Positions 1 through 64,000 of a stretch of 64,000 bases of DNA are shown in pieces. Each line of letters opens with the position of its first letter. Within the stretch, counting starts at the first letter, position 1. The notes below the pieces were generated by a model, which was not told the origin of the DNA, made no database searches, and was given only the letters and a program-made list of their open reading frames with translations. The translations under genes and the position numbers were made by a program. The DNA is taken from contig CAVSGP010000009.1 in assembly GCA_963727505.1 (NCBI GenBank), positions 64,001 through 128,000 on the forward strand. Reading direction: 5' to 3'. This stretch comes from an uncultured Trueperaceae bacterium (GTDB lineage: Bacteria; Deinococcota; Deinococci; Deinococcales; Trueperaceae).

Positions 1-51
1 GGCGTGCGTCGCCTCCGAAGGCTGCGTCGAGGATAGCGTCGGCGTCGCTCC

Positions 52-106
52 GCGGGTGTTCAGGTGCGGGTGTTCGGGTGCGGGTGTTCGGGTGCGGGTG
101 TTCGGG
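52..106. repeat. 14-bp tandem repeat (GCGGGTGTTCGGGT) x ~4
   Basis: Units at 52-65 (one mismatch), 66-79, 80-93 and 94-106 (partial), read directly. Confidence 0.9.
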
Positions 107-139
107 CGGTCGCCGAGCTGCGGTCGCGGCCGCGCGGGG

Positions 140-209
140 CCTGCCGCCACTCCCTGCCGCCACTCCCTGCCGCCACTCCCTGCCGCCACTCCCTGCCGCC
201 GCTCCCTGC
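140..209. repeat. 13-bp tandem repeat (CCTGCCGCCACTC) x ~5.4
   Basis: Units start at 140, 153, 166, 179, 192 (one mismatch) and 205 (partial); there are no spacers. Confidence 0.9.
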
Positions 210-285
210 GTGGGCACGACCCCGCGTCCGGCGGACGACGCCTGACGGCATGGGGTGGTCGGTGCGGCGCCACGCCACGACAGAG

Positions 286-325
286 CACGATCCCGGCGAC
301 CGCAGTTCCGGTCGCCGGGATCGTG
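286..325 (-). terminator. 17-bp perfect hairpin downstream of gltA (terminator/stabiliser)
   Basis: CACGATCCCGGCGACCG-cagttc-CGGTCGCCGGGATCGTG, about 20 nt after the gltA stop; no clear U-tract. Confidence 0.6.
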
Positions 326-344
326 GCGTTGTGGTGCGCTGGGC

Positions 345-1652
345 TCAGTCGAACGACGACGCCCGACCGACCTCGACGTGCCGTTCGCCTTCGCCGACGT
401 AGAGCTGGCGAGGACGAGAGATGCGCTGCTCGGAGTCCAGCAGGCCCTCCTGCCACTGAGCCAGCCAGCCGGGCATGCGGCCGATGGCGAACAGGACCGG
501 GAACATCTCGACGGGGAAGCCCATCGTCTGGTAGATGATTCCCGAGTAGAAGTCGACGTTCGGGTAGAGCTTGTGCGAGACGAAGTACTCGTCCTCGAGC
601 GCGATGCGCTCCAGCTCCAGGGCGACGTCGAGCAGCGGGTTGCGCCCCGTCACTTCGAAGACCTCGTCAGCGACGCTCTTGATGATCTTGGCGCGCGGGT
701 CGAAGTTCTTGTAGACGCGGTGTCCGAAACCCATCAGGCGGAATTCGCCCTGTTTGACGCGCTCGATGTAGGCGGGGACGTTCTCGACCGATCCGATGTC
801 GTTCAGCATCCGCAGGACCTTCTCGTTGGCCCCGCCGTGGAGCGGCCCGTAGAGCGCGGCCGAGGCCGCTGCGGCTGCCGAGTACGGGTCGGCCTGCGAG
901 CTTCCCACCACGCGCATGGTGCTGGCCGAGCAGTTCTGCTCATGGTCGGCGTGGAGGATGAAGAGCACGTCGAGCGCGTGCTCGAACACGGGATTGGGCC
1001 GATACTTCAGCTCGGTGGCCTTCCACATCATGTTGAGGAAGTTGCCGGGGTAGCTCAGGTCGTTGTCGGGGTAGGCGATCGGCAGGCCCGTGGCGTGCCG
1101 GTAGGCGAAGGCCGCCAGCGTCGGCATCTTGGCGATCAGCCGGATGATCTGCGTCCGACGTTGCTCCGCGTCGAAGAGGTCCTTGGCGTCCGGATAGAAC
1201 GTCGAGAGCGCGCCGAGGGTGCTGACCAGCATGCCCATCGGGTGGGCGTCGTGGTGGAAGCCGTCGATGAACGTCTTGATGTTCTCGTGGATGAAGGTGT
1301 GATGGGTGATGTCGTGTGCCCAGCCCTCGAGCTCGCCCTTGTCAGGGAGCTCGCCGTAGAGCAGCAGGTGCGCGACCTCCAGGAAGGAGCTCTCCACCGC
1401 GAGTTCCTCGATGGGGTAGCCGCGGTAGCGCAGGATGCCCTTCTCGCCGTCGATGTAGGTGATCGCGCTGCGGCAACTGGCCGTGTTCAGGAAGGCAGGA
1501 TCGTAGGACAGCAATCCGAAGTCGTCGTCCGAGGTCTTGATCTGCCGCAACGCGGTCGCCGGGATAGCGCCCTCGTTGATCGGGATCTCGTAGGTGCGGT
1601 CCGTCCGCGTGTCGGTGACCTTCAGGAGGCCGTCCTTCTTGGATCCGTCCAT
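345..1652 (-). CDS. gltA: Citrate synthase
   Basis: Motifs ILHADHEQNCS, GPLHGGAN, LMGFGHRVYK and YPNVDFYSG; ATG at 1652 with a GAGGA RBS. Confidence 0.96.
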   Translation of the reverse strand: MDGSKKDGLLKVTDTRTDRTYEIPINEGAIPATALRQIKTSDDDFGLLSYDPAFLNTASCRSAITYIDGEKGILRYRGYPIEELAVESSFLEVAHLLLYGELPDKGELEGWAHDITHHTFIHENIKTFIDGFHHDAHPMGMLVSTLGALSTFYPDAKDLFDAEQRRTQIIRLIAKMPTLAAFAYRHATGLPIAYPDNDLSYPGNFLNMMWKATELKYRPNPVFEHALDVLFILHADHEQNCSASTMRVVGSSQADPYSAAAAASAALYGPLHGGANEKVLRMLNDIGSVENVPAYIERVKQGEFRLMGFGHRVYKNFDPRAKIIKSVADEVFEVTGRNPLLDVALELERIALEDEYFVSHKLYPNVDFYSGIIYQTMGFPVEMFPVLFAIGRMPGWLAQWQEGLLDSEQRISRPRQLYVGEGERHVEVGRASSFD

Positions 1653-2225
1653 GCTTCCTCGCCCATCCTTTCTGCCCGAGGCGCGTCCATCGCCCTCCTC
1701 GTGCCCGTTCGGCCCGTCCGGCGGGGCGCTCGTGGTTGGTTGGCGCGGGGCCGCGGTCGAACGCCGATCGGTCCGCCCGTTCCGGCCCCGGCCTTCGCGG
1801 GCGGAGGTTCCAGGGAAGCTACACCTGGGATCCGTCGCGCGGGGGCCGTCCATCCGGTCACGCCGGGCTGATCGGTGCCACTACCCGTCCAGGGTATGTC
1901 CGTGCTCGAAAACGGTCCCAGGGGCAAATATCCCGATGGGGCCGATTCCGTGCAGGACAGCGTCATGGTGCAGTGGCGCGGAGCTGGGACACGGGGCGTT
2001 GCCCATCCACCGCCCGGGGGTAGGGGTCAAGAGCTTTCGTTCTTTCTCCGCTTGGCATCGGAAGGGATGGCGCGTGCGAGGCTGCCGCGTGGCTTCGCGA
2101 GTGGCTCCGGCCCGACCGGTGCTGTCGCCTCGGGGACGCCCGGGAGCGTTGCGCCGCTCTACCGTCGTGCCAGGTTCTACAGCGTTCGCGAGTGCAGGCG
2201 CCTGCGATGGAAGGGGCGGATTGCG

Positions 2226-3665
2226 ATGGAGAAGAGGAAGACCAAGGCCGTTGCGCGGTCCTTGAGCGCAGCCATCGTGTTCATCCTGCTGGTCGCAGGG
2301 ACCGCTTCCTGCCAGCGGAGCGCGCTGCAGGGGCAGGACTGGACCCGCTTCGGATGGGACGCCGCGCGCACGAACGATGGGCCGACCGCTGCCGGGATCA
2401 CGGCGGGCGACCTGGGCGCGTTGAAGCGGCAGCAGGTGCAGCTCGGGGGGACCGTCGACGGCTCGCCCATCTACCTGCACGGCGTGCAGATCGAGGGCGC
2501 TGTGCACGACGCCTTCTTCGTGACGACCATCTACGGTGAGACGCTGGCCATCGATGCGAACCGTGGGACGGTCCTGTGGCGGTTCACCCCCCCGGGATAT
2601 GCGGGCTGGGCCGGCTCCGACCGCATCACGACCGCGACGCCGGTGGCGGACCCGGACCGTCGGTACCTCTATGCCGCATCGCCCGATGGCGTCGTGCGCA
2701 AACTCGCGGTGGCGGACGGTAGCGTGCAATGGGGCACCTCCGTGACGGAGCTTCCTACCCGTGAGAAGATCGCGTCCTCGCTCAACCTCTCGCACGGTCG
2801 GGTGATCGTGACCACGGGCGGCTACATCGGCGACGCGCCCCCCTACCAGGGGCACGTCGCCGTTCTGGACAGCGGAGGCGGCCACATCGAGAACGTCTGG
2901 AACGCGCTGTGTAGCGACCGCTCCGGAATGTTCGCGCCGTCGTCGTGCTCGCAGAGCGGCGCGGCCATCTGGGGTCGGGCCGGAGCGGTCGTCGATCCCT
3001 CGAGCGGAGACCTCTTCATCGCGACGGGGAACGCACTTTGGGACGGTCATACGTTCTGGGGTGACGCCGCGCTCGAGCTCTCGCCAGACGCGGGGACGCT
3101 GCTGGGCAACTTCACGCCCAGGAACACCGATCAGCTCAACGCGCGTGACCTGGACCTCGGCTCCACTGCGCCGGTGCTGCTGGGAGATGGTCTGGTGGCG
3201 CAGGGAGGCAAGGACGGCAGCATCCGATTGCTCGACTGGAGCGCGATGCGTGGGCAGGTGCCGCACCAGGGTGGAGAGCTGCAGACGGTGTCCACTCCGT
3301 CGGGTGCCGAACTCTTCACGGCTCCGGCGGTGTGGCGCCACGGGGGCGAGACGTGGTTGATCGCGGCCGACAACGGTGGAACGGAAGCGTGGCGGTTGTC
3401 GGAGGGGCGTCTGCAAGCTGTGTGGCACAACGCCCATGCCGGTACCAGCCCGGTGCTGGCCGGCGGGCTCCTCTACGTCTACGATCCTGCGGGCGGGCTT
3501 CGCGTGGTTCAGCCCGACACCGGCCGGCTCCTTGCCGAGCTGGCGAGCGGCCCCGGTCACTGGAACAGCCCGATCGCGATCGACGGGCGCATCGCGCTCC
3601 CCGAGGGCAACGCCAATCAGCATCGAACGAGCGGCGTCCTGGATATCTGGCGCGTTGCTCGATGA
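2226..3665 (+). CDS. PQQ-binding-like beta-propeller lipoprotein
   Basis: Signal peptide with lipobox-like TASC; repeated A-x-D-x-x-x-G-x-x-x-W propeller motifs (AIDANRGTVLW, LAVADGSVQW). Confidence 0.8.
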   Translation: MEKRKTKAVARSLSAAIVFILLVAGTASCQRSALQGQDWTRFGWDAARTNDGPTAAGITAGDLGALKRQQVQLGGTVDGSPIYLHGVQIEGAVHDAFFVTTIYGETLAIDANRGTVLWRFTPPGYAGWAGSDRITTATPVADPDRRYLYAASPDGVVRKLAVADGSVQWGTSVTELPTREKIASSLNLSHGRVIVTTGGYIGDAPPYQGHVAVLDSGGGHIENVWNALCSDRSGMFAPSSCSQSGAAIWGRAGAVVDPSSGDLFIATGNALWDGHTFWGDAALELSPDAGTLLGNFTPRNTDQLNARDLDLGSTAPVLLGDGLVAQGGKDGSIRLLDWSAMRGQVPHQGGELQTVSTPSGAELFTAPAVWRHGGETWLIAADNGGTEAWRLSEGRLQAVWHNAHAGTSPVLAGGLLYVYDPAGGLRVVQPDTGRLLAELASGPGHWNSPIAIDGRIALPEGNANQHRTSGVLDIWRVAR

Positions 3666-3747
3666 TGCGCGGGGACATGTGTCCGTAGCGGGGTCTCGCG
3701 GCTTCCCGCTAGCATTCGGACAGCGCCCGAGCCAGATGTGACCCGAA

Positions 3748-3833
3748 GACCCTCCGAGGGGCCGCCCTGGCCGAGGGGAGAGCCCTCCGGGGCCGCCCGG
3801 GTAACCGGACGACCTGCCGAGTGAGCAAAGGGA
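3748..3833 (+). ncRNA. Probable Moco/Tuco riboswitch (P3-less form)
   Basis: CCCTCCGAG start; P2 GGGC...GCCC; CCGG-GTAA-CCGG GNRA stem; CCT-GC-CGAGTGA-GC-AAAGGG end, matching the Moco-motif CCTCCCG...GGAAAGG with a compensatory change. Lies directly upstream of a molybdoenzyme operon. Confidence 0.7.
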
Positions 3834-3855
3834 CCGCGATGCGGTCCCTCGTTTC
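3829..3855 (+). terminator. Candidate attenuator hairpin overlapping the riboswitch 3' strand
   Basis: AGGGACCGC-GAT-GCGGTCCCT followed by CGTTTC (weak U-tract). Confidence 0.5.
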
Positions 3856-3937
3856 ATGGTGCGGCGGGGGCGGCTTCGCGCCGCATGGGGCGGTGCGTGG
3901 GTTCCGCCGCACGGTTTCGCCGGGGACGGGAGGCCCT

Positions 3938-6685
3938 ATGGCCCAGAGCCGATGGAATCGCGGTCCCAGCCGACGCACGGTCCTGAAGGGGATCGTGCTG
4001 GGAACAGGGAGCCTGGTGTTGGGGAGGTTCCGATGGCTCCCGGAGGCGCGCGCCCAGGAGAGCTTGCAGCCGACCTGGGACCCCGCCGATTACGACTACA
4101 CGGCCTGGGAGGACCTTTACCGCAAGCGATGGACGTTCGGAGCGGCTGGGCGTAGTACGCACTCGGTCAACTGCACCGGCAGCTGCAGCTGGAAGGTCCT
4201 GGTGAAGAACGGCGTGGTGTGGCGCGACGAGCAGGCTGCCGACTACCCCGCTATCGGGCCCGATCTGCCCGACTACAACCCGCGCGGCTGCCAGAAGGGG
4301 GCCTGCGCGTCGGACTACCAGTACGGGCGGCAACGCGTGAAGTACCCTCTGAAGCGCGTCGGGGAGCGCGGTGAGGGGCGGTGGCAGCGGCTCAGTTGGG
4401 ACCAGGCGCTCACCGAGATCGCGGACCGCACGCTCGACATCATCCAGCGACACGGGCCCGAGTATCTGCACGCCTTCACGCCGATCCCGGCCATGAGCCC
4501 GGTGTCCTATGCCTCCGGGTCGCGACTGATGAACCTCCTGGGCGGCGTGTCTTTCACCTTCTACGACTGGTACTGCGACCTTCCACCCGGGGAGCCGATC
4601 ACCTGGGGCGTTCAGACGGACAGCGCCGAGTCCGCCGATTGGACGAACAGCCGCTACATCATCGCCTGGGGCTCGAACGTCAACGCCACCCGCATCCCGG
4701 ACGCGCAGATGCTCCAGAAGGCGCGGCTCCGCGGAGGGGCCAAGGTCGTGATGATCGGTACCGAGTACAACCCGACGAGCGTTCATGCCGATCAGTTCGT
4801 GCCGGTACGGCCGGGCAGCGACCTCGCGGTGGCGCTCGCGATGGACCATGTGATCCTGAGCGAGGGGCTCTACGACGTCGCCTACGTCAAGGAACAGACC
4901 GACCTCCCGTTCCTGGTGCGTGAGGACGACGGCCGCTTCCTGCGGGCGGTCGACCTCGATCCGGGCATGGCGAACGCCGACGGCGACGATGGTGGCGGCT
5001 TCTTCCTGTGGGACAGCAAGCGCGGTCTCACGGCCGTACCGAAGGACCGGCTCGCCCTCGGTGATCTCGATCCCGTGCTCGATGCCCACCAGGAAGTGCA
5101 GACGGCCGCGGGGACGGTGCGCGTCACGACGGTCTTCACGTTGTTGCAGCGCGAGCTGGCGGACAAGACGCCGGCGTGGGCGCAGCGGCAGAGCGGGTTG
5201 AACGCCGAGACCATCGCTACGCTCGCCCGCGAGTTCGCAACCACGCGACCCGCGATGATCATCCACGGGAACGGCGTCAACCAGTGGTATCACAACGACC
5301 TCGCGAACCGGGCGATGATCCTGATGGCGGCGCTGACCGGCAACGTGGGCAAGCCCGGGGGCGGGTTCAACCACTACGTGGGGCAGGAGAAGATCTGGCC
5401 GGTGGCGGGTTGGAAGGCGCTGGCTTACCCCGGCCCGCAGCGATTCCAGAACACGACCCTCTGGACCTACTGGCACAGCGAGATGCAGGATGTCGATCCA
5501 CTCTGGCCCGACCTCAAGCCTTACCTGGAGACGGCCGTCGAGAAGGGCTGGATGCCGCTGTGGCCCAACGGGCTCGAGGGCGAGCCCAAGGCGCTGTTCA
5601 CATGGCGGGCCAACTGGTTGAACCAGGCGAAGGGCAACTTGCGTGTTCTGGACAAGCTGATCCCCAAGCTAGAGCTCATCGTGGCGCTCGACTTCCGCAT
5701 GTCCTCCACCGACCTCTACGCCGATTACGTGCTGCCGGCCGCCACCTGGGCCGAGAAGTTCGACCTCAGCTCTACGGACCTCACGTCCTTCCTGATCCCG
5801 TTCACGCCGGTCGTCGCCCCCTTCGCGGAGGCCAAGACCGACTGGCAGGCCTTCCGAGCGCTCGCCGAGACGATCGAACGGCGTGCCAAGGAGCGCGGTG
5901 TTACCGCCTACGACGACATCATCGACGGCGCCACGATTCACCGCGACCTGGCCACGCTTCACGACCAGTTCACCGACGGCGGCAAGCTGCGGCTCGACAA
6001 GGACGCCGCGCAGTCCATCCTGGACGGTTCCGAAGAGACCAGGGGGTACCGTTTCGACGATCTCGTCACCCGCCCCCGCCGTTTCAAGGCTGCGAGCGAG
6101 CACTGGACGAGCGACCTGGAAGAGGGGAAGGCCTACGCGCCGTTCCAGCGCTACGTGAAGGGCAAGCGCCCGTGGCCGACGCTGACCGGACGGCAGCAGT
6201 TCTACATCGACGCTCCCTGGTATCAGGAACTCGGGGTGGCGCTGCCGACCTTCAAACCGCCGCTCGAGCTCAGCAAGCATCCTCTTCGACTCAGCACGCC
6301 CCACTACCGGCACACCATCCATTCGAGCTGGGCGATCGACCTGACGCTCCAGCGCCTGCAGTGGGGCGAGCCGTTCGTGTACCTCAACCCCGACGACGCC
6401 GGGACACGCACCATCGAGGACCATGACTGGGTGAGGGTGTTCAACGACAACGGCTCGACGCGTGTCCGGGCGCGGCTCCATCCCGCTGTGACCCCGGGTC
6501 AGGCGCTGCTCTACCAGGGCTGGGAGATGGTGCAGTTCGAGGGCCGCAGCAACTTCCAGGCGCCGATCTCCATCCACATCAACCCGACCCAGTTGGTGCG
6601 CTACGGCCACCTCCAGTTCAAGCCCAACTACTGGGGTCCGACCGGGGCCAACCGCGACACCCGCGTCGACGTCGAGAAGGCCTGA
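3938..6685 (+). CDS. Tat-exported type II DMSO reductase family molybdopterin subunit (NarG/ClrA/SerA/PcrA group; periplasmic-NarG-like)
   Basis: Tat motif SRRTVLK; FS0 motif HSVNCTGSC...YNPRGCQKG; Asp Mo ligand in FYDWYCDLP; GGAGG RBS before ATG 3938. Confidence 0.92.
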   Translation: MAQSRWNRGPSRRTVLKGIVLGTGSLVLGRFRWLPEARAQESLQPTWDPADYDYTAWEDLYRKRWTFGAAGRSTHSVNCTGSCSWKVLVKNGVVWRDEQAADYPAIGPDLPDYNPRGCQKGACASDYQYGRQRVKYPLKRVGERGEGRWQRLSWDQALTEIADRTLDIIQRHGPEYLHAFTPIPAMSPVSYASGSRLMNLLGGVSFTFYDWYCDLPPGEPITWGVQTDSAESADWTNSRYIIAWGSNVNATRIPDAQMLQKARLRGGAKVVMIGTEYNPTSVHADQFVPVRPGSDLAVALAMDHVILSEGLYDVAYVKEQTDLPFLVREDDGRFLRAVDLDPGMANADGDDGGGFFLWDSKRGLTAVPKDRLALGDLDPVLDAHQEVQTAAGTVRVTTVFTLLQRELADKTPAWAQRQSGLNAETIATLAREFATTRPAMIIHGNGVNQWYHNDLANRAMILMAALTGNVGKPGGGFNHYVGQEKIWPVAGWKALAYPGPQRFQNTTLWTYWHSEMQDVDPLWPDLKPYLETAVEKGWMPLWPNGLEGEPKALFTWRANWLNQAKGNLRVLDKLIPKLELIVALDFRMSSTDLYADYVLPAATWAEKFDLSSTDLTSFLIPFTPVVAPFAEAKTDWQAFRALAETIERRAKERGVTAYDDIIDGATIHRDLATLHDQFTDGGKLRLDKDAAQSILDGSEETRGYRFDDLVTRPRRFKAASEHWTSDLEEGKAYAPFQRYVKGKRPWPTLTGRQQFYIDAPWYQELGVALPTFKPPLELSKHPLRLSTPHYRHTIHSSWAIDLTLQRLQWGEPFVYLNPDDAGTRTIEDHDWVRVFNDNGSTRVRARLHPAVTPGQALLYQGWEMVQFEGRSNFQAPISIHINPTQLVRYGHLQFKPNYWGPTGANRDTRVDVEKA

Positions 6686-6695
6686 GGAGGAAGGC

Positions 6696-7796
6696 ATGCC
6701 CGTCCCCAAGCTCAACAAGGACGATCTCCTGAAGAGCGAGCATCAGCTCGGGATGGTCCTCGATCTGAACAAGTGCATCGGCTGCCAGACCTGCACGGTG
6801 GCGTGCAAGACGCTGTGGACCCGCGATGCCGGTCAGGAGGCGATGTACTGGATGAACGTGGAGACCCGGCCCGGCGCCGGCTATCCACGGGGCGTCGTGG
6901 CCCCCAACGGTGGGTGGACGCCCGACGGCCGGCAGGGGGTCCGCGGCCGCCTACCCACCGCCGAGGACTACGGCACGACCTACCGTTTCAACGACCAGGA
7001 GGCGCTCTTCGCGCCGGGACAGGCTCGCTTCGCGCCCGACACGGAGCCGCTCTGGGGGGTCAACTGGGACGAGGACAAGGGCGCCGGCGAGTACCCGAAC
7101 ACGTTCCTCTTCTACCTGCCACGGCTATGCAACCACTGCACGCACCCGGCCTGCGTGGAAGCCTGCCCCCGCAATGCGCTGTACAAGCGCAACCGGGACG
7201 GCATCGTGCTGCTCGACCAGGAGCGCTGCCACGGCTACCGGTTCTGCGTGGAGGCTTGCCCCTACAAGAAGATCTACTGGAACCACGTGGCCAAGGTGTC
7301 GCAGAAGTGCATCTTCTGCTACCCGCGGATCGACGAGGGCATCCCTACGGCCTGCAGCACCCAGTGCGTCGGCCAGGTGCGCTTCGTGGGGTTGGTGGAC
7401 GACCCGAAGAGCCCGCTCTACGACCTGATCCACACCTGGAAGGTGGCGCTGCCGTTGCTCCCCGGGCACGGCACCCAGCCGAACGTCTACTACGTGCCGC
7501 CGACGGCGCCCGAGGCCGTCGATGCCGACGGAAGGCCCACCGGCGAACGCCGCATCCCCCTGAGCTACCTCGAGCAACTCTTCGGCGACGGCGTGGGGGC
7601 GGCGCTGGACACGCTCGAGGGCGAGCTCGGCAAGCTGCGTCGCGGCGAGGCTTCCGACTTGATGCGGCTTCTCACCGTGGACCGCTACCAGGATCTGTTC
7701 ACGTTGCCGACCGCTCCGAGCAACGACACCTGGTTCGGCGCCTTCGCCGCGCCGGGCGGCACGCCCACCCGCGCGCCCTCCGAGACGGAGCCTTGA
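6696..7796 (+). CDS. Fe-S beta subunit (NarH/ClrB/SerB type)
   Basis: Four Cys groups: CIGCQTCTVAC, CNHCTHPACVEAC, CHGYRFCVEAC (3Fe-4S type) and CIFC...CSTQC; GAGGAGG RBS. Confidence 0.93.
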   Translation: MPVPKLNKDDLLKSEHQLGMVLDLNKCIGCQTCTVACKTLWTRDAGQEAMYWMNVETRPGAGYPRGVVAPNGGWTPDGRQGVRGRLPTAEDYGTTYRFNDQEALFAPGQARFAPDTEPLWGVNWDEDKGAGEYPNTFLFYLPRLCNHCTHPACVEACPRNALYKRNRDGIVLLDQERCHGYRFCVEACPYKKIYWNHVAKVSQKCIFCYPRIDEGIPTACSTQCVGQVRFVGLVDDPKSPLYDLIHTWKVALPLLPGHGTQPNVYYVPPTAPEAVDADGRPTGERRIPLSYLEQLFGDGVGAALDTLEGELGKLRRGEASDLMRLLTVDRYQDLFTLPTAPSNDTWFGAFAAPGGTPTRAPSETEP

Positions 7797-7797
7797 C

Positions 7798-8442
7798 ATG
7801 CAGGCGAATCGTGTGACCGTCGACCGTAAGGCGCTGCTCGACCCGTCGGACGCCGCGTGGAGCGGGGCGCCCGCACAGGTGTTGCAGCTCGTGAGGGCGC
7901 CACTCACGATGCAACCCAGCCCCTGGATGCAGGGCGCATTCCAGGATCTCACCTGGGGCGATCTGGTACGCGCTGAGCTGCGGCTCGTGCACAACGGCGA
8001 GGTCCTCGCGGCGCGGGTGTCGTGGGCCGTCCCCGTGAGCGCAGAGCGATCGCTGGGCGCCAACGAGTTCCCGGACGCCTGCGCCGTGATGTTCCCGTTC
8101 GTTCGGGACGCCTCGATCTTCATGGGGGCAGAGAACGCATGGGTCAACATGTGGCTCTGGCGCGCCGACGGCCACGGGCCCTTCGCGGTGACCGCCGCCG
8201 GCATCGGAACCTCTCAGCGCGTCGACGACGGTGTCCTCGAGGCCGCCGGCGCCTATCGTGACGGCACCTGGGAGGTGGTGTTGACGCGCGCGCTCGACCC
8301 CGGCAACGGCCGCGACCACGTGCCGCTGCGGCCGGGCGCACGTTGGCAAGTGTCGCTGGCCCTGTGGCACGGAGCGCGTGCCGAACGAGCCGGAATCAAG
8401 TCGTTCAGCCCGACGTGGACCGAGCTGGAGATCGCCGGATGA
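7798..8442 (+). CDS. Heme b gamma subunit (EbdC/SerC/DOMON-like)
   Basis: FPDACAVMFP, IFMG (candidate Met ligand), VNMWLWRAD, and AIW-like ALWHG..ERAGIKS (candidate Lys ligand); operon position. Confidence 0.85.
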   Translation: MQANRVTVDRKALLDPSDAAWSGAPAQVLQLVRAPLTMQPSPWMQGAFQDLTWGDLVRAELRLVHNGEVLAARVSWAVPVSAERSLGANEFPDACAVMFPFVRDASIFMGAENAWVNMWLWRADGHGPFAVTAAGIGTSQRVDDGVLEAAGAYRDGTWEVVLTRALDPGNGRDHVPLRPGARWQVSLALWHGARAERAGIKSFSPTWTELEIAG

Positions 8443-9089
8443 GTCGGGGCGCCCTTCCGGGTCCCCCCGATCCGCGCGCGCTCCTCTACCTCGGGTACGC
8501 GCGCCTGCTGGGATTCCCCGATGCGCCGCTGAGGGACTGCATCCAGAGCGGTGACGTTGCGGTCGAAGTAGCGGCGGTCCACCGGGCCGCCAGACTTGCG
8601 CCCCCCGGGAACGATCTGCTGCGGGACGTGCGGGGCGGGCTCGAGCCCGACTACATCGCCGCGTTCGAGGTCGGCGTTCCGGAGCCGCCCGTGCCGCTCT
8701 ACGAGAGCGCCTACCAGGCCGACGACAAGGCGAGTCGGCTGAGTGTGCTGGAGGACCTCGTTCGCTTCTACGAGTTCTTCGATCTGGACCTGGGCGAAGC
8801 CCCGAGCGAGGCGCCCGACCATCTCACCGTCGAGCTCGAGTTCATGGCGGCGCTGGCGCAGATGGAGGCGTTGGCTGCCGGTGAGGGCGCGGACCGCGCC
8901 CCCTTCCGGCTGGCCCAGCGTGACTTCCTCGATCGCCATTTGCTCGGGTTCCTGCGACGCATCTGCGCGCGCGCCCTACCTGACGGGTTCTACGCCGGGG
9001 CGCTCCACGCCCTGAGGCGCGCCGTCGAACAGGATCGTGCGGCGCTCACGCCCGAGGTCGAGGACGGGGAGGTGCCGGCAGACGCCTGA
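8439..9089 (+). CDS. TorD/NarJ-family maturation chaperone
   Basis: PLYESAY, FYEFFDL and EAPDHLTVELEFMA motifs; ATGA overlap with the gamma gene. Confidence 0.88.
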   Translation: MSRGALPGPPDPRALLYLGYARLLGFPDAPLRDCIQSGDVAVEVAAVHRAARLAPPGNDLLRDVRGGLEPDYIAAFEVGVPEPPVPLYESAYQADDKASRLSVLEDLVRFYEFFDLDLGEAPSEAPDHLTVELEFMAALAQMEALAAGEGADRAPFRLAQRDFLDRHLLGFLRRICARALPDGFYAGALHALRRAVEQDRAALTPEVEDGEVPADA

Positions 9090-9211
9090 CCGGGTCGGGT
9101 GCGCAAGGTGGAAGGCGGGTTGCGGGTGTCCGGCACGGCACATGGGGTCCGCCGCTGACCTCCACGCCCCGTGTCCGTCGCATCGCCGACGATCGCGCGA
9201 GGAGATCGCTT

Positions 9212-9673
9212 TCAGCCGTTCCCCGCCAGGGTAGCCCCCAGCTCGTCATCGGTCGGCGCCGAGCCAGCGGCGGCGTGCTCGACGAGCAGCCGGCTCATGC
9301 GCTCCAGCGCGTCCCGCGTGTGTCGCCAGGTGGCCACGTCCCGGCCGCTGGGGTCGGGCACGCTCACGTGCCGGCGTACGGTCCGCGCAGGGTAGGCGGG
9401 ACAGGCCTCGTTGGCGTCGTCGCAGACGGTGAGTACGAGGTCGAACGCCCAGGGGTCGGGGATCTCGTGAAGGGTCTTGCTGGTGTGGGTGGTGAGGTCG
9501 ATGTCAGCCTCGGCCATGACGGCGATAGCGTCGGGCTTCACGCGCGTGCTCTCGGTGCCCGCGGACCAGACCTCGAGATCGAGGCCGGCGTCCCGGGCGT
9601 GCCTTCGGATCCAGCCCTCCATCATCTGGCTGCGGGCGCTGTTGTGGGTGCAGAGCACGAGCAGGCGCGTCAC
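9212..9673 (-). CDS. arsC: Arsenate reductase, LMW-PTP/thioredoxin type
   Basis: [12 protein letters not shown]-loop, [11 protein letters not shown] and PDP motif; GTGA overlap with acr3. Confidence 0.9.
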
Positions 9674-10845
9674 TTCGTTCCCTTCCCGTTCCCTCCTGCG
9701 TTCGAAGGCGAGCTCCGTGGCGTGGGCGCGGCGCCGGTGTCTCGTTCGGAGAGGGGAGACGGCGCATCGGTCGTTGCGCGCGGTTCCGGGAACCAGCGTC
9801 GTTGGAGTCGGAACGCGACGTTCACGAGCGCGATCATGACGGGAACCTCGATGAGGGGGCCGATCACGGTGGTGAAGGCTACGGCCGAGCCGATGCCGAA
9901 CACGGCGATGGCGACGGCGATGGCGAGCTCGAAGTTGTTGCTGGCGGCGGTGAAGGCGAGGGTGGTGGTGACCGCGCCGTTGGCGCCGAACCGCCGACCC
10001 ATCCAGAAGCTGAGCAGGAACATGATCACGAAGTAGAGGGCGAGCGGAGCAGCGATGCGAAGCACGTCGAAGGGGATGGTGAGGATGAGGCCGCCCTTGA
10101 GGCTGAACATGACCACGATGGTGAACAGGAGCGCGATCATGGTGATGGGGGCGATCATGGGAACGAAGCGCTCCTCGTACCAGCTGCGTCCCTTGGCGGG
10201 GATGAGCACGACGCGGCTGAGCACGCCCGCCGCGAAGGGCACGCCCAGGTACAGTAGGACGGCGCGTGCCACCTCTCCCATGGGGACGGCGATGATGTGC
10301 GCCTGCAGGCCGAGCCAGGCGGGGAGCAGGGTCGCGAAGAGGTAGGCGTAGGCGCCGTAGAACAGGACCTGGAAGACACTGTTGAGGGCCACCAGGCCGG
10401 CGGCGTACTCGCGGTCGCCGGCGGCGAGGTCGTTCCAGACGATGACCATGGCGATGCAGCGGGCGAGCCCGATGAGGATGAGGCCGACCATGTACTCGGG
10501 TCGGTCGCGGAGGAAGAGCAGGGCCAGCGCGAACATCAGCACGGGCCCCACGATCCAGTTCTGCACCAGCGACAGCGCCAGCACGCGGAGGTTGCCGAAG
10601 ACGGCGGGCAGGCGCTCGTAGCGGACCTTCGCCAGCGGCGGGTACATCATGAGGATGAGCCCGATGGCGATGGGCACGTTGGTGGCGCCCACCTGGACGC
10701 GTTGCAGGGCGCTCTCGATACCGGGAACGAGCGCGCCCAGCGCGATGCCGGCGGCCATGGCCGCGAAGACCCAGAGGGTGAGGAAGCGGTCGCGCGCCGA
10801 GAGCCGCGAGGGGACGGCGTTCCGACGGCTCATGGACGCGTCCAT
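9670..10845 (-). CDS. acr3: ACR3 arsenite efflux transporter (start could be 10833)
   Basis: [34 protein letters not shown] and GPLIEVP motifs. Confidence 0.93.
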
Positions 10846-10932
10846 CGTTCCGGTCTCGGGCGCGCGGCGCAACCGTCGTCGGCTGCCGTGCACCGCTGCG
10901 AGGGGTTCACCGGGCCGGGCGGGTCGTGGCCG

Positions 10933-11169
10933 TCACGGTCGGATCAGGATGCCTTCGAGTTGCTGTGGGGAGGGGACGCGGCCGGCCAGGACGACCTTCT
11001 CGTCGATGACGAGGGCGGGCGTGGAGCTGACGCCGTAGGCGAGGATGTCGGCGTAGTCGGTGACCTTCTCGACGTCCGCCTGGATGCCCCTGGCATCGAG
11101 GACGAGGCGGACGTTGGCTTCGAGGCGCTTGCAGTTGGGGCAACCGGATCCGAGGACTTTGATGGTCAT
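10933..11169 (-). CDS. Small redox-active disulfide protein (thioredoxin-like)
   Basis: IKVLGSGCPNC...YGVSSTPALVID; AGGAGG RBS. Confidence 0.9.
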   Translation of the reverse strand: MTIKVLGSGCPNCKRLEANVRLVLDARGIQADVEKVTDYADILAYGVSSTPALVIDEKVVLAGRVPSPQQLEGILIRP

Positions 11170-11217
11170 GCTGTGAGCCTCCTGCTCGTGGGATGGGCGG
11201 CGGCATGCCGCCGAAGG

Positions 11218-12261
11218 TCAGAGGATGGCGTTGAAGAGGAAGCCGGTGGCGAGGATCCCCGTACCTACCACGGCCACGTAGACGGCGATGAGCCGGGGCT
11301 TGAGCACGCGCCGCAGGATGATCATCTCGGGAAGCGACAGAGCGACGACCGCCATCATGAACGCGAGGGTGGTACCCATGGCGAGCCCCTTCGCGTGGAG
11401 CGCTTCGACCAGCGGCAGGATGCCAGCGGCGTTGGAGTACAACGGGATGCCCAGCAGGACTGCCACGGGTACGGCGAGGGGCTGGCCGGGGCCGGCGTAG
11501 TGGAGGAAGAAGCTCTGTGGCACCCAGCCGTGGATGGCGGCGCCCAACCCGATGCCGACCAGCAGGTAGGGCCAGATCTTGGCGAGGATGGTCCTCACCT
11601 CTTCGATGCCCATCTGCACGCGCTCGGGCCAGGTGAGTTGGCGGCTGGGGTCGAGGACCTGCCCCCCGAGGCGGGTCTCGAAGACGAACGGTTCGACCCA
11701 CTTCTCCAGGTGGAGCCGACCCAGGATCATGCCGGCGACGACGGCCAGGATCAGGCCGCTGGCGAGGTAGAGCGCGGCGACGGTCCAACCGAACATGCCG
11801 AAGAGCATGACGAGGGCGATCTCGTTGACCATGGGGCTGGCGATGAGGAAGGACAGCGTCACACCGAGTGGGACGCCGGCGGCGACGAAGCCGATGAAGG
11901 CGGGTACGGCGCTGCACGAGCAGAAGGGCGTCACGACGCCGAGGCCGGCGGCCAGCGCGTTGCCTGCCCCCTCTCGCCGGCCGCCCAGCAGGGCGCGCGT
12001 CCGCTCGACGCTGAAGAAGCTCCGCAGCACGGTCACGGCGAAGATGATCGCGACCAACAGCAGCACGAGCTTCACGCTGTCGAACAGGAAGAAGTGCACG
12101 GCGTCGGCGAGGCGCGTGCCTTCGGACAGGCCGAGGCCGTGGTAGACGAGCCAGTCGAAGACCGGGCCGTTGGCCGCGTAGAGCAGCGACCACGCCAGCG
12201 CGGCTCCGCCGAGAGCGAGCGGGAGCGGCAGCGGCCGGCGGTGCTCCATGCGTGCCCTCAT
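11218..12261 (-). CDS. ArsP/DUF318-family permease
   Basis: TPFCSCS, FLIASPMVNE and ALSLPEM motifs; ATGA overlap with arsR. Confidence 0.88.
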   Translation of the reverse strand: MRARMEHRRPLPLPLALGGAALAWSLLYAANGPVFDWLVYHGLGLSEGTRLADAVHFFLFDSVKLVLLLVAIIFAVTVLRSFFSVERTRALLGGRREGAGNALAAGLGVVTPFCSCSAVPAFIGFVAAGVPLGVTLSFLIASPMVNEIALVMLFGMFGWTVAALYLASGLILAVVAGMILGRLHLEKWVEPFVFETRLGGQVLDPSRQLTWPERVQMGIEEVRTILAKIWPYLLVGIGLGAAIHGWVPQSFFLHYAGPGQPLAVPVAVLLGIPLYSNAAGILPLVEALHAKGLAMGTTLAFMMAVVALSLPEMIILRRVLKPRLIAVYVAVVGTGILATGFLFNAIL

Positions 12262-12608
12262 CCGGATACTCCCTCGCGGGCGCAGGCGTCGGCACAGTCG
12301 GCCATCGTCAGGCCGAAGGCTGCGGGGTCGGGCGGGAGGGAGCCCTGCAGGCGCCGCAGTGCCGCCGGCACCAGGCAGTAGTCGATCCAGCGGCCACGTC
12401 GCGAGCCTTCGATCAGTCCCGCCTCGCGGAGCACCTTGAGGTGGTGCGAGAGCAGGTTGGGCGCGATGTCGATGACCTCCTGGATCTCGCACACGCAGTG
12501 GCTGCCATCGGTGAGGGTGGCGAGGATCCGCAGCCGGGTGGGGTCCCCGAGCGCCTTGAAGCCGAGGGCGAGCCCCTCTGCTAGTTCAAGGGATGTTGAA
12601 TCAATCAT
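12258..12608 (-). CDS. arsR: ArsR/SmtB-family repressor
   Basis: FKALGDPTRLRIL, HCVCE, LSHHLKVLREAGLI and C-terminal CADAC; heads the ars cluster. Confidence 0.9.
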   Translation of the reverse strand: MIDSTSLELAEGLALGFKALGDPTRLRILATLTDGSHCVCEIQEVIDIAPNLLSHHLKVLREAGLIEGSRRGRWIDYCLVPAALRRLQGSLPPDPAAFGLTMADCADACAREGVSG

Positions 12609-12644
12609 GCTTGAAGTATAGCGCTCGGGGCTCCCGGGGTGCAA
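12585..12644 (-). promoter_or_regulatory. ars promoter (TTGCAC-18-TATACT) with two TTCAA-N6-TTGA(A) palindromes over the start codon
   Basis: -35 at 12639-12644, -10 at 12615-12620, 6 nt to ATG; palindromes at 12585-12600 and 12600-12615. Confidence 0.65.
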
Positions 12645-12647
12645 GCT

Positions 12648-13253
12648 TCAGATGCGGTCGCGGTAGCGGTCGATGAGGTCGTCGAGCGCCTCGCGCAAAA
12701 GGCTCGCTTCCGTGCGGCCCTCGGCCGCGGAGAGCTTCGCGAGCCGGCCCAGGCTGGCCTTGCTGTAGTAGTTGCTCTTGAGCACCATCCGCTCCTCGAC
12801 GTGGATGGCGACGCGGCCGCGTCCGTCGCGCTTGGCGCGCAGCAGCGCCGTGTCAGCGGCGCGCACGAGGTCGGCGCGGTCGTCGACGTGGGCAGGATGG
12901 GTGGCCAATCCGACGGAGAGGCTGATCGCGGCGGGGGTCTCGTCGGGACGTGGCTGGGCCAGGTGGGCGCGCACCTCGTCCATGAGGATGAGCGCGCTCT
13001 CAGCGGTGTGATCGGGGAAGATCGCGGCGTACTCGTCGCCGCCGATGCGGGCGACCGATGTCTCGGCGGGGAGGCTCCCCAGCAGGGCGCGCTCCACGCG
13101 GCGCAGGACGGTGTCGCCGGTCGCGGTGCCGTGGCTCTGGTTGATGGCGGCGAAGTGGTCGAGGTCTACCAGGGCCAGGGTGACGGGACCCGAGGTCGGG
13201 GCGTTGGCGAGGGCCTCTTCGAAGCCGGGGCGGTCGAGGAGTTGGGTTGGCAT
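12648..13253 (-). CDS. GGDEF-domain protein with C-terminal ribbon-helix-helix-like domain
   Basis: DLDHFAAINQSHGTATGD, ARIGGDEY and ADTALLRAKRDGR; C-terminus SNYYSKASLGRLAKLS...TEASLLREALDDL. Confidence 0.85.
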   Translation of the reverse strand: MPTQLLDRPGFEEALANAPTSGPVTLALVDLDHFAAINQSHGTATGDTVLRRVERALLGSLPAETSVARIGGDEYAAIFPDHTAESALILMDEVRAHLAQPRPDETPAAISLSVGLATHPAHVDDRADLVRAADTALLRAKRDGRGRVAIHVEERMVLKSNYYSKASLGRLAKLSAAEGRTEASLLREALDDLIDRYRDRI

Positions 13254-13269
13254 GAGGTTCCCCCTTCAA

Positions 13270-13314
13270 GATGTACTACTCTCTACGTATATAGGTTGAA
13301 AGTATCGTTGTCAA
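13270..13314 (-). promoter_or_regulatory. AT-rich sigma70-type promoter of the GGDEF-RHH gene
   Basis: TTGACA (13309-13314), then TATATA/TATACG at 15-17 nt spacing, in an AT-rich island. Confidence 0.6.
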
Positions 13315-13451
13315 GCATGCGTGCACGCTGCTTCGCCGCCTGCGGGCGCCGGGAAGGGCGAACATGGGGGATGTCGTCGTGAAGGAGAACACCGGGCCGG
13401 ATCCACGCTCCCAGGAGGACATCGTCGCTCGCGGGGCCGCGGCCGCCGTCC

Positions 13452-13700
13452 TCAGGCGAAGATCTCCTCGAAGAGCAGGCCCAGCCCCAGCGCGTCGAAC
13501 GGATAGGTGCGGCCTTCTTCTCCGGCACGCCGTTCCCAGCGCGCGGCGTCGTGCGACCTTCGCAGATAGGCCACCACCCGGACCTGCCGGTCGTCGAGGG
13601 GCTCGAGCGTCACCCGGACGGTGACACCCGATGCGAGCCGTCGCTCCACCGTTCGGCTCGGGTCGAACAGGCTGGGCTGGGCCCCGACGACGTGAACCAC
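13452..13700 (-). CDS. Hypothetical protein (82 aa), probably leaderless
   Basis: Protein-like composition; TAGACT 6 nt upstream of GTG. Confidence 0.6.
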   Translation of the reverse strand: MVHVVGAQPSLFDPSRTVERRLASGVTVRVTLEPLDDRQVRVVAYLRRSHDAARWERRAGEEGRTYPFDALGLGLLFEEIFA

Positions 13701-13870
13701 GTGTCGAGTCTATCGCGCCGGCCCGCGACGCGGCGGCAGCCGTCCTCGAGGGCGGTTGTCCCTTGTCGGCATGCCTCAGGCCGTGCATCGTGCGGCGATG
13801 GCACCGGAGGCGTTCGCGTGCCCTGCAGCCGGGCCGGGAGGGTCGGCAGCGTGTTCGGAAGGGAGCCGGC

Positions 13871-14305
13871 ATGAGGGCGAACCTGCACTTGGGGTGGCCG
13901 AGGGGCGCACTCGAGGGCGCCACGCGGGATCGTGTACGGAGGTGGCTGCGCTGGGTGGCGGCCGCCCTGTCGCTGGCCAACGCCGCGGTGTACGGCCTGA
14001 TCGGGGCTGGCGCGGTGCGCGTGGTGGAGGGCGCGCCGGGGGAAGGACCGCCGCTCGTCGTGTTCGGCGTGCTGGCGGGCGGTGCCTTCCTGCTCGGCGC
14101 GGTGCTACTGATGAGCTTCGACCGCCGGGTGCTGTGGGTGATCGGTGCCGCCTTCCAGGCGTTCGCGATCGCCGCTTACTTCAACGTGGCGCCGCAACGC
14201 GTGCCCCCCTACGAGGTCTGGGGCCTGTCACTGAAGGCGGCCCAGTTGGTGTTGCTCGCGCTGCTGCTGGTTCTGGGTCTCACGCGCGCGAGATCGCCGT
14301 CGTAG
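13871..14305 (+). CDS. Small integral membrane protein (about 4 TM)
   Basis: Four hydrophobic segments; GGGAG RBS before ATG 13871. Confidence 0.65.
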   Translation: MRANLHLGWPRGALEGATRDRVRRWLRWVAAALSLANAAVYGLIGAGAVRVVEGAPGEGPPLVVFGVLAGGAFLLGAVLLMSFDRRVLWVIGAAFQAFAIAAYFNVAPQRVPPYEVWGLSLKAAQLVLLALLLVLGLTRARSPS

Positions 14306-14551
14306 CGGCGTTCGGTCGACGCGATGGAGGCCCGGAAGGGCTGGTGGTGGTGGCGGAGCTCCGCCTTGGGCAGGTCGGGTCGCTCGCGGCGGACGCGTTC
14401 CATCGCGGCGGCGTGAACGGGAAGGCGTCGCCGGCCGGCGGGAGACGGACCTCCTGGAGGAGCGCGCTCCGAGCGTAGCAGGTGCCGGTTCTCCGTTGCC
14501 TGGCGAGGCGTGCCGCTATCCTGGTGGCATCATCGGAGATCGGGGAGGTCC

Positions 14552-15133
14552 ATGACGAAGTCCAGGATGGAGGCGTTCAGCGACGGGGTCATCGCGATCG
14601 TCATCACCGTGATGGTGCTGGAGTTGAGCGTGCCGGAGGGCGCCAGCTGGCGCGCCCTCGGGGGCGTCGTGCCCTCGCTTCTGACCTACGTGCTGAGCTT
14701 CGCGTACCTCGGCATCTACTGGAACAACCACCATCACCTGCTGCAGGCCGTCGAGCGTATCGATGGGAGGGTGTTGTGGGCCAACATGCACCTGCTGTTC
14801 TGGCTGTCGCTGGTCCCGTTCGTGACCGCCTGGATGGGCGAGAACCATTTCGCGCCGGCGCCGACGACCGCCTACGGCGCGGTCCTGCTCCTGGCGGCGG
14901 CGGCGTACTACCTGTTGCAACAACGGCTCATCGCCGCCAACGGTCCCGACTCCCGCTTGCGCCGGGCGCTCGGCCCGGACCTCAAGGGCCGGCTATCGCC
15001 GGTCCTGTACGCCGCGGCCATCGTGGGCTCGCTCGCCGGGGCGCGCTGGCTGGCGGACGCCATCTACGTCCTGGTGGCGCTGATGTGGCTCGTGCCCGAT
15101 CGCCGGATCGAGAGCAGCCTGGCCGAACGATGA
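14552..15133 (+). CDS. TMEM175/DUF1211-family K+ channel
   Basis: RMEAFSDGVIAIVITVMVL and YWNNHHHL; GGAGG RBS. Confidence 0.92.
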   Translation: MTKSRMEAFSDGVIAIVITVMVLELSVPEGASWRALGGVVPSLLTYVLSFAYLGIYWNNHHHLLQAVERIDGRVLWANMHLLFWLSLVPFVTAWMGENHFAPAPTTAYGAVLLLAAAAYYLLQQRLIAANGPDSRLRRALGPDLKGRLSPVLYAAAIVGSLAGARWLADAIYVLVALMWLVPDRRIESSLAER

Positions 15134-15284
15134 GCGCGGGCGTCGAAGCCCCGCCAAGGCCGCGGTGCGGCGCGGGTCGTTCGACGTCGTTCGGGGCCTA
15201 CAATGGCGCCATGCCGTGCTCCTACGCCGGTCGGTCCCGTGGAGGGGGCCGCGGGATGCTCGCGCCTTTCGGGGTGCGCGTCTG

Positions 15285-16034
15285 ATGCGCCTCGCACTCT
15301 TCATCCCCTGCTACGTGGACACCCTGTTCCCGCAGGCAGGGCAGGCCACGGTGCGGGTGCTGGAGCGGCTGGGTCACGAGCTCCACTTCCCCGAGGAACA
15401 GACCTGCTGCGGGCAGATGCACGTCAACACCGGCTACCAGCGCGAAGCGATCCCACTGGTGCGAAACTTCGTACGCGCCTTCGGTGCCCATGACCACGTG
15501 GTGGCCCCATCGGCGAGCTGCGTCGGCGAGGTGCGTGAGATCTACCCGCGGCTGGCGCGGCTGGCGCGCGACCCCGCGTTGATCGACGCCGTCGACGCGC
15601 TGGTGCCGCGGGTGCACGAGCTCACCTCGTTCCTGGTCGAGGAGCTCGGCGTGGAGGACGTCGGCGCCTACTTCCCGCACCGCGTGACGTTCCACCCCAC
15701 CTGTCACTCGCAACGGGTGCTGCACATCGGCGACGCTCCCCAACGGCTCCTGCGACGGGTGCGCGGCATCGACCTGGTGCCGTTGGCGGACGCGACGGAA
15801 TGCTGCGGCTTCGGCGGCACCTTCTCCGTGAAGAACGCCGACACCTCGAGCGCGATGCTGGCCTCGAAGGTGGCCCGCGTTCTGGACACCGGCGCCGAGG
15901 TGTGCGCGGCGGCGGACAACTCCTGCCTCATGCACATCGGGGGAGCGCTGCACCGTCAGCGGACCGGTGTGCGGACCCTGCACGTGGCGGAGATCCTGGC
16001 CTCGACCGAGGCGCGCCCCTGGGGGCCGGCGTGA
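15285..16034 (+). CDS. lutA: Lactate utilisation protein A (CCG-domain Fe-S protein)
   Basis: FIPCYVD, QTCCGQMH, HPTCH and ECCGFGGTFSVKN. Confidence 0.9.
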   Translation: MRLALFIPCYVDTLFPQAGQATVRVLERLGHELHFPEEQTCCGQMHVNTGYQREAIPLVRNFVRAFGAHDHVVAPSASCVGEVREIYPRLARLARDPALIDAVDALVPRVHELTSFLVEELGVEDVGAYFPHRVTFHPTCHSQRVLHIGDAPQRLLRRVRGIDLVPLADATECCGFGGTFSVKNADTSSAMLASKVARVLDTGAEVCAAADNSCLMHIGGALHRQRTGVRTLHVAEILASTEARPWGPA

Positions 16035-17473
16035 GCGGCGGAACGCCTCGGTCCCGGCCGTTCGCGGAGGCGGCGCGTGAGGCGTTGCAGGACACCCAGT
16101 TGCGTCGCAACCTCGGCAAGGCGACATCGGCGATCCGCGAGAAGCGCAGGCTTGCGACCGATGAGCTGCCCGACTGGGAGGAGCTCCGCGAGGCAGGCCG
16201 TGCGATCAAGGCGCAGACCCTGGCGCACCTCGATCACTACCTGATGCGGCTGGAACAGAACGTCCTCGCCCGCGGCGGCCAGGTGCACTGGGCGCGCGAC
16301 GCCGCCGAGGCCAACGCCATCGTCCAGGAGCTGGTGACAGCCACGGGCGCGCGCGAGGCCATCAAGGTCAAGTCCCTCACCACGGACGAGATCGGCCTCA
16401 ACGACGCCCTGGCGTCGATCGGCGTCCACGCCATCGAGACCGACCTCGCGGAGCTGATCGTGCAGCTCGCGCACGAACCCTCGTCGCATATCCTCGTTCC
16501 CGCCATCCACAAGAACCGGGCCGAGATCCGCGGGCTGTTCCTGCGGTCGATGGGCCTGGAGCCCGACGAGCTCTCGGACGCGCCCGCCGACCTGGCCGCT
16601 GCCGCCCGACGCTTCCTGCGCGGCAAGTTCCTCACCGCCACGGTGGGGATCAGCGGGGCGAACTTCGCGGTGGCCGAGACGGGCGCGGTGTGCGTGGTGG
16701 AGTCCGAGGGCAACGGGCGCATGTGTACCACCCTCCCGGAGACGCTGATCACCGTGATGGGCATCGAGAAGGTGGTGCCCAGCTGGCGCGCCATGGAGGT
16801 GTTCCTGCAGTCGCTGCCGCGATCCAGCACCGCCGAGCGCATGAACCCCTACACCTCCTTCTGGACGGGCGTGCGATCCGGTGACGGCCCGCAGGCGTTC
16901 CACCTGGTGCTGCTGGACAACGGACGCAGCGACGTGCTGGCGTCGGAGGACCGGCGCCAGACCCTCCAGTGCATCCGCTGCAGCGCCTGCCTCAACATCT
17001 GCCCGGTCTACGCGCGGGTCGGGGGGCACGCCTACGGCTCGCACTACCCGGGGCCGATCGGCTCCATCCTCTCGCCCCAGCTCGTCGACACGCCCGAAGC
17101 CGACACGCTGCCCTTCGCCTCGACCCTGTGCGGCGCCTGCTACGAGGTCTGCCCGGTCAAGATCGACATCCCCAGCGTTCTGCTCGACCTGCGATTCCGT
17201 GCCGTGGAGCGCGGACGTGTGCGCCGCGGCCGGTTGGCCGCGCTCGACACCGAGGACGGTGCCATGCGGCTGGCGGCCGGCGTCTTCGCAGAGCCGCACC
17301 GCTATCGCTGGATGCAGCGCTGGGCCCGGCTCGTCCAGCGCCCCTTCGTCAAGGACGGCTACGTCGAACGACTCCCGGGCTACCTGGGCGGTTGGACCCG
17401 GACTCGCGACCTGCGGGCGGTGGCGCGCAGGACCTTCCGGGAGTGGTGGCGCGACCGGGAGGACGACGCGTGA
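16031..17473 (+). CDS. lutB: Lactate utilisation protein B (LUD + 4Fe-4S)
   Basis: ETDLAE, PSSHILVPAIH, CIRCSACLNICP and STLCGACYEVCP; GTGA overlap. Confidence 0.92.
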   Translation: MSGGTPRSRPFAEAAREALQDTQLRRNLGKATSAIREKRRLATDELPDWEELREAGRAIKAQTLAHLDHYLMRLEQNVLARGGQVHWARDAAEANAIVQELVTATGAREAIKVKSLTTDEIGLNDALASIGVHAIETDLAELIVQLAHEPSSHILVPAIHKNRAEIRGLFLRSMGLEPDELSDAPADLAAAARRFLRGKFLTATVGISGANFAVAETGAVCVVESEGNGRMCTTLPETLITVMGIEKVVPSWRAMEVFLQSLPRSSTAERMNPYTSFWTGVRSGDGPQAFHLVLLDNGRSDVLASEDRRQTLQCIRCSACLNICPVYARVGGHAYGSHYPGPIGSILSPQLVDTPEADTLPFASTLCGACYEVCPVKIDIPSVLLDLRFRAVERGRVRRGRLAALDTEDGAMRLAAGVFAEPHRYRWMQRWARLVQRPFVKDGYVERLPGYLGGWTRTRDLRAVARRTFREWWRDREDDA

Positions 17474-18141
17474 GCAGCCGGGACGTCGTGCTGCGTCGCG
17501 TGCGCGCGGCGCTGGGCCGGAACGGAGCGGCGGACGAGGAGGAGGTCGCGAGCCAGGAGGCGGCCGTGGACGACGCGGCCGGCTACCGGCGCCGCGGCGA
17601 GCTCGGGCCCAAGGCCCTGGTCGATCTCTTCGCCGAGCGTGCTGGCGAGTACCGGGTCGAGGTCCGCCGGGTCGCGTCCGCCGGCTTGGCCGAGGCCATC
17701 GCGGCCGAGCTGGACGCCTGCGGGGTGCGCTCGGCCGCGGCGCCTGCCGACCTTCCCGAAGCGTGGCGGGTCCCGAACGTGCGCTGGGTGACCGACGGGC
17801 TCGACGGTGTCCGGCTCGATGTCGGCACGATCGATGGCTGTGACGCTGTGGTCACCGGCTGCGCCCTGGCGATCGCCGAGACGGGGACGATCCTGTTCGA
17901 CGGTGGCGCCCGGCAGGGGCGGCGCCTGCTCACGCTGCTCCCCGACGTCCACGTGTGCGTGCTGGCGCGCGAGCAGATCGTGCAGACCGTCGCGGAGGCG
18001 GTGGCCGCAAGCAGCGAGGCGGCCCGCAAGGGCGCGCCGATCACGCTGGTCTCGGGCCCCTCCGCGACCTCCGACATCGAGCTCGAGCGCGTCGAGGGCG
18101 TGCACGGGCCGCGCACGCTGATCGTGCTGCTGGTGGCCTAG
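17470..18141 (+). CDS. lutC: Lactate utilisation protein C (LUD domain)
   Basis: AIAETGT and SGPSATSDIELERVEGVHGP; GTGA overlap. Confidence 0.9.
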   Translation: MSSRDVVLRRVRAALGRNGAADEEEVASQEAAVDDAAGYRRRGELGPKALVDLFAERAGEYRVEVRRVASAGLAEAIAAELDACGVRSAAAPADLPEAWRVPNVRWVTDGLDGVRLDVGTIDGCDAVVTGCALAIAETGTILFDGGARQGRRLLTLLPDVHVCVLAREQIVQTVAEAVAASSEAARKGAPITLVSGPSATSDIELERVEGVHGPRTLIVLLVA

Positions 18142-19394
18142 CCCCTTCTGTCGACGCCGATCGGCCCGGTTTGCGAGGCCCGTCCGATGCCCAGCACCAG
18201 CGCGAGCAGAAGAACCGAGACGAGCATCCCGACCAGCCCCATGCCGCGGTAGCCGGCGACCGCGAACAGCAGCCCGCCGGCCAGACTGGCCACGGCCGCC
18301 ATGCCGCTCATCAGCAGGTCGTTGACGCCCTGCATACGGCCCTTCTCGGCGGGCGCCAGGCGGTCGGCGAGGAGGGCCGAGCCGGCCACGAAGCACAGGT
18401 TCCATCCCAGCCCCAGGAGGAAGAGCGCGAGCACCAGCGACGGGACGTGGTCGGAGATCGGGGCGAGGCCGCAAGCGACGGCCAGCGTGGCTGCCCCGGC
18501 GGTCACCGTCGCGTGCCGTCCGAAGCGGTCGGCCAGCCAGCCGCTGGCGACCGACGGTGCGTACATGCCGAAGCTGTGGACGCTGAACACGAGGGAGATG
18601 CCGCCCAGGCCGATCCCAGCCAGCTCCATGTGGAGGGACGTGAGGCCCATCATCATCACCATCACGGCATGCGCCACGATGACGGACGCCATCGCGACGA
18701 TGATGCCCGGGTCGCGCAGTATCGATCGCCAGGGGCGCGCTGGGCCCGTGCCGCCGGGATGCGGGTGGTCGCGCTCGATCCTCTCACCCAGCGTCTTGGG
18801 GTCGGGTCGCAGGAAGACCAGCAACGCGAGGGCGGCGAGCGCGTACAGGAACAGAGTGACGGCGTAGGGCCCGGCCAGGGAGGACCCCGTCAGGGCGTGG
18901 CTGATCGTGCCGGTCGGCGCCACCAGCGACGGCCCCAGCACCGCCCCAACGGTTCCCCCCAGCACGACCCACGCCACGGCGCGGCCACGCCGTGCGGGCG
19001 GGTGCGCCTCGGCTGCGGCGAAGCGCCCCAGGCGCACGGCCGCCGAACCGGAGCCCATGGCGACGATGGCCACGACAAGGAGCGGGAAGCTGTGCACGAT
19101 CACGGCCAGGGTGGCGCCGCCGGCGCCGATCGCCCCCGCCAGCAGGCCCAACGCGAGCCCGTTCCGGCGCCCCAGGCGGTCGCTCGCTACCGACCAGATG
19201 AGCGCCGACACGGCCGCCCCGAGTTGGAAGACGCCGGCCGGGACCCCGGCCAGCGACGTGCGGCCGCTGATCTGTGCGCCCGCGATGGAGGCGACCGTCG
19301 CCGTCGCGAGGACACCCGCCGAACCCAGTGCCTGGGTGGCGAACAGCGCCCAGGTGATGCGCGTCCTGGCGCGCGCGTCGGTTGGGAGGGCCAT
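18138..19394 (-). CDS. MFS transporter
   Basis: SDRLGRR and ADRFGR motifs, about 12 TM; TAGGCT 8 nt upstream of ATG. Confidence 0.88.
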   Translation of the reverse strand: MALPTDARARTRITWALFATQALGSAGVLATATVASIAGAQISGRTSLAGVPAGVFQLGAAVSALIWSVASDRLGRRNGLALGLLAGAIGAGGATLAVIVHSFPLLVVAIVAMGSGSAAVRLGRFAAAEAHPPARRGRAVAWVVLGGTVGAVLGPSLVAPTGTISHALTGSSLAGPYAVTLFLYALAALALLVFLRPDPKTLGERIERDHPHPGGTGPARPWRSILRDPGIIVAMASVIVAHAVMVMMMGLTSLHMELAGIGLGGISLVFSVHSFGMYAPSVASGWLADRFGRHATVTAGAATLAVACGLAPISDHVPSLVLALFLLGLGWNLCFVAGSALLADRLAPAEKGRMQGVNDLLMSGMAAVASLAGGLLFAVAGYRGMGLVGMLVSVLLLALVLGIGRASQTGPIGVDRRG

Positions 19395-19444
19395 GACGAT
19401 CCAGCCTACCCGAGCCCGGCGCTCGGCGCGCGATCGCCGGGGTG

Positions 19445-21472
19445 TTAGTCGGCGCCGTCCTCGACGGCCGTCAGGAGGATGGGTCGAACCAGGTGGGCGG
19501 CGGCCACCGGGCCGTCCGCGGCGTGCGGGTGGCCTTCGTCGACGGGCCGCGGTCGGACGTGTCGCTCGGTGTCGACCGGACAGTGTTCGGGTTGCCAGAG
19601 GTCGGTGTCGTAGCGCCCCCGGCTGCGTGCCAGCCCCCGCCGGATCTCTTCGAAGAACGCCCGCGCCAGGTGGGTGACGGCCGCGCGCGTGACGCGCAAG
19701 CCCTCGGCGCCGGCCCAGCGGAGCTCGTCGCTGCCACACAGCGAGGTGGTATCGGCTTTGGTGATGGGCGCACGGTTGCGGGCGGCTTGCGGCGTGCCGC
19801 CGCTCGCGCGGGCGCCCTCGCGGAGCTCGGCGAGCGCTGCGGAGGCGGCCGCCAGGTGATCCCGGACCGTGCGGTAGGTCGCTTCATCGATGAGGCCGCG
19901 CTCGTGCTTCAGCTCGTTGAGCCCCTGAGCCACGCGGTAGGTGGTGGTGGCGATGTCGTCGCGCGTCATCGCCTCCGTCTCGAAGGAGAGGGTGTCGGCC
20001 CAGGTGGGCTCGAGCAAGGCGCGCCGGTACTCCTCGAGGCTGTCGTAGCGGAGCCGGTAGCCTAGCGAGGGGTCCTCGAAGGCGCGACTCCCCGGATCGA
20101 GGAAGGGGGCGAGCGGCGCGACGTAGAACTGCAGGCGACGGTCGTTGCCGAAACGCTCGGCCAGCCGTTCGCAGAAGGCCACCGTTTCCAGCGCGTTCTC
20201 GGGCGTCTGGTGAGGGAGGCCCACCATGAAGAAGAGATCGAGCTTGCGGCAACCGTGCGCCAGGGCCCCTTCTATGGTGCTCTCCAGTGCCTCGTTGGGG
20301 TAGGGGAACTTGCCGTTGACACGCCGGATGTCCTCGTCGGCCGACTCGAGCGTGATCTCGAGGCTCCAGGCCGCGGCGGAGCGTTCGACGAGATCGAAGA
20401 ACTCGTCACCCGCGGGGAAGAACAGCTCGAACACGAGCTCGTTGGGGAGCGCGGCGTCGGTCAGCAGCTCGAAGATGCGGCGCGCACGGGGAGCTCCGCC
20501 GATGCGCGGATCGTGGACCATGAAGATGGGCGACCGGGAGAAGCTGCTGATCGTCCGCATGTCCTCGACCAGGCGTTCGGGTGACCGGTAGGCGGGACGG
20601 CGCCGGTTGGAGGTGATGGCGTAGGCGCTGCGCGAGCCGCCGCAGATGGCGCAATCGAGGGTGCAGCCCCGAGAGTTGAGCACCATCGTCGTCGGGTGCC
20701 GGATCCACTCTAGGTAGGGCACGACGTCCGCCAGGTCCCGGTACTTGAGCACCGAGCGCAGCACGTACGCGTATGCGGGCACATCGATGCCGTCGAGATC
20801 GGCGGGCACGAACGAGAGCGGGTTCACGTGGACGCGTCCCTCGTCGTCGCGGTAGGTCAGGTTCTCCACCGCATCCAGCGGTGTGCCCTCGCGCAGCGCC
20901 GCTAGGAGCTGGCGGGCGGGCTCCTCGGTCGAGTCGCCCCGCAGCACGTAGTCGACGGCGGGGTTCTCGGCGAGCTCCCGGTGGAAGTAGCTGGCCGAGA
21001 GGCCGCCCATCAGGACGGCTGCGTCCGGATGGAGGCGCTTGATGAGCTCGGCCACTGCCAGGGCGCCCTGCGCGTGCGGCAGCCAGTGCAGGTCGATGCC
21101 GTAGATCGGGGCCCGCAGCCGCCGCAGGTGGGCTTCGGCGTCGAAGTCGGCGGCCCGCAGCATGCGGTAGGCGAGGTTGACGATGCGAACGTTGTAGTGA
21201 TTGCGCTCCAGGTACGCCGCGATGCTGGTGAGCCCCACCGGGTACATCTCGAACTGGCCCGTCGACGGCACCACGTCGGCGAAGGGACCTTGTAGGAGGG
21301 TCTTGGTACGGAAGTCGAAGATCGAGGGCGCGTGTACGAGCACGAGGTCGGTCGCGAAGGCCGCCCTGGGCCCGGACCCGATCAGGCGGGGACGCAAGGA
21401 CGGTGCGGGCGTAGGCAGGACGGACCGGGTGGCCGAGGGTGCCGGACGCTGCCGTGGGGGGGAGGGCTCCAT
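19445..21472 (-). CDS. B12-binding domain/radical SAM protein (TIGR04190-like); start uncertain
   Basis: DLVLVHAPSIFDFR, MYPVGL, GIDLHWLPH and radical SAM CxxxCxxC (CTLDCAIC). Confidence 0.85.
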   Translation of the reverse strand: MEPSPPRQRPAPSATRSVLPTPAPSLRPRLIGSGPRAAFATDLVLVHAPSIFDFRTKTLLQGPFADVVPSTGQFEMYPVGLTSIAAYLERNHYNVRIVNLAYRMLRAADFDAEAHLRRLRAPIYGIDLHWLPHAQGALAVAELIKRLHPDAAVLMGGLSASYFHRELAENPAVDYVLRGDSTEEPARQLLAALREGTPLDAVENLTYRDDEGRVHVNPLSFVPADLDGIDVPAYAYVLRSVLKYRDLADVVPYLEWIRHPTTMVLNSRGCTLDCAICGGSRSAYAITSNRRRPAYRSPERLVEDMRTISSFSRSPIFMVHDPRIGGAPRARRIFELLTDAALPNELVFELFFPAGDEFFDLVERSAAAWSLEITLESADEDIRRVNGKFPYPNEALESTIEGALAHGCRKLDLFFMVGLPHQTPENALETVAFCERLAERFGNDRRLQFYVAPLAPFLDPGSRAFEDPSLGYRLRYDSLEEYRRALLEPTWADTLSFETEAMTRDDIATTTYRVAQGLNELKHERGLIDEATYRTVRDHLAAASAALAELREGARASGGTPQAARNRAPITKADTTSLCGSDELRWAGAEGLRVTRAAVTHLARAFFEEIRRGLARSRGRYDTDLWQPEHCPVDTERHVRPRPVDEGHPHAADGPVAAAHLVRPILLTAVEDGAD

Positions 21473-21642
21473 CGATGCCAGCGTTTCACTTCGGAACGGC
21501 TCTTCCCAGGGGCAAAGGTCTCGGTTCCGTTCCGCGACGCAGCCGACCGGCCGTGACCGCCGTGCGGCCGACGGCGTCGGGGGCGTTTGCCTCTTGGCAG
21601 GCGTCCCGCCAGCCCGCAAAGTGGCAGCGGAAGGAGGGGACG

Positions 21643-22197
21643 ATGGATCACACGACGTGGCCCACCACGGGACACCATGTGCTGGTGACCTACGCGAGCA
21701 AGTACGGCTCCACCGAGGCGATCGCCGAGGCCATCGCCAGCTCGTTGCGCGAGGAGGGTCTGACGGTCGACGTCGCGCGTTGCAAGGACGTCAAGGATCT
21801 CGCCCCCTACACAGCGGTCGTGATGGGGAGCGCCGTGTATGTGGGGCGGTGGCGTCGCGAGGCGGCCGACCTGCTGCGGCAGGGCGAAGCCCAGCTCGCC
21901 CGTGTTCCGGTGTGGCTGTTCTCGAGCGGCCCGACCGGCGAAGGCGAGGCCGAGGAGCTGCTCAAGGGATGGCGCTTCCCCAGCGCGCTCGAGGGCGTTG
22001 CCGACCGCATCGGTCCACGCGACATCGCAGTGTTCCACGGTGCGCTCGACCGGAGCAGGCTCCATCCCTTCGACGCCTTCATCGTCCGGAACGTCAAGGC
22101 GCCCCTCGGCGACTTCCGCGACCTCGACGTGGTGGCTGCATGGGCGCGTAGCATCGGTGCGGAGCTGCAACAGGAGCGCATGCTGGCCGGCGTCTGA
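21643..22197 (+). CDS. Flavodoxin-domain protein (HemG-like)
   Basis: YASKYGSTEAIA, GSAVYVGRW and GDFRD; AAGGAGG RBS. Confidence 0.88.
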   Translation: MDHTTWPTTGHHVLVTYASKYGSTEAIAEAIASSLREEGLTVDVARCKDVKDLAPYTAVVMGSAVYVGRWRREAADLLRQGEAQLARVPVWLFSSGPTGEGEAEELLKGWRFPSALEGVADRIGPRDIAVFHGALDRSRLHPFDAFIVRNVKAPLGDFRDLDVVAAWARSIGAELQQERMLAGV

Positions 22198-22230
22198 CGC
22201 TCACCGCCGGGAGCGCGCTGCGCGTGCCGC

Positions 22231-25200
22231 CTATGCCTCGTCGGTGGGACCGCCCTCCTCTTGGCGCACGGCGGCCGTACTCCGCGCCCACGCCAGGAGC
22301 GGAGCGAGCGTCAGGCGCTCCGGCGTGCCGGGGGGCCCGGCGGAGGAGGCGAGCGCCTCCGCGAGGACGGCCAGCACCGCCTCGTCGATGCGTCGATGCG
22401 CGATTCCGCAGGCGCGCCAGCGCGCCCCGTCCACCGTCTCGTCCGGAACCTCGGTGATGACGGTCAAGGCCGGGGCGAAGGCGTCGTCGTCGACCTTTTC
22501 CGGCGCGGTGACGGTCTCCCAGAACGGAAGCCCCCGCGCGAAGCGGAAGGGCGTCGCGGCCAGTGGGCGGTAGCGCCCGGAGCGCGCGACCTGGCTGCGC
22601 GTGAGATCGGCAACCGTCGGCTCGGCGTCGAGGGCCGTGGCCACGCGTTCGCGCAGGGCGTCGGCGAGTGCCTCCGCTGACGTGGTCGGCGCGTGGCGGA
22701 CCGTCAGGATGGTGAGGTGCCCCACCGGCAACGACCAATTGGCGAAGCCCGCCGGCACGTAGCCCGTCTGCGGCCTGACCCACTCGTGAGCGGGGTAGCC
22801 GTGATTGTTGAGGTGTACGAGGGGGCGCCAGCGCCGCCAGGCATCGCGTCTCTGCGCGCTCTCTCCGATGAGGCGGCCGTCGAGCTCGGGGTCGGTCTGC
22901 AGGTCCGCGCCGAAGGCGGTGTAGCGGGCGGCGTGGTGCATGTGGTTGGGGGCCAGGCTGCACAGGGCGGCGTGCAGCCGCGCCCCGTCGGGATTCTCGA
23001 GCGGGTGCACGACGAGATTCAGAGCGCGCATGAGATCGGGGCGTTCCAGCTCGGCGGTGAGTAGCGCCAGCACCGCCTGGGTGCTCGTCGGCTCGTTCGC
23101 ATGCTGCCGGGCGGAGATCAGCACGCTCGGCGTCCAGCGAGCGCGCCGCGCGCGCGAGACGTCGGGCCCCGCCGGGTAGCCGGTCTCCAGCGCCACCAGC
23201 GGCTGCCCGAGGATGCTCTCGTGAGCTACCCGCAGGTGCACGCCGGGATGCCGGGCCGCGAGGTGCCGTGCGTAGCGCACGACCTCGTGCGGGTGGAGGG
23301 GCCGGGCGGGGAGCGGCGGCGCGAGACGTGGTCGCTCGGGCGCGTCGACGGCAGCGGGGGAGACGCATCGCTCGCGTCCGCCAGCACGGAACGCAAGCGC
23401 CAGGCCGCCGGGCATGGGCGCAAGCCCGCGCTCGGCGCCCCACGCCAGGCGGTCGAGGGCCGCCTCGGCGTCGGCCGGAGCGCCGTCGACCGCGAGGACG
23501 AGGGTCGCGGGTGCACGGCCCTGCCCCACCAGCTCGCTTCCACGAACGTTCACGTCGAGGGGCAGGGCTCGGAGGGGACGCCCGCCGGACGGCCACACGG
23601 TGACCGCCTCGCTCCCTGGCCCGCGCGCCACGACTCGCACGCGGGTCGCCTCGCCCGGGGAGGCGTGGCAGAACGGCAGGATGCGGGCCGGTGCGAGGTG
23701 GCGCGGCCCGTGTTCCGGCCGGACGGCTGCGTAGGCCTCCAGGAGACCGAAGTAGATGTCCTCGTGGAGTCCCTCCAGGACGCTGTCCGTCTCGTGGTCG
23801 AGGTCGAGCCGGTCGTCCGGTTCGCTGACGTGCAGGATGACGGCGATCTCGTGCAGGAAAGGCGGCTCCCGCCCCTGCGCCTCCCGGGCAAGCTCAGGGA
23901 ACACCTCGCGCGCGAGGAACGACCAGGCCTCCTCGCGGTCGGTGGGCACGCGGGTCTCGGCGAGCACGCGGCCGCCGACGACGGCCCGCACCGCTGCCGT
24001 GGTGGAGAGCGCCGGCTCACCCGCAAGGCGGGGGGACGGGGTGACCGGTGGAGTCAGTACGGCCTTGTACAGCAAGCCGCCGGAAGCGTCGAGGGCGCGC
24101 ACCCGGTAGCGAGGCGGGCCGGCGTCTTCGTCGAGCAGGAGCCGCGTCTCGACGCCGGGGTGCAAGCGCTGTAGCAGGTCCGAGGCCGGATACAGCTCAC
24201 GCAGCCAGCGCTCGGCCACGCCGTAGCGGTCCTCCTGCCGTCCCACGTGCACCTCCAGGACGCGGGTCGTCGACGGCAGTGCGGGGCCGATCTCCTCGAC
24301 GAGCCAGTGGAGGGCGGGTTTGTAGGCGTGGCGCACATGCACACGGCCGGGCTCGTGTCCCGCGGACGCCAGGCGGGCGGCGAGCTGCTGCGCCAGCTGC
24401 CGGCGCAGCGGTAGCGCTTCCGAGGCGTAGACCTCGAGGTCGAAGGGGCCGTCGGGGAGCGGCAGCGCTGCTGCCGCGTCCAGAAGACGGTCGCCCTCCC
24501 AGGGGGCGTCGTGGCTCCAGCGCCGGACCTCCCCGTCGCGCGCGCTGTTGCGCACCGGCGCGCCCAGCCGGAGGGGCGCATCGTGCCCCGGGTAGGGGAG
24601 CGCGTATGCCCGAACGGGCCCGGCGGCGGCCGGACTCCCGCCCGTGCTGCGGGCCGTGGCGCTAGCAAGGGTGCCGGCCACGGCGGCGGCCGCGAGGCGC
24701 CCGGCGCGGGTCTCCAGGCGCAGGAACCGTAGGAGGTCGCGCTCGAGCTCGTCGAGCGAGGAGCCGTCGGGCAAGCGTGGGAAGCCGCGCGCCACATAGT
24801 GGCAGGCGACGCGGACGGCTTCGGCATCGGCTCCGACAACCTCGAGCCCGTCGACGGTGTGGCCGCGGGCCACGCGCACTGCCCACTGGCCCGCCTCGAG
24901 GGCGGGGTCGATGCCGACGTGGACGCGCGCGTTCGACGCGTCTGCGGTCATCGGAACGGCGGGCTCGAGCGCGACCGTGGCCAGCCGCGCGGCCACCTCC
25001 AGGGCCTCAGGGATGCCGGCCGTGCTTCGGAATCCGCCGACGAAGCGCTGAGGGAACTCGGTCGGGCCGGAGTAGAGGCCGCCGCCGGCGAGCGCGCCAC
25101 CCAGGGAGAGGGGCGAGAGGGAGCCGTCCGATACCTCGCCGGGTTCGCCGTCCAGTGACGGGCGCGGTTGCCCGCCGGGCGGGGGCGCCCACAGGAGTGC

Positions 25201-25626
25201 CAGCGCCCGCGCCGTGGCCCCCAAGGACGGACCGTCCTCGGCCGCCAGGAGCAACCCGTCAACGGAAAGGACCGCGCACGCACCAGGCGCCAGCGCCCGC
25301 GTCGCGTCCTCGGCGAGGCCGGAGGAGGTGACGGGGAGCGGCCCGCCGGGCGGGCACACGCCGAAGAAGAGCGCCGGCCGCGGGGTCTCCCAGACGCGTG
25401 TTGACACCTGCAGCCGCAGCGCGCGGGACCCGAGCGCGCCCAGCAGCTCGGCGGCCGCCGCAACGGCGGCGTCCACGGTGACGCCTGACCCGGCGCCCAA
25501 GCCGGCATCGGCGCCAGCAACGACGCCGCCCGTGCCGATCCAGGCTTCGCCCACGAGCGCGTCCGCGAAGCCGTCCCCGTCGAGGTCGGCGAGGAGGGTG
25601 GCGCGCGGATCGAGGGCCGCGCTCAC
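22231..25626 (-). CDS. Large M14-family zinc carboxypeptidase-domain protein
   Basis: C-terminal ARQHANE (HxxE), PLENPDG, NNHGYP and ITEVPDE; GTGA overlap with the upstream permease. Confidence 0.82.
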   Translation of the reverse strand: MSAALDPRATLLADLDGDGFADALVGEAWIGTGGVVAGADAGLGAGSGVTVDAAVAAAAELLGALGSRALRLQVSTRVWETPRPALFFGVCPPGGPLPVTSSGLAEDATRALAPGACAVLSVDGLLLAAEDGPSLGATARALALLWAPPPGGQPRPSLDGEPGEVSDGSLSPLSLGGALAGGGLYSGPTEFPQRFVGGFRSTAGIPEALEVAARLATVALEPAVPMTADASNARVHVGIDPALEAGQWAVRVARGHTVDGLEVVGADAEAVRVACHYVARGFPRLPDGSSLDELERDLLRFLRLETRAGRLAAAAVAGTLASATARSTGGSPAAAGPVRAYALPYPGHDAPLRLGAPVRNSARDGEVRRWSHDAPWEGDRLLDAAAALPLPDGPFDLEVYASEALPLRRQLAQQLAARLASAGHEPGRVHVRHAYKPALHWLVEEIGPALPSTTRVLEVHVGRQEDRYGVAERWLRELYPASDLLQRLHPGVETRLLLDEDAGPPRYRVRALDASGGLLYKAVLTPPVTPSPRLAGEPALSTTAAVRAVVGGRVLAETRVPTDREEAWSFLAREVFPELAREAQGREPPFLHEIAVILHVSEPDDRLDLDHETDSVLEGLHEDIYFGLLEAYAAVRPEHGPRHLAPARILPFCHASPGEATRVRVVARGPGSEAVTVWPSGGRPLRALPLDVNVRGSELVGQGRAPATLVLAVDGAPADAEAALDRLAWGAERGLAPMPGGLALAFRAGGRERCVSPAAVDAPERPRLAPPLPARPLHPHEVVRYARHLAARHPGVHLRVAHESILGQPLVALETGYPAGPDVSRARRARWTPSVLISARQHANEPTSTQAVLALLTAELERPDLMRALNLVVHPLENPDGARLHAALCSLAPNHMHHAARYTAFGADLQTDPELDGRLIGESAQRRDAWRRWRPLVHLNNHGYPAHEWVRPQTGYVPAGFANWSLPVGHLTILTVRHAPTTSAEALADALRERVATALDAEPTVADLTRSQVARSGRYRPLAATPFRFARGLPFWETVTAPEKVDDDAFAPALTVITEVPDETVDGARWRACGIAHRRIDEAVLAVLAEALASSAGPPGTPERLTLAPLLAWARSTAAVRQEEGGPTDEA

Positions 25627-26444
25627 CCCTGCATCCTGGGATCGAGGGTGTCCCGGAGCCAGTCTCCCAGCAGGTTGAAGCCGAGCACGGTCACCGTGAT
25701 CGCCAGGCCGGGGAACGTCGACACCCACCAGGCCCGCTCGATGTAGTTGCGGCCGTCGGCCAGCATGCCCCCCCACGAAGGGATGGTGGGGTCGACGCCG
25801 AGGCCGAGGAACGTGAGGCCGGCCTCGAGCAGGATGTTGTTGGCGATGCCGAGGGTGGCCAGCACGGTGACGGGCGTGAGTGCGTTGAGCAGCACGTGCC
25901 GCACCAGGATGCGGCCGTGGCTGGCTCCCAGGCTGGTGGCCGCCTGCACGTAGTCGGTCTCCCGGATCGACAGCACCTGGCCGCGCACGATGCGCGCGTA
26001 CTGCACCCACTGGGCGAAGGCCATCACCAGCACGAGCTTCCACAGCCCGGGTCCGATGACGGCGATGACGGTGATGGCGAGCAGGATGAAGGGGAAGGCG
26101 AGCTGGATGTCGGCGAGCCGCATGAGCACGGTGTCCAGCAGGCCGCCGAAGTAGCCGGCCAGCAGGCCGATAACGGTGCCGATGATCGACGCGGCCGCCA
26201 CCGACGCGACCCCCACGATCAGCGAGATGCGCGCCCCGAAGATGATGCGCGACAGGATGTCGCGTCCGATCGCGTCGGCTCCGAGGAGATAGTCCGGTTG
26301 GAAGGGGGTTGCAAGGCGTGCACGAAGGTCGGCGACGGTGGGCTGGTGCGGGGCCAGGGCGGGCGCGAACACGGCGCAGGCCACGATGAGCAGCACGATC
26401 GCCGCTCCCAGCAGGAAGCTCGGGTCGGTCAGCGCCTTCTTCAT
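25623..26444 (-). CDS. Peptide ABC permease (OppC/DppC)
   Basis: LLGADAIGRD, EAA loop YVQAATSLGA and LTFLGLG. Confidence 0.93.
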   Translation of the reverse strand: MKKALTDPSFLLGAAIVLLIVACAVFAPALAPHQPTVADLRARLATPFQPDYLLGADAIGRDILSRIIFGARISLIVGVASVAAASIIGTVIGLLAGYFGGLLDTVLMRLADIQLAFPFILLAITVIAVIGPGLWKLVLVMAFAQWVQYARIVRGQVLSIRETDYVQAATSLGASHGRILVRHVLLNALTPVTVLATLGIANNILLEAGLTFLGLGVDPTIPSWGGMLADGRNYIERAWWVSTFPGLAITVTVLGFNLLGDWLRDTLDPRMQG

Positions 26445-27364
26445 GCGTACCGGATCCGGGGGTCGAGCAGCGCGTAGCTCAGGTCGACGAGGAGGTTGAT
26501 GGCGGCGATGAAGATGGCGAGTACCGTGATGGTGCCCTGCAGCATGGGATAGTCCCGGAAGGAGATGGCGTTGAGGGCCAGCGAGCCCAGTCCCGGCCAG
26601 GCGAACACCTGTTCGACGATGACGACGCCGCCGAGCAGGGCGCCGAACTGCAGGCCGATGAAGGTGACGACAGGGATCAGCGCGGTCCTCAGCGCGTGGC
26701 GATAGAGCACGCGCTGCTCGGTGATGCCCTTGGCGCGCGCGGTGGTCACATATTGCTCGCCCAGCACGTCCAGCAGCGAGCTCCGAACCAGACGGGTGGT
26801 GGTGCTGGCCAGGATCAGTCCGAGCGTCAGGCTGGGGAGCACCAGACTACCCGCCCCCGCGAACCCCGACGGCGGGAACCACCGGAGTCGCACCGCGAAG
26901 ATGAGGATCAGCATGATCCCGAGCCAGAAGTTGGGGAACGACAGGCCGAGCAGGCTGAACACGCGAATGGCGAGGTCGCTCGGAGTGCCGTGGCGGCGGG
27001 CTGCTAGCACCCCCAGGGGCACGGCCAGGATCAGCGAGATCGCCAGCGCCGCGAACGCCAGCGACAGGGTGGCGGGGAAGCGGTGGGCTACCGCTTCGGC
27101 GACCGGCTGACCGCTGCGGAACGAGGTGCCCAGGTCGCCGCGGACCAGGCCGGCCAGGAACGACGCGTACTGCGTCAGGAACGGTTTGTCGGTGCCTAGC
27201 GCCTTGCGGATGGTGGCGAGCTGCTCGGTGGTCGGTGCGCTGGCGCCCTGGAACATCGCCACCGCCGGGTCGCCACTCAGGCGGATGGTGAAGGAGACGA
27301 ACAGGGTGATGCCGATCAGGACGAAGATCGACTGGAACAGGCGTTGGATGAGGTAACGCAACAT
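26441..27364 (-). CDS. Peptide ABC permease (OppB/DppB)
   Basis: GDLGTSF, YVTTARAKG and VEQVFAWPGLG. Confidence 0.93.
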   Translation of the reverse strand: MLRYLIQRLFQSIFVLIGITLFVSFTIRLSGDPAVAMFQGASAPTTEQLATIRKALGTDKPFLTQYASFLAGLVRGDLGTSFRSGQPVAEAVAHRFPATLSLAFAALAISLILAVPLGVLAARRHGTPSDLAIRVFSLLGLSFPNFWLGIMLILIFAVRLRWFPPSGFAGAGSLVLPSLTLGLILASTTTRLVRSSLLDVLGEQYVTTARAKGITEQRVLYRHALRTALIPVVTFIGLQFGALLGGVVIVEQVFAWPGLGSLALNAISFRDYPMLQGTITVLAIFIAAINLLVDLSYALLDPRIRYA

Positions 27365-27390
27365 GCCTGTCCGCCTCCTTCTTCAGGCCG

Positions 27391-28902
27391 TCAGTTGCTG
27401 ACGGACACGTTGGTGAGGTCGTTGCGATCGTCGGCCGGGGCCACGAAGCCCTGGACCCGGTCGGCCACGCCCCACAGGTTCTTGGACTGGTAGAGCGGAA
27501 GGTCGATCAGGTCCTCGTGTTCGATCTGCGCGATCTGCTGGAGGATCTGCTCGCGCTGGCTCTGGTCATAGGTGGCGCGTTCCTGCTCGAGAAGGGCGTC
27601 CAGCTTGGAATTGCTGTAGCAGGGGTTCCAGAATTGCTTGGTGTGGTACAGCAGGTACGCCGTGTTGTCGAAGTCGAGCGTCCAGCCGCCCCACCCGCTG
27701 TAGTACAGGTTCCCGACGGTGTTCTTGGGGACCAGCTCGTTGTAGTAGGTGTTGGTCTCGTGGCTCGCGATGGTGGGCTTCAGGCCGACCGCTTCGAGCT
27801 CCGAGGCGATGACCTGCGCGACCTCACGGAAGGTCGCGTCGGTGGCCGTGATGTCGATCCCGACGGGGGTGCCGGAGGCGACGCCCGCTTCGCTCAGCAG
27901 CTTCTTCGAGAGCTCCGGATCGTAGCTGTACGACGTGATGTTCGGGTCGTAGCCGAGCGACATCGACGACTGGAAGCTGGCGATCGGGATGCCGTATCCC
28001 TGCAGGATGCTGTCGATGATCCCCTGGGAGTCCACGGCGTGGGCGATCGCTTCGCGGACCTTGATGTTGTCGGTGGGGGCCAGGCAGAAGTTGAAGCGCA
28101 GCGCGTTCACGGTCGGGCTTCCGACCGGCACGAGCTTCACGCCCTGAGTCTTGGAGACGGTGTCGGCCAGGCTGATGGGGATGCCCTGGACGATGTCGAC
28201 CCGCCCCGCCTGGAGCTCGGCCACGCGTGTCGAGGGCTCCGGGATGAAGCGGAAGATCACCTTCGCGACCTTGGGCGCACCGCCCCAGTAGTCGGGGTTG
28301 GCGACCAGGGTGAGGTGGTCGTCGGGCACGTACTCGGTCACCTTGAACGGGCCGGTGCCGATCGGCATCTTGTTGAAGGTCTCGGGGGGATTGTCCGTGA
28401 CGTACTTGGGCGGCACGATCATGGCGCCGTAACCGGCGAGCTTGGTGATGAGCACCGGGTCGGGCGACTTCATGACGAAGTCCACCGTCGAGTCGTCGAC
28501 AACCTCGACGTGATCGATGCTGGTGTAGTTGGCCTGCTGCGGTCCCTTGGCGCCTTCCGGCCCGAGGAGCCGATCGAACGTGAACTTCACGGCCGCAGCG
28601 TTGAAGGGCTCGCCGTCCTGGAAGGTCACGCCCTGGCGGAGGTGGAAGCGGAGCCGGGTGTTGCTGGCGTCGGTCCATTCCCAGCTCGTGGCCAGGCCGG
28701 GCCCGATCTTCATGTTCAGGTCGCGGTGCACCAGGCCGTCGAAGATGTTCGAGCCGATCATGCCCCACGCCAGGTAGAAGGTGTCGATCGGATCCCAGCT
28801 CTGGGGATCCTGCTGCTGCGCGATGGTGAGCGTGCCACTGGGTTGAGCGAAGGCCCAGCCCAGCACCACGGCGGCGACGAGCGCCAGTACGGTTCTCTTC
28901 AT
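27391..28902 (-). CDS. Peptide ABC substrate-binding protein (family 5)
   Basis: Sec signal, LRQGVTFQDGEPFNA and PIGTGPF. Confidence 0.93.
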   Translation of the reverse strand: MKRTVLALVAAVVLGWAFAQPSGTLTIAQQQDPQSWDPIDTFYLAWGMIGSNIFDGLVHRDLNMKIGPGLATSWEWTDASNTRLRFHLRQGVTFQDGEPFNAAAVKFTFDRLLGPEGAKGPQQANYTSIDHVEVVDDSTVDFVMKSPDPVLITKLAGYGAMIVPPKYVTDNPPETFNKMPIGTGPFKVTEYVPDDHLTLVANPDYWGGAPKVAKVIFRFIPEPSTRVAELQAGRVDIVQGIPISLADTVSKTQGVKLVPVGSPTVNALRFNFCLAPTDNIKVREAIAHAVDSQGIIDSILQGYGIPIASFQSSMSLGYDPNITSYSYDPELSKKLLSEAGVASGTPVGIDITATDATFREVAQVIASELEAVGLKPTIASHETNTYYNELVPKNTVGNLYYSGWGGWTLDFDNTAYLLYHTKQFWNPCYSNSKLDALLEQERATYDQSQREQILQQIAQIEHEDLIDLPLYQSKNLWGVADRVQGFVAPADDRNDLTNVSVSN

Positions 28903-29417
28903 GCGTCCTCCCTAGACGGTTGCGAAGCAGCCACGGGCGTGCACTCTCTCAGCCAGGACTGCCAGTCCCACACGCTCTTGCGATTCTCGATGATCTGGTG
29001 GCTATCCACCTCCTTCACGCCCTCCAACCCCGATAGCCTGTGGGCGAGGAACCGATGCAATGCGTCGGCGTCCGCGTGCAGCGACTCCACCACGATGGTG
29101 GTTCCGCCGAGGCTCACGCCCACGTAACGCACCTCCGGCATCGCCTCGAGCGCGTCGGCGACGGCGCCGGCCCTGGGGGCGGCCACGCGGACCAGACTCA
29201 CGGCATCGATGGGGATGCCGAGCTTGAGCGGGTCACCGGTCGCGACGATGGCGATGGCGCCCGACGCCAGGATCTTGCGGGTGCGCAGCCGAACGGTGCT
29301 CTCGGGCAGGCCGAGACGCCGGGCGATGGCGCTGAACGACATCCTGCCGTCGCTCTGGAGCGCAGCCAGGATGGCCAGATCGGTGGCATCGAAGGGGTCC
29401 TCGAAGGGCGTTGCCAT
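28899..29417 (-). CDS. Lrp/AsnC-family regulator
   Basis: DATDLAILAALQSDGRMSFSAIARRLGL HTH; ATGA overlap with the SBP gene. Confidence 0.88.
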   Translation of the reverse strand: MATPFEDPFDATDLAILAALQSDGRMSFSAIARRLGLPESTVRLRTRKILASGAIAIVATGDPLKLGIPIDAVSLVRVAAPRAGAVADALEAMPEVRYVGVSLGGTTIVVESLHADADALHRFLAHRLSGLEGVKEVDSHQIIENRKSVWDWQSWLRECTPVAASQPSREDA

Positions 29418-29461
29418 GTTGTCCCGTCCCAAGGTTGGTCGAATCCGCGTGAATGCTCGCA

Positions 29462-29509
29462 GTATCTACCGGAATCCGCAAGAAGTCAAGGATGTGTATG
29501 CGGATTCCG
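29462..29509 (-). promoter_or_regulatory. Promoter with an 11-bp inverted repeat flanking the -35
   Basis: CGGAATCCGCA (29470-29480)-N18-TGCGGATTCCG (29499-29509); TTGACT at 29484-29489 on the minus strand. Confidence 0.5.
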
Positions 29510-29560
29510 CAACACAGGCCCCTGATCCTTGCGCGTGCAGCGACAGGACGGGAGGGGCGT

Positions 29561-31174
29561 TCAGCGCAACCCGGTCACGGCTCCGTTCTCGTCCACCCGC
29601 ATGTGGCGGGCCGCGGGGTCCCGGGGCAGACCCGGCATGGTCATGATGCGACCCATCAGCGCCACCAGGTACCCAGCTCCCACCGCCGGACGCACCTCGC
29701 TGACCGTGAGGGTCATCCCCTCGACCAGGCCCCCCGCCTTGGGGTCGTCCGAGAACGACAGGTGTGTCTTGGCGATGCACACGGGAAGGCGATCCAGGCC
29801 CGCGCCTTCCAGCGCTTCGAGGTCGCGACAGGCCGCGTCGCTCAGGACGACGTCTCCCGCGCCGTAGACGGTGCGCGCCACGGCGTTCACCTTCGCCTGG
29901 AACGGCGCGTCCTCCCGGTAGAGGAAACGGGGCTCGCCGGGTTCGTCGCCCATCTCGTGGAGCGCCTCCAGCACGACCGAGGCGAGGTCTTCGGCGCCGG
30001 CACCTCCGTCCGCGAAGGCGGTGATGCGCGCGCAGCGGACGCCGAGGCTCGCGGCGTGGCGTTCGAGCATCGCGAGGTCGGACTCCGCGTCCCCTTCGAA
30101 AACATTGACGGCGACCACGGTCTGGAGCCCGAAGGCGCGCACGCTGGCGAGTTGCCGGTCGAGGTGCCTGAGGCCCCGCGCGAGATCGCCGTCACCGTGG
30201 GACGCCAACGCCCGTACCGTCGCGACCATCACCACCAGGTGCGGCCACAACCCTGCCTGGCGCGCCTTGAGGTGCAGGAACTTCTCACCGCCAAGGTCGA
30301 AACCGAAGCCGGCCTCGGTCACCACCACGTCGGCGTGCCGTAGCGCGAGACGCGTGCCCAGGACGCTCGAGCAGCCGTGCGCGATGTTGCCGAAGGGTCC
30401 GGTGTGGACGATGGCGGGCGAGCCTTCGCCGGTCTGCACGAGGTTGGGGCGCAACGCCTCGCGCAGCACCACCAACATGGCGTCGGTCGCGCCCAGCTCT
30501 TCGACGGTGACGGGCTCGCCGTTCTCGCGCCAGCCGACCACAGTGCGGGCCAGACGGACGCGCAGGTCCTGCAGCGACTCGGCGAGCGCGAGCACGGCCA
30601 TGATCTCACTGGCGGCGGTGATGTCGAAGCGGGTCTTGCGCTCGGCGCGCCGACCAGCCGCCACCAGCACGCTCCGGAGCGCCCGATCGTCGACGTCGAG
30701 CACGCGTGGCCACGTGACGTGCGCGCGATCGAGCCCACGGGCCTGGCCGAAGTGGAGGTCGCTGTCGATCATCGCGGCCAGCAGGTTGTGGGCGCTGGTG
30801 ATGGCGTGCAGATCGCCGGTGAAGTGCAGGTTGATGTCGTCCGATGGCTCGACCCTGGCCCTGCCGCCGCCGGTGCCGCCTCCCTTGGCGCCGAACAACG
30901 GGCCCAGCGAGGGCTCCCGGAGGCATACCGCGCCGGCCGCGCCGAGCCGCCGCAGGCCGTCGGTGAGACCCACGCTGACGGTGGTCTTGCCTTCGCCTGG
31001 GGGGGTGGGCATGATGGCGGTGACCAGCACCAGCCTGCCGGGCCGACCGGAGCGCGCGCCGTCGGCGGTTGGGTCGATCTTGGCTTTGTGGAGGCCGTAG
31101 GGGGTGACGCTGCCGGGTTCGAGACCGAGTTCGCGTGCAACGTCGACGATGGGACGTAGCGATGAAGGTTCCAC
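29561..31174 (-). CDS. fhs: Formate--tetrahydrofolate ligase
   Basis: PTPPGEGKTT, LREPSLGP, INLHFTGDLHAI, TEAGFG and IMTMPGLP; GTG start at 31174 inferred. Confidence 0.95.
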   Translation of the reverse strand: MEPSSLRPIVDVARELGLEPGSVTPYGLHKAKIDPTADGARSGRPGRLVLVTAIMPTPPGEGKTTVSVGLTDGLRRLGAAGAVCLREPSLGPLFGAKGGGTGGGRARVEPSDDINLHFTGDLHAITSAHNLLAAMIDSDLHFGQARGLDRAHVTWPRVLDVDDRALRSVLVAAGRRAERKTRFDITAASEIMAVLALAESLQDLRVRLARTVVGWRENGEPVTVEELGATDAMLVVLREALRPNLVQTGEGSPAIVHTGPFGNIAHGCSSVLGTRLALRHADVVVTEAGFGFDLGGEKFLHLKARQAGLWPHLVVMVATVRALASHGDGDLARGLRHLDRQLASVRAFGLQTVVAVNVFEGDAESDLAMLERHAASLGVRCARITAFADGGAGAEDLASVVLEALHEMGDEPGEPRFLYREDAPFQAKVNAVARTVYGAGDVVLSDAACRDLEALEGAGLDRLPVCIAKTHLSFSDDPKAGGLVEGMTLTVSEVRPAVGAGYLVALMGRIMTMPGLPRDPAARHMRVDENGAVTGLR

Positions 31175-31387
31175 GGTTGCCGCTAGCCTAGGACGTTCGT
31201 CGTCGCGCGTGCCAGTGCGAACGTCCCGGTGAAGGGGCGGACTCGCCATCGCGGGAGGCTTGCGCGCGGACGCGCCAGGCCTCAAACTGACGGAAACGTT
31301 CGCGATCGGTCGTTCGAGCGGGCATCGTGTCGTTCCCATCCCAGGCACCGATGGGCGCGTGCGGGAGCCCGACTCGGAGAGGAGTCG

Positions 31388-32509
31388 ATGATGAGCGGCG
31401 TACGGGTGTTGGTCGGCACACGCAAGGGTGCGTTCATCCTGCAGGCGGACGGCAAGCGCGACCGGTGGGAGGTGCAGGGCCCGCTCTTCCCCGGCTGGGA
31501 GATCTACCATCTCAAAGGGTCGCCGGTCGATCCGAACCGCATCTACGCGGCGCAGAACACCGGCTGGTTCGGCCAACTCATCCAGCGTTCGGACGACGGC
31601 GGCGCGACCTGGACGCCGGTCGGCAACGAGTTCGCCTACCAGGGGGTTCCGGGCACGCACCAGTGGTACGACGGCACGGCGCACCCGTGGGAGTTCAAGC
31701 GGGTATGGCACCTCGAACCTGCGCTCGACGACGCCGACACGGTCTACGCCGGGGTCGAAGACGCGGCGCTGTTCCGGTCCACCGACGGCGGGTCGAGCTG
31801 GCACGAGCTCCCCGGGTTGCGGCAACACGGCTCGGGCGCCCAGTGGCAGCCGGGCGCGGGCGGGATGTGCCTGCACACCATCGTGCTCGATCCCAGCCGA
31901 CCCGAACGTATGTTCATCGCCATCTCGGCCGCCGGCGTGTTCCGCACCGACGACGGAGGTGCCACCTGGCACGCCATGAACCGCGGGCTCCGGTCCGAAG
32001 GGAACCTGCCTGATCCCGAGGCCGACGTCGGGCACTGTGTGCACCGGATCGCGTTGCATCCGTCGCGTCCCGACGTGCTCTTCATGCAGAAGCACTGGGA
32101 CGTCATGCGCAGCGATGACGGGGGCGGGTCGTGGACGGAAGTGAGCGGCAACCTCCCGAGCGATTTCGGCTTCCCCGTCCAGGTGCACGCCCACGAGCCG
32201 GAGACGATCTACGTCGTGCCGATCAAGAGCGACTCGGAGCACTACCCGCCCGAGGGCAAGTTGCGGGTGTACCGCAGCCGCACCGGCGGCAACGAATGGG
32301 AGGCGCTCACGAACGGTCTGCCGCAGGAGAACTGTTACGTGAACGTGCTCCGCGACGCCATGTCGGTCGACCGGCTCGAGCCCTGCGGCGTCTACTTCGG
32401 GACCACCGGCGGACAGGTGTATGCGTCGGCCGACGACGGCGACCACTGGACGCCGATCGTGCGCGACCTGCCGGCCGTGCTGTCGGTCGAGGTCCAGACG
32501 CTGCCATGA
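31388..32509 (+). CDS. BNR/Asp-box beta-propeller (WD40/YVTN-like) protein
   Basis: Repeated S-x-D-G-G-x-T/S-W Asp boxes; N-terminal [17 protein letters not shown]. Confidence 0.88.
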
Positions 32510-32862
32510 CGGTGGACGGAACGCCCCGGCAGAGCGCGATGCACGGTGATCCCGAAGCCGCCGTGCGGCTGCGGGTCGTGCTGCCCGAGCACCTCCGGAC
32601 CCTGGCCGACGTCCACGGCGAGGTCGCGCTCGAGGTGCGCCCACCGTTGACCATCGGGGCCGTGCTGGACGCGCTCGAGGTGCACCATCCGGTGCTGCGC
32701 GGCACCATCCTCGAGCACGCCAGCCGCCGGCGAAGGGCCTTCGTCCGCTTCTTCGCCGACGGACGCGATCTCTCTCACGACAGCATGGAGACCGAGCTCC
32801 CCGACGCCGTCGCACGCGGCGATGAGCCGTTCGTGGTGGTGGGGGCCATGGCGGGCGGTTAG
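32506..32862 (+). CDS. MoaD/ThiS-family ubiquitin-like protein
   Basis: LPEHLRTL...C-terminal AMAGG; ATGA overlap. Confidence 0.85.
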
Positions 32863-32895
32863 GGGCGTCGCGGCTATACTCGCGCCGGAGGCTTC

Positions 32896-33426
32896 ATGAC
32901 GGACGACCCGCGCTACCCCATCGGCCGCTACGCCCCGCCCGAGACGATCGATGCCGCGACCCGCACAGCCTGGATCGGGGCCGTGGTGGAGGCCCCCGCC
33001 AGACTGCGGCTGGCCGTCGCCGGCCTCGACGACGCGCAGCTCGACACGCCCTACCGCGAGGGTGGCTGGAGCGTTCGGCAGGTGGTGCACCACCTGCCCG
33101 AAAGCCACCTCCACACCTACCTGCGCTTCAAATGGGCGCTCGCCGAGGACACGCCGGCGGTGGCCGCGTACGACCAGGCCGCCTGGGCGGCGCTCCCCGA
33201 CAGCGTGCACGGGGCGGTGGAGCCGGCCCTGGCCCTGCTCGACGCCCTGCACGCCCGCTGGGTCCAGCTGCTCCGCGGCATGGACGACGCGGCCTTCGCG
33301 CGCGCCTACGTCAACCCCCGCAACGGCAGCGAACGCACGCTCGGCTGGACCTTGGGCCTCTACGCCTGGCACGGCGAGCATCACGTGGCCCAGATCCTGG
33401 CGTTACGTGAGCGTCGCGGCTGGTGA
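32896..33426 (+). CDS. DinB/YfiT-family putative bacillithiol transferase
   Basis: DPRYPIG, LDTPYREGGWSVRQVVHH and YAWHGEHH. Confidence 0.9.
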   Translation: MTDDPRYPIGRYAPPETIDAATRTAWIGAVVEAPARLRLAVAGLDDAQLDTPYREGGWSVRQVVHHLPESHLHTYLRFKWALAEDTPAVAAYDQAAWAALPDSVHGAVEPALALLDALHARWVQLLRGMDDAAFARAYVNPRNGSERTLGWTLGLYAWHGEHHVAQILALRERRGW

Positions 33427-34244
33427 GCGCCGGAGAGCCGTCGGGCGGCGCGCAGCTCGAGCGCTCGGTCTACCGGGTGTCGCAGATGGACTGTGCTGCG
33501 GAGGAGGCGCTGGTGCGCGCCAAGCTGGAGGGGCTTGCGCCGGTGCGCGCGCTGGACATCGACCTCGCGGCCCGCGAGGTCGCCGTCTTCCACGACGGCA
33601 GTCCCGACGCCATCGCGAGGGCGCTGGCGGAGCTGCGGCTCGGCGCGACCCTGCTGCGCTCGGAGCCGGCGGACGACTTCGAGGTTGGTCGACCCGTCCA
33701 GTCGAGCGTGCTTCGCACGGTGCTGGCCATCAACGCCCTGTTCTTCGTGCTCGAGGCCGTCTTCGGCCTGCTGGGTCGCTCGATGGGTCTGCTGGCCGAT
33801 AGCCTGGACATGCTGGCGGACGCCTTCGTCTACGGCCTCAGCCTGGCCGTCGTGCAGGGGGCCATCCAGACCAAGAAGCGCATCGCACGTCTGAGCGGCT
33901 ACGCGCAGCTTGCCCTGGCCGCACTGGGCTTCCTCGAGGTGCTGCGCCGCGCCGGGGGCTCCGGGGGGCGGCCGGATGACGTCACCATGATCGTGGTGGC
34001 TGCCCTCGCGCTGGCTGCCAACGTCTGGACCCTCGCGCTCCTGACGCGCGCGAGGAGCGCCGAGGCCCACATGCGCGCCAGCGTCGTCTTCACGAGCAAC
34101 GACGTCATCATCAACGCAGGGGTCATCGCAGCGGGTGTCCTGGTGGGCCTCACCGGCTCCGGGATCCCCGATCTGGTCATCGGCGCGGTCGTCTTCATCG
34201 TGGTGGCGCGCGGCGCCTTCCGGATCCTGGCGCTCGCGCGCTGA
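33423..34244 (+). CDS. CDF cation transporter with N-terminal HMA-like domain
   Basis: MDCAAE HMA-like motif; GLLADSLDMLADA and FTSNDV. Confidence 0.87.
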   Translation: MSAGEPSGGAQLERSVYRVSQMDCAAEEALVRAKLEGLAPVRALDIDLAAREVAVFHDGSPDAIARALAELRLGATLLRSEPADDFEVGRPVQSSVLRTVLAINALFFVLEAVFGLLGRSMGLLADSLDMLADAFVYGLSLAVVQGAIQTKKRIARLSGYAQLALAALGFLEVLRRAGGSGGRPDDVTMIVVAALALAANVWTLALLTRARSAEAHMRASVVFTSNDVIINAGVIAAGVLVGLTGSGIPDLVIGAVVFIVVARGAFRILALAR

Positions 34245-34416
34245 GCTCCGTCACGCCGTCGACCTCCCCCCTCGGATGTGCGATCCACCGTGCGGCGAGC
34301 GCATGCCGCCCGGCGCCGATGAGAGACCTTTCTCATCCGCGCTTTGGTATCTTTGGCCTCGCGTATCGGCTGGGACGGTACTTGCACTCATCGCGGTGCC
34401 GTGTGGAAGGAATTTC

Positions 34417-34872
34417 ATGACTTCATCGTTCGTGGTCCGTGGCTTCACCATCGCAGTGTTGGTCCTGGGAGCGGCGGCGTTCGCCGCCCAGCCCATGGAC
34501 ACGGGCACGGGCTACGGCACGATGGTCGAACAGGCGGCGCGCACGCTCGGAGGCAACCCGGTGGCATGCGACGGGCTGCTCGACGCCCATACGCCTTCGA
34601 CGGCCCAGGCGTACTGCGTCCGCGTGCCCGAGTCGATGTTCGGCTACTTCGAGATGGGCGTGCACGGCCGTCTCTACGAGTACCTTGCACGCGGCACGCT
34701 GCGCGTCGCGCGCACCTGGGCCAGCGTAGGCAGCACGCTGCGCGTGGTCTATGACGTCCAGGGCGGCACGCTGACGATCGAGCGCGAACGTGTCGGCGGC
34801 AAGCTCTATGGCGTCTTCCTGTTCCAGACGCACGCCGGCTACGCGTCGGCGGCTGCCCCCAGCCACCCCTGA
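34417..34872 (+). CDS. Hypothetical secreted protein with one Cys pair
   Basis: Signal peptide ending AFA-A; GAAGGA RBS. Confidence 0.65.
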   Translation: MTSSFVVRGFTIAVLVLGAAAFAAQPMDTGTGYGTMVEQAARTLGGNPVACDGLLDAHTPSTAQAYCVRVPESMFGYFEMGVHGRLYEYLARGTLRVARTWASVGSTLRVVYDVQGGTLTIERERVGGKLYGVFLFQTHAGYASAAAPSHP

Positions 34873-34985
34873 GCGAGATCGCGGCGCCGGCTGCGGCGCA
34901 CATGCCCAACATCGGACACGCGGCTGCCTCCACTTCGGGAGCACAATGGACCCTGGACGGGAGTGGTCCGAGGGAGGGGGGACGC

Positions 34986-35729
34986 GTGCGAACGTTCGAC
35001 GTCATCCGGGCTGTTCGTCTTCCGGCGTGGTGCGGTGCGTGCCGCGCCGTGTTCGTATGGCTGCTGCTTTCGCTGGCCGTCGCCGCGCAGGCCGCAGGCG
35101 CGGTGGACCCGGAACGGGCCATCGCCGACGGCCGCTACGCCGAGGCCTACCGCGCGGCCAGCGCGGTGGATACCGCAGCGAGCCAGGTGCTCGCCGCCCG
35201 CGCCGCCGCCGACTACGCCGTCTACGGCTCACTGGACGCAAGTGAGTACGACACCTGGTTGCGTCATGCGCGCGAGGCGGCGGAGCGCGCCACCGAGCTC
35301 GATCCGAACGACGCCGAAGCCTACGTCCAGCTCGCCCGCGCCAAGGGGGAATCGGCGCGCCGATCGAGCGTGTTCGAGAACCTGCAACTCGTCGGAGAGC
35401 TGAAGGACCTGTTCGACCGGGCGCTGAGCCTCGCGCCGGACAACGCGGACGCGCTGGTGGGCCTGGCGATGTGGAACCTGGAACTCAGCCAGCGTGGCGT
35501 GGGGTGGATGTTCGGGGCGAGCCAGGATCGGGTGGTGCCGCTGCTCGAGAAGGCGATCGCCGCAGCCCCGACGCAAGTCAATCTCCGCGTCGAGTACGCC
35601 GCAGCCCTGCGGGACCTCGGGGAAGACCAGGCCGCCGACGAGCAGCTGCGAGCGGCGCTGGCGCTACCGGCCCGCACGGCGGCCGACCGCTACGAGCAGA
35701 AGCGCGCGGCCGCCACGCTGCAACACTGA
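34986..35729 (+). CDS. Secreted TPR-repeat protein
   Basis: ATELDPNDAEAYVQLA, ALSLAPDNADALVGLA and AIAAAPTQ TPR-like motifs; signal peptide. Confidence 0.8.
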   Translation: MRTFDVIRAVRLPAWCGACRAVFVWLLLSLAVAAQAAGAVDPERAIADGRYAEAYRAASAVDTAASQVLAARAAADYAVYGSLDASEYDTWLRHAREAAERATELDPNDAEAYVQLARAKGESARRSSVFENLQLVGELKDLFDRALSLAPDNADALVGLAMWNLELSQRGVGWMFGASQDRVVPLLEKAIAAAPTQVNLRVEYAAALRDLGEDQAADEQLRAALALPARTAADRYEQKRAAATLQH

Positions 35730-35754
35730 GCGTTCACGGGGGGGCTCGGCGTGG

Positions 35755-36600
35755 CTACCCCTTCACGCCGGAGCCGACGATCCCCTGCACGTAGTAGCGC
35801 TGCAGCGGCAGCAGGAGCAGCAGCGGGACCAGCGCCGCGAGCGACGAGGCCGCGAAGATCTGCGTCCACTGCGTGCTGTGCTGCTGTTGCAGGTTGGCGA
35901 GGGCGATCTGGAGGACCATGACGTCTTGCGAGTGCACGGCGATCAGCGGCCACAGGAACGACTCCCATTGGAAGACGAACAGCAGCAGGCCCGCCGCGAT
36001 CGTCACGGGGACGGACAGCGGCACGTACAGCCGCAGCAGGATGGTGAGCCAGCCGGCGCCGTCGATCCTGGCCGCTTCCTTGATCTCGGGGGGCACCTCG
36101 GCGAAGAACTGCCGGAACAGGAAGATGGCGATCCCGTTGCTCACCGCGGGCGCGATGAGAGCGCCGTAGCTGTCGAGCATACCGAGCGACCCCACCACCC
36201 GGTAGAGCGGGATGGCGAGTGCCTCGGTGGGCACCATGGCCGAGATCAGCACCGCCGCGAACAGGAGCCGCTTGCCGCGGAAGGTCATCACCGCGAAGGC
36301 GAACCCTGCCAGACCGTTGACCACGAGCCCCGCGGCGACCGTCGCGAACGCCACGAAGGCCGTGTTGAACAGTACGCGGCCGAAGGCGTGGTCCCTGAAC
36401 AGCGCGACGTACGCGGTGAGCGTCGGGTGCGTGGGCCACAGGGCGCGGAGGTCGAAAGGCGTCAGGTAGCGGAAGACGTCGTTGAGCGGCGTCACGGAAC
36501 CCACCAGCGCCCACCACAGAGGCACGACGAAGAACGCGGCGACCGCTGCGTACAGCACGGCCAGGGCTGCCCCCGAGAGCCAGTGCAGCGCTCGCGTCAC
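35755..36600 (-). CDS. Carbohydrate ABC permease
   Basis: EAARIDGAG; GTGA overlap. Confidence 0.92.
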   Translation of the reverse strand: MTRALHWLSGAALAVLYAAVAAFFVVPLWWALVGSVTPLNDVFRYLTPFDLRALWPTHPTLTAYVALFRDHAFGRVLFNTAFVAFATVAAGLVVNGLAGFAFAVMTFRGKRLLFAAVLISAMVPTEALAIPLYRVVGSLGMLDSYGALIAPAVSNGIAIFLFRQFFAEVPPEIKEAARIDGAGWLTILLRLYVPLSVPVTIAAGLLLFVFQWESFLWPLIAVHSQDVMVLQIALANLQQQHSTQWTQIFAASSLAALVPLLLLLPLQRYYVQGIVGSGVKG

Positions 36601-37514
36601 GAGCGCTCCGCTCCGCTGTCGAACAGTCGGAACTGCCATGCCACCACGCCGACAAGCAGCGCCAGCAACACCGTCACGATGGCGAGTGCCTGACCCATGT
36701 CACCGAAAGCGAACCCGACCTTGTAGGCCTGGTACATGAGTACGTTGGTGGCGCCCGACGGCCCGCCGCGGGTGAGGAGGTACATGGGCACGAACATCAC
36801 GAAGTTGATGATGGTATCGGCGACGAGTACGAACAGAAGCGGTCTGCGCAGGAGCGGCAAGGTGACGCGCGTGAAGCGTTGCAGCCTGCCGGCGCCGTCG
36901 ATGGCAGCCGCCTCCTGGAGTTCCGCGGGGATGCTCTGCAGGCCCGCCAGCACGAACACCATCCAGTAACTCACGCCCTTCCAGTTGGCGATCAGGATGA
37001 TGCTCCAGAGGGCCTGGCCCACGCTGGTGTAGAAGGGCTGCTGGGGAAGCCCCAGCAGGGCGAGAAGAGCATTGACGAAGCCACCGTTCGGATCGAGCAT
37101 GAGGCGCCACAGGAGGGTGGCGACCGGCAGCGAGACTCCGATCGGCACCAGCACCAGGAGGCGGTAGAGCTTCATGCCGCGCGAGGCGCGGTCGACCATC
37201 AACGCCAGTACGAGGGCCAGCGCCACCTGCATCGGGTTGATGACGAGGTTGAGCTTCAGCGTCACCCAGAGCGACGTCCAGAACACCGGATCGCCGACCA
37301 GGGTGGCGAAGTTGGTGAGCCCCACAAAGGCCGTCCTGGGCCCTTGGGAGGTGAAGACCTCACGGTAGAAGGCGCCACCGATGGCTTCCAGGATCGGGAC
37401 CACCCGGAAGAGCGCGAGCCCCGCCAGGGCCGGCAGGAGGAACAGGAAGGCGACCCGCTCCTCGTGCCGACGGGGATGGGGGCGGTGGCCCCGCCGATCA
37501 GCCGGTGCGGCCAC
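36597..37514 (-). CDS. Carbohydrate ABC permease
   Basis: LAGLQSIPAELQEAAAIDGAG and TRGGP. Confidence 0.92.
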   Translation of the reverse strand: MAAPADRRGHRPHPRRHEERVAFLFLLPALAGLALFRVVPILEAIGGAFYREVFTSQGPRTAFVGLTNFATLVGDPVFWTSLWVTLKLNLVINPMQVALALVLALMVDRASRGMKLYRLLVLVPIGVSLPVATLLWRLMLDPNGGFVNALLALLGLPQQPFYTSVGQALWSIILIANWKGVSYWMVFVLAGLQSIPAELQEAAAIDGAGRLQRFTRVTLPLLRRPLLFVLVADTIINFVMFVPMYLLTRGGPSGATNVLMYQAYKVGFAFGDMGQALAIVTVLLALLVGVVAWQFRLFDSGAERS

Positions 37515-37532
37515 CGCCCGAGCCTCCGCTCC

Positions 37533-38981
37533 TCACTGGAAGCGCTTCAGGTAGGGGTCGATCTGCCGTACTGCGCCGTCGAGCGCCTGCTGAGGGTCCG
37601 CGCCGTTGCGGATGTCGCTGAACGCGCTGTCGAAGATGTTGTGGAGCTGTAGGTAGGCCGGGGTCTTGGGGCGCACCACGGCGGTGGTGCGGGACTGGTA
37701 GACCCCCAGCAGGTAGGCGTCGTCGGGGAAGGCGGTATAGGCTTTACCGGAGCGGATCGTGTCGAGCACGCTCTGTTGCGGCGGAAAGTGGCCGTACGAC
37801 GTGAACCACAGCGCGGCCCCCTCTTCCGCGGTCAGGAAGCGGATGAACGCGGCCGCCTCTGCCTTGTGCTTCGAGTAGGCCGCCACCCCGAGGTACCAGC
37901 CTCCGGTAGGCGTCGCGACCGTGCCGCCCGCGAAGGCGGGGTACGGCGCGACGCCGAAATCGACGCCGGAGCTCTTGAACTTGCCGAGCTGCCAGGCGCC
38001 GCCGGCGTAGAGCGCGACCTTGCCTTCGGCGAACAGGTCGGCCGTCTGCGGATAGGGGACGCCCTTGGGACTCACCTGCGAGCCGTTGAAGAGATCGCCG
38101 TACCAGGTCGCGGCCTTCCGCCACGCCGGGCCGTTGAGGTAGCCGGTGACCGTCGTGCCGTCGGGGCTCAGGATGGTCCCTCCCAGCGACAGGCCCAGCG
38201 GCTGCAACTGATAGAGCTCGTCGGGCTGGCCGAAGGTGAAGCCCCACACGCGGGTCGCGCCGCCGGAGCGGATCGTGAGCTGCTTGGCGGCCGCCACGAC
38301 CTGCTCCCAGGTCCAGCGCTGCCGCTCCGCCAGCGTGGCGATGTCGGCGTACGACACCGTCTTGCCGGGCACGAGTCCGGCCGGCGGGGTGACGCCGGCG
38401 TTCTGGAAGAGCGTGCGGTTGTAGTACAGCAGCTGGATGGAGCTGTCCTGCGGAGCCGCCATCAGCCGACCGTTCACCCTGCCGGCGTCGAGGGCGGGTT
38501 GAACCCAGGTGTTCGCGAGTTGCTGAGCCGTGAAGGTTCCGTCCAAGGGGGCAAGATACCCGAGTGCGGTGTAGGCGGCCACCACCGGTTGGTCGACGAG
38601 CAGCACATCGATGCCGCTGTCGTGCGCGCGCATCCTGACCTGCGTGGTCTGGAACAGGTCACCGAAGGAGTAGCCCTCCATCTTCACGCAGACGCCCGGA
38701 TGCTGCTTCTCGAACGCCTGGATGACCGGCTGCATGCCGCTATCGAACTCCGAGAGCGTCAGGTAGTCGATGGTGGTGGTGCACGCGGACTGCGCGGCCG
38801 CGGTTCCCGGGAGCACCAGCCCCGCCAGCGCCAGCGTCGCGACGGCCATACGGACGAGTCGAGATCGACGCCTGGGGCGCGGCACGCCGACGAGCGCCCT
38901 GTGGCGGGAGGCCGCGGACGATCCGCGGGTTCGTGGTTCGGTGCGTGCACCGTCGATCGTTGCCATGCCGGGACGTCCCAT
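37533..38981 (-). CDS. Sugar ABC substrate-binding protein (start could be 38849)
   Basis: FEKQHPGV, LYYNRTLFQNAGV, WTWEQ and FAEGKVAL; signal peptide. Confidence 0.88.
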   Translation of the reverse strand: MGRPGMATIDGARTEPRTRGSSAASRHRALVGVPRPRRRSRLVRMAVATLALAGLVLPGTAAAQSACTTTIDYLTLSEFDSGMQPVIQAFEKQHPGVCVKMEGYSFGDLFQTTQVRMRAHDSGIDVLLVDQPVVAAYTALGYLAPLDGTFTAQQLANTWVQPALDAGRVNGRLMAAPQDSSIQLLYYNRTLFQNAGVTPPAGLVPGKTVSYADIATLAERQRWTWEQVVAAAKQLTIRSGGATRVWGFTFGQPDELYQLQPLGLSLGGTILSPDGTTVTGYLNGPAWRKAATWYGDLFNGSQVSPKGVPYPQTADLFAEGKVALYAGGAWQLGKFKSSGVDFGVAPYPAFAGGTVATPTGGWYLGVAAYSKHKAEAAAFIRFLTAEEGAALWFTSYGHFPPQQSVLDTIRSGKAYTAFPDDAYLLGVYQSRTTAVVRPKTPAYLQLHNIFDSAFSDIRNGADPQQALDGAVRQIDPYLKRFQ

Positions 38982-39267
38982 GTTGCCTCTCTCCTCGCGG
39001 TCCCGCCCGAACCCCAGGGTGGTTCGAACGTCGCGGGCCGTACTCGAGGGTGCGGCGGTATGCCCCCCGGTACCGTGTGCCAAGGTACCAGAGTGCGGAC
39101 GGGCCAGCCGGGCGTCCGTGGCATGAGCGCCCCGAGACGAAGCGTGTGTGGGGCGATACCGCCGATGCCACGGAAGGCGATACCGTCGGACGGTGGCGCC
39201 ACGGGCCCCAGCATCCGGCGGCCCCCGAGCTCCCTGCGTCACGGGATCCGGTACCGAAGGAGAGCGC

Positions 39268-39879
39268 ATGACCGATCGTCCCGATTCCACGAACTACGTT
39301 CCCAGGCTCCATGTCGTCGTGGCGAGCACGCGTCCCGGCCGTGTGGGGCTGCCGGTGGGTGAATGGATCTATCAACGCGCCGTGGAGCACGGTGGCTTCG
39401 AGGTCGAGTGGGTCGACCTGGCCGAGGTCGATCTGCCCTTCTACGACGAGCCTGAACACCCCCGTCTGCAGCGCTACCAACACCAGCACACCAAGGCCTG
39501 GAGCGCGCGCGTCGAACGTGCAGACGCGTTCGTGTTCGTGACGCCCGAGTACAACTTCGGCTTCACAGCGCCGCTCAAGAACGCGATCGACTTCCTCCAC
39601 CGGGAGTGGGCGTACAAACCCGCCGGGATCGTGAGCTACGGTGGCGTGGCCGCCGGAACGCGCGCCGCCCAGATGCTGAAGCAGGTGCTCACCACCCTGA
39701 AGATGACACCGATGGTCGAGGCCGTGTCGATCCCGTTCGTGAAGCAGTTCCTCGATGAGGACGGGCGGATCCGGGCCAACGAGACGATGGAGCAGGCGGC
39801 GGACGCCATGCTCGACGAGCTGGCGCGCTGGGAGCGCCAGCTCCGGCCGTTGCGAAGCGAGGTCGTCGGGGCGTCCTGA
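39268..39879 (+). CDS. NADPH-dependent FMN reductase
   Basis: ASTRPGR and TPEYNFGFTAPLKNAID; AAGGAG RBS. Confidence 0.92.
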   Translation: MTDRPDSTNYVPRLHVVVASTRPGRVGLPVGEWIYQRAVEHGGFEVEWVDLAEVDLPFYDEPEHPRLQRYQHQHTKAWSARVERADAFVFVTPEYNFGFTAPLKNAIDFLHREWAYKPAGIVSYGGVAAGTRAAQMLKQVLTTLKMTPMVEAVSIPFVKQFLDEDGRIRANETMEQAADAMLDELARWERQLRPLRSEVVGAS

Positions 39880-39891
39880 CCCGCCCGATGT

Positions 39892-41499
39892 TCAGGCGGG
39901 GGCGGGTGCGACCGCGAGTACGTCCGGGTCGTTCATCGCCCAGGCCGGGTAGGGCTCGTGCCGCAGGAAGCGAGCGGCGTAGAGCGCGGCCAGCTTCGCG
40001 TAGCGCCCGCTCCGCCCTGCATCGAGGGCGTACAGGAACGCCACCTGGGCGACGTCCGCCAGGCGTGCCAGCAGGTCCTTGCCGATCCACTGTGCCTGCA
40101 GCGCGTCGAGGCCCGTGAGCGATGCCAGGGCGTCGTCGAGAACCTGCGTGGCGTGGTGCGCTTCGGGCGTCGCCGCGGCGCCTAGGAGCCCGCGCATGGC
40201 GTCGGCGAAGGGGAGATGGGCGCCCTTCTTGTCCATCACCTCGAGCAGGTCGAGGGCCTGGATGTTGCTCGGCCCCTCCCAGATGGGCGTGATCAGGGCC
40301 TCGCGGTGCCAGCGCGCCACGGCGTACTCCTCCAGGAAGCCGAGCCCGCCGAACAGCTCCATGGCGAGCCGCGTCACCTCGGCGGCGTGATCGGCGGTGC
40401 GGTTCTTCGCCAGGTGTCCGAGCAGGCGCGCGTAGTGGTAGTCGCCCGAGTACGGCGGGCGTTCGTGCCAGGCGCGATCGAAGGCGTCGACGGCCTGGAA
40501 CGCCAGAGCAAGGCCCCCCGCCTGGCGAACCGCGATATCGACGAGGTCGCGCCGGACGAGGGGGTGCTCGAGCAGGGGCCGGCCGAACGCGCGGCGCCTG
40601 CGCACTCGCTCCTCGACCTCCTGCGCCGCCTTGCGCGCGATACCCATGCTGGCGACGGAGTTGGCGAGACGTGAGACGGTGAGCGTCTCGAGCGTGTAGT
40701 AGATGCCCTCGTCGGCACGCCCGATCCGCTCCGCACGGCTGCCTTCGAGCTCGACCTCGCCGGAGGGAACGGCCCGCGTGGCGCTCTTGTCCTTGAGCCG
40801 CCGGACGCGGAAGTTGAGGGCGCCCGCCGCGTCGAGCCGGGGAACCAGGAACAGCGCAAGCCCCTTGGGGCCGGCCGGTGCCCCCTCCGGCCGCGCGGTG
40901 ACGACGGCGGCGTCGGTCAGGCCCGCGCCGCTCGCGAAGTACTTGTCCCCACCCTCGAGACGCCAGCCGTCACCGTCGCGGCGGGCCACCGTGCGGTTGG
41001 AACCGAGGTCGCTGCCGCCCTGGTTCTCCGTCATCCAGGTGGCGCCGTAGAGGTCCAGGCCGAGCAGCGCCTGCTTCAGGTCCTCATGCTCGGGCGCGTA
41101 CTTGTGGAGCGCGTACGCCGTCTGCAGCGTGATGGTGAGGATGCAATACAGGCCGGGGTCGGCCAGCAGGTAGCCCAACGCGAAGTGGTGGTGCCAGCTC
41201 CCGCCCTCGAACGGCGGCCGCATCATGGGCGCCAGCTTCGGCATCAACGCGCGCTGCGCGGGGCTGAGGCGGACGCGGTCGATGCGGTTGCCGTCGAGGT
41301 CGTGACTGACCAGCACCGGCTGCGCATCGTGATCGACGTGGTAGGCGACCTCGTAGGCCTCGCCGTTGGCGAGGGCACCGAAGGCGGCGAGCGCCTCCTC
41401 GTGCTCGGCCATCGCCGGCCAGACGCCGCGCAAGACCGCCTTCAGGTCGGGGTCGCGGAGCCAGGCGTTGGTGCCGTACGCATAGGACTGGAACTCCAT
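39892..41499 (-). CDS. Acyl-CoA dehydrogenase (AidB-like)
   Basis: WMTENQGGSDL, RRLKDK, FGGLGFLEE and PIWEGPSN; AGGAGG RBS and TACAAT upstream. Confidence 0.9.
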   Translation of the reverse strand: MEFQSYAYGTNAWLRDPDLKAVLRGVWPAMAEHEEALAAFGALANGEAYEVAYHVDHDAQPVLVSHDLDGNRIDRVRLSPAQRALMPKLAPMMRPPFEGGSWHHHFALGYLLADPGLYCILTITLQTAYALHKYAPEHEDLKQALLGLDLYGATWMTENQGGSDLGSNRTVARRDGDGWRLEGGDKYFASGAGLTDAAVVTARPEGAPAGPKGLALFLVPRLDAAGALNFRVRRLKDKSATRAVPSGEVELEGSRAERIGRADEGIYYTLETLTVSRLANSVASMGIARKAAQEVEERVRRRRAFGRPLLEHPLVRRDLVDIAVRQAGGLALAFQAVDAFDRAWHERPPYSGDYHYARLLGHLAKNRTADHAAEVTRLAMELFGGLGFLEEYAVARWHREALITPIWEGPSNIQALDLLEVMDKKGAHLPFADAMRGLLGAAATPEAHHATQVLDDALASLTGLDALQAQWIGKDLLARLADVAQVAFLYALDAGRSGRYAKLAALYAARFLRHEPYPAWAMNDPDVLAVAPAPA

Positions 41500-41687
41500 G
41501 GTTGCCTCCTGCCGTGGCTGGATTGTAGAGCGGCAAACCGTGATGGTGCCCGGTTGTCCCGTAGCGCGCTGCGTCGGGCCCGGCAGGGGAGCGTGCGGTC
41601 GGCGCCGGGACCACGCCGGGACCACGCCGGGACGAACGCCCCTCGTTGCCTCGCCCACCCGAAGGGCGAGCCGTAGGGGGACGGATC

Positions 41688-42464
41688 TCAGCCCAACCAG
41701 GGCACGGGGACCTGCAGGTGGTAGAACAGCGCAATCGCGATTCCCACGGAGAAGAGCTGGTGCAACGGGACCAGCACGCCGGGCCGTTCGGACGACGCGT
41801 TGATCGCCTGGAACGTCAGGAAGCCGAGACCGACCTGCGCCAGGAGGAACAGCAGGGCCACGTTGTTGGTCGGCGTCTCGTAGGCGAGGGTCAGAAGGAA
41901 CAGCAGCACGGCCAGGCCGTGCACCACCCATACCCACTGCGCCAACGAACGCGGCCAGGTGAACACGCCGATCGCCTTGCCGAACCCCCGTTGCCCCGTC
42001 ACCATGCCACCCAAGAAGATCACCAGCAGGAACGAGTGGAGGGGAATCCCCGTCTCGAGGTAGAACCCGAGCCCCGGGCCGTGGGTCAGCATCAGGAGGT
42101 AGGTGAACAGCGTCGAGTAGGCGAGCAGACCGTGGAGACCCTGCAGCGCCGAGGGCGCCTTGCCGGCCAGGACGAAGAGCGTCGCCATGCCGAGCAGCGC
42201 GGTGAACACGATGAGCCCGAGGCCGGTCCAGGCGAGGCCATCGGAACGAAGCGCCAGGATGGCCAGCGCGTTGAGGCCGAGCAGGGTCGCGATGATCCGA
42301 TGCCAGGCCTCGGGATCGCCCCCGAACGCCAGAGCCACGATGTTGCGCGTGTAGGGCCAACGCGTGCCGAGCGACAGACCGTAGCCGTAGCCTTCGACCA
42401 TGCCACCGACCACGATCAAGCCGGCGGCCAGGACCACCTGGACGAGGATGAGCCCGTATGCCAT
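41688..42464 (-). CDS. Short heme A synthase (CtaA/COX15)-like membrane protein
   Basis: About 8 TM; DPEAWHR (ExxHR) plus three more TM His (GLHG, VVHG, PLHQ); GYGLSLGTRWP without the Cys pair. Confidence 0.7.
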   Translation of the reverse strand: MAYGLILVQVVLAAGLIVVGGMVEGYGYGLSLGTRWPYTRNIVALAFGGDPEAWHRIIATLLGLNALAILALRSDGLAWTGLGLIVFTALLGMATLFVLAGKAPSALQGLHGLLAYSTLFTYLLMLTHGPGLGFYLETGIPLHSFLLVIFLGGMVTGQRGFGKAIGVFTWPRSLAQWVWVVHGLAVLLFLLTLAYETPTNNVALLFLLAQVGLGFLTFQAINASSERPGVLVPLHQLFSVGIAIALFYHLQVPVPWLG

Positions 42465-42542
42465 CGACGCACAGCCTACCGTGACCCGCGCCTCGGCGGC
42501 GCGGGTTCGGCCGGGCGGGCGTGAACGGCGGCTGGACGAGCC

Positions 42543-42824
42543 TCAGGCGGGAGCGGCGTACTCCAGCTGGTCCACGAGACGGTCCAGGGCGTCGAAACCG
42601 TGCACGCGCGCGATCTCGAGCGGGCTGCGATTCTTGAGCTCGGCGTCGGGCGTGTTCAGGAAACGCCGGATGCGCGCCTCGTCGTGGTCGAAGACGGACG
42701 TCAGGCGCCGCACCACGGACGGAGCGAGATGCGCACTCTCGCGCACCCGCTTCGCCGGCGCCAGATAGCGCAAGAGTCTTCGCTGCAGGCGCTGTTCAGC
42801 TTCGGGCCGATCGATCTGGTCCAT
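42543..42824 (-). CDS. Xre/MbcA/ParS antitoxin C-terminal-like (DUF2384) protein
   Basis: VF...ARIRRFLNTPDAELKNRSPLE...G...L...LEY pattern; GGAGG RBS. Confidence 0.7.
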   Translation of the reverse strand: MDQIDRPEAEQRLQRRLLRYLAPAKRVRESAHLAPSVVRRLTSVFDHDEARIRRFLNTPDAELKNRSPLEIARVHGFDALDRLVDQLEYAAPA

Positions 42825-43033
42825 CGAACTCGCCTCCACATGACGAGGCTAGGGGGCGGCCGTGAGTTCGCCATGACATGACGACGAGAGCGTCCTCATG
42901 CCGTCCATGGCGGCCCGTCCGGGCGTTCGCGGTTCGTTCACACAGCCTCCCCCCAACCTTCCCACGGCAGGTCCTACGCTGCAGGAGACATCGGGGCCCT
43001 CGAACCGAACCCCGGCCCCCGAAGGAGACCACC

Positions 43034-43618
43034 ATGACCCGGAACCGCACTCTCGCCCTCAGCCTCGTGATCGCCGGGGCGCTCGTCGCCTCGATGGCGC
43101 TTGCCTACGGTCCCCGAAACGCTCAGCGCTCCGCCGGCCCGCAGGGCCCCGCGAACTTCGACCGCGGCCCGGTGGCCGGAATACAGGCTGCGACCCACGC
43201 CGATCTCGCCGCCTTGCTCGGGATCAGCGAGGACGCCCTGGTCGCCGAGCGCCAGAGCGGGAAAACGGTCGCCGATCTGCTCGTCGAGCACGGCTTGACC
43301 ACGGCCGACGCCAGCGCAACGCTCGTGGCCCAGCGTGATTCGCGCATCGACGCAGCGGTTGCCGCGGGCACGGTCGATGCCCAACGCGCCGACGTGATGA
43401 AGAGCCGCACGCCCGACGCCATCGCAGCCATGCTCACGCGTGAGCTCGGCCCGCGCGCCGGCAACATGTTCGGGCCCTCGACCGGGAACCGGAACGCGAC
43501 CCCCATGAGCACACGGGCGCAGCGTGGCGGAGGCCAGGGCTGGCAGACGGGGAACCGTGGCGGTCCCGGTATGGGCATGCACGAGCCCGGCTACCGCTTC
43601 AGCCTTCCCAACAACTGA
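43034..43618 (+). CDS. Secreted helical protein of unknown function
   Basis: Signal peptide ending ALA; LAALLGISEDAL..ERQSGKTVADL motif; AAGGAG RBS. Confidence 0.8.
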   Translation: MTRNRTLALSLVIAGALVASMALAYGPRNAQRSAGPQGPANFDRGPVAGIQAATHADLAALLGISEDALVAERQSGKTVADLLVEHGLTTADASATLVAQRDSRIDAAVAAGTVDAQRADVMKSRTPDAIAAMLTRELGPRAGNMFGPSTGNRNATPMSTRAQRGGGQGWQTGNRGGPGMGMHEPGYRFSLPNN

Positions 43619-43642
43619 CCCGACGCCTCCTCCTAGCTGGTT

Positions 43643-43676
43643 GCCCGCCCGGGGTATCGCCTCCCCCCGGGCGGGC
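43643..43676. terminator. 12-bp GC hairpin between convergent genes
   Basis: GCCCGCCCGGGG-N10-CCCCGGGCGGGC. Confidence 0.6.
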
Positions 43677-43683
43677 GATCGCG

Positions 43684-44478
43684 TCATGGGACCGAAGAAG
43701 AGTCGCCGCCGATGCGCAGGTCAGGTAGGTCGGCGGCCAGCCGACGCGCGTAGGCGGGCTCGTGGTCCCAGCACGAGGCAACCTCCCAGGCGCGTAACGC
43801 CGCTTCCGCGGCCTCCCAGCCCGGGCGCGGGCGGCCGCCGAGCGCGATCGACAACGCCACCTCATCGAGGATCGACGCGTCCACGCGGGCCTCGTCCCAA
43901 TCGACCAGTGCCACGTTGCCTTCCGGCGTCACCAGGATGTTCTCGCGCTGCAGGTCCCCGTGGACGACCGAGCGCGGAGCGCCGGCGAGACGCGCCCAGG
44001 CGGCCCTGCACGCGTCGGCCACGTCGTGGGGCATGCCGTCGAGCTCGATGTCGCCGGCGCTACGACGTTCGACCATGGCGGCGCTCGATGCGAAGCCGGG
44101 GCGCTGGGTCGTCCCTCGGGTGGCGTCGTGGAAACCGCGCAGGAGAGTCCGCAGGCGGGCGAGGCTGCGGGCGTCGGCGGGACGGCCGTCGATGAAGCGT
44201 TCCAAGGTGATTCCGTCCTCGACCAGGTACCCGGCCCGGCTGCGCAGCGGTTCCGGGGTCACCAGCCCGATCTCGCGAGCCTGGACGTGCACCGCCTCGA
44301 GCCAGCTCAGCGCCTCGGCGCTGCGTCGCGTCCCTTTGGCGACGAGCGTCTCGCCGGCACGTTCGACCAGCAGGACGGGGTTGCGGTTCCCTCCCGGCAG
44401 CTCGCGCACGACGCGGAGCTCGCCCCAGGCCGTCGTGCGCTCGAGTCGTTCCTGCAAGCTGCGCGCCGAGAACGCCAC
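43684..44478 (-). CDS. APH/choline-kinase-like phosphotransferase (start uncertain)
   Basis: LPGGNRN, VVHGDLQRENIL and LVDWDE. Confidence 0.85.
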   Translation of the reverse strand: MAFSARSLQERLERTTAWGELRVVRELPGGNRNPVLLVERAGETLVAKGTRRSAEALSWLEAVHVQAREIGLVTPEPLRSRAGYLVEDGITLERFIDGRPADARSLARLRTLLRGFHDATRGTTQRPGFASSAAMVERRSAGDIELDGMPHDVADACRAAWARLAGAPRSVVHGDLQRENILVTPEGNVALVDWDEARVDASILDEVALSIALGGRPRPGWEAAEAALRAWEVASCWDHEPAYARRLAADLPDLRIGGDSSSVP

Positions 44479-44531
44479 GCGTGCCCGGCGTTCCTTCGGT
44501 TCGTCGCCCCCCACCACGTTCCTCGGTCGTC

Positions 44532-45332
44532 CTACTCGTTGGGCGGCGAGCCCGGTGGCACGGGGATTCGGCGCCGATGTTCGATGCGCATCGACGTGCC
44601 GGCGAACGCGGCCGCGTCGGCGTCGAGCGGGATGCTGGTTGACGGCGTGCCGATGCCGAACCCCTGAAGGTGGGTGACGCCCAGGTCCTTGAGTTGCTGA
44701 CGGACGGTCGGATCCTCGACGCCCTCCGCCACCACGATGCCGAAGCGGTCGAGAGCGTCCGCCACCAGATCGATGGCGCGCTGCTGGTAGGTGCCTCCGA
44801 GGAGTGCGGGCAGCAGGCTTCGATCGAGCTTGACGCCGTCGATCGGTGCGCCCTTCCGGAAGCGGTGGTCGAGGTCGTCGAAGGTCACGTCGTCGAGAAG
44901 GACGATCGCGCAATGGTCGCGCACGCCCTCGAGCCCCTGCCAGTAGGCGTCGAGATTGCGGATCTGCTGCTCGGTGAGCTCGACGACGAGGCGCTGCTGC
45001 AGCTCGGGTTTCAGGCTGCGGAGGGCGTGCACGGCAGCTGGTTGCGTCACCTGGGCGGGACTCAGGTTGATGCTCAGGCGCGCCCCGGGCGAAGCGAGCA
45101 GCGCTTCCGCGGCGCGCGCCACGGTGAAGCGCGTGAAGGCCTCGCTGCGGGTGGGGGCAAGCCAGTAGGGCAGGACGTCCAAGGGTCCACGTACCGTGCC
45201 GTCCGGAAGCCGCCAGCGCACCAGCGCCTCGTACCAATGCACGATGCCGGCCGCTGCCGATTCGATCGGCTGGAACTGATAGTGGAGGTCCTGCAGGCGG
45301 GGGTAGGGAACGTGGATGGGGTCGTACTTCAT
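44532..45332 (-). CDS. Stand-alone EAL-domain protein
   Basis: FQPI, YEALVRW, SINLS, VELTE, LDD, VKLDRS, VAEGVE and LQGF; loop 6 is DDVTFD instead of DDFGTG. Confidence 0.88.
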   Translation of the reverse strand: MKYDPIHVPYPRLQDLHYQFQPIESAAAGIVHWYEALVRWRLPDGTVRGPLDVLPYWLAPTRSEAFTRFTVARAAEALLASPGARLSINLSPAQVTQPAAVHALRSLKPELQQRLVVELTEQQIRNLDAYWQGLEGVRDHCAIVLLDDVTFDDLDHRFRKGAPIDGVKLDRSLLPALLGGTYQQRAIDLVADALDRFGIVVAEGVEDPTVRQQLKDLGVTHLQGFGIGTPSTSIPLDADAAAFAGTSMRIEHRRRIPVPPGSPPNE

Positions 45333-45434
45333 GACGGTGGCGATCCCGCCTCCCCCAGGGGGCGACGCGCCCCGCGAGCGAAGGCCGCAGGGCGCGTAAC
45401 AGGTCGATGGGGCGCTACGCCCCGTGCCGCACGC

Positions 45435-45578
45435 TCAGCCCGCGTCGTAGCTTCCGGACTGACTCCCCGAGTCGGCCAGCGTCATGCTCTGGTGAGCGAT
45501 GGTCACGCCCCCGGCGGCCGAGCCGAGCAGGACGAGTGCGAGAATAGTGCTGCGGATGATCTTCTTGAGCGTGGGCAC
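45435..45578 (-). CDS. 47-aa secreted peptide precursor MPTLKKIIRSTILALVLLGSAAGGVTIAHQSMTLADSGSQSGSYDAG (candidate signalling peptide)
   Basis: Translated by hand; perfect AAGGAGG RBS 5 nt before GTG; basic N-region, hydrophobic H-region and short polar tail; own -10 (TAGGCT 45653-45658). Confidence 0.8.
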   Translation of the reverse strand: MPTLKKIIRSTILALVLLGSAAGGVTIAHQSMTLADSGSQSGSYDAG

Positions 45579-45652
45579 CGGGTCCTCCTTGGGTTCCTTC
45601 TTGCTGGTTTCCCCTTTGGGTCTCCTCTGTCTCTGACCCTCTTGCTGCTTGG

Positions 45653-45737
45653 AGCCTACGGGTGGGGGCGCTTCAACCCCGCTTCAACCACGCGGGCTCG
45701 GGCTGAAGCGGGGGTGGAGCGCCCCCCGGCCTACCGT
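45653..45737. promoter_or_regulatory. Mirror-symmetric divergent promoter with 11-bp-period direct repeats
   Basis: Minus strand: GGTTGAAGC-gg-GGTTGAAGC-N11-TAGGCT. Plus strand: GGCTGAAGC-gg-GGGTGGAGC-N11-TACCGT. Confidence 0.75.
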
Positions 45738-45761
45738 GCGGGTCGAGAAGAGGAGGCAGGC

Positions 45762-45953
45762 ATGACGAGAGAAGAAGCCCTCCAACGGCTGGATGGAACG
45801 TGGTCGTTCGATGTCGTCGGGGACCAGGTTCTGATTCGAGAGTTGGGTCTGCTGTCGGCCGTCGACGCGATCCGTCGCGAGCGGTCGGCGGCGGGCCAGC
45901 GCCCGTTCGTCTCCACGGCGTCGTTCGAGGGGGCGGCCGCCTCCGGCGATTGA
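45762..45953 (+). CDS. Small hypothetical protein (63 aa)
   Basis: AGGAGG RBS; MTREEALQRLDGTWSFDVVGDQVLIRELGLL...; lies behind the plus-strand -10. Confidence 0.6.
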   Translation: MTREEALQRLDGTWSFDVVGDQVLIRELGLLSAVDAIRRERSAAGQRPFVSTASFEGAAASGD

Positions 45954-46023
45954 GCGCGACCGTCGACCGCAGCTCCAGGCGTGGTCGCGCGGGAGCTCGC
46001 GCCTATGCCGGTATGCTCATGAT

Positions 46024-48495
46024 GTGTGGCTGAAGCGTCAGCTCGATCGCATCGTCGCAAGCGAGCGGCCGGTGGCGTTGCTCGGCGGCGAGCCGTACGG
46101 CGTTCCCTTCCTCATCGACGCGCTCCGTGAGCGGGAACGGCTAGCCTGGGTCACGTTGTCCCGGCGCGCGCGCGACGACGTGGTGGCACAGGGCAACGCC
46201 CTGGCGAGCGCGTTGAATCAGCAGCTCGGCGAGTCGCTCCTGCCGCACGCCTTGCCCTACCGGGCACACCTGCAGTCGTTGCGCCAGTACCGCCACGATC
46301 TTCAACCGCTGTGGATCGCCGTGTCCGGCGCCGATGTCGCGCCCGCCTTCGCGGGTGAGCTGGTCCAGCTCGCCGACTTCGGCTACCGCGTGCTGCTGGG
46401 GTTCGAGACGGACGTGCCGCCGGAGATGGACGGGCTCGATCGGTGCCTGGTGCTGGGCGTGCCCGAACTCACCGTGACCCGCGAGGACGCAGCGATGATC
46501 GCTCCCGGTGGCCTCTCTGCCGGTGAGCTCGACGCCGTTCAACGCGAGACCGGAGGGCGGTTCACGGACCTCCTGACGGTCACCCACGAACGGGCCCAGC
46601 TCCCACGCTTCCCGATCCCGACGCCGCTCGGGCCGGTGCTGCCGCAGCGCCGAGCCGAAGCCGTCGACGTTCCACTGGCGGTGCTGGGGCTCCAGCGCGA
46701 GGGTCGCCCGGTCGACGCTCTCGAGCTGGCCGTGCGGGCCGCGCCCGAGATGGTGGAGGACCTGCTGCGCACGGCGGGCCCCGCCTACCAGGACGAGGGC
46801 GCGTTGCCCCGACTGCACCTGCTCCTGTCGAGCCTGCCGCAGCCCTACCGGTCTCTCGAGCGCGTGCTGGAGTGGCGTTTCCTGGCCTCCTTCGCGACCA
46901 ACGAGTGGCGCGCCCTGGTCGAGGAGGTCGACGCCCACCTGGAGGCGTTCACGGCGCCCGAGCTTCGTGCACGGCGCGCGGGCACGCTGGCGCGCGAGGC
47001 CGGGTTCCCGCTGGCGGAGGCTGCCATGCGGGCGCGGCGCACGCCGCTGACGCTCTGGCAGTACGGGCGCATGCATCCCGACGCGCAACGGGCGGTGGAG
47101 GTGCTCAAGGAGAGCGTGCGCCTGGCGGAACAGGCCGGCACGCCGTACGAGGTGGCACGCAGCGCCGGCGTCCTGGCCGACCGCCTGGTGCACCTGGGGC
47201 AGTTCCAACGGGGCCGCTCCTGGGCGGAGTACGCCCTGCAGGTGTTCGACCAGAACGGGCTGCGAGACGGCGCACGCCGGCTGACGCTGTTCAACAACCT
47301 GGCCGTGGCCCGCATCCTCAGCGGGGACCTGGCAGGGCTGCGGCGTGGGCTCGAGGACGGGCAGGCCGCCATCGAAGGGAGCCTTCCCGAGCTCGCCGCG
47401 ACCTTCCGCGGCACGCTCGCCTGGTTCGAGCAGGCTAGCGGTCGACCGGAAGAGGCGCTCGAGCTGATGCGGGCCACTTTCGAGGGCAGCCCACGCCGGT
47501 TCCGGACGCGCTTCGGCTACCAGTTCGTGCGCTGCCTCAACGAGTTCGGACGCTACGAGGAGGCGGCCCGGGTCGCGGACGTCGCCGCGGAGCTCAGCGG
47601 CGACGCCTCGGCGCATGCCCGTCAGCTCGGGGCGCTTGCCCAGGGCATGGTGGGCGCGGTCAAGGGCGACGCGACCGCGGTCGACGACCTGCTCGGTGTC
47701 GTGATCGACGGTTCCCTCCCCGCCGAGCAGCGCCTGACGGCGGCGCTCCACGGCCTGCTGGTCGACCCCGCGGGCTGGCACCGCTACCCACCCGACGTCG
47801 TCGAAGTGCTCCGGGGCCTCGACGGCGGCGCGCTGCGCGTGCTCAGCGGGCCCGCGTCGGTCTTCCAGGGCGTCTGGGACACCCTCGTACCGGTGCGCGC
47901 GGAGCTGCGGCTGGAGTTCCTCGGGCGCGTCTCCTGCCGCCTGGGCGGCAAGGAGATCGGGCTGGCGCCGCGCATGGCGGAGACCGCGCTGGCGCTGGCG
48001 CTCCACCCCGACGGGATGACGCGCGAGGAGCTCAACGCCTTCCTGGCGCCCGACGGCACCGCCGGGCTGTCACCGAGCGGTATGCGGGCCACGCTCACCC
48101 GCTTGCGGGCCCTGCTACCGGTCAGCGACGCGCCCTACCGGTTCGCCGTGGCGTACACGGCCGACATCCTGCAGGCGCGGCGTCACCTTCTGGAGAAGCG
48201 CGTTCGCGAGGCTGTCACGCTGCTGCGTGGGCCGCTCCTTCCCGAGAGCGAGGCGCTCGGCGTCGAGGAGCAGCGCTGGATCCTGGAGGAGGAGCTCCGG
48301 CAGGCCGTCCTCGAGGCTGCGGATCCGGACGCCCTCTTCGACCTCGCCGACCGGCTTCAGGACGACGTGCAGCTGTGGGAAGCCGCGGTCGGCGCGCTCC
48401 CGCCGGGCGATCCTCGCAGGGCCCTGGCGCGCGCGCGTCTGCACCGCGGCCAGAGCGAGCAGGTTCCGCCGGCGCGAGGCCCGGCCCAGGCCTGA
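46024..48495 (+). CDS. Large regulator: degenerate MalT-like NTPase N-terminus, TPR-like middle, C-terminal OmpR/SARP-type wHTH with BTAD-like tail
   Basis: VALLGGEPYGVP...LAWVTLS (Walker A lost); helical repeats such as LFNNLAVARILSGD; LRLEFLG...LALHPDGMTREEL...MRATLTRLR; TATGCT 6 nt before GTG. Confidence 0.75.
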   Translation: MWLKRQLDRIVASERPVALLGGEPYGVPFLIDALRERERLAWVTLSRRARDDVVAQGNALASALNQQLGESLLPHALPYRAHLQSLRQYRHDLQPLWIAVSGADVAPAFAGELVQLADFGYRVLLGFETDVPPEMDGLDRCLVLGVPELTVTREDAAMIAPGGLSAGELDAVQRETGGRFTDLLTVTHERAQLPRFPIPTPLGPVLPQRRAEAVDVPLAVLGLQREGRPVDALELAVRAAPEMVEDLLRTAGPAYQDEGALPRLHLLLSSLPQPYRSLERVLEWRFLASFATNEWRALVEEVDAHLEAFTAPELRARRAGTLAREAGFPLAEAAMRARRTPLTLWQYGRMHPDAQRAVEVLKESVRLAEQAGTPYEVARSAGVLADRLVHLGQFQRGRSWAEYALQVFDQNGLRDGARRLTLFNNLAVARILSGDLAGLRRGLEDGQAAIEGSLPELAATFRGTLAWFEQASGRPEEALELMRATFEGSPRRFRTRFGYQFVRCLNEFGRYEEAARVADVAAELSGDASAHARQLGALAQGMVGAVKGDATAVDDLLGVVIDGSLPAEQRLTAALHGLLVDPAGWHRYPPDVVEVLRGLDGGALRVLSGPASVFQGVWDTLVPVRAELRLEFLGRVSCRLGGKEIGLAPRMAETALALALHPDGMTREELNAFLAPDGTAGLSPSGMRATLTRLRALLPVSDAPYRFAVAYTADILQARRHLLEKRVREAVTLLRGPLLPESEALGVEEQRWILEEELRQAVLEAADPDALFDLADRLQDDVQLWEAAVGALPPGDPRRALARARLHRGQSEQVPPARGPAQA

Positions 48496-48640
48496 GGCCT
48501 CGAACGTCCCTCCGCGACGGCCTTCCCCGAAAATGCTGATCGAGCATGGTGGAAAACGATACACTACGCGCCAGGCCCGAAATCCGCCTTGTACGCCCGC
48601 TGCGGGTGTCGGGCGAAGGAAGCTCCCATTCGGAGGTGAC

Positions 48641-50158
48641 ATGAGAAAGTCGCTCTTACTCCTCTTAGCCGGGGTCGCGCTGTCGTTCGGCGCTGCGTTC
48701 GCCGCCAGCGGCACGGTCAGCGTTGCGATGTCCGGGAACGCCATCACACTCAACCCCGGGGACACCAACGGCAACCTCGATTTCTCCATCCAGCGCCCCA
48801 TCTACGAAGGCCTGGTCGGCTTCGACAAGGACGGCAAGCTCGTCCCCGAGCTGGCTACCTCCTGGACGGCCAGCTCGGACGCGACGGTGTTCACGTTCGA
48901 TCTGCGCAAGGGTGTGACCTTCCAGGACGGCACGCCGTTCAACGCCGAGGCCGTAAAGACCTACTTCGACTGGGTCATCGATCCCGCCAACCATTTCGTG
49001 CGCGAGAGCCTGTACAACGTCATCAAGTCGATCGACGTGGTGTCGGAGTACCAGGTCAAGTTCACGCTCTCCAAGCCCTTCGGCGCGATGCTCTTCACAT
49101 TCGCGCACCCTGCCGGGCGCATCGTCAGTCCTGCTGCCATCAAGAAGTACGGCAAGGACGTGGCGAAGCACCCCGTAGGTACCGGTCCCTTCGAGTTCGT
49201 GAGCTGGACGCCGGGCCAGAAGGTGGTCCTGAAGGCCAACCCCAGCTACTGGGGTGACGCGCCGCAGGTCGCCAACCTGCAGTTCCTGTTCGTGCCCAAC
49301 GCCGCGACGCGCGTGGCTATGCTGCAGAGCGGCGAGGCGCAGTTCATCGAGGACCTCCCGCCGCAGCTCGTCGACCCCATCAAGGCCGACAGCAACCTGA
49401 CGGTCAGCGCCCAGCCGAGCATCTACGTGCGCTACATGGCGATGAACACGCAGGCCAAGCCGTTCAACGATCAGCGCGTGCGTCAGGCGCTGAACTACGC
49501 GGTGGACAAGAAGACCATCGTCGACGTCATCACCAAGGGCTACGGCACCGCGTTGACGGCTCCGATCGCCGAGCAGGTGACGGGCTACGCCAAGCAGACG
49601 CCGTACGCCTACAATCCCGAGAAGGCCAAGCAGCTGCTGGCCGAGGCCGGCTATCCCAACGGCTTCACCTTCACCATCGACTCGCTCAACAGCACCGGCT
49701 ACCAGCAGATCGATCAGGTGCTGCAGCAGATGTTCGCGAAGGTGGGCGTGACCGCCAAGATCAACCCGATGGAGAGCGGCACGTTCTCCAGCACGGTGTT
49801 CGCGCCGTTCGACAAGACCACCCTCCAGGCAGTCGTCATCGGCTGGTCCCCGTCGACCGGTGACGCCGACTGGGGCCTGCGCCCGCTGTTCGACAAGGCC
49901 TCCTGGCCGCCCGATCTGTACAACCTGGCGTTCTACGACAACCCCAACGTCAACAAGCTGATCGCCGACGGCCTCAGCACGGCCAATCAGGACATCCGCA
50001 ACCAGGCCTATGCCTCCGCCGAGAAGACCATCTGGAACGATGCTCCCTGGGTCTTCCTGTACAGCCCCTACAACATCGCGGGTATCTCCGCGAAGTTGAA
50101 CGGCGTCTTCTACATGCCCGACGGCACGGTGGACGCCCGGGCGGCCAGCCTGCAGTAA
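48641..50158 (+). CDS. Peptide/glutathione ABC substrate-binding protein (GsiB/DppA-like)
   Basis: Sec signal; LRKGVTFQDGTPFNA, PVGTGPF and GWSPSTGDADW; GGAGG RBS. Confidence 0.93.
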   Translation: MRKSLLLLLAGVALSFGAAFAASGTVSVAMSGNAITLNPGDTNGNLDFSIQRPIYEGLVGFDKDGKLVPELATSWTASSDATVFTFDLRKGVTFQDGTPFNAEAVKTYFDWVIDPANHFVRESLYNVIKSIDVVSEYQVKFTLSKPFGAMLFTFAHPAGRIVSPAAIKKYGKDVAKHPVGTGPFEFVSWTPGQKVVLKANPSYWGDAPQVANLQFLFVPNAATRVAMLQSGEAQFIEDLPPQLVDPIKADSNLTVSAQPSIYVRYMAMNTQAKPFNDQRVRQALNYAVDKKTIVDVITKGYGTALTAPIAEQVTGYAKQTPYAYNPEKAKQLLAEAGYPNGFTFTIDSLNSTGYQQIDQVLQQMFAKVGVTAKINPMESGTFSSTVFAPFDKTTLQAVVIGWSPSTGDADWGLRPLFDKASWPPDLYNLAFYDNPNVNKLIADGLSTANQDIRNQAYASAEKTIWNDAPWVFLYSPYNIAGISAKLNGVFYMPDGTVDARAASLQ

Positions 50159-50174
50159 GTTCCTGACGTGCGGA

Positions 50175-50202
50175 GAGCCGGCCCGCTACGGCTGGCCGGC
50201 TC
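50175..50202 (+). terminator. Intercistronic hairpin after the SBP gene
   Basis: GAGCCGGCC-N10-GGCCGGCTC. Confidence 0.5.
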
Positions 50203-50224
50203 CCGCTCGTTGACCTTATTCATC

Positions 50225-51145
50225 ATGTGGCGCTATCTGATCCGTCGACTGCTCGAGCTCATCCCGACGCTGATCGGTGTCTCGATCGCGGTCTTTCTCT
50301 TCATCCATGCCATCCCAGGTGACCCTGCCCGCCTGGCGGCTGGACAGGATGCCTCGCTCGCCGACGTCGAGGCGATGCGCGTGCGCCTGGGACTCAACCA
50401 CAGCCTGCCGGTCCAGTACCTTTACTTCCTCCGGAATGCCGCCCACGGCGATTTCGGGCTCTCCTTTCGCCAGCAGGTGCCGGTGCTTCAGGTGGTGCGC
50501 GAGCACTTCATGCCCACCCTTCTGCTTTCGACGAGCGCCATCGTCATCGCGTTCGTCTTCGGCTTGTTGTCGGGGGTGATGGCGGCGACGCGCCGCAACT
50601 CCTGGTTCGACCTGGTGATCACGGGGCTCTCCGCCACCGGCATCAGCATCCCATCGTTCTTCCTCGGGATCCTGCTCATCTATCTGTTCGCCGTCGATCT
50701 TCACTGGTTCCCGGTCACCGGGAGCGTGAGCCTGCGCGGGCTCGTGCTGCCCTCGGTGAGCCTTGCTCTGGCGCCGCTCGCCACCATCGCGCGCTTCGTG
50801 CGCTCGAGCTTCCTGGAGGTCTCGGGCGAGGACTTCGTGCGCACGGCCAGTGCCAAGGGGCTCGGCTATGCCGCCGTCACCTACAAGCACGCGCTGCGTA
50901 ACGCCCTGATCCCCGTGGTGACCATGACCGGGCTCCAGTTCGGCTTCCTGCTCGGCGGGGCGGTCGTCATCGAGACGGTGTTCAACTTCACGGGCCTGGG
51001 CTGGCTGCTGATCCAGTCGATCGGCTTTCGCGACTACGCCGTGCTCCAGGTCCTGCTGCTGCTCTTCGCGTTGGAGTTCATGCTGGTGAACCTGCTGGTT
51101 GACGTCACCTATGGCGCACTGGACCCGAGGATCCGCTATGACTAG
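50225..51145 (+). CDS. Peptide ABC permease (GsiC/DppB-like)
   Basis: IPGDPA, FVRTASAKG and KHALRNALIP. Confidence 0.93.
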   Translation: MWRYLIRRLLELIPTLIGVSIAVFLFIHAIPGDPARLAAGQDASLADVEAMRVRLGLNHSLPVQYLYFLRNAAHGDFGLSFRQQVPVLQVVREHFMPTLLLSTSAIVIAFVFGLLSGVMAATRRNSWFDLVITGLSATGISIPSFFLGILLIYLFAVDLHWFPVTGSVSLRGLVLPSVSLALAPLATIARFVRSSFLEVSGEDFVRTASAKGLGYAAVTYKHALRNALIPVVTMTGLQFGFLLGGAVVIETVFNFTGLGWLLIQSIGFRDYAVLQVLLLLFALEFMLVNLLVDVTYGALDPRIRYD

Positions 51146-52007
51146 CGCAGCGTCCGCCGCTCCCGCCCGCGAGAGCCGGGGCCGCGACCTGTGGCGGCGC
51201 TTCCGGCGCCATCGCAGCGGCATGGCGGGCCTCGCGCTGACGGCCGTGTTCGTGCTGATGGCGATCTTCGGCCACCTTCTGGCGCCCTACGACCCGGCCC
51301 AGGCCGACTACCTGCACCTCAACGCTCCGCTCTCGGCTACGCACTGGCTGGGCACCGACAACTACGGCCGCGATATCTTCAGCCGGACGCTGGTCGGGGC
51401 ACGCTACTCGCTCAGCATCGGCGTCCTGGCGACGGCTTTCAGCGCGCTGATCGGCAGCCTGTGGGGGCTGCTCGCCGGCTACCTGAGTGGCTGGTTCGAT
51501 ACCCTCTCGGGGCGTGTCATCGACATCATGCTGGCCTTCCCGGGCCTGCTCCTGGCGATCGGCATCATCGCGATCGCCGGGCCCGGTTTTCGCAACGTCA
51601 TCCTCGCCACGACCATCTTCGGCATCCCGATCTTCGCGCGGCTGGTCCGCGGGTCGGCGCTGGCGCTCAAGGAGCGCGCCTACGTGGAAGCGAGCCAGGC
51701 GCTGGCGGCCAGCTCCGCGCGCATCATGTTCCGGCACGTGCTGCCCAACATCTTGGCACCGATCCTGGTGTACATCACGTTGCGCGTCGGCACGGTGATC
51801 CTCATCGCGGCGTCGCTGTCGTTCCTGGGTCTCGGGGTCCAACCGCCGACGCCCGAGTGGGGCGCCATGCTCAGCGAAGCTCAGCTCTACCTGGCCATCG
51901 ATCCCATCATGGCGATCGCGCCCGGCGTGGCGATCAGTCTCGCCGTCCTGGGCTTCAATCTGCTGGGCGACGGTCTGCGCGACGTGCTCGATCCGCGCAT
52001 CCGCTGA
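51138..52007 (+). CDS. Peptide ABC permease (GsiD/DppC-like)
   Basis: HWLGTDNYGRD, RHVLPN and LSFLGLGVQPPTPEWG. Confidence 0.93.
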   Translation: MTSAASAAPARESRGRDLWRRFRRHRSGMAGLALTAVFVLMAIFGHLLAPYDPAQADYLHLNAPLSATHWLGTDNYGRDIFSRTLVGARYSLSIGVLATAFSALIGSLWGLLAGYLSGWFDTLSGRVIDIMLAFPGLLLAIGIIAIAGPGFRNVILATTIFGIPIFARLVRGSALALKERAYVEASQALAASSARIMFRHVLPNILAPILVYITLRVGTVILIAASLSFLGLGVQPPTPEWGAMLSEAQLYLAIDPIMAIAPGVAISLAVLGFNLLGDGLRDVLDPRIR

Positions 52008-52055
52008 CCCAGACGGCATCACGGCCGCACACGGCATCGTGGTAACGCGTCGGGG

Positions 52056-53282
52056 TCATCCGACGGTCTGTTCATCGGAGCCCGGAGCAGGCTCCAGCCG
52101 CCGCTGCGACCGTTGTCGTCGGAACGGAACGGGCACCTGCATCGCCGGCAAGTCGGGTTGCGGCACCGTCATCGGGACGGGTTCCGACTCCCAGCCCGCG
52201 CCGGGCTCATGGCGACGGAAACGGAAGACGGCGAGGCTCGCGACGGTGACCAGCGCCAGCAACTCCAGGGCGATCACGGTGAGCCGCGAGGCGCCGCCGG
52301 AGGGTGCGGCATCGGGGGTGCTCGGGTCGGGGGTGCTCGGGTCGGGGGCGGCCGGCCCCGGGGCTCCCGCTCCGGGGGCCTCGGCTCCCTCGGCGCTCGT
52401 GCCGGGAGTGCCGCCGGCTGCAGGTCCGGAGATCGTGGCCACGGCGCGGGTGCCGGCGTCGGAGAGCACGCCGGGGATCCTCGGCGCCAGGGCGGAGACG
52501 GCGAGGGTGCCCGACGCGGTTCCCAGGCGAGGATTGAAGGGTTCCAGCGTGCCGATCGTAGCGCCGTCGGGTGCGATGTAGCTGGGATCGGCGCCGGCTC
52601 GCAAGAGCGCGTCGACGATGGCGGGCGTGCCGTCGCGTGCGGCGAACAGCAGAGGCGTCCAGCCGCGCTGCGTGATGTGGTTCGGGTCGGCGCCGCCGCG
52701 CAGCAGCGCTCGCACGGCGTCCAGATTGCGGCCGTCGATGGCCATGACGAGGGGGGTGCGGCTACGGGCGTCGACCGGATCGGCGCCGTGGCAGGCGATG
52801 GCGGTGGCCATGGCCGCGTAGGCAGCGGGAGCGAGCGAGGTCAGGCGCGCGTCGTCGAACAGGGCTTCGGTCCTGAGGCATGCCACGTTGAAGGCGCTCT
52901 GCCGGTCGAAGGCGAAGCTCAGCGTCGCGGCGATGGCGCCCGGTGACGCGCGGCTCCTGTCGAGCCGCAGCTGATACGAAGTGTTGCTCACGACGAACGC
53001 GAGGGAAGACGGCGCTCCTTGCCGGTCGATCGAGCCGGCGCCAGGCAAGGCGCGTACGAAGGCCAGCACATCGGCGTAGGCGCTGCGCTTGCTCGAAGTC
53101 CGCGGGATCAACACGCAGGTGCGCGCCACCTGGTGGAACGGGCAATCCAGATAGGTGGCCGTCGGAGCGAACTGCGCTTCCAGCGCAGGCGCGACCCCGG
53201 CGGCATCGAGAGCGTGGGCCAGCGGTGCGAGCGCCAGGAGCATGGTGAAGAGTGCACGATGTGCGTTTCGTAGATGATGCAT
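52056..53282 (-). CDS. Exported ankyrin-repeat protein with Pro/Ala linker and C-terminal TM anchor
   Basis: Signal peptide; RTPLVMA...LLRGGADPN and GWTPLLFAA...LLRAGADPS; late hydrophobic helix followed by RFRR. Confidence 0.78.
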   Translation of the reverse strand: MHHLRNAHRALFTMLLALAPLAHALDAAGVAPALEAQFAPTATYLDCPFHQVARTCVLIPRTSSKRSAYADVLAFVRALPGAGSIDRQGAPSSLAFVVSNTSYQLRLDRSRASPGAIAATLSFAFDRQSAFNVACLRTEALFDDARLTSLAPAAYAAMATAIACHGADPVDARSRTPLVMAIDGRNLDAVRALLRGGADPNHITQRGWTPLLFAARDGTPAIVDALLRAGADPSYIAPDGATIGTLEPFNPRLGTASGTLAVSALAPRIPGVLSDAGTRAVATISGPAAGGTPGTSAEGAEAPGAGAPGPAAPDPSTPDPSTPDAAPSGGASRLTVIALELLALVTVASLAVFRFRRHEPGAGWESEPVPMTVPQPDLPAMQVPVPFRRQRSQRRLEPAPGSDEQTVG

Positions 53283-53437
53283 GAAGGGCCTGCCCACAAC
53301 GAGGTTAGGCCGTCCAGGCCGCGCTGGTTGTGAGTACCTTCCCTTCTTCCGCTCGGTTGACCCTCGATACCCAGTGGGGCTATGGTTGCGTGCATACCGA
53401 GTTGCGCTACGGTCTTGCAATCTCGAGGAGGTAGGGC

Positions 53438-54130
53438 ATGAAGATTCGAGGATGGATCTTGCTGGCGGGGGGTGTGGTCGCGGGGACTGCCGTGGCAGCC
53501 GGGCTGACCCTGCAGGCGAAGCCGATCACGGTGGCGGCGTCGGGCTATGCGGTCCCCGAGGTGTCGTCGGTGGCCAACGGCCAGAGCACCCCGCTCAAGA
53601 GCGAGGGGCCGGACGCTGAGGCCGGCGACTGGACCTTCCAGCCGACGCACACCGTCACGGAAGCGGGTAGCGAGGGCGAAGTCCAAGGTGTCGCCACCTT
53701 CTTCTCCGGGCCCAACTACAAGCCTGCGTTCCCGAACATCCTGCTGCCGAACGCCGACAGCGGTACCACGACGGTCACGCTGGGTTACCAGAGCAGCACC
53801 GTCGATGTCCCGGTCACGGTGACGCCCGCTCCCGCGCCGGACGTGAAGAACGGCAAGCAGCTCTACGACCAGAACTGCGCCATGTGCCACGGCGCCACGG
53901 CCCAGGGCCAGGGCGACTTCCCCAACCTCACGTACACCGACGCCGGCATCGGGGGCTGGTCGGTGTCGCAGTTCAACCGCTCTGTGCGCGTCGGAGTCGA
54001 CGACGTCGGTGCCACCTTGGAGCAGACCATGCCGCGCTGGCAGGCCAACGGCTTCAAGACCGACTTCGGTCATCCGCCGTCGGCGCAGGAGGTCAGCGAC
54101 ATCTTCGGGTACCTCAAGACGCTGCAGTAG
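53438..54130 (+). CDS. Exported monoheme cytochrome c with extra N-terminal beta-rich domain
   Basis: GKQLYDQNCAMCHG, distal MPRW; GAGGAGG RBS. Confidence 0.88.
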   Translation: MKIRGWILLAGGVVAGTAVAAGLTLQAKPITVAASGYAVPEVSSVANGQSTPLKSEGPDAEAGDWTFQPTHTVTEAGSEGEVQGVATFFSGPNYKPAFPNILLPNADSGTTTVTLGYQSSTVDVPVTVTPAPAPDVKNGKQLYDQNCAMCHGATAQGQGDFPNLTYTDAGIGGWSVSQFNRSVRVGVDDVGATLEQTMPRWQANGFKTDFGHPPSAQEVSDIFGYLKTLQ

Positions 54131-54199
54131 GCGCCCCGTTCCACCGGAACGCAGGAAAGCTCCGCGGCCGCGACCGGCCACGGAGCTTTCCATGGCCCG

Positions 54200-55699
54200 C
54201 TACTCCAGGTGCGGCCGGGGAAGCAGCAGGGTCAGCACGGCGGTGGCGAGCGTGAACAGGAAGACGACCAGGTAGACCCGGTGAAGGCCCAACGACAGGC
54301 TCCCGCGAAGCACGTCCATCACGGGGCTGCCGCCGGCGGCCGCGGGGCCTCGCTCCAGCAGGTTCTGGACGCTGTCCACCGACACCTTGCCCTCTAGGCC
54401 ATGCTGCGCGATGCTGTGACGCAGGCTGAGGTTGAGCGTTCCCCCCAGGAGCGCCGCTCCCATGGCGTTGCCCAGGATGCGCATGAACATGTTCGTAGCG
54501 GTGGCGACGCCGCGCCGGGCCCAGCCCACGCTGCTCTGAATGGCGACGATGAAGGTGGTCGAGAGGAAGCCCATGCCGACCCCCATGAACAGCGACGAGA
54601 CGCTCGCCCACAGCGGGCCCAGCGACGGGCGCATCAGGATGAACAGCACGCCGGCGAGCAGGCCGGAGGCCCCACCGATGCGGGCGGTGGCGCGTGCGCC
54701 GAGCGGAACCAGCAGCCTCCCGGCCAGGACCGACGCGATGGGCCAGCCGATCGACATGCTCGTCAGGGTGAAGCCGGCGATGAGCGGGGAGCGGCCCATG
54801 ATGCCCTGCACGTAGGTCGGCAGATAGGTGATCAGTCCTATCATCATCACGCCGGACGTCAGGGTGGCGAGATTGGACCGGGCGATGAGCGGGTCGCGCC
54901 ACTGCGCCAGGTCGATCATCGGCTCGGAGGCGCGTCGCTCGTTGAACAGGAACGCCCCGAGACCGAGCAGGGATACGGCCAGCAGCACGCTCAGGCGGGT
55001 CGCGCTCCACTGTCCTGCCTCGGTGAGCACCAGCATGAGCGCGGCCATCGCCACCAGGAACAGGCCCGCGCCGAGGCCGTCGATGCGATGTCGGCGCATC
55101 TGCACGTCCTCGTGCAGGAACAGGGTCACGCCCAAGATGGCGAGCAGCCCGAACGGCACGTTGAGCCAGAAGATCCAGGACCAGTGCGCGTACTGGACGA
55201 TCAGACCGCCGACCAGCGGCCCCACCACCGCGGACACGCCCCAGACACTGGAGAGGTAGCCCTGCACGCGGGCGCGTTCGCGCAGCGCGAAAAGGTCGCC
55301 GGCCAGCGTCGTGACCGTAGGGTAGACAGCGCCCGCGCCCAGCCCCTGGATGAAGCGGAAGGCCACCAGCGTGACCATCGACGGCGCGAGCCCACACAGC
55401 ACCGAGCCCACCAGGAACACCATCACGCCTCCGACGAAGACGGGCTTGCGGCCGTAGAGGTCGGCCAGCTTCCCGAACATCGGGGTCGTGATCGCCTGCA
55501 TCAGCAGAAAGGCCGAGAAGACCCAGCTGTACAGCGCGAACCCCCCGAGACTGGCTGCGATGCTGGGCATGGCCGTGGCGACGATCGTGCCCTCGATCGC
55601 CGCCATGAACATCGCCAGGACCAACGAAGCGAGCACCCAGGAGCGGCGCGTCGGCCGCCCCTGCGCGGGAGCGCCGGGGGGACCCGCCTCCACGTTCAC
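54200..55699 (-). CDS. MDR-type (DHA2) MFS transporter
   Basis: GKLADLYGRK, RFIQGLGAG and WSWIFWLNVP; GTGA overlap. Confidence 0.92.
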   Translation of the reverse strand: MNVEAGPPGAPAQGRPTRRSWVLASLVLAMFMAAIEGTIVATAMPSIAASLGGFALYSWVFSAFLLMQAITTPMFGKLADLYGRKPVFVGGVMVFLVGSVLCGLAPSMVTLVAFRFIQGLGAGAVYPTVTTLAGDLFALRERARVQGYLSSVWGVSAVVGPLVGGLIVQYAHWSWIFWLNVPFGLLAILGVTLFLHEDVQMRRHRIDGLGAGLFLVAMAALMLVLTEAGQWSATRLSVLLAVSLLGLGAFLFNERRASEPMIDLAQWRDPLIARSNLATLTSGVMMIGLITYLPTYVQGIMGRSPLIAGFTLTSMSIGWPIASVLAGRLLVPLGARATARIGGASGLLAGVLFILMRPSLGPLWASVSSLFMGVGMGFLSTTFIVAIQSSVGWARRGVATATNMFMRILGNAMGAALLGGTLNLSLRHSIAQHGLEGKVSVDSVQNLLERGPAAAGGSPVMDVLRGSLSLGLHRVYLVVFLFTLATAVLTLLLPRPHLE

Positions 55700-56922
55700 G
55701 CGGTGTGCCGCATGGCCTCCACCGGCTCGATGCGGGTGGCTAGCAGCGCTGGCCAGAGTGCGGCCGCGATCGCCGTTACCAACGCGAAGATCAGGGCGAA
55801 TGTGACCTGGCCGGCGCTCACGCTCGGGTACAGGACGGGGGAGATCCCGAGTGCAGCGTAGAGGCCCTCGAATCCGGGCAGGGTGAAGCCCGGCGCCAGG
55901 GCCGCCACGGCGCCCAACCCGGCGGCCAGCCCCACGGCCGCTCCGGTCAGGCACAGCAACACGCTCTCGCTCAGGATCATGAGTAGCACCTGCCTCCCTT
56001 CGGCGCCGAGCGCGATGATTAGGCCGAACTCGCGCACACGTTCGATGAGGCTGAGGTAGACGGTGTTCAGGACCAGCAGCCCCGCAAGGACGTAGAAGAT
56101 CAGGGACATGCCGTACAGGATAGGGTTCATCACCTTCACCAGGCCCAGCAGCGTGGGATCGAGCTCACGCCACGTCTCGACGGCGTACCCGGGACCCAGC
56201 GCTTGCCCGAGGCGATCGGCGGTGGCGTTGACGACGCTCTCCGAGCGCATGTCGTGCAGAGACGGGAAGTGGAGCTCGAAGCGCCCGACGGCGTCCGGGG
56301 CGGCGAGCTCCTGGGCGGCTGCGAGGGAGAGGTAGGCCGTGCCGGCCTCGGATGTGGGGTCGTCGAGGTGGACGAGGCCGCGCACACGGTAGAGCGCGGC
56401 GCCGATCCCCTCTGTGCCCGGGGCGTACACCGACACGTCGTCGCCGATGCCGACGTGGAGAGCGTCGGCGAGCGCGGCGCCGAGCACGATGTCGCTGCGG
56501 TCGCCCGGCGGCACGAAGCTGCCGGCGACCAGCGTCCGCCCGCTGCCGCCCGCACCCAGCGCCGACGGCCAGTCCTCGCCGAGGACGGCGGTTCCACGCG
56601 AGCGCGACGTGCTCCCGACCAGCGCAGGCACCTGCAGGACACCGAAGACGACGGCGCCGGGCGCCGCCTTGGCGATGGCGGTCTGCAGCGCGTTGGCGGG
56701 CCGAAGCAACCGGTCGCGGAGGTCGACGAGGTCGCGGTAGCCGGCGACGTGCACCTGCAGGTGCCCGGCGCGCTGCGTGACGTCCTGGTAGAAGGAGTTG
56801 GTGAGCGCGCCGCCCATGCTGTAGAAGAGGATCGAGATCAGCACCACCAGGGCGACCGCTGCGGCGGTGGTCAGGCTGCGCCGCCGCTGGCGCCAGAGGT
56901 TGCGCCACGCCAGGCTCAGCAC
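55696..56922 (-). CDS. FtsX/LolCE-like ABC permease
   Basis: LAWRNLWRQRRRS, ERVREFG and IEPVEAMR. Confidence 0.9.
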   Translation of the reverse strand: MLSLAWRNLWRQRRRSLTTAAAVALVVLISILFYSMGGALTNSFYQDVTQRAGHLQVHVAGYRDLVDLRDRLLRPANALQTAIAKAAPGAVVFGVLQVPALVGSTSRSRGTAVLGEDWPSALGAGGSGRTLVAGSFVPPGDRSDIVLGAALADALHVGIGDDVSVYAPGTEGIGAALYRVRGLVHLDDPTSEAGTAYLSLAAAQELAAPDAVGRFELHFPSLHDMRSESVVNATADRLGQALGPGYAVETWRELDPTLLGLVKVMNPILYGMSLIFYVLAGLLVLNTVYLSLIERVREFGLIIALGAEGRQVLLMILSESVLLCLTGAAVGLAAGLGAVAALAPGFTLPGFEGLYAALGISPVLYPSVSAGQVTFALIFALVTAIAAALWPALLATRIEPVEAMRHTA

Positions 56923-56959
56923 GGGGCGCCTCCCGGCTTCTCGAGGACCTGGACGAAGC

Positions 56960-58186
56960 TCACGGCGCCCGTAGGGCCTCGGCGGGCTGCAGCCGTCGCA
57001 GCCGGCGGGCGGGGGCCAGCGCCGCGAACAGCGCCGCCAGGACGATGGTGATGGAGGCCCAACCGAGGTAGGCGACCGACGTGGCGAAGTAGATCTCGTC
57101 GCCCAGCGCGACGTCCTTGAGGATATTGCCGTAGAAGGACATGATGACCGGCCCGACCAGGTTCACCCGGCTCAGCAGGAAGTCGATGCTGTAACCGAGC
57201 GTCGCGCCGACGATCAGACCGAGCGTGGCGGTGAAGGTCGCCTCGAACGTCACCATCCAGGCGAGGCTGCCCTGGTAGAGGCCCAGCGAGGCGGCTACCC
57301 CGAACTCGCGAGTACGCTCGAACACGCTCACCACTACGGTGCTGAGGACCGTGACCGCTGCGAAGATCGAGAAGATCAGCGCCATCGGGATCATCGAGCG
57401 GCGCTTGGCCTCGATGCCGCTCATGAGGCCCGACAGCATGTCCTGAACGCTGTACGCGCGCACGCCAGGGGGAAGGACGCCGTTACGGTCGAGGAGCGCG
57501 GCAGTGGGCCGTTCGGAGCGGTAGGGAACGTCGAGGGCCAGGCCGGTGGCCGTGGTCACGCCGGTGAGCTGGCGGGCGTCGTCGATGTCGATCATCACCG
57601 TCGAGCGGTCCACGAAGCTGATGCCCGAGCGCACGAGACCGACCACCCGCAGTCCCAGTGCCTGTGGCCCGGCCAGCGACTGGGCATCCACGACCAGGCG
57701 CTCGCCCACGCGCACATCGAGCTGCCGGGCCAGTTCGCTGCCCAGCACGATCTCACCCGGCCCGGCAACCATCCGGCCGGTGCCGATGGCGGAGGGGACG
57801 TTGCTCACCTTGGCTTCCTGTTGCGGCTCCACCCCACGGACCTGTGCTCCCAGGGCGGTGTAGGGCGAGCGCAGCAGCCCCGGGAAGGTGAGGCGTGCCG
57901 CGACGGCGCCAACACGGGGCTGGCGCGCGACCTCGGAGCGGAAGGCGAGCTCGGGTAGGGCGTTCTGAGGATCGGGATCGGCACGGTAGGCCGTGCTCGT
58001 GATCAGCACCGGAGCGCTGGCGTAGCGTCCCTGACTGCTCAACAGGGAGGCGACGAAGCCGTCATAGAAGCCCCAGAAGAGGATGATCGCGAGCGTGGCG
58101 TAGGCCACGACGACGAGCAGCAGCAACGTGCGGCTGCGGTGCCTCCACAGGTTGCGCCACGCGAGTCGGGCGACCGAGTACGCCAC
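56960..58186 (-). CDS. FtsX/LolCE-like ABC permease
   Basis: LAWRNLWRHRSRT, ERTREFG and LQPAEALR; GGAGG RBS before GTG 58186. Confidence 0.88.
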   Translation of the reverse strand: MAYSVARLAWRNLWRHRSRTLLLLVVVAYATLAIILFWGFYDGFVASLLSSQGRYASAPVLITSTAYRADPDPQNALPELAFRSEVARQPRVGAVAARLTFPGLLRSPYTALGAQVRGVEPQQEAKVSNVPSAIGTGRMVAGPGEIVLGSELARQLDVRVGERLVVDAQSLAGPQALGLRVVGLVRSGISFVDRSTVMIDIDDARQLTGVTTATGLALDVPYRSERPTAALLDRNGVLPPGVRAYSVQDMLSGLMSGIEAKRRSMIPMALIFSIFAAVTVLSTVVVSVFERTREFGVAASLGLYQGSLAWMVTFEATFTATLGLIVGATLGYSIDFLLSRVNLVGPVIMSFYGNILKDVALGDEIYFATSVAYLGWASITIVLAALFAALAPARRLRRLQPAEALRAP

Positions 58187-58298
58187 GCACACCCCTCCGG
58201 CCGCCGGCACGGTGTGCCGCGACCGACACCATGGTAGCGCCTTCGTCGCGTGCCGTACGGGTCGACTGTCCTGGCGAAGGCCCGGGGGTGGGGGACGC

Positions 58299-58949
58299 TC
58301 AGGCCTCGAGGGCCACGAACCAGGCCGCCAGGCGCGCCACATCCTCCTGCGTGAGGTTGTGGCCGGCATCCAGGACGGCGTCCTCCACGGAGGCGCCGGC
58401 GCCCTCCAGTAGCGCGGGAAGGCCGTGCCCGGCCGTTCGGTAGGGATCGTTCCTTCCAAGCAGCACCAGTACCTCGGTGCCACGGAGGTCCGGCGTCGGC
58501 GGGTGCTCGAACGGTTGTACGGCCCTCAGAAGCGCGAGTGCGCCGAACGCGGAGGGGTCCAGGAGCTGGGCGGCCAGTGCGATGTTGGCGCCGTTCGAGT
58601 AGCCGAGTGCGGCGCGCGGGAGGTCCTTGGCGGCATAGTGTGCCGCAGCGGTCTCGACGAACCGGGCGAGCGCCTCGGCCTCCGATGCGAGATGCTCCTG
58701 GTCGTAACGGAGCGCGTCGAAGCGGCGGAAGTAGCGCGTGACGCCCTCCTCGCTCGAGCGCCCGCGCACCCCGACGAGAAGGTGATCGGGGGCCACGGCC
58801 TGACCCAGGCCCAGCAGGCTGGTCTCGTCGCCACCGGTGCCGTGAAGCAGGAAGAGCACGCCGCGGGCGGGGCCGCGGGCCGGCTCGTGAACGGTGTGGA
58901 CCCAGTCACCGAGGATGCCGTCGGTGTCCGCGCCGGCCGCACCGCTCAT
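58299..58949 (-). CDS. Alpha/beta hydrolase (MhqD-like)
   Basis: LLHGTGGDE, GYSNGAN and AGH. Confidence 0.9.
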   Translation of the reverse strand: MSGAAGADTDGILGDWVHTVHEPARGPARGVLFLLHGTGGDETSLLGLGQAVAPDHLLVGVRGRSSEEGVTRYFRRFDALRYDQEHLASEAEALARFVETAAAHYAAKDLPRAALGYSNGANIALAAQLLDPSAFGALALLRAVQPFEHPPTPDLRGTEVLVLLGRNDPYRTAGHGLPALLEGAGASVEDAVLDAGHNLTQEDVARLAAWFVALEA

Positions 58950-59031
58950 GGCTGCGTCCCTTGACGGTGCCACTCGGGCAGCGCCCCCCGTGGGCGTCGA
59001 GGTGTTGCCGTGCGTGTCGCGGTGACCGCCC

Positions 59032-59994
59032 TCACGCCAGCGGCCTCAGGTTCGCTTCGATGTCGGCGCGGCGTGGTTCCAGGAACGGCGGCAGCGCAAG
59101 GCCTTCGCCCAGCGCTCCGAGGGGTTCGTCGACGCCGAAACCCGGCCCGTCGGTGGCGATCTCGAAGAGGATCCCGTTGGGTTCGCGGAAGTACAGGCTC
59201 CGGAAGTAGAAACGGTCCACCTGGCCGCTGTTGGGGATGCGAAAGGCGTTCAGACGCTCCAGCCAGGCCCGGTGCCGCTCGTCGTCGGTGGTGCGGAAAG
59301 CGACGTGGTGGACGCCACCGGCTCCGGGACGCGCCGGCGGCAGATCGGGTTGCACCGCCAGGTGGACCTCCGCTCCCGGGCCGCCGTCTCCCATGGCGGC
59401 GACCAGCACCTCGTGACCGCTGGCCAGTTGGTAGCTGCGGGCGAGCTCCATCCCCAGCACTTCGACCAGCACGGTGGCGGTGGGACGGGGATCGGGAACG
59501 CTCAGGGTGACCGGCCCCAGCCCCCGGATCTGCCGCTCGGCCGGCACGGGACTCGCCTCCCAGGGGTGGGCCTCGCCCGTGCCGCCGTCGTCGATGAGGG
59601 CCAGGCGCTGGCCCTCGGGGTCGGCGAAGGCGAGCGTCGGGCGGCCGTCGACGTCGCTCGGCTCCTCGACGGTAGCTCCCGCTGCGCGCAGCCGGCTCGC
59701 CCACCAGCCGAGCGCCTCGGCGCCGCCGGCCACCCGGAGGCCGGTGCGGGCGATGCTGTGCGTGCCGCGGCGCTCCGGCGCCGCCATGGACCAGTCGAAG
59801 AACGTCAGGTCGGTGCCGGGCGAGCCCAGATCGTCGGCGTAGAAGAGGTGGTAGGCCCGGACGTCGTCCTGGTTCACCGTCTTCTTTACCAGGCGCATGC
59901 CCAGCGTGTCGCGGTAGAAAGCCAGATTGTCCCGGGCCCGGGCGGTCACCGCCGTCAGGTGGTGGATCCCGTGGAGCGTCGGTTGCTCGGACAT
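59032..59994 (-). CDS. Ring-cleaving dioxygenase/glyoxalase (MhqO/MhqA-like)
   Basis: [36 protein letters not shown] and EIATDGPGF. Confidence 0.93.
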
Positions 59995-60098
59995 GGCGAC
60001 ACTGTACGGGGGTGGGGCGCGACGTCCGGGGCCCCGGGCTACAGCGTCGCCGCGTCGCTTCCCAGGTCCGGTACGCAACGGTATCCTTGGTGGACTCC

Positions 60099-60995
60099 AT
60101 GGTTCGTCTCCTTGCGCTGTTCGGCGCCGTCACCATCTCCTTCTCGGCCATCCTGGTCCGTCTCGCCGACCTCTCGCCCTCGACGATGGCGTTCTTCCGG
60201 CCGGCGTACGCTCTGCCCGTCCTGCTCGTGCTCGCGTTGGCCTCACGACGGCACGACCCGCGCGGTCCCGCCCTCCGGGGGGCCACCGTGGCGGCCGGGA
60301 CGCTGATGGGTCTGGCCTTCGTGTTCTGGAACTACGCCATCGCCGACATCGGTGCCGGCGCGGCCACCGTGCTGAGCAACACGCAGGTCGTGTTCGTGGG
60401 CGTCGCCGCCTGGTTGCTGTTCCGTGAGCGTCCCACCGGGACCGCCCTGGTGGCCGTGCCGCTGGTGTTCGCCGGTGTGGCCCTCACCTCGGGCCTCGGG
60501 CTGGAGGGCGCCTACGGTCGGGCGCCGGTGATCGGCGCCCTCTGGGCGCTCGCCAACGCCAGCGTCTACGCCTCGTTCCTGCTGCTGTTCCGGGCGCTGA
60601 ACCGCGGGCGCGGTCTGCCCGCAGGAGTGCTCTTCGACGCCTCCCTGGGCGCCGCGCTGGTAGCCCTCGCTACGGGGCTCCTCACCGACCCCGGCTTCTC
60701 GCTGGCCTTCACCTGGCCGGCCCACGGCTGGCTGATCTTGCTGGCGCTCGGGCCGCAGGTGGTGGGCTGGCTGCTGATCTTGACCGCCCTGCCCCGGCTG
60801 CCGGCGCTCGAGACCTCGGTGACGCTGCTGGCGCAACCGATGCTGACCGTCGTCTGGGGCCGCCTGCTGTTCGCCGAGCGCCTGTCCTGGGTCCAGGCGG
60901 GAGGGGTCGCCCTGGTACTGGGGGGCATCCTGGCGCTGAGCCTGGCCGGAACCGTGCACCGACGGGCAACGGCGCGCGTCTCCGACGGTGCGTGA
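60099..60995 (+). CDS. DMT/EamA-family transporter
   Basis: About 10 TM with duplicated LLFRER / LLFAER. Confidence 0.88.
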
Positions 60996-61068
60996 GGGTC
61001 GGCAACGCGGGATGGCCGGAACGCCTGCGGGAGCCCCTCTCATGGGCCGATCTGCTAGCGTTGGCAGC

Positions 61069-61569
61069 ATGACGCTTCTCCGACGACTCTCCCCGCTGCT
61101 GCTGGCGGCCCTCCTTCTCTCGGGTTGCGCACCGGCGGCGACGGGATCCTCACCCGGCGCCCCCTACCCGATCCAGAGTGCCGCCATCGTCGCGCAACCG
61201 GGGAGCGCGGTGTACGTAGAGACGCACTACACCTTCGACGATTTCGGCATCGATCCCACCAAGGTGACGGGCGCCCTGTGGGTGCCCAACGGCTACAACG
61301 CCGAGTCGGCGGTCATCACCACCAAGTTCTCGCTCGACCAGGTCCGCGTCCCCGCGGGGTGGAGCCTCGAGCTGGTGCAGGTGCAGGCCACCCACACCAC
61401 GGTGGCGGGACCGAAGAGCTTCTCCAAGAGCACCGACAAGTACACCCTCACGGTGCTGCTGGCGCTCACCCCGAAGGAGGGGGCTGTGGCGGGTCCCTAC
61501 CACCTCAACGCCACGCTGACCTATCAGAAGAAGAGCAAGCCCCTCCGGGTCGACCTGCACGTGGGCTGA
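61069..61569 (+). CDS. Hypothetical lipoprotein (Ig-like beta-rich)
   Basis: LLSGC lipobox; TAGCGT 7 nt upstream of ATG. Confidence 0.8.
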   Translation: MTLLRRLSPLLLAALLLSGCAPAATGSSPGAPYPIQSAAIVAQPGSAVYVETHYTFDDFGIDPTKVTGALWVPNGYNAESAVITTKFSLDQVRVPAGWSLELVQVQATHTTVAGPKSFSKSTDKYTLTVLLALTPKEGAVAGPYHLNATLTYQKKSKPLRVDLHVG

Positions 61570-61633
61570 CGCCCCGCACGTGTGCTGACGCCGCTCCGTG
61601 GTGCGCTCGTGACGATGCCGGGCAGATGCCTGG

Positions 61634-62047
61634 CTACAGGTCGACGCCGTCGCGGGCGAGACCGCTCAACAGCCAGCAACCCCGGCGCGCACCGTGCCGT
61701 GCCCGAACGAGAGCGAGCGTGAAACGCACGTCGGTGCCTTCGCTGCACGTCACCCGAACGTCGGCGCGGGCCGCGTCGACGCGTTGTTCGAAGTGCTCGA
61801 CGGCCGCCGACACGTGACCCACCAGCGGAGCGTTGAGTGTGTTGTGGAGGGCGCGCCCGAAGGCGTCCATGTCACCGATGCCGGCGCGCATGCGCTCGGA
61901 TGCGAAGGCGTAGGTCACGCCGATGCCGTGGTCCGGGCGCGGTCGATCGTTGGCGGCCAACGCGCCTAGCACGACGTCGAGCACGTCCCTCGCGTCCAGC
62001 TCGGGGGCAGGCCCGTGAGGCGCAGGACGAGGCCGGGTTCCGATCAC
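61634..62047 (-). CDS. DUF4864-like protein (start uncertain)
   Basis: LGALAANDRPRPDHGIGVTYAFAS...GCWL pattern. Confidence 0.6.
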   Translation of the reverse strand: MIGTRPRPAPHGPAPELDARDVLDVVLGALAANDRPRPDHGIGVTYAFASERMRAGIGDMDAFGRALHNTLNAPLVGHVSAAVEHFEQRVDAARADVRVTCSEGTDVRFTLALVRARHGARRGCWLLSGLARDGVDL

Positions 62048-62183
62048 GCCCTGTTCTGCAGCGTCGTGCGCGGGCGCCGCGATGCGCGGGACCGCTCGAG
62101 GATGGGACCGGAGCTCGCGCGCCCCTCGTCGAGCTCGCTGCATGTGCGGCGCCCGAGGCCCTGCCCGGCGACGACCACGTTGG

Positions 62184-63647
62184 TCACGCCCGTTCGCGGC
62201 CGGCAACCGAGCCGTGCGGGAGCGCCATGGAGATGAACTTGGTCTCCAGGTACTCGTCGATGCCCCAGGGGCCGCCTTCGCGACCGAGGCCGGATTGCTT
62301 GACGCCGCCGAACGGGGCGTAGGGCACGCTGGGGACGCCATCGTTGACGCCGACGATGCCGTACTCGAGGGCTTCGGAGACCCGGAAGGCGCGGCTGAGG
62401 TCGTTGGTGTAGATGTAGGCGGCGAGCCCGTAGGGGGTGTCGTTGGCGGCGCGCACCGCCTCCTCGTCGTGCTCGAACGTGAGGATGGGGCTGACCGGTC
62501 CGAAGGTCTCCTCCCGCATGAGCTGCATGTCGGCGGTGACGCCGAGGAGCACGGTGGGGGCGAAGTAGAGCCCTTCCAGGGCGCTCCCGCCGGTGGCGAT
62601 CCGGGCTCCCTTGGCGATCGCGTCCTGGACGTGCTGCTGGACCTTGTTCAGGCCGGCGGCGTCGACCAGCGGGCCGATGTCGGTGGCGTCCTGGAGCGGG
62701 TCGCCCACCACCAGCTCGTTGGTGGCGGCCACGTAACGCTCCACGAAGGCGTCCTGGATGTCCTTGTGCACGTAGATGCGGTTGGTGCAAACGCAGGTCT
62801 GGCCGGCGTTGCGGTACTTGCAGGCGATGACCTGTTCGACGGCGCGCTCCAGGTCGGCGTCGTCGAACACCAGGTAGGGAGCGTGCCCGCCGAGCTCCAG
62901 CGAGAGCTTCTTGATGGTCTGGGCGGACTTGCCGTAGAGGATGCGACCGACCTCGGTCGAACCGGTGAAGGTGAGCTTGCGGATGCGCGGGTCCTCCATC
63001 AGCGCGTCGGAGACCGGCACCGGGTCGTTGGCGGGCAGTACCTGCAGGGTACCGGCGGGGCCGCCGGCGCGCTCCCATAGCTCGCCCAGCAGCAGGGCCG
63101 ACAGTGGCGTCTGCTCGGCGGGCTTGAGCACGAAGGTGCAGCCGGCCGCCAGGGCGGGCGCCGCCTTGCGCGTGACCATCGCCAGCGGGAAGTTCCAGGG
63201 GGTGACGCCGAACACCGGGCCGACCGGTTGCCGGATGGCCATCAGGCGCTTGTTGGGTGCGTGCGAGGGGATCGTCTCGCCGTAGACGCGCTTGGCCTCC
63301 TCGGCGTACCAGCGCACGAAGCCCGCGGCGTAGGCGACCTCGCCGCGCGCCTCCTTGAGCGGCTTGCCCATCTCGCGGCTCATGGTGCGCGCCAGGCGCT
63401 CCTGGTCGGCCATCATGGCGTCATGCCAGCGCATGAGCACGTCGGAGCGCTCGAAGGCGCTCACCTGCCGCCAGCTCTGGAAGGCGTCCCAGGCGACCTG
63501 CGCGGCGGCGCGGCCCTCCTCGGCGCCGCAGTCGGCGACCTCGGCCACGGCCTCTCCGGTGGCCGGATTGGTGACGGTGTAGGTCACGCCGGAGTCCTGC
63601 CAGCGGTCGGTCAAGAAGCGACGTTCAACGTTTTGGAGCGGTTCCAT
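62184..63647 (-). CDS. gabD: NAD(P)-dependent succinate-semialdehyde dehydrogenase
   Basis: TPWNFP, FTGSTEVG, LELGGHAP, NAGQTCVC and EETFGP. Confidence 0.92.
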   Translation of the reverse strand: MEPLQNVERRFLTDRWQDSGVTYTVTNPATGEAVAEVADCGAEEGRAAAQVAWDAFQSWRQVSAFERSDVLMRWHDAMMADQERLARTMSREMGKPLKEARGEVAYAAGFVRWYAEEAKRVYGETIPSHAPNKRLMAIRQPVGPVFGVTPWNFPLAMVTRKAAPALAAGCTFVLKPAEQTPLSALLLGELWERAGGPAGTLQVLPANDPVPVSDALMEDPRIRKLTFTGSTEVGRILYGKSAQTIKKLSLELGGHAPYLVFDDADLERAVEQVIACKYRNAGQTCVCTNRIYVHKDIQDAFVERYVAATNELVVGDPLQDATDIGPLVDAAGLNKVQQHVQDAIAKGARIATGGSALEGLYFAPTVLLGVTADMQLMREETFGPVSPILTFEHDEEAVRAANDTPYGLAAYIYTNDLSRAFRVSEALEYGIVGVNDGVPSVPYAPFGGVKQSGLGREGGPWGIDEYLETKFISMALPHGSVAGRERA

Positions 63648-63714
63648 GCGTCAGTCTAGCAACGGGCGTAGCGGTCTTCGCGTGCCGTGGCATGGTGCGG
63701 CGCCGACCCCGGGC

Positions 63715-64000
63715 TCAGGCGGGCGCGGGCCGCGGCCAGACCGCGCTGGCGGTTGCCGGCGCCCCGGCGATCAGGTCGTCGACGATCTTGGCGCTCGAGA
63801 GCACGCCGGGGATGCCCGCCCCGGGATGGGTCCCTGCCCCCACGAAGTACAGGCCGTGGACGTCCTCGCTGCGGTTGTGGGGCCGGAACCACGCTGATTG
63901 CGTGAGGGTCGGCTCGAAGCTGAACGCCGACCCCTGGAAGGCGTTCAGCGTTCCCTGGAAGTGCAGTGGGTCGATCCAGCGCTCGGTCACGAGGTGCTGC
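63715..64000 (-). CDS. crtI: Phytoene desaturase, C-terminal part (5' end outside window)
   Basis: [20 protein letters not shown] and [18 protein letters not shown]. Confidence 0.9.

Follow-up and report, generated by a model that had tools for sequence, protein, structure and literature searches.

The small gene s47, the gene of a large regulator and a gene for a c-di-GMP-destroying enzyme are a conserved gene module in Trueperaceae. We consider it on balance probable that they form a self-contained export/re-import peptide signalling circuit, built from parts non-homologous to Firmicute RRNPPA systems, in which the ligand most likely activates both promoters. The locus occupies positions 44,532-52,007 of the window, the whole 64,000-nt stretch that was analysed (uncultured Trueperaceae bacterium, GCA_963727505.1 CAVSGP010000009.1:64001-128000). 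An earlier sequence-only reading of this DNA had proposed a Deinococcota host, which agrees with the family Trueperaceae, and the genes it had listed are all present where it placed them; what it described is strengthened by the comparison with other genomes.

A conserved gene module in Trueperaceae

In the Trueperaceae loci compared, the conserved core has the order EAL<-s47 on one strand and s63->regulator on the other. The EAL gene lies immediately downstream of s47 on the same strand, as had been read from the window, and carries a Pfam EAL domain; it was found next to the module in 36/36 loci reaching that far. The peptide gene had also been described as divergent from the regulator. The two are indeed on opposite strands, but the s63 gene, which the sequence-only reading had overlooked, sits between them, directly upstream of the regulator gene.

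If the module were a peptide circuit, a secreted small ORF was expected beside regulator homologues, and our scan found one of the s47 type, with homology at E<=1e-3, in 35 of the 37 related loci with upstream DNA. One of the two exceptions, L056, has an s47 match at E 0.013, and the other, L051, has N-masked DNA in which the last 8 residues alone are readable. s63 was found in 37/38 loci with the relevant DNA.

s47 encodes a putative secreted propeptide

The s47 gene (45435..45578, minus strand) was recognised as a 47-aa pre-propeptide gene from its ORF, codon statistics and homologues. The start codon is GTG, and the GGAGG of a Shine-Dalgarno sequence read directly from the DNA, AAGGAGGA (45583..45590, minus strand), lies 5 nt upstream. 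With 0.48 per codon, its codon score ranks at about the 99th percentile among off-frame windows and at about the 25th among true genes. Within the genus, dN/dS is 0.19-1.02, mostly 0.4-0.9, and therefore points to weak purifying selection on the whole ORF; such values also weaken the coding argument. Weak purifying selection is usual for pheromone precursors. The sole RNA evidence is one metatranscriptome contig from a relative, 87% identical, which spans the 5' end of the EAL gene and the 3' end of s47; it may reflect DNA carry-over.

That the 47-aa reading frame arose by chance in G+C-rich DNA, and that the region serves only as a long regulatory leader for EAL, is scarcely conceivable. The ORF is short, starts with GTG and has a dN/dS near 1 in some genus pairs, but 35/37 loci preserve its frame and start, together with the signal-like N-terminus and the D-x-G context of the stop, at regulator identities as low as about 40%. 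GC3 is 0.85, internal tandem duplications preserve the reading frame, and 76 clusters of homologues stand in public records as 'hypothetical protein', so that the description of the ORF as unannotated does not hold throughout the family.

For Sec signals we used a crude rule: a basic n-region, an uncharged hydrophobic h-region and small residues at -3/-1. The s47 N-terminus has a basic n-region (LKK), a hydrophobic uncharged h-region and T-I-A with small residues at -3/-1, and the rule was passed by 29/29 rows of the s47 family vs 14/3255 (0.4%) of the genome ORFs of 40-60 aa. The signal peptide is probably cleaved after T-I-A, which is followed by HQSMTLA-DSGSQSGSYDAG.

The family C-terminus is a 12-17-residue cassette ending in an invariant D-x-G (D45 and G47 in s47). 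In several genomes the cassette is present 2-4 times in tandem, with four copies in L060, L042 and L087, three in L049 and two in L044 and L034. Among the public homologues read, 7/16 have multi-copy cassettes, namely six two-copy 69-aa forms and P0132 with three copies. The P0177 precursor carries two unlike cassettes and in this resembles the Rap-Phr propeptides covered in the cited part of PMC11343458. Because the cassette is tandemly repeated in relatives, the s47 product would be a processed propeptide. The earlier proposal of a secreted, processed peptide is thus borne out by the conserved gene, the signal-like N-terminus and the tandem cassettes, with secretion suggested by the sequence features; moreover, the mature 12-mer it had guessed, DSGSQSGSYDAG, matches the repeat unit of L042, a 12-mer without spacer.

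The regulator is predicted to join STAND, TPR-like and SARP domains

The regulator (823 aa, 46024..48495, plus strand) was characterised by an AF2 model (pLDDT 91.7) and fold matches. The top match for the whole protein was 6mfv_A, a STAND+TPR structure (target-normalised TM 0.49, 665 alignment columns), and MalT (8bob_C) was also among the Foldseek matches listed. As in STAND proteins, the model places a NOD fold before a repeat sensor. Residues 1-210 (46024..46653, plus strand) are predicted by fold match to form a STAND-type alpha/beta domain with a degenerate P-loop, and residues 216-621 (46669..47886, plus strand) a helical TPR-like sensor, according to the AF2 model and fold match. The Walker A motif is GxxxxGK[ST]; an intact copy was not found in the regulator, where the P-loop reads GGEPYGVP, with V and P replacing K and S/T. 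All 45 sequences retain G21, G26 and P28 of this loop.

The fold of residues 622-813 (47887..48462, plus strand) suggests a SARP module, that is, an OmpR-type winged helix followed by a BTA helical domain. A separate model of the C-terminal 203 aa had a pLDDT of 90.3 and gave six Foldseek matches at E<=1e-3, all of them AfsR or EmbR (TM 0.53-0.68): the AfsR structures 8k60 and 8hvr at TM 0.67-0.68, and the EmbR structures 2ff4 and 2fez. Pfam Trans_reg_C and BTAD did not match this domain even at E<=10, and the SARP assignment is therefore made by fold alone; sub-threshold profile matches were to the winged helices of ToxR, CadC and OmpR. The SARP module is not at the N-terminus, since it occupies residues 622-813 of 823.

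Searches of Pfam and NCBIfam did not place the regulator in the Rap, Rgg, NprR, PlcR, PrgX or AimR families. Its TPR profile matches were sub-threshold and generic (TPR_19 at 19-22 bits vs a cut-off of 25), and the 38 listed Foldseek matches (ranks up to 50) include no RRNPPA chain. The N-terminus is the alpha/beta STAND-like domain, with no XRE-type HTH or Rap 3-helix bundle. The model and fold matches therefore uphold the earlier description of a degenerate NTPase with TPR-like repeats and a C-terminal SARP-type winged helix, as well as the view that the architecture is MalT/SARP-like (6mfv, AfsR and EmbR folds) and not of the RRNPPA type.

A putative operator overlaps two divergent promoters

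Between s47 and s63 we found two operator pairs, each made of two direct 7-mer repeats with an 11-bp period; the two pairs are mutually inverted. Pair 1, TGAAGCG-N4-TGAAGCG (45669..45686, minus strand), lies over the -35 position of the s47-EAL promoter, and a -10-like hexamer TAGGCT (45653..45658, minus strand) follows 10 nt downstream of the proximal repeat. Pair 2, TGAAGCG-N4-TGGAGCG (45704..45721, plus strand), lies over the -35 position of the s63-regulator promoter, 10 nt before the -10-like hexamer TACCGT (45732..45737, plus strand). At the sequence level this resembles a SARP-type target site, which has direct repeats 11 or 22 bp apart over the -35 and near the -10. The operator had been overlooked by the sequence-only reading.

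Pair 1 is perfect in 28/35 loci and has <=2 mismatches in 33/35; pair 2 has <=2 mismatches in 29/35, and both pairs are kept in about 30/35. In shuffled sequence, the 1st percentile of the best match was 4 mismatches. A TAnnnT at exactly +10 is present in at least 31/35 loci on the s47-EAL side and at least 29/35 on the s63-regulator side. In the sister clade this layout recurs in 6/6 loci, built from another half-site, GTTGC-N6-GTTRC. In the 3.26-Mb genome, sites with <=1 mismatch were these two pairs only, and the regulon of the regulator appears to be limited to its own two promoters.

Predicted binding of the peptide by the regulator

Modelling of the regulator with a C-terminal piece of s47 supported the proposed pairing, with a score of 0.76 vs 0.01 for the best of three controls. 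The mark of 0.76 was reached by 116/157 solved complexes and 2/215 mismatched pairs, counts that are only rough here because the alignments were supplied by the analyst. The runs shared at least 40% of contacts, and the partner pLDDT was at least 38, about 39. The s47 piece had 30 residues and still carried part of the signal peptide. The high score may be partly due to resemblance to solved TPR-peptide complexes such as RRNPPA receptors; the Hsp70/90 EEVD clamp is another complex of this type.

The predicted contacts join peptide residues 42-47 to regulator residues 286-456, with a pocket formed by residues 286-287, 290, 295, 317-318, 320-324, 342, 345-346, 349, 379 and 456. Seven of the 17 contact residues (R317, R318, G320, W345, Q346, R349 and R379) are invariant in 45 homologues, vs 56/608 elsewhere in residues 1-625 (Fisher p 6.6e-4). 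The prediction supports a peptide C-terminus sitting in an invariant arginine-rich TPR pocket. Co-variation between peptide and TPR region, which had been proposed as a check, gave a partial answer: peptide position -2 varies with regulator residue 321 (T321 in 16/18 D-A-G loci and 1/15 D-V-G loci), but only three pairs are independent; 3/3 of these agree in direction (sign test p 0.25).

Since the predicted contacts involve the last six residues, and before processing only the last cassette has a free D-x-G end, an unexported or re-captured precursor C-terminus could tell its own cell about secretion or processing, including secretion stress, rather than about population density. The Deinococcota envelope is complex and multilayered and might retain peptides. 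We nevertheless hold such autocrine sensing to be highly improbable, as the multi-copy precursors and the unlike cassettes of P0177 favour released peptides as the selected product.

Candidate import route

The regulator gene is followed by genes for a GsiB/Dpp-like family-5 solute-binding protein (SBP_bac_5, E 6e-104) and two permeases (48641..52007, plus strand). This had been read as a peptide ABC importer, and the solute-binding protein and permeases are there, but no ABC ATPase gene is adjacent. GsiB was the best NCBIfam match of the solute-binding protein (424.6 bits vs a cut-off of 594). In the genus, the transporter genes lie beside the module in 10/10 loci; outside it, no locus has them in the directly adjacent position. 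The genome-wide site search found no operator upstream of them. Thus, the importer could not be retained as part of the module, although it is a possible import route for the peptide.

Among the loci compared, no gene for an importer, a processing protease or a modifying enzyme accompanies the module consistently. This would suit an s47 product that does not come back into the cytoplasm: an envelope peptide, either exported or anchored in the membrane, or a product akin to bacteriocins or RiPPs. In that case the regulator would sense something else, e.g. c-di-GMP, s63 or another metabolite, and merely control expression of the peptide. s63 is a conserved candidate for a cytoplasmic partner, and stand-alone EAL proteins can serve as protein-binding 'trigger' enzymes, as in PdeR-MlrA. 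We find this reading improbable, since the complex prediction is specific and brings the invariant D-x-G end to invariant arginines, and a membrane anchor would hardly account for tandem D-x-G cassettes. In addition, a RiPP would be expected to come with cysteines and modification enzymes, which s47 and the locus lack.

The proposed EAL output and the small elements of the locus

The EAL gene (44532..45332, minus strand) encodes a stand-alone 266-aa protein (Pfam EAL, E 2.8e-34), predicted to be a c-di-GMP phosphodiesterase. It aligns to the active EAL domain of PA3825. Residues E35, R39, N89, E118, E121, D147, D148, K168, D170, E203, Q223 and G224 are invariant in 41/41 orthologues, and E206 is kept in 40/41. 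The metal-binding and catalytic set (E, R, N, E, D, D, K, E, Q) is thus complete. Canonical EAL loop 6 is DFG[TA]GYSS, which was not found here; the loop is DDVTFDDLDHRF (DD[VIL]T..DL..R, variable among orthologues), and phosphodiesterase activity is accordingly a prediction. The genome carries 21 GGDEF domains, and of its 10 EAL domains this one alone is not beside one. In the sister clade, an HD-GYP gene (Pfam HD_5, E 2e-36, with a visible HHERLDGSGYP motif) takes the place of the EAL gene. This exchange points to c-di-GMP hydrolysis as the output and, together with the constant EAL neighbour, is in line with the c-di-GMP turnover proposed earlier.

The s63 gene (45762..45953, plus strand), which opens the transcription unit of the regulator, encodes a small cytoplasmic protein of 63 aa. 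It has GGAGG 5 nt before its ATG, a GC3 of 0.78 and a dN/dS within the genus of 0.18-0.61. About 40 N-terminal residues are kept and the tail is variable; s63 also occurs in the sister clade. Public records label it 'hypothetical', and searches of Pfam, NCBIfam and the Atlas gave zero matches. Possibly, s63 is a feedback modulator or a second output.

The 102-nt spacer between s47 and the EAL gene (45333..45434, minus strand) contains G+C-rich hairpins (inverted repeats I2 and I4), and the predicted RNA fold of 45333-45437 has -58.7 kcal/mol. We looked for a T-run terminator in this spacer and found none. To judge from its sequence, the spacer is possibly a processing, stabilising or attenuating element.

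Proposed mechanism

In the circuit that we favour, the 47-aa product would be exported by Sec and its signal peptide removed, probably after T-I-A. Extracellular proteolysis would free a peptide of about 12 residues ending in D-x-G with a free carboxylate, here about DSGSQSGSYDAG by comparison with the cassettes of relatives. It would return to the cell through an oligopeptide permease, for which the GsiB-like system beside the regulator is a candidate, though not the only one, and its C-terminus is predicted to dock in the arginine-rich pocket of the first TPR repeats. The SARP domain would bind as a side-by-side dimer to the 11-bp direct repeats (TGAAGCG-N4), which would replace the -35 element of each divergent promoter. 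On the model of MalT and AfsR, the bound ligand would most likely relieve autoinhibition, and both promoters would be activated. One would yield more propeptide (autoinduction) and the EAL phosphodiesterase, which would lower c-di-GMP; the other would yield s63 and the regulator itself.

The sign could also be the opposite, as in AimR, although we think this rather unlikely. The peptide-free regulator would then activate both promoters and the imported peptide would release it from DNA, so that c-di-GMP hydrolysis and peptide synthesis would be off at high cell density. The operator, the SARP fold and the complex prediction fit this equally well, and because of the degenerate P-loop the MalT/AfsR order of ligand and then ATP binding cannot apply unchanged. 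The arbitrium system is a precedent, in which, according to the cited part of PMC13220667, the peptide takes the receptor off DNA. However, the peptide gene here is under one of the two regulated promoters, an arrangement for which autoinduction is usual, and AfsR keeps its SARP domain inhibited through the NOD and TPR domains as long as no signal arrives (PMC10936776).

Relation to known systems

The module resembles the RRNPPA systems of Bacillota (Rap-Phr, PlcR-PapR, NprR-NprX, AimR-AimP), as far as the cited parts of PMC9765709 and PMC11343458 describe them. Shared traits are a small ORF beside the receptor gene, a Sec-type signal whose n-region contains KK, a mature peptide at the C-terminus of a propeptide whose secretion is here suggested by sequence, tandem duplicated cassettes in some precursors and, here by prediction, a cytoplasmic TPR-type receptor controlling the peptide gene. 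Unlike in those systems, the receptor is an 823-aa protein of STAND NOD, TPR and C-terminal SARP domains without an XRE-type N-terminal HTH. The host belongs to the Deinococcota, and the peptide, at about 12 aa, exceeds those of RRNPPA systems in length and ends in the invariant D-x-G; a third conserved small gene (s63) and a dedicated c-di-GMP phosphodiesterase output are present.

Large SARPs such as Streptomyces coelicolor AfsR (SARP-NOD-arm-TPR) share three domain types with the regulator, with a TM of 0.67-0.68 for the SARP domain; we know of no ligand for the AfsR TPR sensor. The domain order is permuted here to NOD-TPR-SARP, and the degenerate Walker A suggests that there is no ATP switch, unlike in AfsR. 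The AfsR targets are likewise two 11-bp direct repeats over the -35 at a fixed short distance to the -10, although this distance is 8 bp in AfsR (PMC10936776) and 10 nt here. The regulon here seems to comprise the regulator's own two promoters, and a neighbouring gene codes for a candidate peptide ligand. In MalT and other STAND activators (6mfv, 8bob), a helical repeat sensor for an inducer likewise comes after a NOD, but their effector is a LuxR-type HTH where the regulator has a SARP domain, its P-loop is without Lys and Ser/Thr, and a peptide is proposed as its inducer.

Quorum sensing feeds c-di-GMP turnover in other bacteria, e.g. Vibrio, where a population signal is coupled to c-di-GMP degradation as proposed here. 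In contrast to Vibrio, the phosphodiesterase gene is co-transcribed with the gene of the signal precursor, and a non-homologous HD-GYP substitutes for it in the sister clade. To us, the Trueperaceae module looks like a peptide-based form of cell-to-cell signalling that is new and has evolved independently.

Gene layout and conserved core

The DNA of the window has a G+C content of 70% and belongs to contig C9 of a genome of 3.26 Mb, whose named relatives are Trueperaceae or Deinococcales MAGs. All the reading frames named in the sequence-only reading were found in the window. These are a gene for an EAL-type c-di-GMP phosphodiesterase (44532-45332, minus strand; Pfam EAL, E 2.8e-34), the 47-aa putative propeptide gene s47 (45435-45578, minus strand; GTG start with GGAGG 5 nt upstream), the 823-aa regulator (46024-48495, plus strand), and a family-5 solute-binding protein (SBP) with two permeases (48641-52007), for which the best NCBIfam match was GsiB at 424.6 bits, under the cut-off of 594. 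That reading had placed s47 and the regulator as a divergent pair. The small ORF stood, but the regulator is not its direct partner. A 63-aa ORF absent from that reading, s63 (45762-45953, plus strand; GGAGG 5 nt before the ATG), lies between them, 70 nt ahead of the regulator. This gene opens the transcription unit of the regulator and is what the peptide gene truly diverges from; even a sister clade with a rearranged module retains it. Searches of Pfam, NCBIfam and the ESM Atlas with s63 gave no match.

Both small genes were scored with a codon model that had been trained on long ORFs from the same genome. s47 scored 0.48 per codon with a GC3 of 0.85, at about the 99th percentile of off-frame windows, and s63 scored 0.18 with a GC3 of 0.78. 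The ORFs antisense to them had negative or near-zero scores. Within the genus, dN/dS was 0.19-1.02 for s47 and 0.18-0.61 for s63.

A scan of species-representative genomes gave 37 regulator loci with flanks, six of which duplicate loci of the genus. Small genes were sought by iterated profile search of the six-frame translations. The expectation that homologues of the regulator would have a secreted small ORF beside them was borne out: of the 37 non-duplicate loci with upstream DNA, 35 have a signal-peptide-like s47 homologue at E<=1e-3. One of the two remaining loci, L056, has the same architecture and a match at E 0.013. In the other, L051, the DNA is N-masked and only ...QPNEWDVG is legible. 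The N runs in L051 (about 4700-4860) and in another locus, L053 (about 4400-4600), fall exactly over the peptide-gene region and leave the last 8-12 residues (...QPNEWDVG) readable. Homologues of s63 were found in 37/38 loci, and the EAL gene followed s47 in all 36 loci reaching that far. Since s47, s63 and the EAL gene recur across loci, we take the conserved core to be EAL<-s47 / s63->regulator.

The peptide importer had also been counted as part of the module. The SBP gene follows the regulator in 10/10 loci of the genus; outside the genus it stands directly after the regulator in none, and in L051 and L060 a homologue occurs some 3 kb beyond it. Because this synteny is confined to the genus and no operator precedes the importer, we dropped it from the module. 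Consensus promoter and terminator scans around the module and in the regulator-SBP gap found none, and such scans are uninformative in DNA of 70% G+C.

Several local features accompany the core. The s47-EAL spacer (45333-45434) is predicted to fold into highly stable G+C hairpins (-58.7 kcal/mol for 105 nt) that have no T-run and might set the ratio of peptide to EAL expression. The 5' leader of s47 (45583-45650) contains, in this genus, the CT-rich direct repeats TCCTCCTTGGGTTCCTTCT / TCCCCTTTGGGTCTCCTCT and CCTTCTTGCTGGTT / CCCTCTTGCTGCTT, and exceeds that of other genera by about 40 nt. Downstream of the EAL gene lies an APH-type phosphotransferase-family gene (43684-44700, minus strand), whose longest ORF overlaps the 3' end of the EAL gene; homologues occupy the equivalent position in three genus loci (L024, L026 and L027).

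The putative peptide precursor

In each of the 29 aligned single-copy members of the s47 family, a basic n-region and a hydrophobic stretch free of charge are followed by small residues and then by a polar tail. The rule used for such signal peptides is crude; it picked out 29/29 family members, and 14 of the 3255 ORFs in the genome that are 40-60 aa long. Directly before the stop codon, the tail closes with an invariant D-x-G (D45 and G47).

Many relatives carry tandem C-terminal cassettes, and every copy ends in D-x-G. There are four copies in L060 (cassette ..ADTSGQPNEYDVG), L042 (QTSNQPGEYDVG, without spacer) and L087 (AGSGSVVIPDVG), three in L049 and in the public homologue P0132, and two in L044, L034 and six 69-aa forms among the 16 public homologues read. 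The public homologue P0177 (69 aa) has two unlike cassettes, ...GDIDVG and ...GDPDAG, and resembles a duplicated pheromone that is still diverging. Multi-copy, diverged cassettes are described for Rap-Phr propeptides (PMC11343458; PMC9765709). The copy number and divergence of the cassettes therefore point to a released peptide of about 12 residues as the functional unit. The mature peptide guessed beforehand, DSGSQSGSYDAG, agrees with the 12-mer unit of L042.

In public protein collections s47 homologues form 76 clusters, annotated only as "hypothetical" or "uncharacterized membrane protein". When the s47 profile was run against five more distant genomes it returned only noise (E>0.08), so the D-x-G peptide family does not reach those five.

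The regulator

Family assignment of the regulator by sequence was tried with Pfam, NCBIfam and phmmer against the PDB, and nothing scored above threshold; PF27103 is precomputed on most of its homologues. An AlphaFold2 model from a 45-sequence alignment had a pLDDT of 91.7 and a pTM of 0.90. It consists of an alpha/beta domain (residues 1 to ~210), helical repeats (216-621) and a C-terminal domain. The best whole-chain fold match was the STAND+TPR protein 6mfv_A, and MalT (8bob_C) was among the matches listed. At the P-loop position the sequence is GGEPYGVP, in which G21, G26 and P28 are invariant and which has neither Lys nor Ser/Thr. The C-terminal 203 residues modelled alone reached a pLDDT of 90.3, and their fold matches at E<=1e-3 were SARP modules only, namely EmbR and AfsR (8k60 and 8hvr, TM 0.67-0.68), the two AfsR entries being structures of its transcription initiation complexes. 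The Pfam Trans_reg_C and BTAD models did not detect this domain, and its profile gave only E 0.1-1 matches among PDB sequences (the ToxR, CadC and OmpR winged helices). From the fold matches and the P-loop, the regulator combines the three domain types of AfsR in a changed order, NOD-TPR-SARP, and its nucleotide site is dead.

Orthologues with 70-94% identity are present in 9/9 other genomes of the genus, most of which also carry a paralogue of about 30% identity. A word-indexed search found 147 homologues, and all the named ones are from Trueperaceae or Deinococcales. Queries with s47, s63 and EAL found no match in the paralogue neighbourhoods. At L020, the sole paralogue locus whose ORFs were read, the gene adjoins LuxR-type HTH and Opp-type permease genes. 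The paralogue is a single ORF of 823-851 aa in other genomes of the genus. In the window's own genome (C4:555684-558120; L002 and L003) it is split into two separate frames, matching query residues 2-444 and 463-809, and may be frameshifted.

The operator

The 183-bp spacer between s47 and s63 contains CGCTTCA-N4-CGCTTCA at 45669-45686 and, inverted, TGAAGCG-N4-TGGAGCG at 45704-45721. Read towards its own gene, each promoter has the form TGAAGCG-N4-TGAAGCG-N10-TAnnnT. The hexamers lie at 45653-45658 (minus strand) and 45732-45737 (plus strand), and transcription is predicted to start about 7 nt beyond each. The left pair is perfect in 28 of 35 non-duplicate loci and within two mismatches in 33/35, and the right pair is within two mismatches in 29/35; shuffled spacers came as close as four mismatches only at the 1st percentile. 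TAnnnT lies exactly 10 nt downstream of the repeats in at least 31/35 loci on the left and at least 29/35 on the right. The exceptions are L054 and L035.

The L035 spacer has an operator of CTGAAA/TTTCAG repeats in place of TGAAGCG, a possible switch in DNA specificity.

In the whole genome the module's two operators are the only sites with at most one mismatch, and among 33 sites with at most two mismatches the hexamer at +10 is found only at these two. The regulon appears to be confined to the module itself.

The proposed output gene and its replacement in a sister clade

In the EAL protein, the residues for catalysis and metal binding do not vary across 41/41 orthologues, save one conservative E-to-D change at one position in one orthologue; loop 6 deviates from the canonical motif. 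The genome encodes 21 GGDEF and 10 EAL domains, and the module's EAL is the only one without an adjacent GGDEF.

The same gene order is kept in distant loci with 37-43% regulator identity (L085-L089, L095 and L096), whose peptides end in D-V-G or D-P-G. In the sister clade (L069-L071 and L090-L093; 38-41% regulator identity) the module is rearranged. A different signal-peptide ORF, of 38-43 aa and with a basic last residue, is divergent from the s63 homologue, and the regulator is convergent with the latter. The gene after the peptide encodes an HD-GYP phosphodiesterase instead of EAL. It is intact in L070 (Pfam HD_5, E 2e-36, HHERLDGSGYP visible; peptide-HD-GYP region L070:1320-2487, minus strand), L090, L092 and L093 and fragmentary in L071, and it was not found after the peptide gene in L069 or L091. 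The operator has the same 11-bp-period layout with the half-site GTTGC-N6-GTTRC in 6/6 loci. That a non-homologous c-di-GMP phosphodiesterase has taken the place of EAL is an argument for c-di-GMP hydrolysis as the output under selection.

Predicted contact between peptide and regulator

We made one complex prediction, with regulator residues 1-625 and s47 residues 18-47 both supplied as alignments. The contact that the sequence-only reading had proposed was predicted with a score of 0.76 (runs 0.79, 0.76 and 0.76) versus 0.01 for the best of three controls; the partner piece retained part of the signal peptide, and solved TPR-peptide complexes may inflate this score. The 0.76 mark was reached by 116/157 solved complexes and 2/215 mismatched pairs, counts that apply here only approximately, since the alignments were our own. 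At least 40% of contacts agreed between runs, and the partner pLDDT was at least 38. The model supports, but does not prove, binding of the peptide by the regulator.

Confident contacts involve only peptide residues 42-47 (GSYDAG) and regulator residues 286-287, 290, 295, 317-318, 320-324, 342, 345-346, 349, 379 and 456. Seven of these 17 are invariant in 45 homologues (R317, R318, G320, W345, Q346, R349 and R379) versus 56/608 elsewhere in residues 1-625 (Fisher p 6.6e-4). Given these contacts and their invariance, the invariant acidic, free-carboxylate end of the peptide is predicted to meet the arginine-rich patch in which the sensor is best conserved.

The test for co-variation between peptide and TPR domain, as proposed in the sequence-only reading, was underpowered. 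T321, a predicted contact, is present in 16/18 loci with a D-A-G peptide versus 1/15 with D-V-G, which differ at peptide position -2. On the regulator tree these reduce to three independent pairs, all in the same direction (sign test p 0.25), so co-variation of -2 with 321 is suggestive and not significant.

Distribution and expression

Full-length relatives of the regulator (E<=1e-15) were found in 194 of the 364 Deinococcota genomes searched, a tally that includes one genome flagged unpublished (G334), from which no other result here is drawn. By family code, 106/127 genomes had a match in f1, 35/125 in f2, 0/19 in f3, 8/23 in f4 and 44/68 in f5. Two distant homologues in other Deinococcota families have putative signal-peptide-like ORFs at the regulator's 3' end (L063:2801-2977, plus strand, 58 aa; L065:2554-2706, plus strand, 50 aa; GC3 0.74-0.86).

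The sequencing runs with the locus are all metagenomes stored as contigs. The single RNA-library run has a small share (0.06). Its contigs reach parts of EAL and the junction between EAL and s47; they leave the remainder of the locus uncovered, which is uninformative. One metatranscriptome contig, 87% identical, spans 45271-45468, from the 5' end of EAL to the 3' end of s47. This is weakly compatible with co-transcription of the two genes in a relative, and DNA carry-over may also explain it.

Discussion

The best-supported reading of the module is an autoinducing export/re-import peptide circuit with a STAND-TPR-SARP receptor. It draws on the genes and how they are conserved, the repeated cassettes, the folds, an operator that occurs nowhere else in the genome and the exchange of EAL for HD-GYP, all of which can be read directly from the DNA, and on the predicted contact of the peptide with the pocket. 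The s47 product would be exported through Sec and cut at a putative cleavage site, the precursor would be processed extracellularly, and the peptide would be imported. The outputs would be the c-di-GMP phosphodiesterase and the 63-aa protein. The sign of regulation and the population-level function are those we infer for such a circuit.

The circuit is proposed to work like RRNPPA systems, but it does not pass the tests for membership of that family. With SARPs the regulator shares fold and site logic, in a permuted domain order. Signalling by imported pheromones and cytoplasmic TPR receptors is regarded as a specialised trait of Bacillota and of the mobile elements that they carry (PMC9765709, PMC11343458), and PMC10936776 names as an open question which signals the TPR sensors of AfsR and other large SARP regulators perceive. 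In the literature searched, from which bioRxiv supplements and subscription journals were excluded, we found no description of a circuit like this one, no imported-peptide/TPR-receptor system from Deinococcota, and no peptide ligand for a SARP or STAND regulator.

Two "pherotypes" were seen: in one, peptides ending in D-x-G go with EAL, and in the other, peptides with a basic end go with HD-GYP. As a tentative generalisation, to which we give somewhat less than an even chance, Deinococcota STAND-TPR-SARP proteins could be another class of cytoplasmic receptors for peptide pheromones, the second to have evolved independently. Each would be matched to a secreted propeptide of its own, often multi-copy, and to its own 11-bp-repeat operator, diversifying into such pherotypes. 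If true, the TPR sensor of a SARP/AfsR-like regulator would gain its first ligand class, and c-di-GMP degradation would for the first time be directly wired to a peptide quorum-sensing family from outside Bacillota.

The module comprises two promoters, a single operator motif and a 12-mer ligand. Such compactness makes it easy to test, and it could find use as an orthogonal switch induced by peptide. Should the proposal hold, evolution has arrived at the export/re-import design at least twice, from unrelated receptors, and the module would offer a tractable route to the signals perceived by the TPR sensors of AfsR and other large SARPs. For the bacterium itself, one short operon would connect signalling between cells with c-di-GMP, and through it probably with decisions on biofilm or motility.

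Follow-up and report, generated by a model that had tools for sequence, protein, structure and literature searches.

The window, by which we mean the whole analyzed stretch of 64,000 nucleotides, carries a four-gene module. In this module a short gene, here called pep, is followed by a gene for an EAL domain protein, and the pair diverges from a second pair formed by orf63 and the regulator gene REG823. The genes and their parts lie at the following positions of the window.

44532..45332, minus strand: stand-alone EAL domain protein of 266 aa, a putative c-di-GMP phosphodiesterase (Pfam EAL, 2.8e-34), 102 nt downstream of pep
45333..45434, minus strand: pep-EAL spacer with two GC-rich hairpins (MFE -58.7 kcal/mol)
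45435..45578, minus strand: pep precursor ORF, 47 aa, GTG start and TGA stop, conserved, dN/dS <1
45438..45473, minus strand: core, the candidate mature peptide DSGSQSGSYDAG, residues 36-47, matching the tandem repeat unit of multi-core relatives
45474..45578, minus strand: signal/pro region, residues 1-35, with n-region KK..R and h-region ILALVLLGSAAGGVTIA, as read from the sequence
45584..45590, minus strand: Shine-Dalgarno sequence AAGGAGG, 5 nt before the GTG of pep, GGAGG-type in 13/13 first loci
45762..45953, plus strand: orf63, a conserved 63-aa cytoplasmic protein of unassigned family with GAGGAGG upstream, a homologue separating pep from the regulator gene in nearly all loci
46024..48495, plus strand: REG823, 823 aa, predicted STAND-like N-domain, TPR-like repeats and C-terminal SARP (AF2 and Foldseek)
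48641..52007, plus strand: SBP_bac_5 binding protein and two OppB/OppC-like permeases, a possible peptide importer (Pfam)

The pep gene and its conserved surroundings

An original prediction had claimed a hidden 47-aa ORF at 45435..45578 that should be conserved at the codon level in relatives, and this is borne out. The ORF exists on the minus strand and its product reads (V->M)PTLKKIIRSTILALVLLGSAAGGVTIAHQSMTLADSGSQSGSYDAG-stop. Each of the 15 pairs compared by the Nei-Gojobori method gave a dN/dS below 1, and between the genomes G000 and G004 pep differs by five synonymous and no non-synonymous changes. In all 13 first loci the pep-like ORF keeps the frame and the stop and is preceded at 5-9 nt by a GGAGG-type site, and every unmasked one of the further loci repeats this pattern. 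Orthologues were found in all nine other genomes of the genus. At E<=0.01, the pep profile matched 50 of the 128 family genomes in 11 of 36 genera, and synteny added the genera g7, g10 and g16 together with further genomes. All carriers found are uncultured metagenome-assembled genomes. Pfam and NCBIfam searches returned nothing for pep. By its conservation pattern, pep is a genuine, conserved, translated-looking gene. The GTG start and the AAGGAGG in front of it (45590-45584) had been missed by the original prediction. A plus-strand ORF over pep (44670..45953), which runs antisense through EAL and pep and in frame into orf63, was rejected as a high-GC artefact.

A single metatranscriptome matched the locus, with 5% of the sampled words. 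Since its contigs are only 85-95% alike to the window, they come from a relative. They cover part of EAL, reach across its start and the spacer into the final 33 nt of pep, and leave the remaining pep and the promoters uncovered; strand, ends and level cannot be read from such contigs. We take this bridging as a weak hint.

The order of the module is kept. Of the 12 first loci, 11 have pep flanked by EAL and the regulator, the contig ending first in the twelfth, and so have 34 of 37 further loci, the remaining three being cut by contig ends. EAL is syntenic in all loci whose contig reaches that far. Likewise, the divergent arrangement of pep and the regulator, with 445 nt from pep to the regulator start in the window and orf63 between them, is kept wherever contigs extend sufficiently. 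Judged by gene order, the module is kept over at least 14 genera. No match to orf63 was found in Pfam or NCBIfam, and the ESM Atlas gave no usable one. The EAL protein has ten residues that are invariant in 55/55 homologues (E35, R39, N89, E118, E121, D147, D148, K168, E203 and Q223), which we take to belong to the catalytic motifs, and its loop after DD departs from DDFG(T/A)GYSS. The active site thus appears intact, and phosphodiesterase activity is predicted. The genome holds 21 GGDEF and 10 EAL matches, and by coordinates only the EAL of the module is not adjacent to a GGDEF match.

The genes around the module are less constant. An SBP match lies beside the regulator in eight of nine fetched loci of the genus, the contig of the ninth (G008) ending before, and none was present in three loci of other genera fetched with 10-kb flanks. 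The importer genes therefore neighbor the module in this genus only and lie outside the conserved core. The core likewise excludes an APH-like kinase gene that lies downstream of EAL, because it occurs in only 6/9 fetched genus loci and in 0/3 loci of other genera. Among the first and further loci, no gene for modification, immunity or dedicated export is conserved in the module.

Export signal and tandem tails of the pep precursor

In each of the 49 precursors scored, K or R occurs between residues 2 and 13, and 15 or more consecutive residues are uncharged. Reading the window sequence alone, the uncharged stretch spans 19 residues (S10-A28), the h-region resembles signal peptides in the abundance of G, S and A in its second half, and candidate cleavage sites lie between VTIA and H and between TLA and D. 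A lipoprotein reading was dropped because pep has no Cys, and a Tat signal because the RR motif is absent. We infer that pep encodes an exported precursor with a Sec-type signal.

D45 and G47 of pep are invariant, D standing at position -3 and G at -1 in 35/35 distinct tails, and this G is the exact C-terminal end of every precursor. Across the family the core follows the motif [D/G/Q]-S/T-S/G-x-x-x-G-D/E-Φ-D-x-G and measures 9-12 aa. Of the 35 distinct tails, 29 carry a net charge between -2 and -4. Within genus g6 the tails diversify at the middle and Φ positions, for example DSAGQKGEWDAG, DSGGQRGDWDPG and DSGGQRGEIDVG. The original prediction had expected paralogues with a conserved signal and a variable tail. 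Such a pattern was found, but in orthologues: a search of the own genome returned pep itself and a chance match (E 0.65), and the ends of the tail are conserved as D-S-G ... Φ-D-x-G.

Eight of 59 precursors are multi-core, with two to four tandem copies of the tail behind one signal peptide. Four copies are present in G101, G104 and G130, three in G103, at least three in G111, and two each in G090, G096 and G110. The repeat unit of G101 is exactly 12 aa and spacer-free, and its cores differ at 1-4 of 36 nt by synonymous changes only, leaving the protein identical. G130 has four identical 12-aa cores with 3-8 differences in 36 nt, again all synonymous, and the spacers that separate these cores show no relation to each other. 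In the multi-core precursors, each core follows a hydrophobic pair and then a small residue (A or G). Since the cores are identical, their changes synonymous only and the spacers unrelated, the codon pattern marks the tail of about 12 aa as the unit under selection; in the window this unit is DSGSQSGSYDAG. Release of a small peptide made of the last 9-12 residues is very probable. The tandem tails behind one signal peptide strongly support the earlier view of an ORF that is filled mostly by its signal peptide and yields a short peptide from its C-terminus. A moderately variable tail with conserved ends would also fit a fixed biochemical role, such as metal/Ca2+ binding or service as the substrate of a conserved enzyme. 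A lasso peptide or other RiPP precursor was weighed as well, since G or D at position 1 and D or E at position 8 are common among the tails; it was rejected because the module is without maturation enzymes, the leader is of the Sec type and the cores have just 9-12 aa.

The tandem copies bear on two further readings. Pep could be an uncleaved single-pass membrane microprotein, N-in and C-out, whose short conserved external tail or tails meet a partner in the envelope. The uncharged 19 residues could span the membrane, and one public source calls a homologue an 'uncharacterized membrane protein'. However, a tethered ectodomain would not need the exact back-to-back 12-aa copies of G101, and up to four identical cores with freely diverging spacers, together with the A/G after a hydrophobic pair, resemble repeated processing sites. 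The signal-peptide-like second half of the h-region points in the same direction, and we regard a tethered product as improbable.

Alternatively, pep might be a secretion-monitor or arrest leader (SecM/MifM/VemP-like) whose state of translation or export controls EAL expression through a structured spacer. An N-terminal export signal combined with an invariant C-terminal D-x-G-stop would suit such a leader, as would the EAL gene 102 nt downstream on the same strand and the GC-rich hairpins of the spacer. Yet this reading leaves the selected tandem identical cores unexplained, because only about the last 17 residues of an arrest leader matter. Furthermore, arrest peptides act on a downstream gene for a secretion or insertion factor and need a single C-terminal arrest motif only, whereas the gene downstream of pep encodes an EAL protein and not a Sec or YidC component. 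The spacer is not significantly more structured than shuffled sequences (z only -1.29), and its hairpin sequences recur within the genus and are not conserved outside it. An arrest leader is therefore very hard to reconcile with these data.

REG823 and the mirror-image repeat boxes

The AF2 model of REG823 (pLDDT 91.3, pTM 0.88) predicts an alpha/beta STAND-like N-terminus, TPR-like repeats at about 216-621, a wHTH at about 628-713 and a helical BTAD-like part at 714-813. The best Foldseek match of the full-length model is the STAND+TPR protein 6mfv (E 7e-7); MalT (8bob_C) is also listed, and no RRNPP structure is among the matches listed. For the C-terminal 200 aa (AF2 pLDDT 91.8), the best match is the AfsR SARP 8hvr_I (E 3e-6, TMq 0.68), with 8k60 and EmbR 2fez also among the best. 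We take 8hvr and 8k60 to represent the AfsR domain in transcription complexes. By its modelled fold, the C-terminus of REG823 is a SARP domain, an OmpR-type winged helix followed by a helical BTAD part. Sequence support for this in the REG823 family is marginal, Pfam BTAD being matched in 3/28 members at E>=0.026. Pfam and NCBIfam gave only a sub-threshold TPR_19 for REG823, and PDB sequence searches with REG823 and with a C-terminal profile returned nothing meaningful. The SARP domain lies at the C-terminus (residues ~625-813) and not at the N-terminus. An N-terminal motif, G21-G22-E23-x-x-G26-x-P28, is invariant; it departs from the Walker A motif GxxxxGK[ST], having no K and no S/T. Because the Walker A lysine is absent, a nucleotide switch of the MalT or AfsR kind is doubtful in REG823.

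Homologues of REG823 occur in other Deinococcota without pep and EAL nearby, so that the regulator family as such does not depend on the peptide. With EAL distance controlled, tail distances correlate with regulator distances at 0.47 for the TPR, 0.42 for the NOD and 0.30 for the SARP part; relatedness confounds these values, and we read them as a weak hint. A complex prediction of the G101 regulator (alignment A4) with its own four-core part (residues 37-84), made without controls, scored 0.26 with the mark at 0.32 and weighs neither way. We know of no peptide ligand for any SARP or AfsR-type TPR domain.

The region between the divergent genes contains the following elements.

45653..45658, minus strand: -10-like hexamer TAGGCT of the putative pep promoter, TAnnnT spacing conserved
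45669..45686, minus strand: direct-repeat box TGAAGCG-GGGT-TGAAGCG with 11-bp period, facing pep, sole exact match in the 3.26-Mb genome
45704..45721, plus strand: mirror direct-repeat box TGAAGCG-GGGG-TGGAGCG, facing orf63, sole 1-mismatch match in the genome
45732..45737, plus strand: -10-like hexamer TACCGT of the putative orf63 promoter, TAnnnT spacing conserved
46012..46017, plus strand: TATGCT, 6 nt before the regulator GTG, no Shine-Dalgarno sequence, a probable leaderless promoter, pattern found in orthologues

The sequence TGAAGCG-N4-TGAAGCG occurs, at up to one mismatch, only twice in the genome, and both occurrences are the mirror-image boxes found here. Facing pep, the box is exact in 43/55 loci and has two mismatches or fewer in 48/55; TAnnnT follows exactly 10 nt after it in 47 of these 48. 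The mirror box is present with two mismatches or fewer in 44/55 loci. On the orf63 side, among 47 loci with a box of up to three mismatches, TAnnnT lies at a distance of 10 nt (42 loci) or 9 nt (4 loci). A start 10 nt past the second heptamer equals 7 nt past a box of 22 bp. According to a passage in PMC10936776, SARP sites are direct repeats spaced 11 or 22 bp apart, and 8 bp lie between the 3' repeat and the -10 element. The boxes conform to this rule in their 11-bp repeats and near-8-bp distance to the putative -10 element, and the regulator may bind them. Scanning the region for consensus sigma-70 -35/-10 pairs returned no promoter. TAnnnT stands 5-9 nt before the start in 28/28 regulator orthologues, and GGAGG is found in 0/28 within the 18 nt shown upstream. 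Transcription would start about 7 nt past 45653 on the minus strand and about 7 nt past 45737 on the plus strand, and the probably leaderless regulator transcript at 46024. Two 'terminator-like' matches on the plus strand, over the ribosome-binding site and start of pep, were disregarded.

A candidate peptide circuit and related systems

Taken as a whole, the module looks like a peptide signaling system of previously undescribed type in uncultured relatives of Deinococcus; we found no published description of it. We propose an autoinduced peptide signal wired to c-di-GMP turnover. A Sec-type pre-pro-peptide made from pep would be exported and its signal peptide removed, probably between VTIA and H, and a second cut after (L/I)A would free the acidic C-terminal DSGSQSGSYDAG. 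This peptide would act as a diffusible signal that, on accumulation, is taken up again, in this genus possibly by the Opp-type transporter next door, and is sensed by the TPR region of the neighboring REG823. The regulator, made from its own leaderless promoter, would bind the two 22-bp direct-repeat boxes as a side-by-side dimer and, as we infer, activate rather than repress both divergent promoters, neither of which has a -35 element. At the pep-EAL promoter this would provide positive feedback on the signal together with a c-di-GMP phosphodiesterase as output, whereas the other promoter would drive orf63, from which transcription might continue into the regulator gene. As a net result, c-di-GMP would drop in dependence on population or confinement. 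In this proposal second-messenger control is hard-wired into the system, because a single autoinduced operon contains both the pheromone gene and that of the c-di-GMP phosphodiesterase. We give the full mechanism an even chance. That it is the first genetically encoded peptide-pheromone system of the Deinococcota, with a new 'inverted AfsR' class of STAND/TPR/SARP receptor whose TPR domain binds a re-imported peptide of 9-12 aa, we rate somewhat short of even.

The exported and released peptide might instead do a separate job outside the cell or in the periplasm, for example as an acidic Ca2+- or metal-binding peptide, a modifier of matrix or surface, or a peptide directed at competitors. REG823 would then control pep and EAL on another cue through its TPR domain. 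The conserved ends of the tail, with D and G invariant in all distinct tails, and its prevailing negative charge would suit such a job. Multi-core precursors are likewise a typical means of raising the dosage of bioactive peptides of any kind, the importer lies next to the module in one genus only, and some homologues of the regulator have no pep beside them. An outer envelope layer is probably present in these organisms, and a 1.2-kDa acidic peptide must cross it as a communal signal; this speaks against the signaling loop, as does the position of the importer beside the module in this genus only. On the other hand, no gene for modification, immunity or dedicated export is conserved in the module. 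The pairing of a tiny secreted-peptide gene with a cytoplasmic TPR regulator and a cytoplasmic second-messenger enzyme, retained over at least 14 genera, is what would be predicted of a signaling loop, and the middle and Φ positions of the tail vary within genera, as in g6. We consider a separate job for the peptide rather unlikely, and less likely than the signaling loop.

The signaling loop would be a self-contained four-gene candidate system outside the Bacillota, with a receptor architecture unrelated to RRNPP and an operator and promoter design that can be read directly. Peptide signaling through cytoplasmic receptors is treated as a hallmark of the Bacillota in passages of PMC10075063 and PMC9765709. 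If the proposal is confirmed, the combination of a secreted propeptide and a TPR regulator evolved independently, a defined ligand that can be synthesized would become available for work on SARP/STAND regulators, and a peptide signal would be tied directly to the second-messenger control of biofilm and motility. For the sensor domain of a large SARP-type regulator, a first class of ligands would thereby be known. The multi-core precursors give an unusually clean, experiment-free definition of the putative mature peptide. Since all carriers found are uncultured metagenome-assembled genomes, the module is a ready target for heterologous reconstitution.

The original prediction had likened pep to Phr, PapR and AimP precursors. 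The likeness holds in logic, a Sec-type propeptide gene beside that of a TPR transcription factor, and fails in family membership. With the RRNPP(A) systems (Rap-Phr, NprR-NprX, PlcR-PapR, AimR-AimP) the module shares a small gene for a predicted Sec-type propeptide with a putative active part at the C-terminus, which adjoins the gene of a cytoplasmic TPR transcription factor, here divergent and with orf63 between. It further shares the proposed logic of autoinduction and a nearby Opp-type importer, the latter in this genus only, and tandem duplication within propeptides, which is known for the pheromones of Rap-Phr systems from an account in PMC11343458. However, RRNPP(A) receptors combine an N-terminal HTH or 3-helix domain with a C-terminal TPR domain in ~280-460 aa, HTH/TPR proteins measuring 300-450 aa, and REG823 stands outside their membership because it is a STAND-like/TPR/SARP protein of 823 aa. 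Different from RRNPP(A) are also the divergent orientation of pep and the regulator with orf63 in between, the acidic candidate peptide of 9-12 aa with conserved ends, the EAL output in the same operon and the phylum Deinococcota.

Multi-core precursors such as yeast alpha-factor, cyanobactins and Phr3T/Phr105 have repeated cores under purifying selection and variable linkers, as found here. In contrast to multi-core precursors of bioactive peptides, the module is without a modifying or macrocyclising enzyme, and a Sec signal peptide serves as the leader.

REG823 has the same set of domain types as AfsR and the other large actinomycete SARPs (SARP-NOD-TPR), and its C-terminal part finds its best structural matches in SARP domains (8hvr, 8k60, 2fez). 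Targets of the AfsR type and the sites found here both have a 22-bp box of two 11-bp repeats just before the -10 element and no -35 element. Unlike in AfsR, the order of domains in REG823 is inverted, with the SARP domain at the C-terminus, the Walker A lysine is absent, and sequence likeness stays below family thresholds. AfsR itself is under the control of phosphorylation, and no gene for a peptide partner accompanies it. In domain order, REG823 resembles STAND activators of the MalT type, which have a NOD-like N-terminus, a helical-repeat sensor and a C-terminal DNA-binding domain. In MalT, the sensor-bound inducer licenses activation at arrays of repeated boxes. Compared to MalT, the DNA-binding domain of REG823 is a predicted SARP and not LuxR-type, the nucleotide-binding motif is degenerate, and the proposed inducer would be a genetically encoded peptide.

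The precursor gene and its four-gene module

The open reading frame of the original prediction, a hidden 47-aa propeptide, was borne out exactly as described. This gene, here called pep, was always found within one four-gene unit together with a stand-alone EAL-domain gene (EAL), a 63-aa ORF (orf63) and the gene of an 823-aa regulator (REG823). In the window, these genes and one neighbor lie as follows.

45435..45578, minus strand: pep, 47 codons, GTG start
44532-45332, minus strand (same as pep), 102 nt downstream of pep: EAL, stand-alone domain (Pfam 2.8e-34)
45762-45953, divergent from pep: orf63, N-terminal 40 residues conserved in nearly all loci
46024-48495, after orf63: regulator gene (REG823)
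43684-44550, minus strand: APH-type phosphotransferase-like gene, overlapping the end of EAL (Pfam APH 2.8e-11)

The pep start is preceded, at a distance of 5 nt, by a perfect ribosome-binding site (AAGGAGG-ACCCG-GTG). In the product, a basic n-region (KK..R) is followed by an uncharged stretch from S10 to A28, an HQSMTLA segment and the tail DSGSQSGSYDAG; it has no match in Pfam or NCBIfam. The assembly that contains the window (3.26 Mb in 15 contigs) yielded no paralogue. Homologues were present in all nine other genomes of the genus, with 49-98% identity, and weaker matches occurred in three further genera. The 13 pep loci compared first all share the same architecture and end motif, and in each the start is preceded at 5-9 nt by a GGAGG-type site. 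Codon-level conservation in relatives, on which the original prediction had been made to depend, is present: dN/dS was below 1 in 15/15 pairs (Nei-Gojobori), and the closest pair shows five synonymous versus no non-synonymous changes.

Using a profile of the 13 sequences (E<=0.01), we recovered the pep family in 50 of 128 genomes and 11 of 36 genera of the taxonomic family. By starting at the regulator gene and walking outward, we also found pep in genera g7, g10 and g16 and in four more genomes missed by the profile. The stretch expected to hold pep is N in L081 (genome G111), L123 (G109) and L124 (G113), where the precursors are unreadable. The 37 matches in public protein collections come from Trueperaceae/Deinococcales metagenome-assembled genomes (MAGs), lack Pfam domains (0/37) and are unnamed, called 'hypothetical protein' or, once, 'uncharacterized membrane protein'. 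The named loci found via the regulator were all Trueperaceae/Deinococcales MAGs as well (47/47).

In the first set of 12 loci, pep has EAL on one side and the regulator gene on the other in 11, and in the remaining one the contig ends before this can be seen. Both lie beside pep in 34 of 37 further loci, the other three being cut by contig ends. The arrangement is also kept in more distant loci. The catalytic residues of EAL are invariant in 55/55 homologues. The genome holds 21 GGDEF and 10 EAL matches, and by coordinates only the EAL domain of the module is not fused to a GGDEF domain. No known family was found for orf63 in Pfam, NCBIfam or the ESM Atlas.

The APH-like kinase gene and an SBP_bac_5/OppB/OppC-like transporter adjoin the module within the window's genus only. 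The former occurs in 6/9 fetched loci of the genus and 0/3 of other genera, and weakly resembles the LanKC kinase region in NCBIfam. No ABC ATPase genes follow the OppB/C-like permease genes in the window; directly after these lies a 454-aa ankyrin-repeat protein (52056-53420, minus strand). A 195-aa protein (43031-43618, plus strand) that begins with a signal-like sequence and matches no family is kept in most loci of the genus. An 822-aa protein (39892-42360, minus strand) carries AidB/acyl-CoA dehydrogenase in its C-terminal half; its N-terminal ~290 aa are without Pfam match and much less conserved.

Tandem cores and the probably released unit

In 8 of 59 precursors, one signal peptide is followed by two to four tandem copies of the tail. 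Genome G101 carries four directly adjoining copies of QTSNQPGEYDVG, a unit of exactly 12 aa without spacer; G104 carries ADTSGQPNEYDVG four times, set apart by spacers of 8 aa, and three copies are present in G103. Two copies each were found in G090, G096 and G110, and at least three in G111, whose sequence is partly masked. In G130, AGSGSVVIPDVG occurs four times and the spacers between the copies are unrelated. Among the 36 nucleotide positions of a copy, 3-8 differ between the four copies of G130 and 1-4 between those of G101. All these changes are synonymous, so selection acts on the ~12-aa unit itself and not on the spacers. The Gly of the unit is the exact end of every precursor. The tail pointed out originally is this repeated unit (residues 36-47 of the window protein), and its reading as signal peptide plus short C-terminal peptide product is supported by the tandem cores of the relatives.

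We conclude that pep is very probably a real gene for the exported precursor of a ~12-aa peptide. That its product stays in the membrane as an uncleaved microprotein is improbable, exact tandem cores being hard to reconcile with it. A SecM-like monitoring leader for EAL is contradicted by the tandem cores and also by the nature of the downstream gene, and we regard it as very improbable.

The 35 distinct tails follow the consensus [D/G/Q]-[S/T]-[S/G]-[G/N/S/H]-[Q/K]-[P/R/K]-G-[D/E]-[W/Y/I/L]-D-[A/V/P]-G, with D(-3) and G(-1) invariant and a net charge of mostly -2. Tails from the genus of the window are shorter, with 9-12 residues. Conserved tail ends would fit a peptide that is released and acts outside the cell in its own right, e.g., in metal or Ca2+ binding, a possible though rather unlikely alternative to signaling.

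Directly before each internal copy stands a small residue, which in most cases follows two hydrophobic ones (..IIA/D, ..QLA/D, ..WLA/G, ..VVG/Q), and the tail of the window protein has the same context (TLA/D). Given the distance of internal copies from the signal peptide, their release would require at least one more protease in addition to signal peptidase. Judged from these sequence contexts, the window precursor is likely cut by signal peptidase at VTIA/H and then trimmed at TLA/D.

Two complete modules with different tails were observed in single MAGs, namely L050/L063 in G050 (e.g., DGGHQAGDYDPG and DSAGQKGEIDVG) and L060/L064 in G065 (DSGNQRGDLDAG and DSSNQRGELDAG). These may represent two 'pherotypes' per genome or bin contamination (4-5%).

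The regulator and its candidate operators

Sequence libraries returned nothing for REG823 beyond a sub-threshold TPR match. A confident AlphaFold model based on 28 orthologues (pLDDT 91.3, pTM 0.88) comprises an N-terminal alpha/beta domain without the Walker A lysine, a stretch of helical repeats (~400 residues) and, at the C-terminus, a winged helix with a helical bundle. Foldseek matched the full-length model best to 6mfv, a TPR-containing STAND ATPase (E 7e-7); MalT was also listed. Folded alone (pLDDT 91.8), the C-terminal 200 residues best matched the AfsR SARP domain in transcription-initiation complexes (8hvr_I, E 3e-6, TMq 0.68; 8k60), with EmbR also among the matches. By sequence, Pfam BTAD is marginal in the family (3/28 members). 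Taken together, these fold matches describe the modeled REG823 as an 'inverted AfsR' with MalT domain order.

A regulator paralogue outside the window (G000:C4:555663-558120) matches profile positions 2-447 and 514-816 as two pieces, each in its own open frame, and may be split or frameshifted. Neither pep nor EAL was found near the paralogue locus examined in a different genome of the genus (G006:C8).

The intergenic region of pep and orf63 (183 nt) shows mirror symmetry and holds no consensus sigma-70 promoter. Its elements, and the one before the regulator gene, are as follows.

45686-45669, toward pep: box TGAAGCG-GGGT-TGAAGCG, then 10 nt and TAGGCT (45658-45653)
45704-45721, toward orf63: box TGAAGCG-GGGG-TGGAGCG, then 10 nt and TACCGT (45732-45737)
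46012-46026 region, plus strand: TATGCT, 6 nt before the regulator's GTG, no Shine-Dalgarno

In the whole genome, TGAAGCG-N4-TGAAGCG with at most one mismatch occurs only at these two boxes; at two mismatches, the 31 matches are near the 19 of a reversed-pattern control. The pep-side box is exact in 43/55 loci and within two mismatches in 48/55, and a -10-like hexamer TAnnnT begins exactly 10 nt downstream in 47 of these 48. The orf63-side box is kept within two mismatches in 44/55 loci; among the 47 loci that allow it up to three, the hexamer follows after 10 nt in 42 and after 9 nt in 4. Divergent clades use other heptamers upstream of pep, TTACAGA/TTGCAGA in L032 (G019) and TCAACGG twice in L098 (G015), and keep the geometry (11 nt apart, 9-10 nt before TAnnnT), as expected if box and DNA-binding domain co-evolved. 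From the predicted fold, box geometry, proximity and box uniqueness, we infer that REG823 binds the two boxes.

Four heptamers at 11-nt period (TGAAGCG / TGAACCC / TGAAGCG / TGAACCC) were also seen outside the window at G000:C6:207341-207380, giving three overlapping two-mismatch matches of the box pattern. This array could be a further target of a SARP-type regulator.

All 28 regulator orthologues have TAnnnT 5-9 nt upstream of the start and no Shine-Dalgarno. This points to a promoter of the gene itself that yields a leaderless mRNA, a kind of transcript common in Deinococcus.

A possible signaling loop and its relation to known systems

These elements can be joined into a signaling loop. 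The regulator would be made constitutively, while the exported peptide would accumulate outside the cell, be taken up and then be sensed by the TPR sensor of the regulator. The SARP domain would then activate both divergent promoters, giving positive feedback on pep and production of EAL, the putative c-di-GMP phosphodiesterase, and also of orf63, possibly a modulator. For this full loop of pep, regulator, EAL and orf63, we consider the case evenly balanced. A weak hint is that the tails correlate more with the TPR region (0.47) than with the SARP region (0.30) of the regulator in partial Mantel tests controlled for EAL distance, a comparison confounded by relatedness. Contigs of one metatranscriptome, from a relative, reach from EAL across the spacer into the 3' end of pep and are likewise a weak hint.

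The finding widens from a single ORF to a module of four genes that is conserved and whose operator design can be read, and its interest is high because the module is directly testable by reconstitution. We found no published description of it among the papers listed on RRNPP in Deinococcus, on signaling peptides in Truepera and on peptide quorum sensing in Deinococcota, and none of those on STAND, SARP, TPR, secreted peptides and pheromones combined a SARP with a pheromone. The RRNPP surveys consulted present peptide systems as a Bacillota trait (PMC10075063, PMC9765709).

The suggested likeness of pep to Phr, PapR and AimP precursors holds for the mode of working, in which a cytoplasmic TPR regulator is paired with a neighboring Sec-type propeptide. 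Tandem duplication, known for the pheromones of Phr3T and Phr105 (PMC11343458), is a further likeness. The pep system is not a member of RRNPP, because its candidate receptor has another fold, size and domain set and because it belongs to another phylum. Among known regulators, AfsR-type large SARPs are closest to REG823 in their parts and MalT is closest in layout.

Follow-up and report, generated by a model that had tools for sequence, protein, structure and literature searches.

A short stretch of DNA between a small propeptide gene and a 63-aa open reading frame raises the question of whether its mirror symmetry reflects two promoters placed back to back and, if so, which protein acts on them. 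The sequence-only reading had proposed a divergent promoter pair that is activated by the product of an adjacent regulator gene. We analyzed this element in the window, i.e. the whole stretch of 64,000 nucleotides under study, in the genome from which the window comes and at orthologous loci across the Trueperaceae. We conclude, with a probability of about 0.72, that the element represents paired activator-dependent SARP-type promoters that form the core of an autoinduced peptide circuit, with an EAL phosphodiesterase as its likely output. This conclusion is built on the geometry of the sequence, its conservation, its uniqueness in the genome, the predicted folds of the regulator and the covariation between boxes and recognition helix.

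The element spans 85 bp and consists of two back-to-back halves, each with two heptamers one helical turn apart and a TAnnnT. Its parts are as follows, with start sites predicted on the assumption that transcription begins 7 nt after the -10 element.

45653..45658, minus strand: -10 element TAGGCT of the peptide-facing promoter, predicted start site near 45646
45669..45675, minus strand: putative promoter-proximal activator box TGAAGCG of the left arm, from the sequence and the orthologue footprint
45680..45686, minus strand: putative promoter-distal activator box TGAAGCG of the left arm, at an 11-bp period
45687..45703, no strand: inter-arm spacer of 17 nt, unconserved in sequence, 16-18 or 27-29 nt long in orthologues
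45704..45710, plus strand: putative promoter-distal activator box TGAAGCG of the right arm
45715..45721, plus strand: putative promoter-proximal activator box TGGAGCG of the right arm, with one mismatch
45732..45737, plus strand: -10 element TACCGT of the p63-facing promoter, predicted start site near 45744

Nine-letter boxes had originally been described for both halves, and on reading positions 45300-46100 we found them exactly in place: GGTTGAAGC on the minus strand at 45670-45678 and 45681-45689, with TAGGCT (minus) at 45653-45658, and on the plus strand GGCTGAAGC at 45701-45709 and GGGTGGAGC at 45712-45720, with TACCGT (plus) at 45732-45737. The geometry is indeed the same on both strands, each pair of 9-mers having an 11-bp period and lying 11 nt from its own TAnnnT. 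Comparison of orthologues narrowed the conserved unit from the 9-mer to the 7-mer TGAAGCG, and the gap to TAnnnT then becomes 10 nt. A sigma-70 promoter scan of 45300-46100 returned no -35/-10 pair of the sigma-70 type, and a -35-like hexamer was absent from both halves. In a repeat search the symmetry appeared as an inverted repeat with 26-nt arms at 45664-45689 and 45701-45726, 88% complementary and 11 nt apart. Two terminator-like matches at 45578-45596 look spurious and were rejected; their position is directly before the start codon of the propeptide, in the region of the ribosome-binding site and 5' leader.

We analyzed the conservation of this layout in the 170 nt upstream of p63, the right-hand open reading frame, wherever a locus had a p63 match. 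The resulting set comprised 51 non-redundant upstream sequences, 50 of which were long enough to analyze; L058, with 23 nt of upstream sequence, was dropped. Loci that had no p63 tblastn match or were cut by a contig end (L005, L024-L033, L063, L067, L069 and L077) were left out, and so were exact duplicates (L034-L040, L048, L049 and L056, which repeat L004-L016). An arm was scored when two heptamers with no more than 2 mismatches in total, at an 11-bp period, were followed by a 10-nt gap and then TAnnnT. The left (peptide-side) arm was present in 40 of 50 loci, the right (p63-side) arm in 37 and both arms in 34, and at this threshold of 2 mismatches in total the right arm was not found in 13 of the 50. 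The spacing to the -10 element was nearly fixed: TAnnnT stood exactly 10 nt after the box pair in 77 of 83 pairs and at 9 nt in 3 more.

The two sides differed clearly in the quality of their boxes. Both heptamers were perfect in 36 of the 40 left arms, whereas this was the case for only 2 of the 37 right arms, and the right arms are degenerate family-wide. Thus, the earlier statement that the perfect boxes face the peptide gene, made for this one copy, turns out to be a rule of the family, and from it one would predict that the peptide promoter is the first of the two to fire. Between the arms, orthologues share no conserved sequence, and the length of this spacer is bimodal, 23 loci having 16-18 nt and 15 loci 27-29 nt. 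These two classes lie about one helical turn apart, which indicates a fixed rotational relation between the two promoters, and such helical phasing of the arms would fit an assembly of four protomers that are joined through the NOD-TPR parts of the regulator.

The candidate for the protein that would bind these boxes is encoded on the right side of the element.

46024..48495, plus strand: gene for the 823-aa regulator, a STAND-type NOD followed by TPR (residues 1-605) and a SARP module (wHTH and BTAD, about 625-815), assigned from profile and predicted fold

The sequence-only reading had taken this protein to end in an OmpR-type wHTH, and two lines of evidence bear this out. A profile of 29 orthologous C-termini matched at least 30 PDB entries for DNA-binding domains of the OmpR/PhoB family, with a best E of 2.3e-4 and every match falling at profile positions ~28-103. 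Furthermore, the AF2 model of residues 606-823 (pLDDT 88.7) had the SARP of AfsR in a transcription initiation complex as its top Foldseek match (8k60_I, E 1.9e-5, TMq 0.63, with an alignment over 227 columns; also 8hvr), and EmbR (2ff4, 2fez) was also among the best matches. An all-helical BTAD directly after the wHTH is seen in the predicted fold only. Searches of Pfam and NCBIfam with the whole regulator and with its thirds gave only weak TPR hits and no wHTH or BTAD at E ≤10, Pfam Trans_reg_C and Pfam BTAD both being undetected, and a single-sequence PDB search with the C-terminus returned noise. The SARP fold is predicted with good confidence, and we assign the C-terminus to the SARPs from a weak profile match combined with this predicted fold. 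The remainder of the protein, residues 1-605, was modeled at pLDDT 92.2 and resembled a STAND-TPR protein most closely (6mfv_A, E 4.3e-7, TMq 0.56), with MalT (8bob) and Avs3 lower in the list of fold matches; Pfam TPR_MalT matched weakly and below the cut-off (E 0.0073). The Walker A position reads GGEPYGVP and contains no lysine, which makes nucleotide binding by the regulator doubtful. As judged from the predicted folds, the regulator is an AfsR-like 'large SARP' with the order of its domains reversed, NOD-TPR-SARP.

This assignment invites a comparison of the element with the afs box. In the excerpted text of the AfsR study, the direct repeats of SARP targets are described as lying 11 or 22 bp apart, and a distance of 8 bp is given between the 3' repeat and the -10 element (PMC10936776). 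The afs box reaches from -40 to -19 and is made up of two repeats of 11 bp. AfsR binds it as a dimer whose protomers sit side by side, each touching the first 8 bp of one repeat, and this dimer substitutes for -35 recognition, a mode termed 'sigma adaptation' (PMC10936776, same excerpt). If transcription starts 7 nt after the -10 element, the Trueperaceae heptamers occupy -40 to -34 and -29 to -23 and thus fall within the span of the afs box at afsS of Streptomyces, and the two systems share two direct repeats of 11-bp period, the lack of a usable -35 and a fixed distance to the -10 element (excerpt of PMC10936776). The element therefore has the 11-bp direct repeats and the fixed -10 distance that characterize a SARP target site, and the regulator would be its binder. 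The proteins also appear alike, as both would join an OmpR-type wHTH and BTAD to NOD and TPR domains, and AfsR is the best fold match.

However, several features set the Trueperaceae system apart from AfsR. The domain order is SARP-NOD-TPR in AfsR and NOD-TPR-SARP here, so the SARP module is not N-terminal; the Trueperaceae protein has no Walker A lysine and no Pfam match to wHTH or BTAD; AfsR belongs to the Actinomycetota and the present protein to the Deinococcota; and the box words differ. Moreover, two promoters stand back to back in helical phase here, and their partners are an EAL gene and a small peptide of the secreted type instead of antibiotic clusters. The PhoB pho box, a class II site of the OmpR family, likewise has two 7-bp direct repeats with a 4-bp spacer that replace the -35 and lie ~10 bp upstream of the -10 element. 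The Trueperaceae boxes have this same repeat geometry, and the C-terminal profile matches PhoB-family wHTH domains. PhoB itself is a phosphorylated response regulator without BTAD, NOD or TPR.

The same boxes could be read as operators, at which a SARP-type protein, or a four-protomer assembly of it, represses both promoters until the peptide relieves the repression. They do overlap the region that RNA polymerase must occupy, and helical phasing of the arms would suit a looped or tetrameric repressor. However, neither half contains a recognizable -35, so an unaided promoter would be weak, and a repressor site has no need of a fixed register. In addition, the 10-nt coupling between boxes and -10 element in 77 of 83 pairs matches an activator of the AfsR type that replaces -35 recognition, as described in the excerpt of PMC10936776, and the closest folds are those of activators. 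We consider repression unlikely, and activation by SARP modules is the reading that we carry forward.

On the peptide side, the left promoter faces two genes that are read in the same direction.

45435..45578, minus strand: gene for a 47-aa propeptide with a signal-peptide-like N-terminus and a C-terminal ADSGSQSGSYDAG tail, 40 orthologues
44532..45332, minus strand: EAL-domain gene downstream of the propeptide gene (Pfam EAL, E 2.8e-34)

The EAL gene lies beside the peptide gene and on the same strand in 39 of the 39 loci where both could be located. The gap between them is 35-212 nt and in 33 of these 39 loci contains no TAnnnT, which suggests co-transcription and makes the EAL gene a probable output of the left promoter on the strength of gene order and spacing.

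On the opposite side, the right promoter faces p63, and the regulator gene with what appears to be a promoter of its own follows.

45762..45953, plus strand: p63, a 63-aa open reading frame with a conserved N-terminal domain of ~40 aa, no known family
46012..46017, plus strand: TATGCT, a conserved -10 element at the distance that a leaderless mRNA of the regulator (start codon 46024) would need

Searches with p63 found no Pfam or NCBIfam family, no usable Atlas match and no PDB profile match. The order peptide, element, p63, regulator was kept in all 9 other genomes of the genus that were searched, as well as in many other genera of the family. The start codon of the regulator is without a Shine-Dalgarno sequence, and a TAnnnT stands at -11 to -13 from it in 47 of 54 orthologues. 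According to excerpts of a study of Deinococcus deserti, leaderless mRNAs make up 60% of transcripts in that species, and 94% of its start sites have a -10-like motif in front of them, whereas a search for a general -35 motif found none (PMC4007540); the layout of TATGCT and the regulator start resembles these leaderless mRNAs (same excerpts). Furthermore, a GC-rich hairpin lies between p63 and the -10 element of the regulator. Because the regulator has its own -10 element and is preceded by this hairpin, it may not be autoinduced, and feedback on the regulator is uncertain. From this arrangement the regulator is probably made constitutively, and we infer that it is chiefly the peptide gene that carries the positive loop, with p63 as the induced gene on the right side.

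A receptor function for the regulator is suggested by the propeptide. Small open reading frames in the same position were found as 40 orthologues, all with a basic and then hydrophobic N-terminus and all ending in D-x-G, D45 and G47 of the propeptide being invariant among them. Before this end lies a loosely conserved tail, A-D-S-x-G-Q-x-G-x-x-D-x-G, which occurs twice in L059 and L062 and four times in L072, as is expected of a precursor that is cut into several identical signals. We modeled residues 1-610 of the regulator together with the 47-aa precursor and obtained an ipSAE of 0.71, compared to 0.00 for the best control, a score that expresses the confidence of the model and is no measurement. 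The mark used for this score is reached by 116 of 157 solved complexes and by 2 of 215 mismatched pairs. Because the solved structures include many TPR-peptide complexes, the passing of the mark may partly reflect likeness to these. The runs agreed in at least 15% of contacts, and the pLDDT of the partner was 36-38, below the value of 50 under which the peptide's own fold is uncertain. Confident contacts were confined to the last five residues of the peptide, 43-47, and on the side of the regulator to residues 286-287, 290, 295, 317-318, 320-323, 342, 345-346, 349 and 379, among which R317, Q346, R349 and R379 are invariant and G320 is nearly so. Based on this model, we propose that the D-x-G-COOH tail of the peptide is the ligand of the regulator's TPR.

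A receptor in the cytoplasm would require that the exported peptide is re-imported, and a possible importer is encoded after the regulator.

48641..50158, plus strand: gene for a family-5 (Opp/Dpp-like) solute-binding protein, then a permease gene, possible peptide importer

This transporter adjoins the regulator only within the genus and is accordingly a loose part of the system. The adjacency in a single genus also speaks for a circuit that never leaves the cell, in which the C-terminus of the unexported pre-peptide binds the TPR and reports secretion load or peptide accumulation instead of cell density; in the model, moreover, the docked extreme C-terminus is already free in the precursor. 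However, a precursor that carries the motif in 2 to 4 tandem copies makes sense only if proteolysis frees several D-x-G-COOH ends, and the conserved signal-peptide-like N-terminus implies that the propeptide is exported. An intracellular circuit is therefore quite unlikely in our judgment, and we retain a released peptide as the probable ligand.

A probably exported propeptide next to a putative cytoplasmic TPR receptor is reminiscent of the RRNPP(A) systems of Bacillota (Rap, Rgg, NprR, PlcR, PrgX, AimR). As in those systems, the putative receptor and transcription factor is encoded beside the propeptide gene, the C-terminal part of the propeptide would be the signal, the receptor is proposed to activate the gene of its own peptide, and in this genus an adjoining gene codes for an Opp-like binding protein. 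For RRNPPA systems, the excerpted text of PMC11343458 reports pheromone propeptides that are duplicated in tandem. At the level of sequence, the Pfam and NCBIfam searches of the regulator found no RRNPP(A) domain. Unlike RRNPP(A) receptors, which carry an N-terminal HTH, the regulator has a C-terminal SARP module, and it belongs to another phylum and has a predicted STAND-type NOD-TPR receptor part that in the model recognizes the peptide end D-x-G-COOH.

We next turn to the evidence that ties the boxes to this particular regulator. The box word TGAAGCG is not universal, as 7 of the 50 loci have no TGAAGCG pair. In all 43 analyzable TGAAGCG loci the predicted recognition helix of the regulator has the form xxxTRxR, read as G-[MLIV]-R-x-x-x-T-R-x-R, whereas all 7 loci without TGAAGCG boxes have other helices (LYAHI[KR]RLR, LRSHVSRVR, LRSAVSRLR and LRSHVSHLR). 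Three of these loci keep the heptamer-N4-heptamer-N10-TAnnnT geometry with other box words, namely TTTCAGC in L014, TTGCAG in L017 and TTCAACG in L021, and the background of this generic geometry was 1 match in 146,142 nt of control sequence. The divergent loci L019, L020, L022 and L023 failed the strict test for the generic geometry. By eye, repeated words are seen in these four loci. The regulators of L013 and L014 are about equally distant from the protein in the window (55% and 54% identity), and only in L014 have both helix and box changed. Box word and recognition helix thus appear to change together across lineages; these lineages are few and related, and the covariation is supportive rather than statistical proof. 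It is mainly from this covariation that we infer the regulator to be the binder of the boxes.

The uniqueness of the element in the genome points in the same direction. In the window, TGRAGCG-N4-TGRAGCG-N10-TANNNT with up to 1 mismatch matched 2 times, where 0.00 matches were expected from 100 shuffles, and the double 9-mer box with up to 1 mismatch occurred only at these two places in the genome of 3,261,185 bases. Loose heptamer pairs (up to 2 mismatches) numbered 31 in the whole genome, and the two at this locus were the only ones with no more than 1 mismatch and also the only ones followed by TAnnnT after 10 nt. A scan of the genome for the composite pattern had been proposed as a way to define a regulon; it yielded the two full sites described here and none elsewhere in the genome. 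Chance and a dispersed repeat are thus both excluded as the source of the composite pattern, and the lack of a further full site in the genome fits a dedicated local regulator. Single GGNTGRAGC matches, in contrast, are common in the window (22 vs 7.35 expected) and carry meaning only where they are clustered. Elsewhere in the genome, a four-box array of related words was observed at G000:C6:207325-207380.

These data also bear on whether a different OmpR/SARP-type factor, for instance a receiver-SARP response regulator, binds the boxes while the 823-aa protein acts elsewhere. SARP-type C-terminal domains do occur in other proteins of the order, many of which gave partial matches to residues ~620-810 of the regulator, and the four-box array of related words elsewhere in the genome also speaks for such a factor. 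Excerpts of a study of Deinococcus describe receiver-SARP regulators (COG3947, e.g. Deide_19260) that have a C-terminal SARP-type module in Deinococcota and a CheY-like receiver as input, unlike the NOD-TPR input here, and within these excerpts no targets, binding sites or peptide partner are reported (PMC3564903). However, the gene order peptide, boxes, p63, regulator is conserved, the box word changes exactly where the helix of the regulator changes (43 of 43 vs 0 of 7), and no other full site exists in the genome. Binding by another factor is, in view of this, distinctly improbable, and the 823-aa regulator remains our candidate.

Two alternatives that the sequence-only reading had itself named are barely credible, namely that the symmetry reflects no more than a hairpin in the nucleic acid (terminator, attenuator or cruciform) or a REP-like repeat that is dispersed through the genome. 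As RNA or single-stranded DNA, the copy in the window has a predicted folding energy of -51.6 kcal/mol (z -4.96), and it draws sub-threshold Rfam matches to generic hairpin (miRNA precursor) models. However, it is not dispersed (2 sites in 3.26 Mb, both at this locus), it lies upstream of both -10 elements, its loop length jumps between ~17 and ~28 nt, only 56 of 152 positions in the intra-arm spacers are complementary, and across 38 loci 42 heptamer positions have changed on one side only, compared to 4 that have changed on both sides and are still complementary. Changes in the arms are not compensatory, and the hairpin is thus not under selection; the symmetry is a by-product of two identical promoters standing back to back. 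The Rfam matches on the inverted repeat, at 29.9 bits compared to a gathering score of 90, were rejected as miRNA precursors and are generic hairpin matches.

Under the preferred reading of paired SARP-type promoters, two SARP modules of the 823-aa protein would bind each pair of boxes side by side and stand in for -35 recognition in the way that AfsR does at the afs box, and four protomers would occupy the whole element. The left promoter, with its near-perfect boxes, would drive the gene of the Sec-type propeptide and, by read-through, that of the EAL c-di-GMP phosphodiesterase, while the right promoter, with weaker boxes, would drive the small p63 gene and the regulator would be supplied at a basal level from its own leaderless promoter. 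A released peptide ending in D-x-G-COOH would act as the ligand of the regulator's TPR, so that production of the peptide would feed back on itself and c-di-GMP turnover would be the output.

A more far-reaching version of this scheme, to which we give slightly less than even odds, is peptide-pheromone quorum sensing. In this version the propeptide would be exported by Sec, cut to D-x-G-COOH peptides and re-imported, and the peptide would be clamped by arginines in the TPR; four SARP modules would then fire both promoters, the EAL phosphodiesterase would lower c-di-GMP and p63 would tune the response. The pairs of box and helix would represent orthogonal 'dialects', and the system would have evolved independently of RRNPP and outside the Bacillota. 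To our knowledge, peptide quorum sensing via cytoplasmic TPR receptors has been treated as a trait of Bacillota and their phages, and SARP activators are treated as regulators of antibiotic production in actinomycetes. The locus may thus join TPR-receptor peptide signaling and SARP activation in a third phylum, and a literature search, with many subscription journals outside its reach, found no description of such a system.

The cis-element is unusually clean: its four boxes and two -10 elements stand at fixed spacings, and the regulon comprises a single locus. This makes the hypothesis directly testable. Moreover, the co-varying pairs of box and recognition helix provide a natural set for the study of SARP-DNA specificity, and for high-GC hosts the element may offer a bidirectional promoter that is compact, inducible by peptide and probably orthogonal. 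It is also a candidate link between cell-cell signaling and c-di-GMP turnover in radiation- and salt-tolerant Deinococcota, in which regulation is poorly known.

Two further candidates were set aside. A paralogous copy of the regulator at G000:C4:555684-558120 is split in two frames, with neither boxes nor a peptide gene upstream of it, and was rejected as a part of the system. A single GGCTGAAGC at 46028-46036 was likewise rejected as a regulon site, as it lies inside codons 2-5 of the regulator (W-L-K-R); in close orthologues this word is kept for coding reasons.

We analyzed the region upstream of the regulator gene, which encodes an 823-aa NOD-TPR-SARP protein whose SARP module is a predicted fold, and found a conserved promoter element:

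46012-46017 of the window, plus strand: -10 element, TATGCT/TATCCT, upstream of the regulator start codon at 46024

The gap between this element and the start codon is 6 nt, the start codon is not preceded by a Shine-Dalgarno sequence, and TAnnnT was present at -11 to -13 from the regulator start in 47 of 54 orthologues. The element is probably a leaderless, constitutive promoter of the regulator. Within codons 2-5 of the regulator (W-L-K-R), a fifth copy of GGCTGAAGC was observed at 46028-46036 on the plus strand. This copy is retained in close orthologues, which is most simply explained by coding constraint.

Boxes were also found elsewhere in the window's own genome (G000), on contig C6:

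G000:C6:207325-207380, minus strand: array of four boxes repeating every 11 bp, TGAAGCG alternating with TGAACCC

This array sits upstream of a promoter-like site, TTGAGT-17-TACAAT, and is adjoined by a divergent signal-peptide gene. The array may be either a second target, of a class-I-like kind, or a site for a different factor.

On the other side of the promoter pair, the peptide mRNA has a predicted 5' leader containing GGGTCTCCTCTGTCTCTGACCC at 45618-45639, a sequence that is near-identical among the closest orthologous regulator loci (L003-L008) despite being non-coding. Folding of the whole leader was not unusually strong (z -1.06). Further downstream we identified the following structures:

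45340-45425, minus strand: pair of strong GC-rich hairpins lacking U-tracts, after the peptide stop codon and before the start of the EAL gene

Similar hairpins were found across the genus and could act as attenuators that set the peptide-to-EAL ratio.

Among the propeptide genes upstream of regulator orthologues, the C-terminal motif ...SxQPG-x-x-D-V-G occurs in tandem, with two copies each at L059 and L062 and four at L072, which suggests that these propeptides are multi-copy pheromone precursors.

A NOD-TPR-SARP paralogue (32-34% identity) was observed at G000:C4:555684-558120. It is broken into two frames (479 + 353 aa) within a lower-GC stretch, and neither a peptide gene nor boxes were found upstream of it; sister genomes contain intact paralogues.

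Two further ORFs were annotated on the minus strand of the window:

42543-42839, minus strand: 98-aa ORF with an Xre/MbcA/ParS antitoxin C-terminal toxin-binding domain (PF09722, E 1.5e-7)
43687-44700, minus strand: ORF with an APH-type phosphotransferase fold (PF01636, E 6.2e-11)

The former may be one half of a toxin-antitoxin pair. The latter shares its strand with the EAL gene, lies immediately 3' of it and may form one transcription unit with it.
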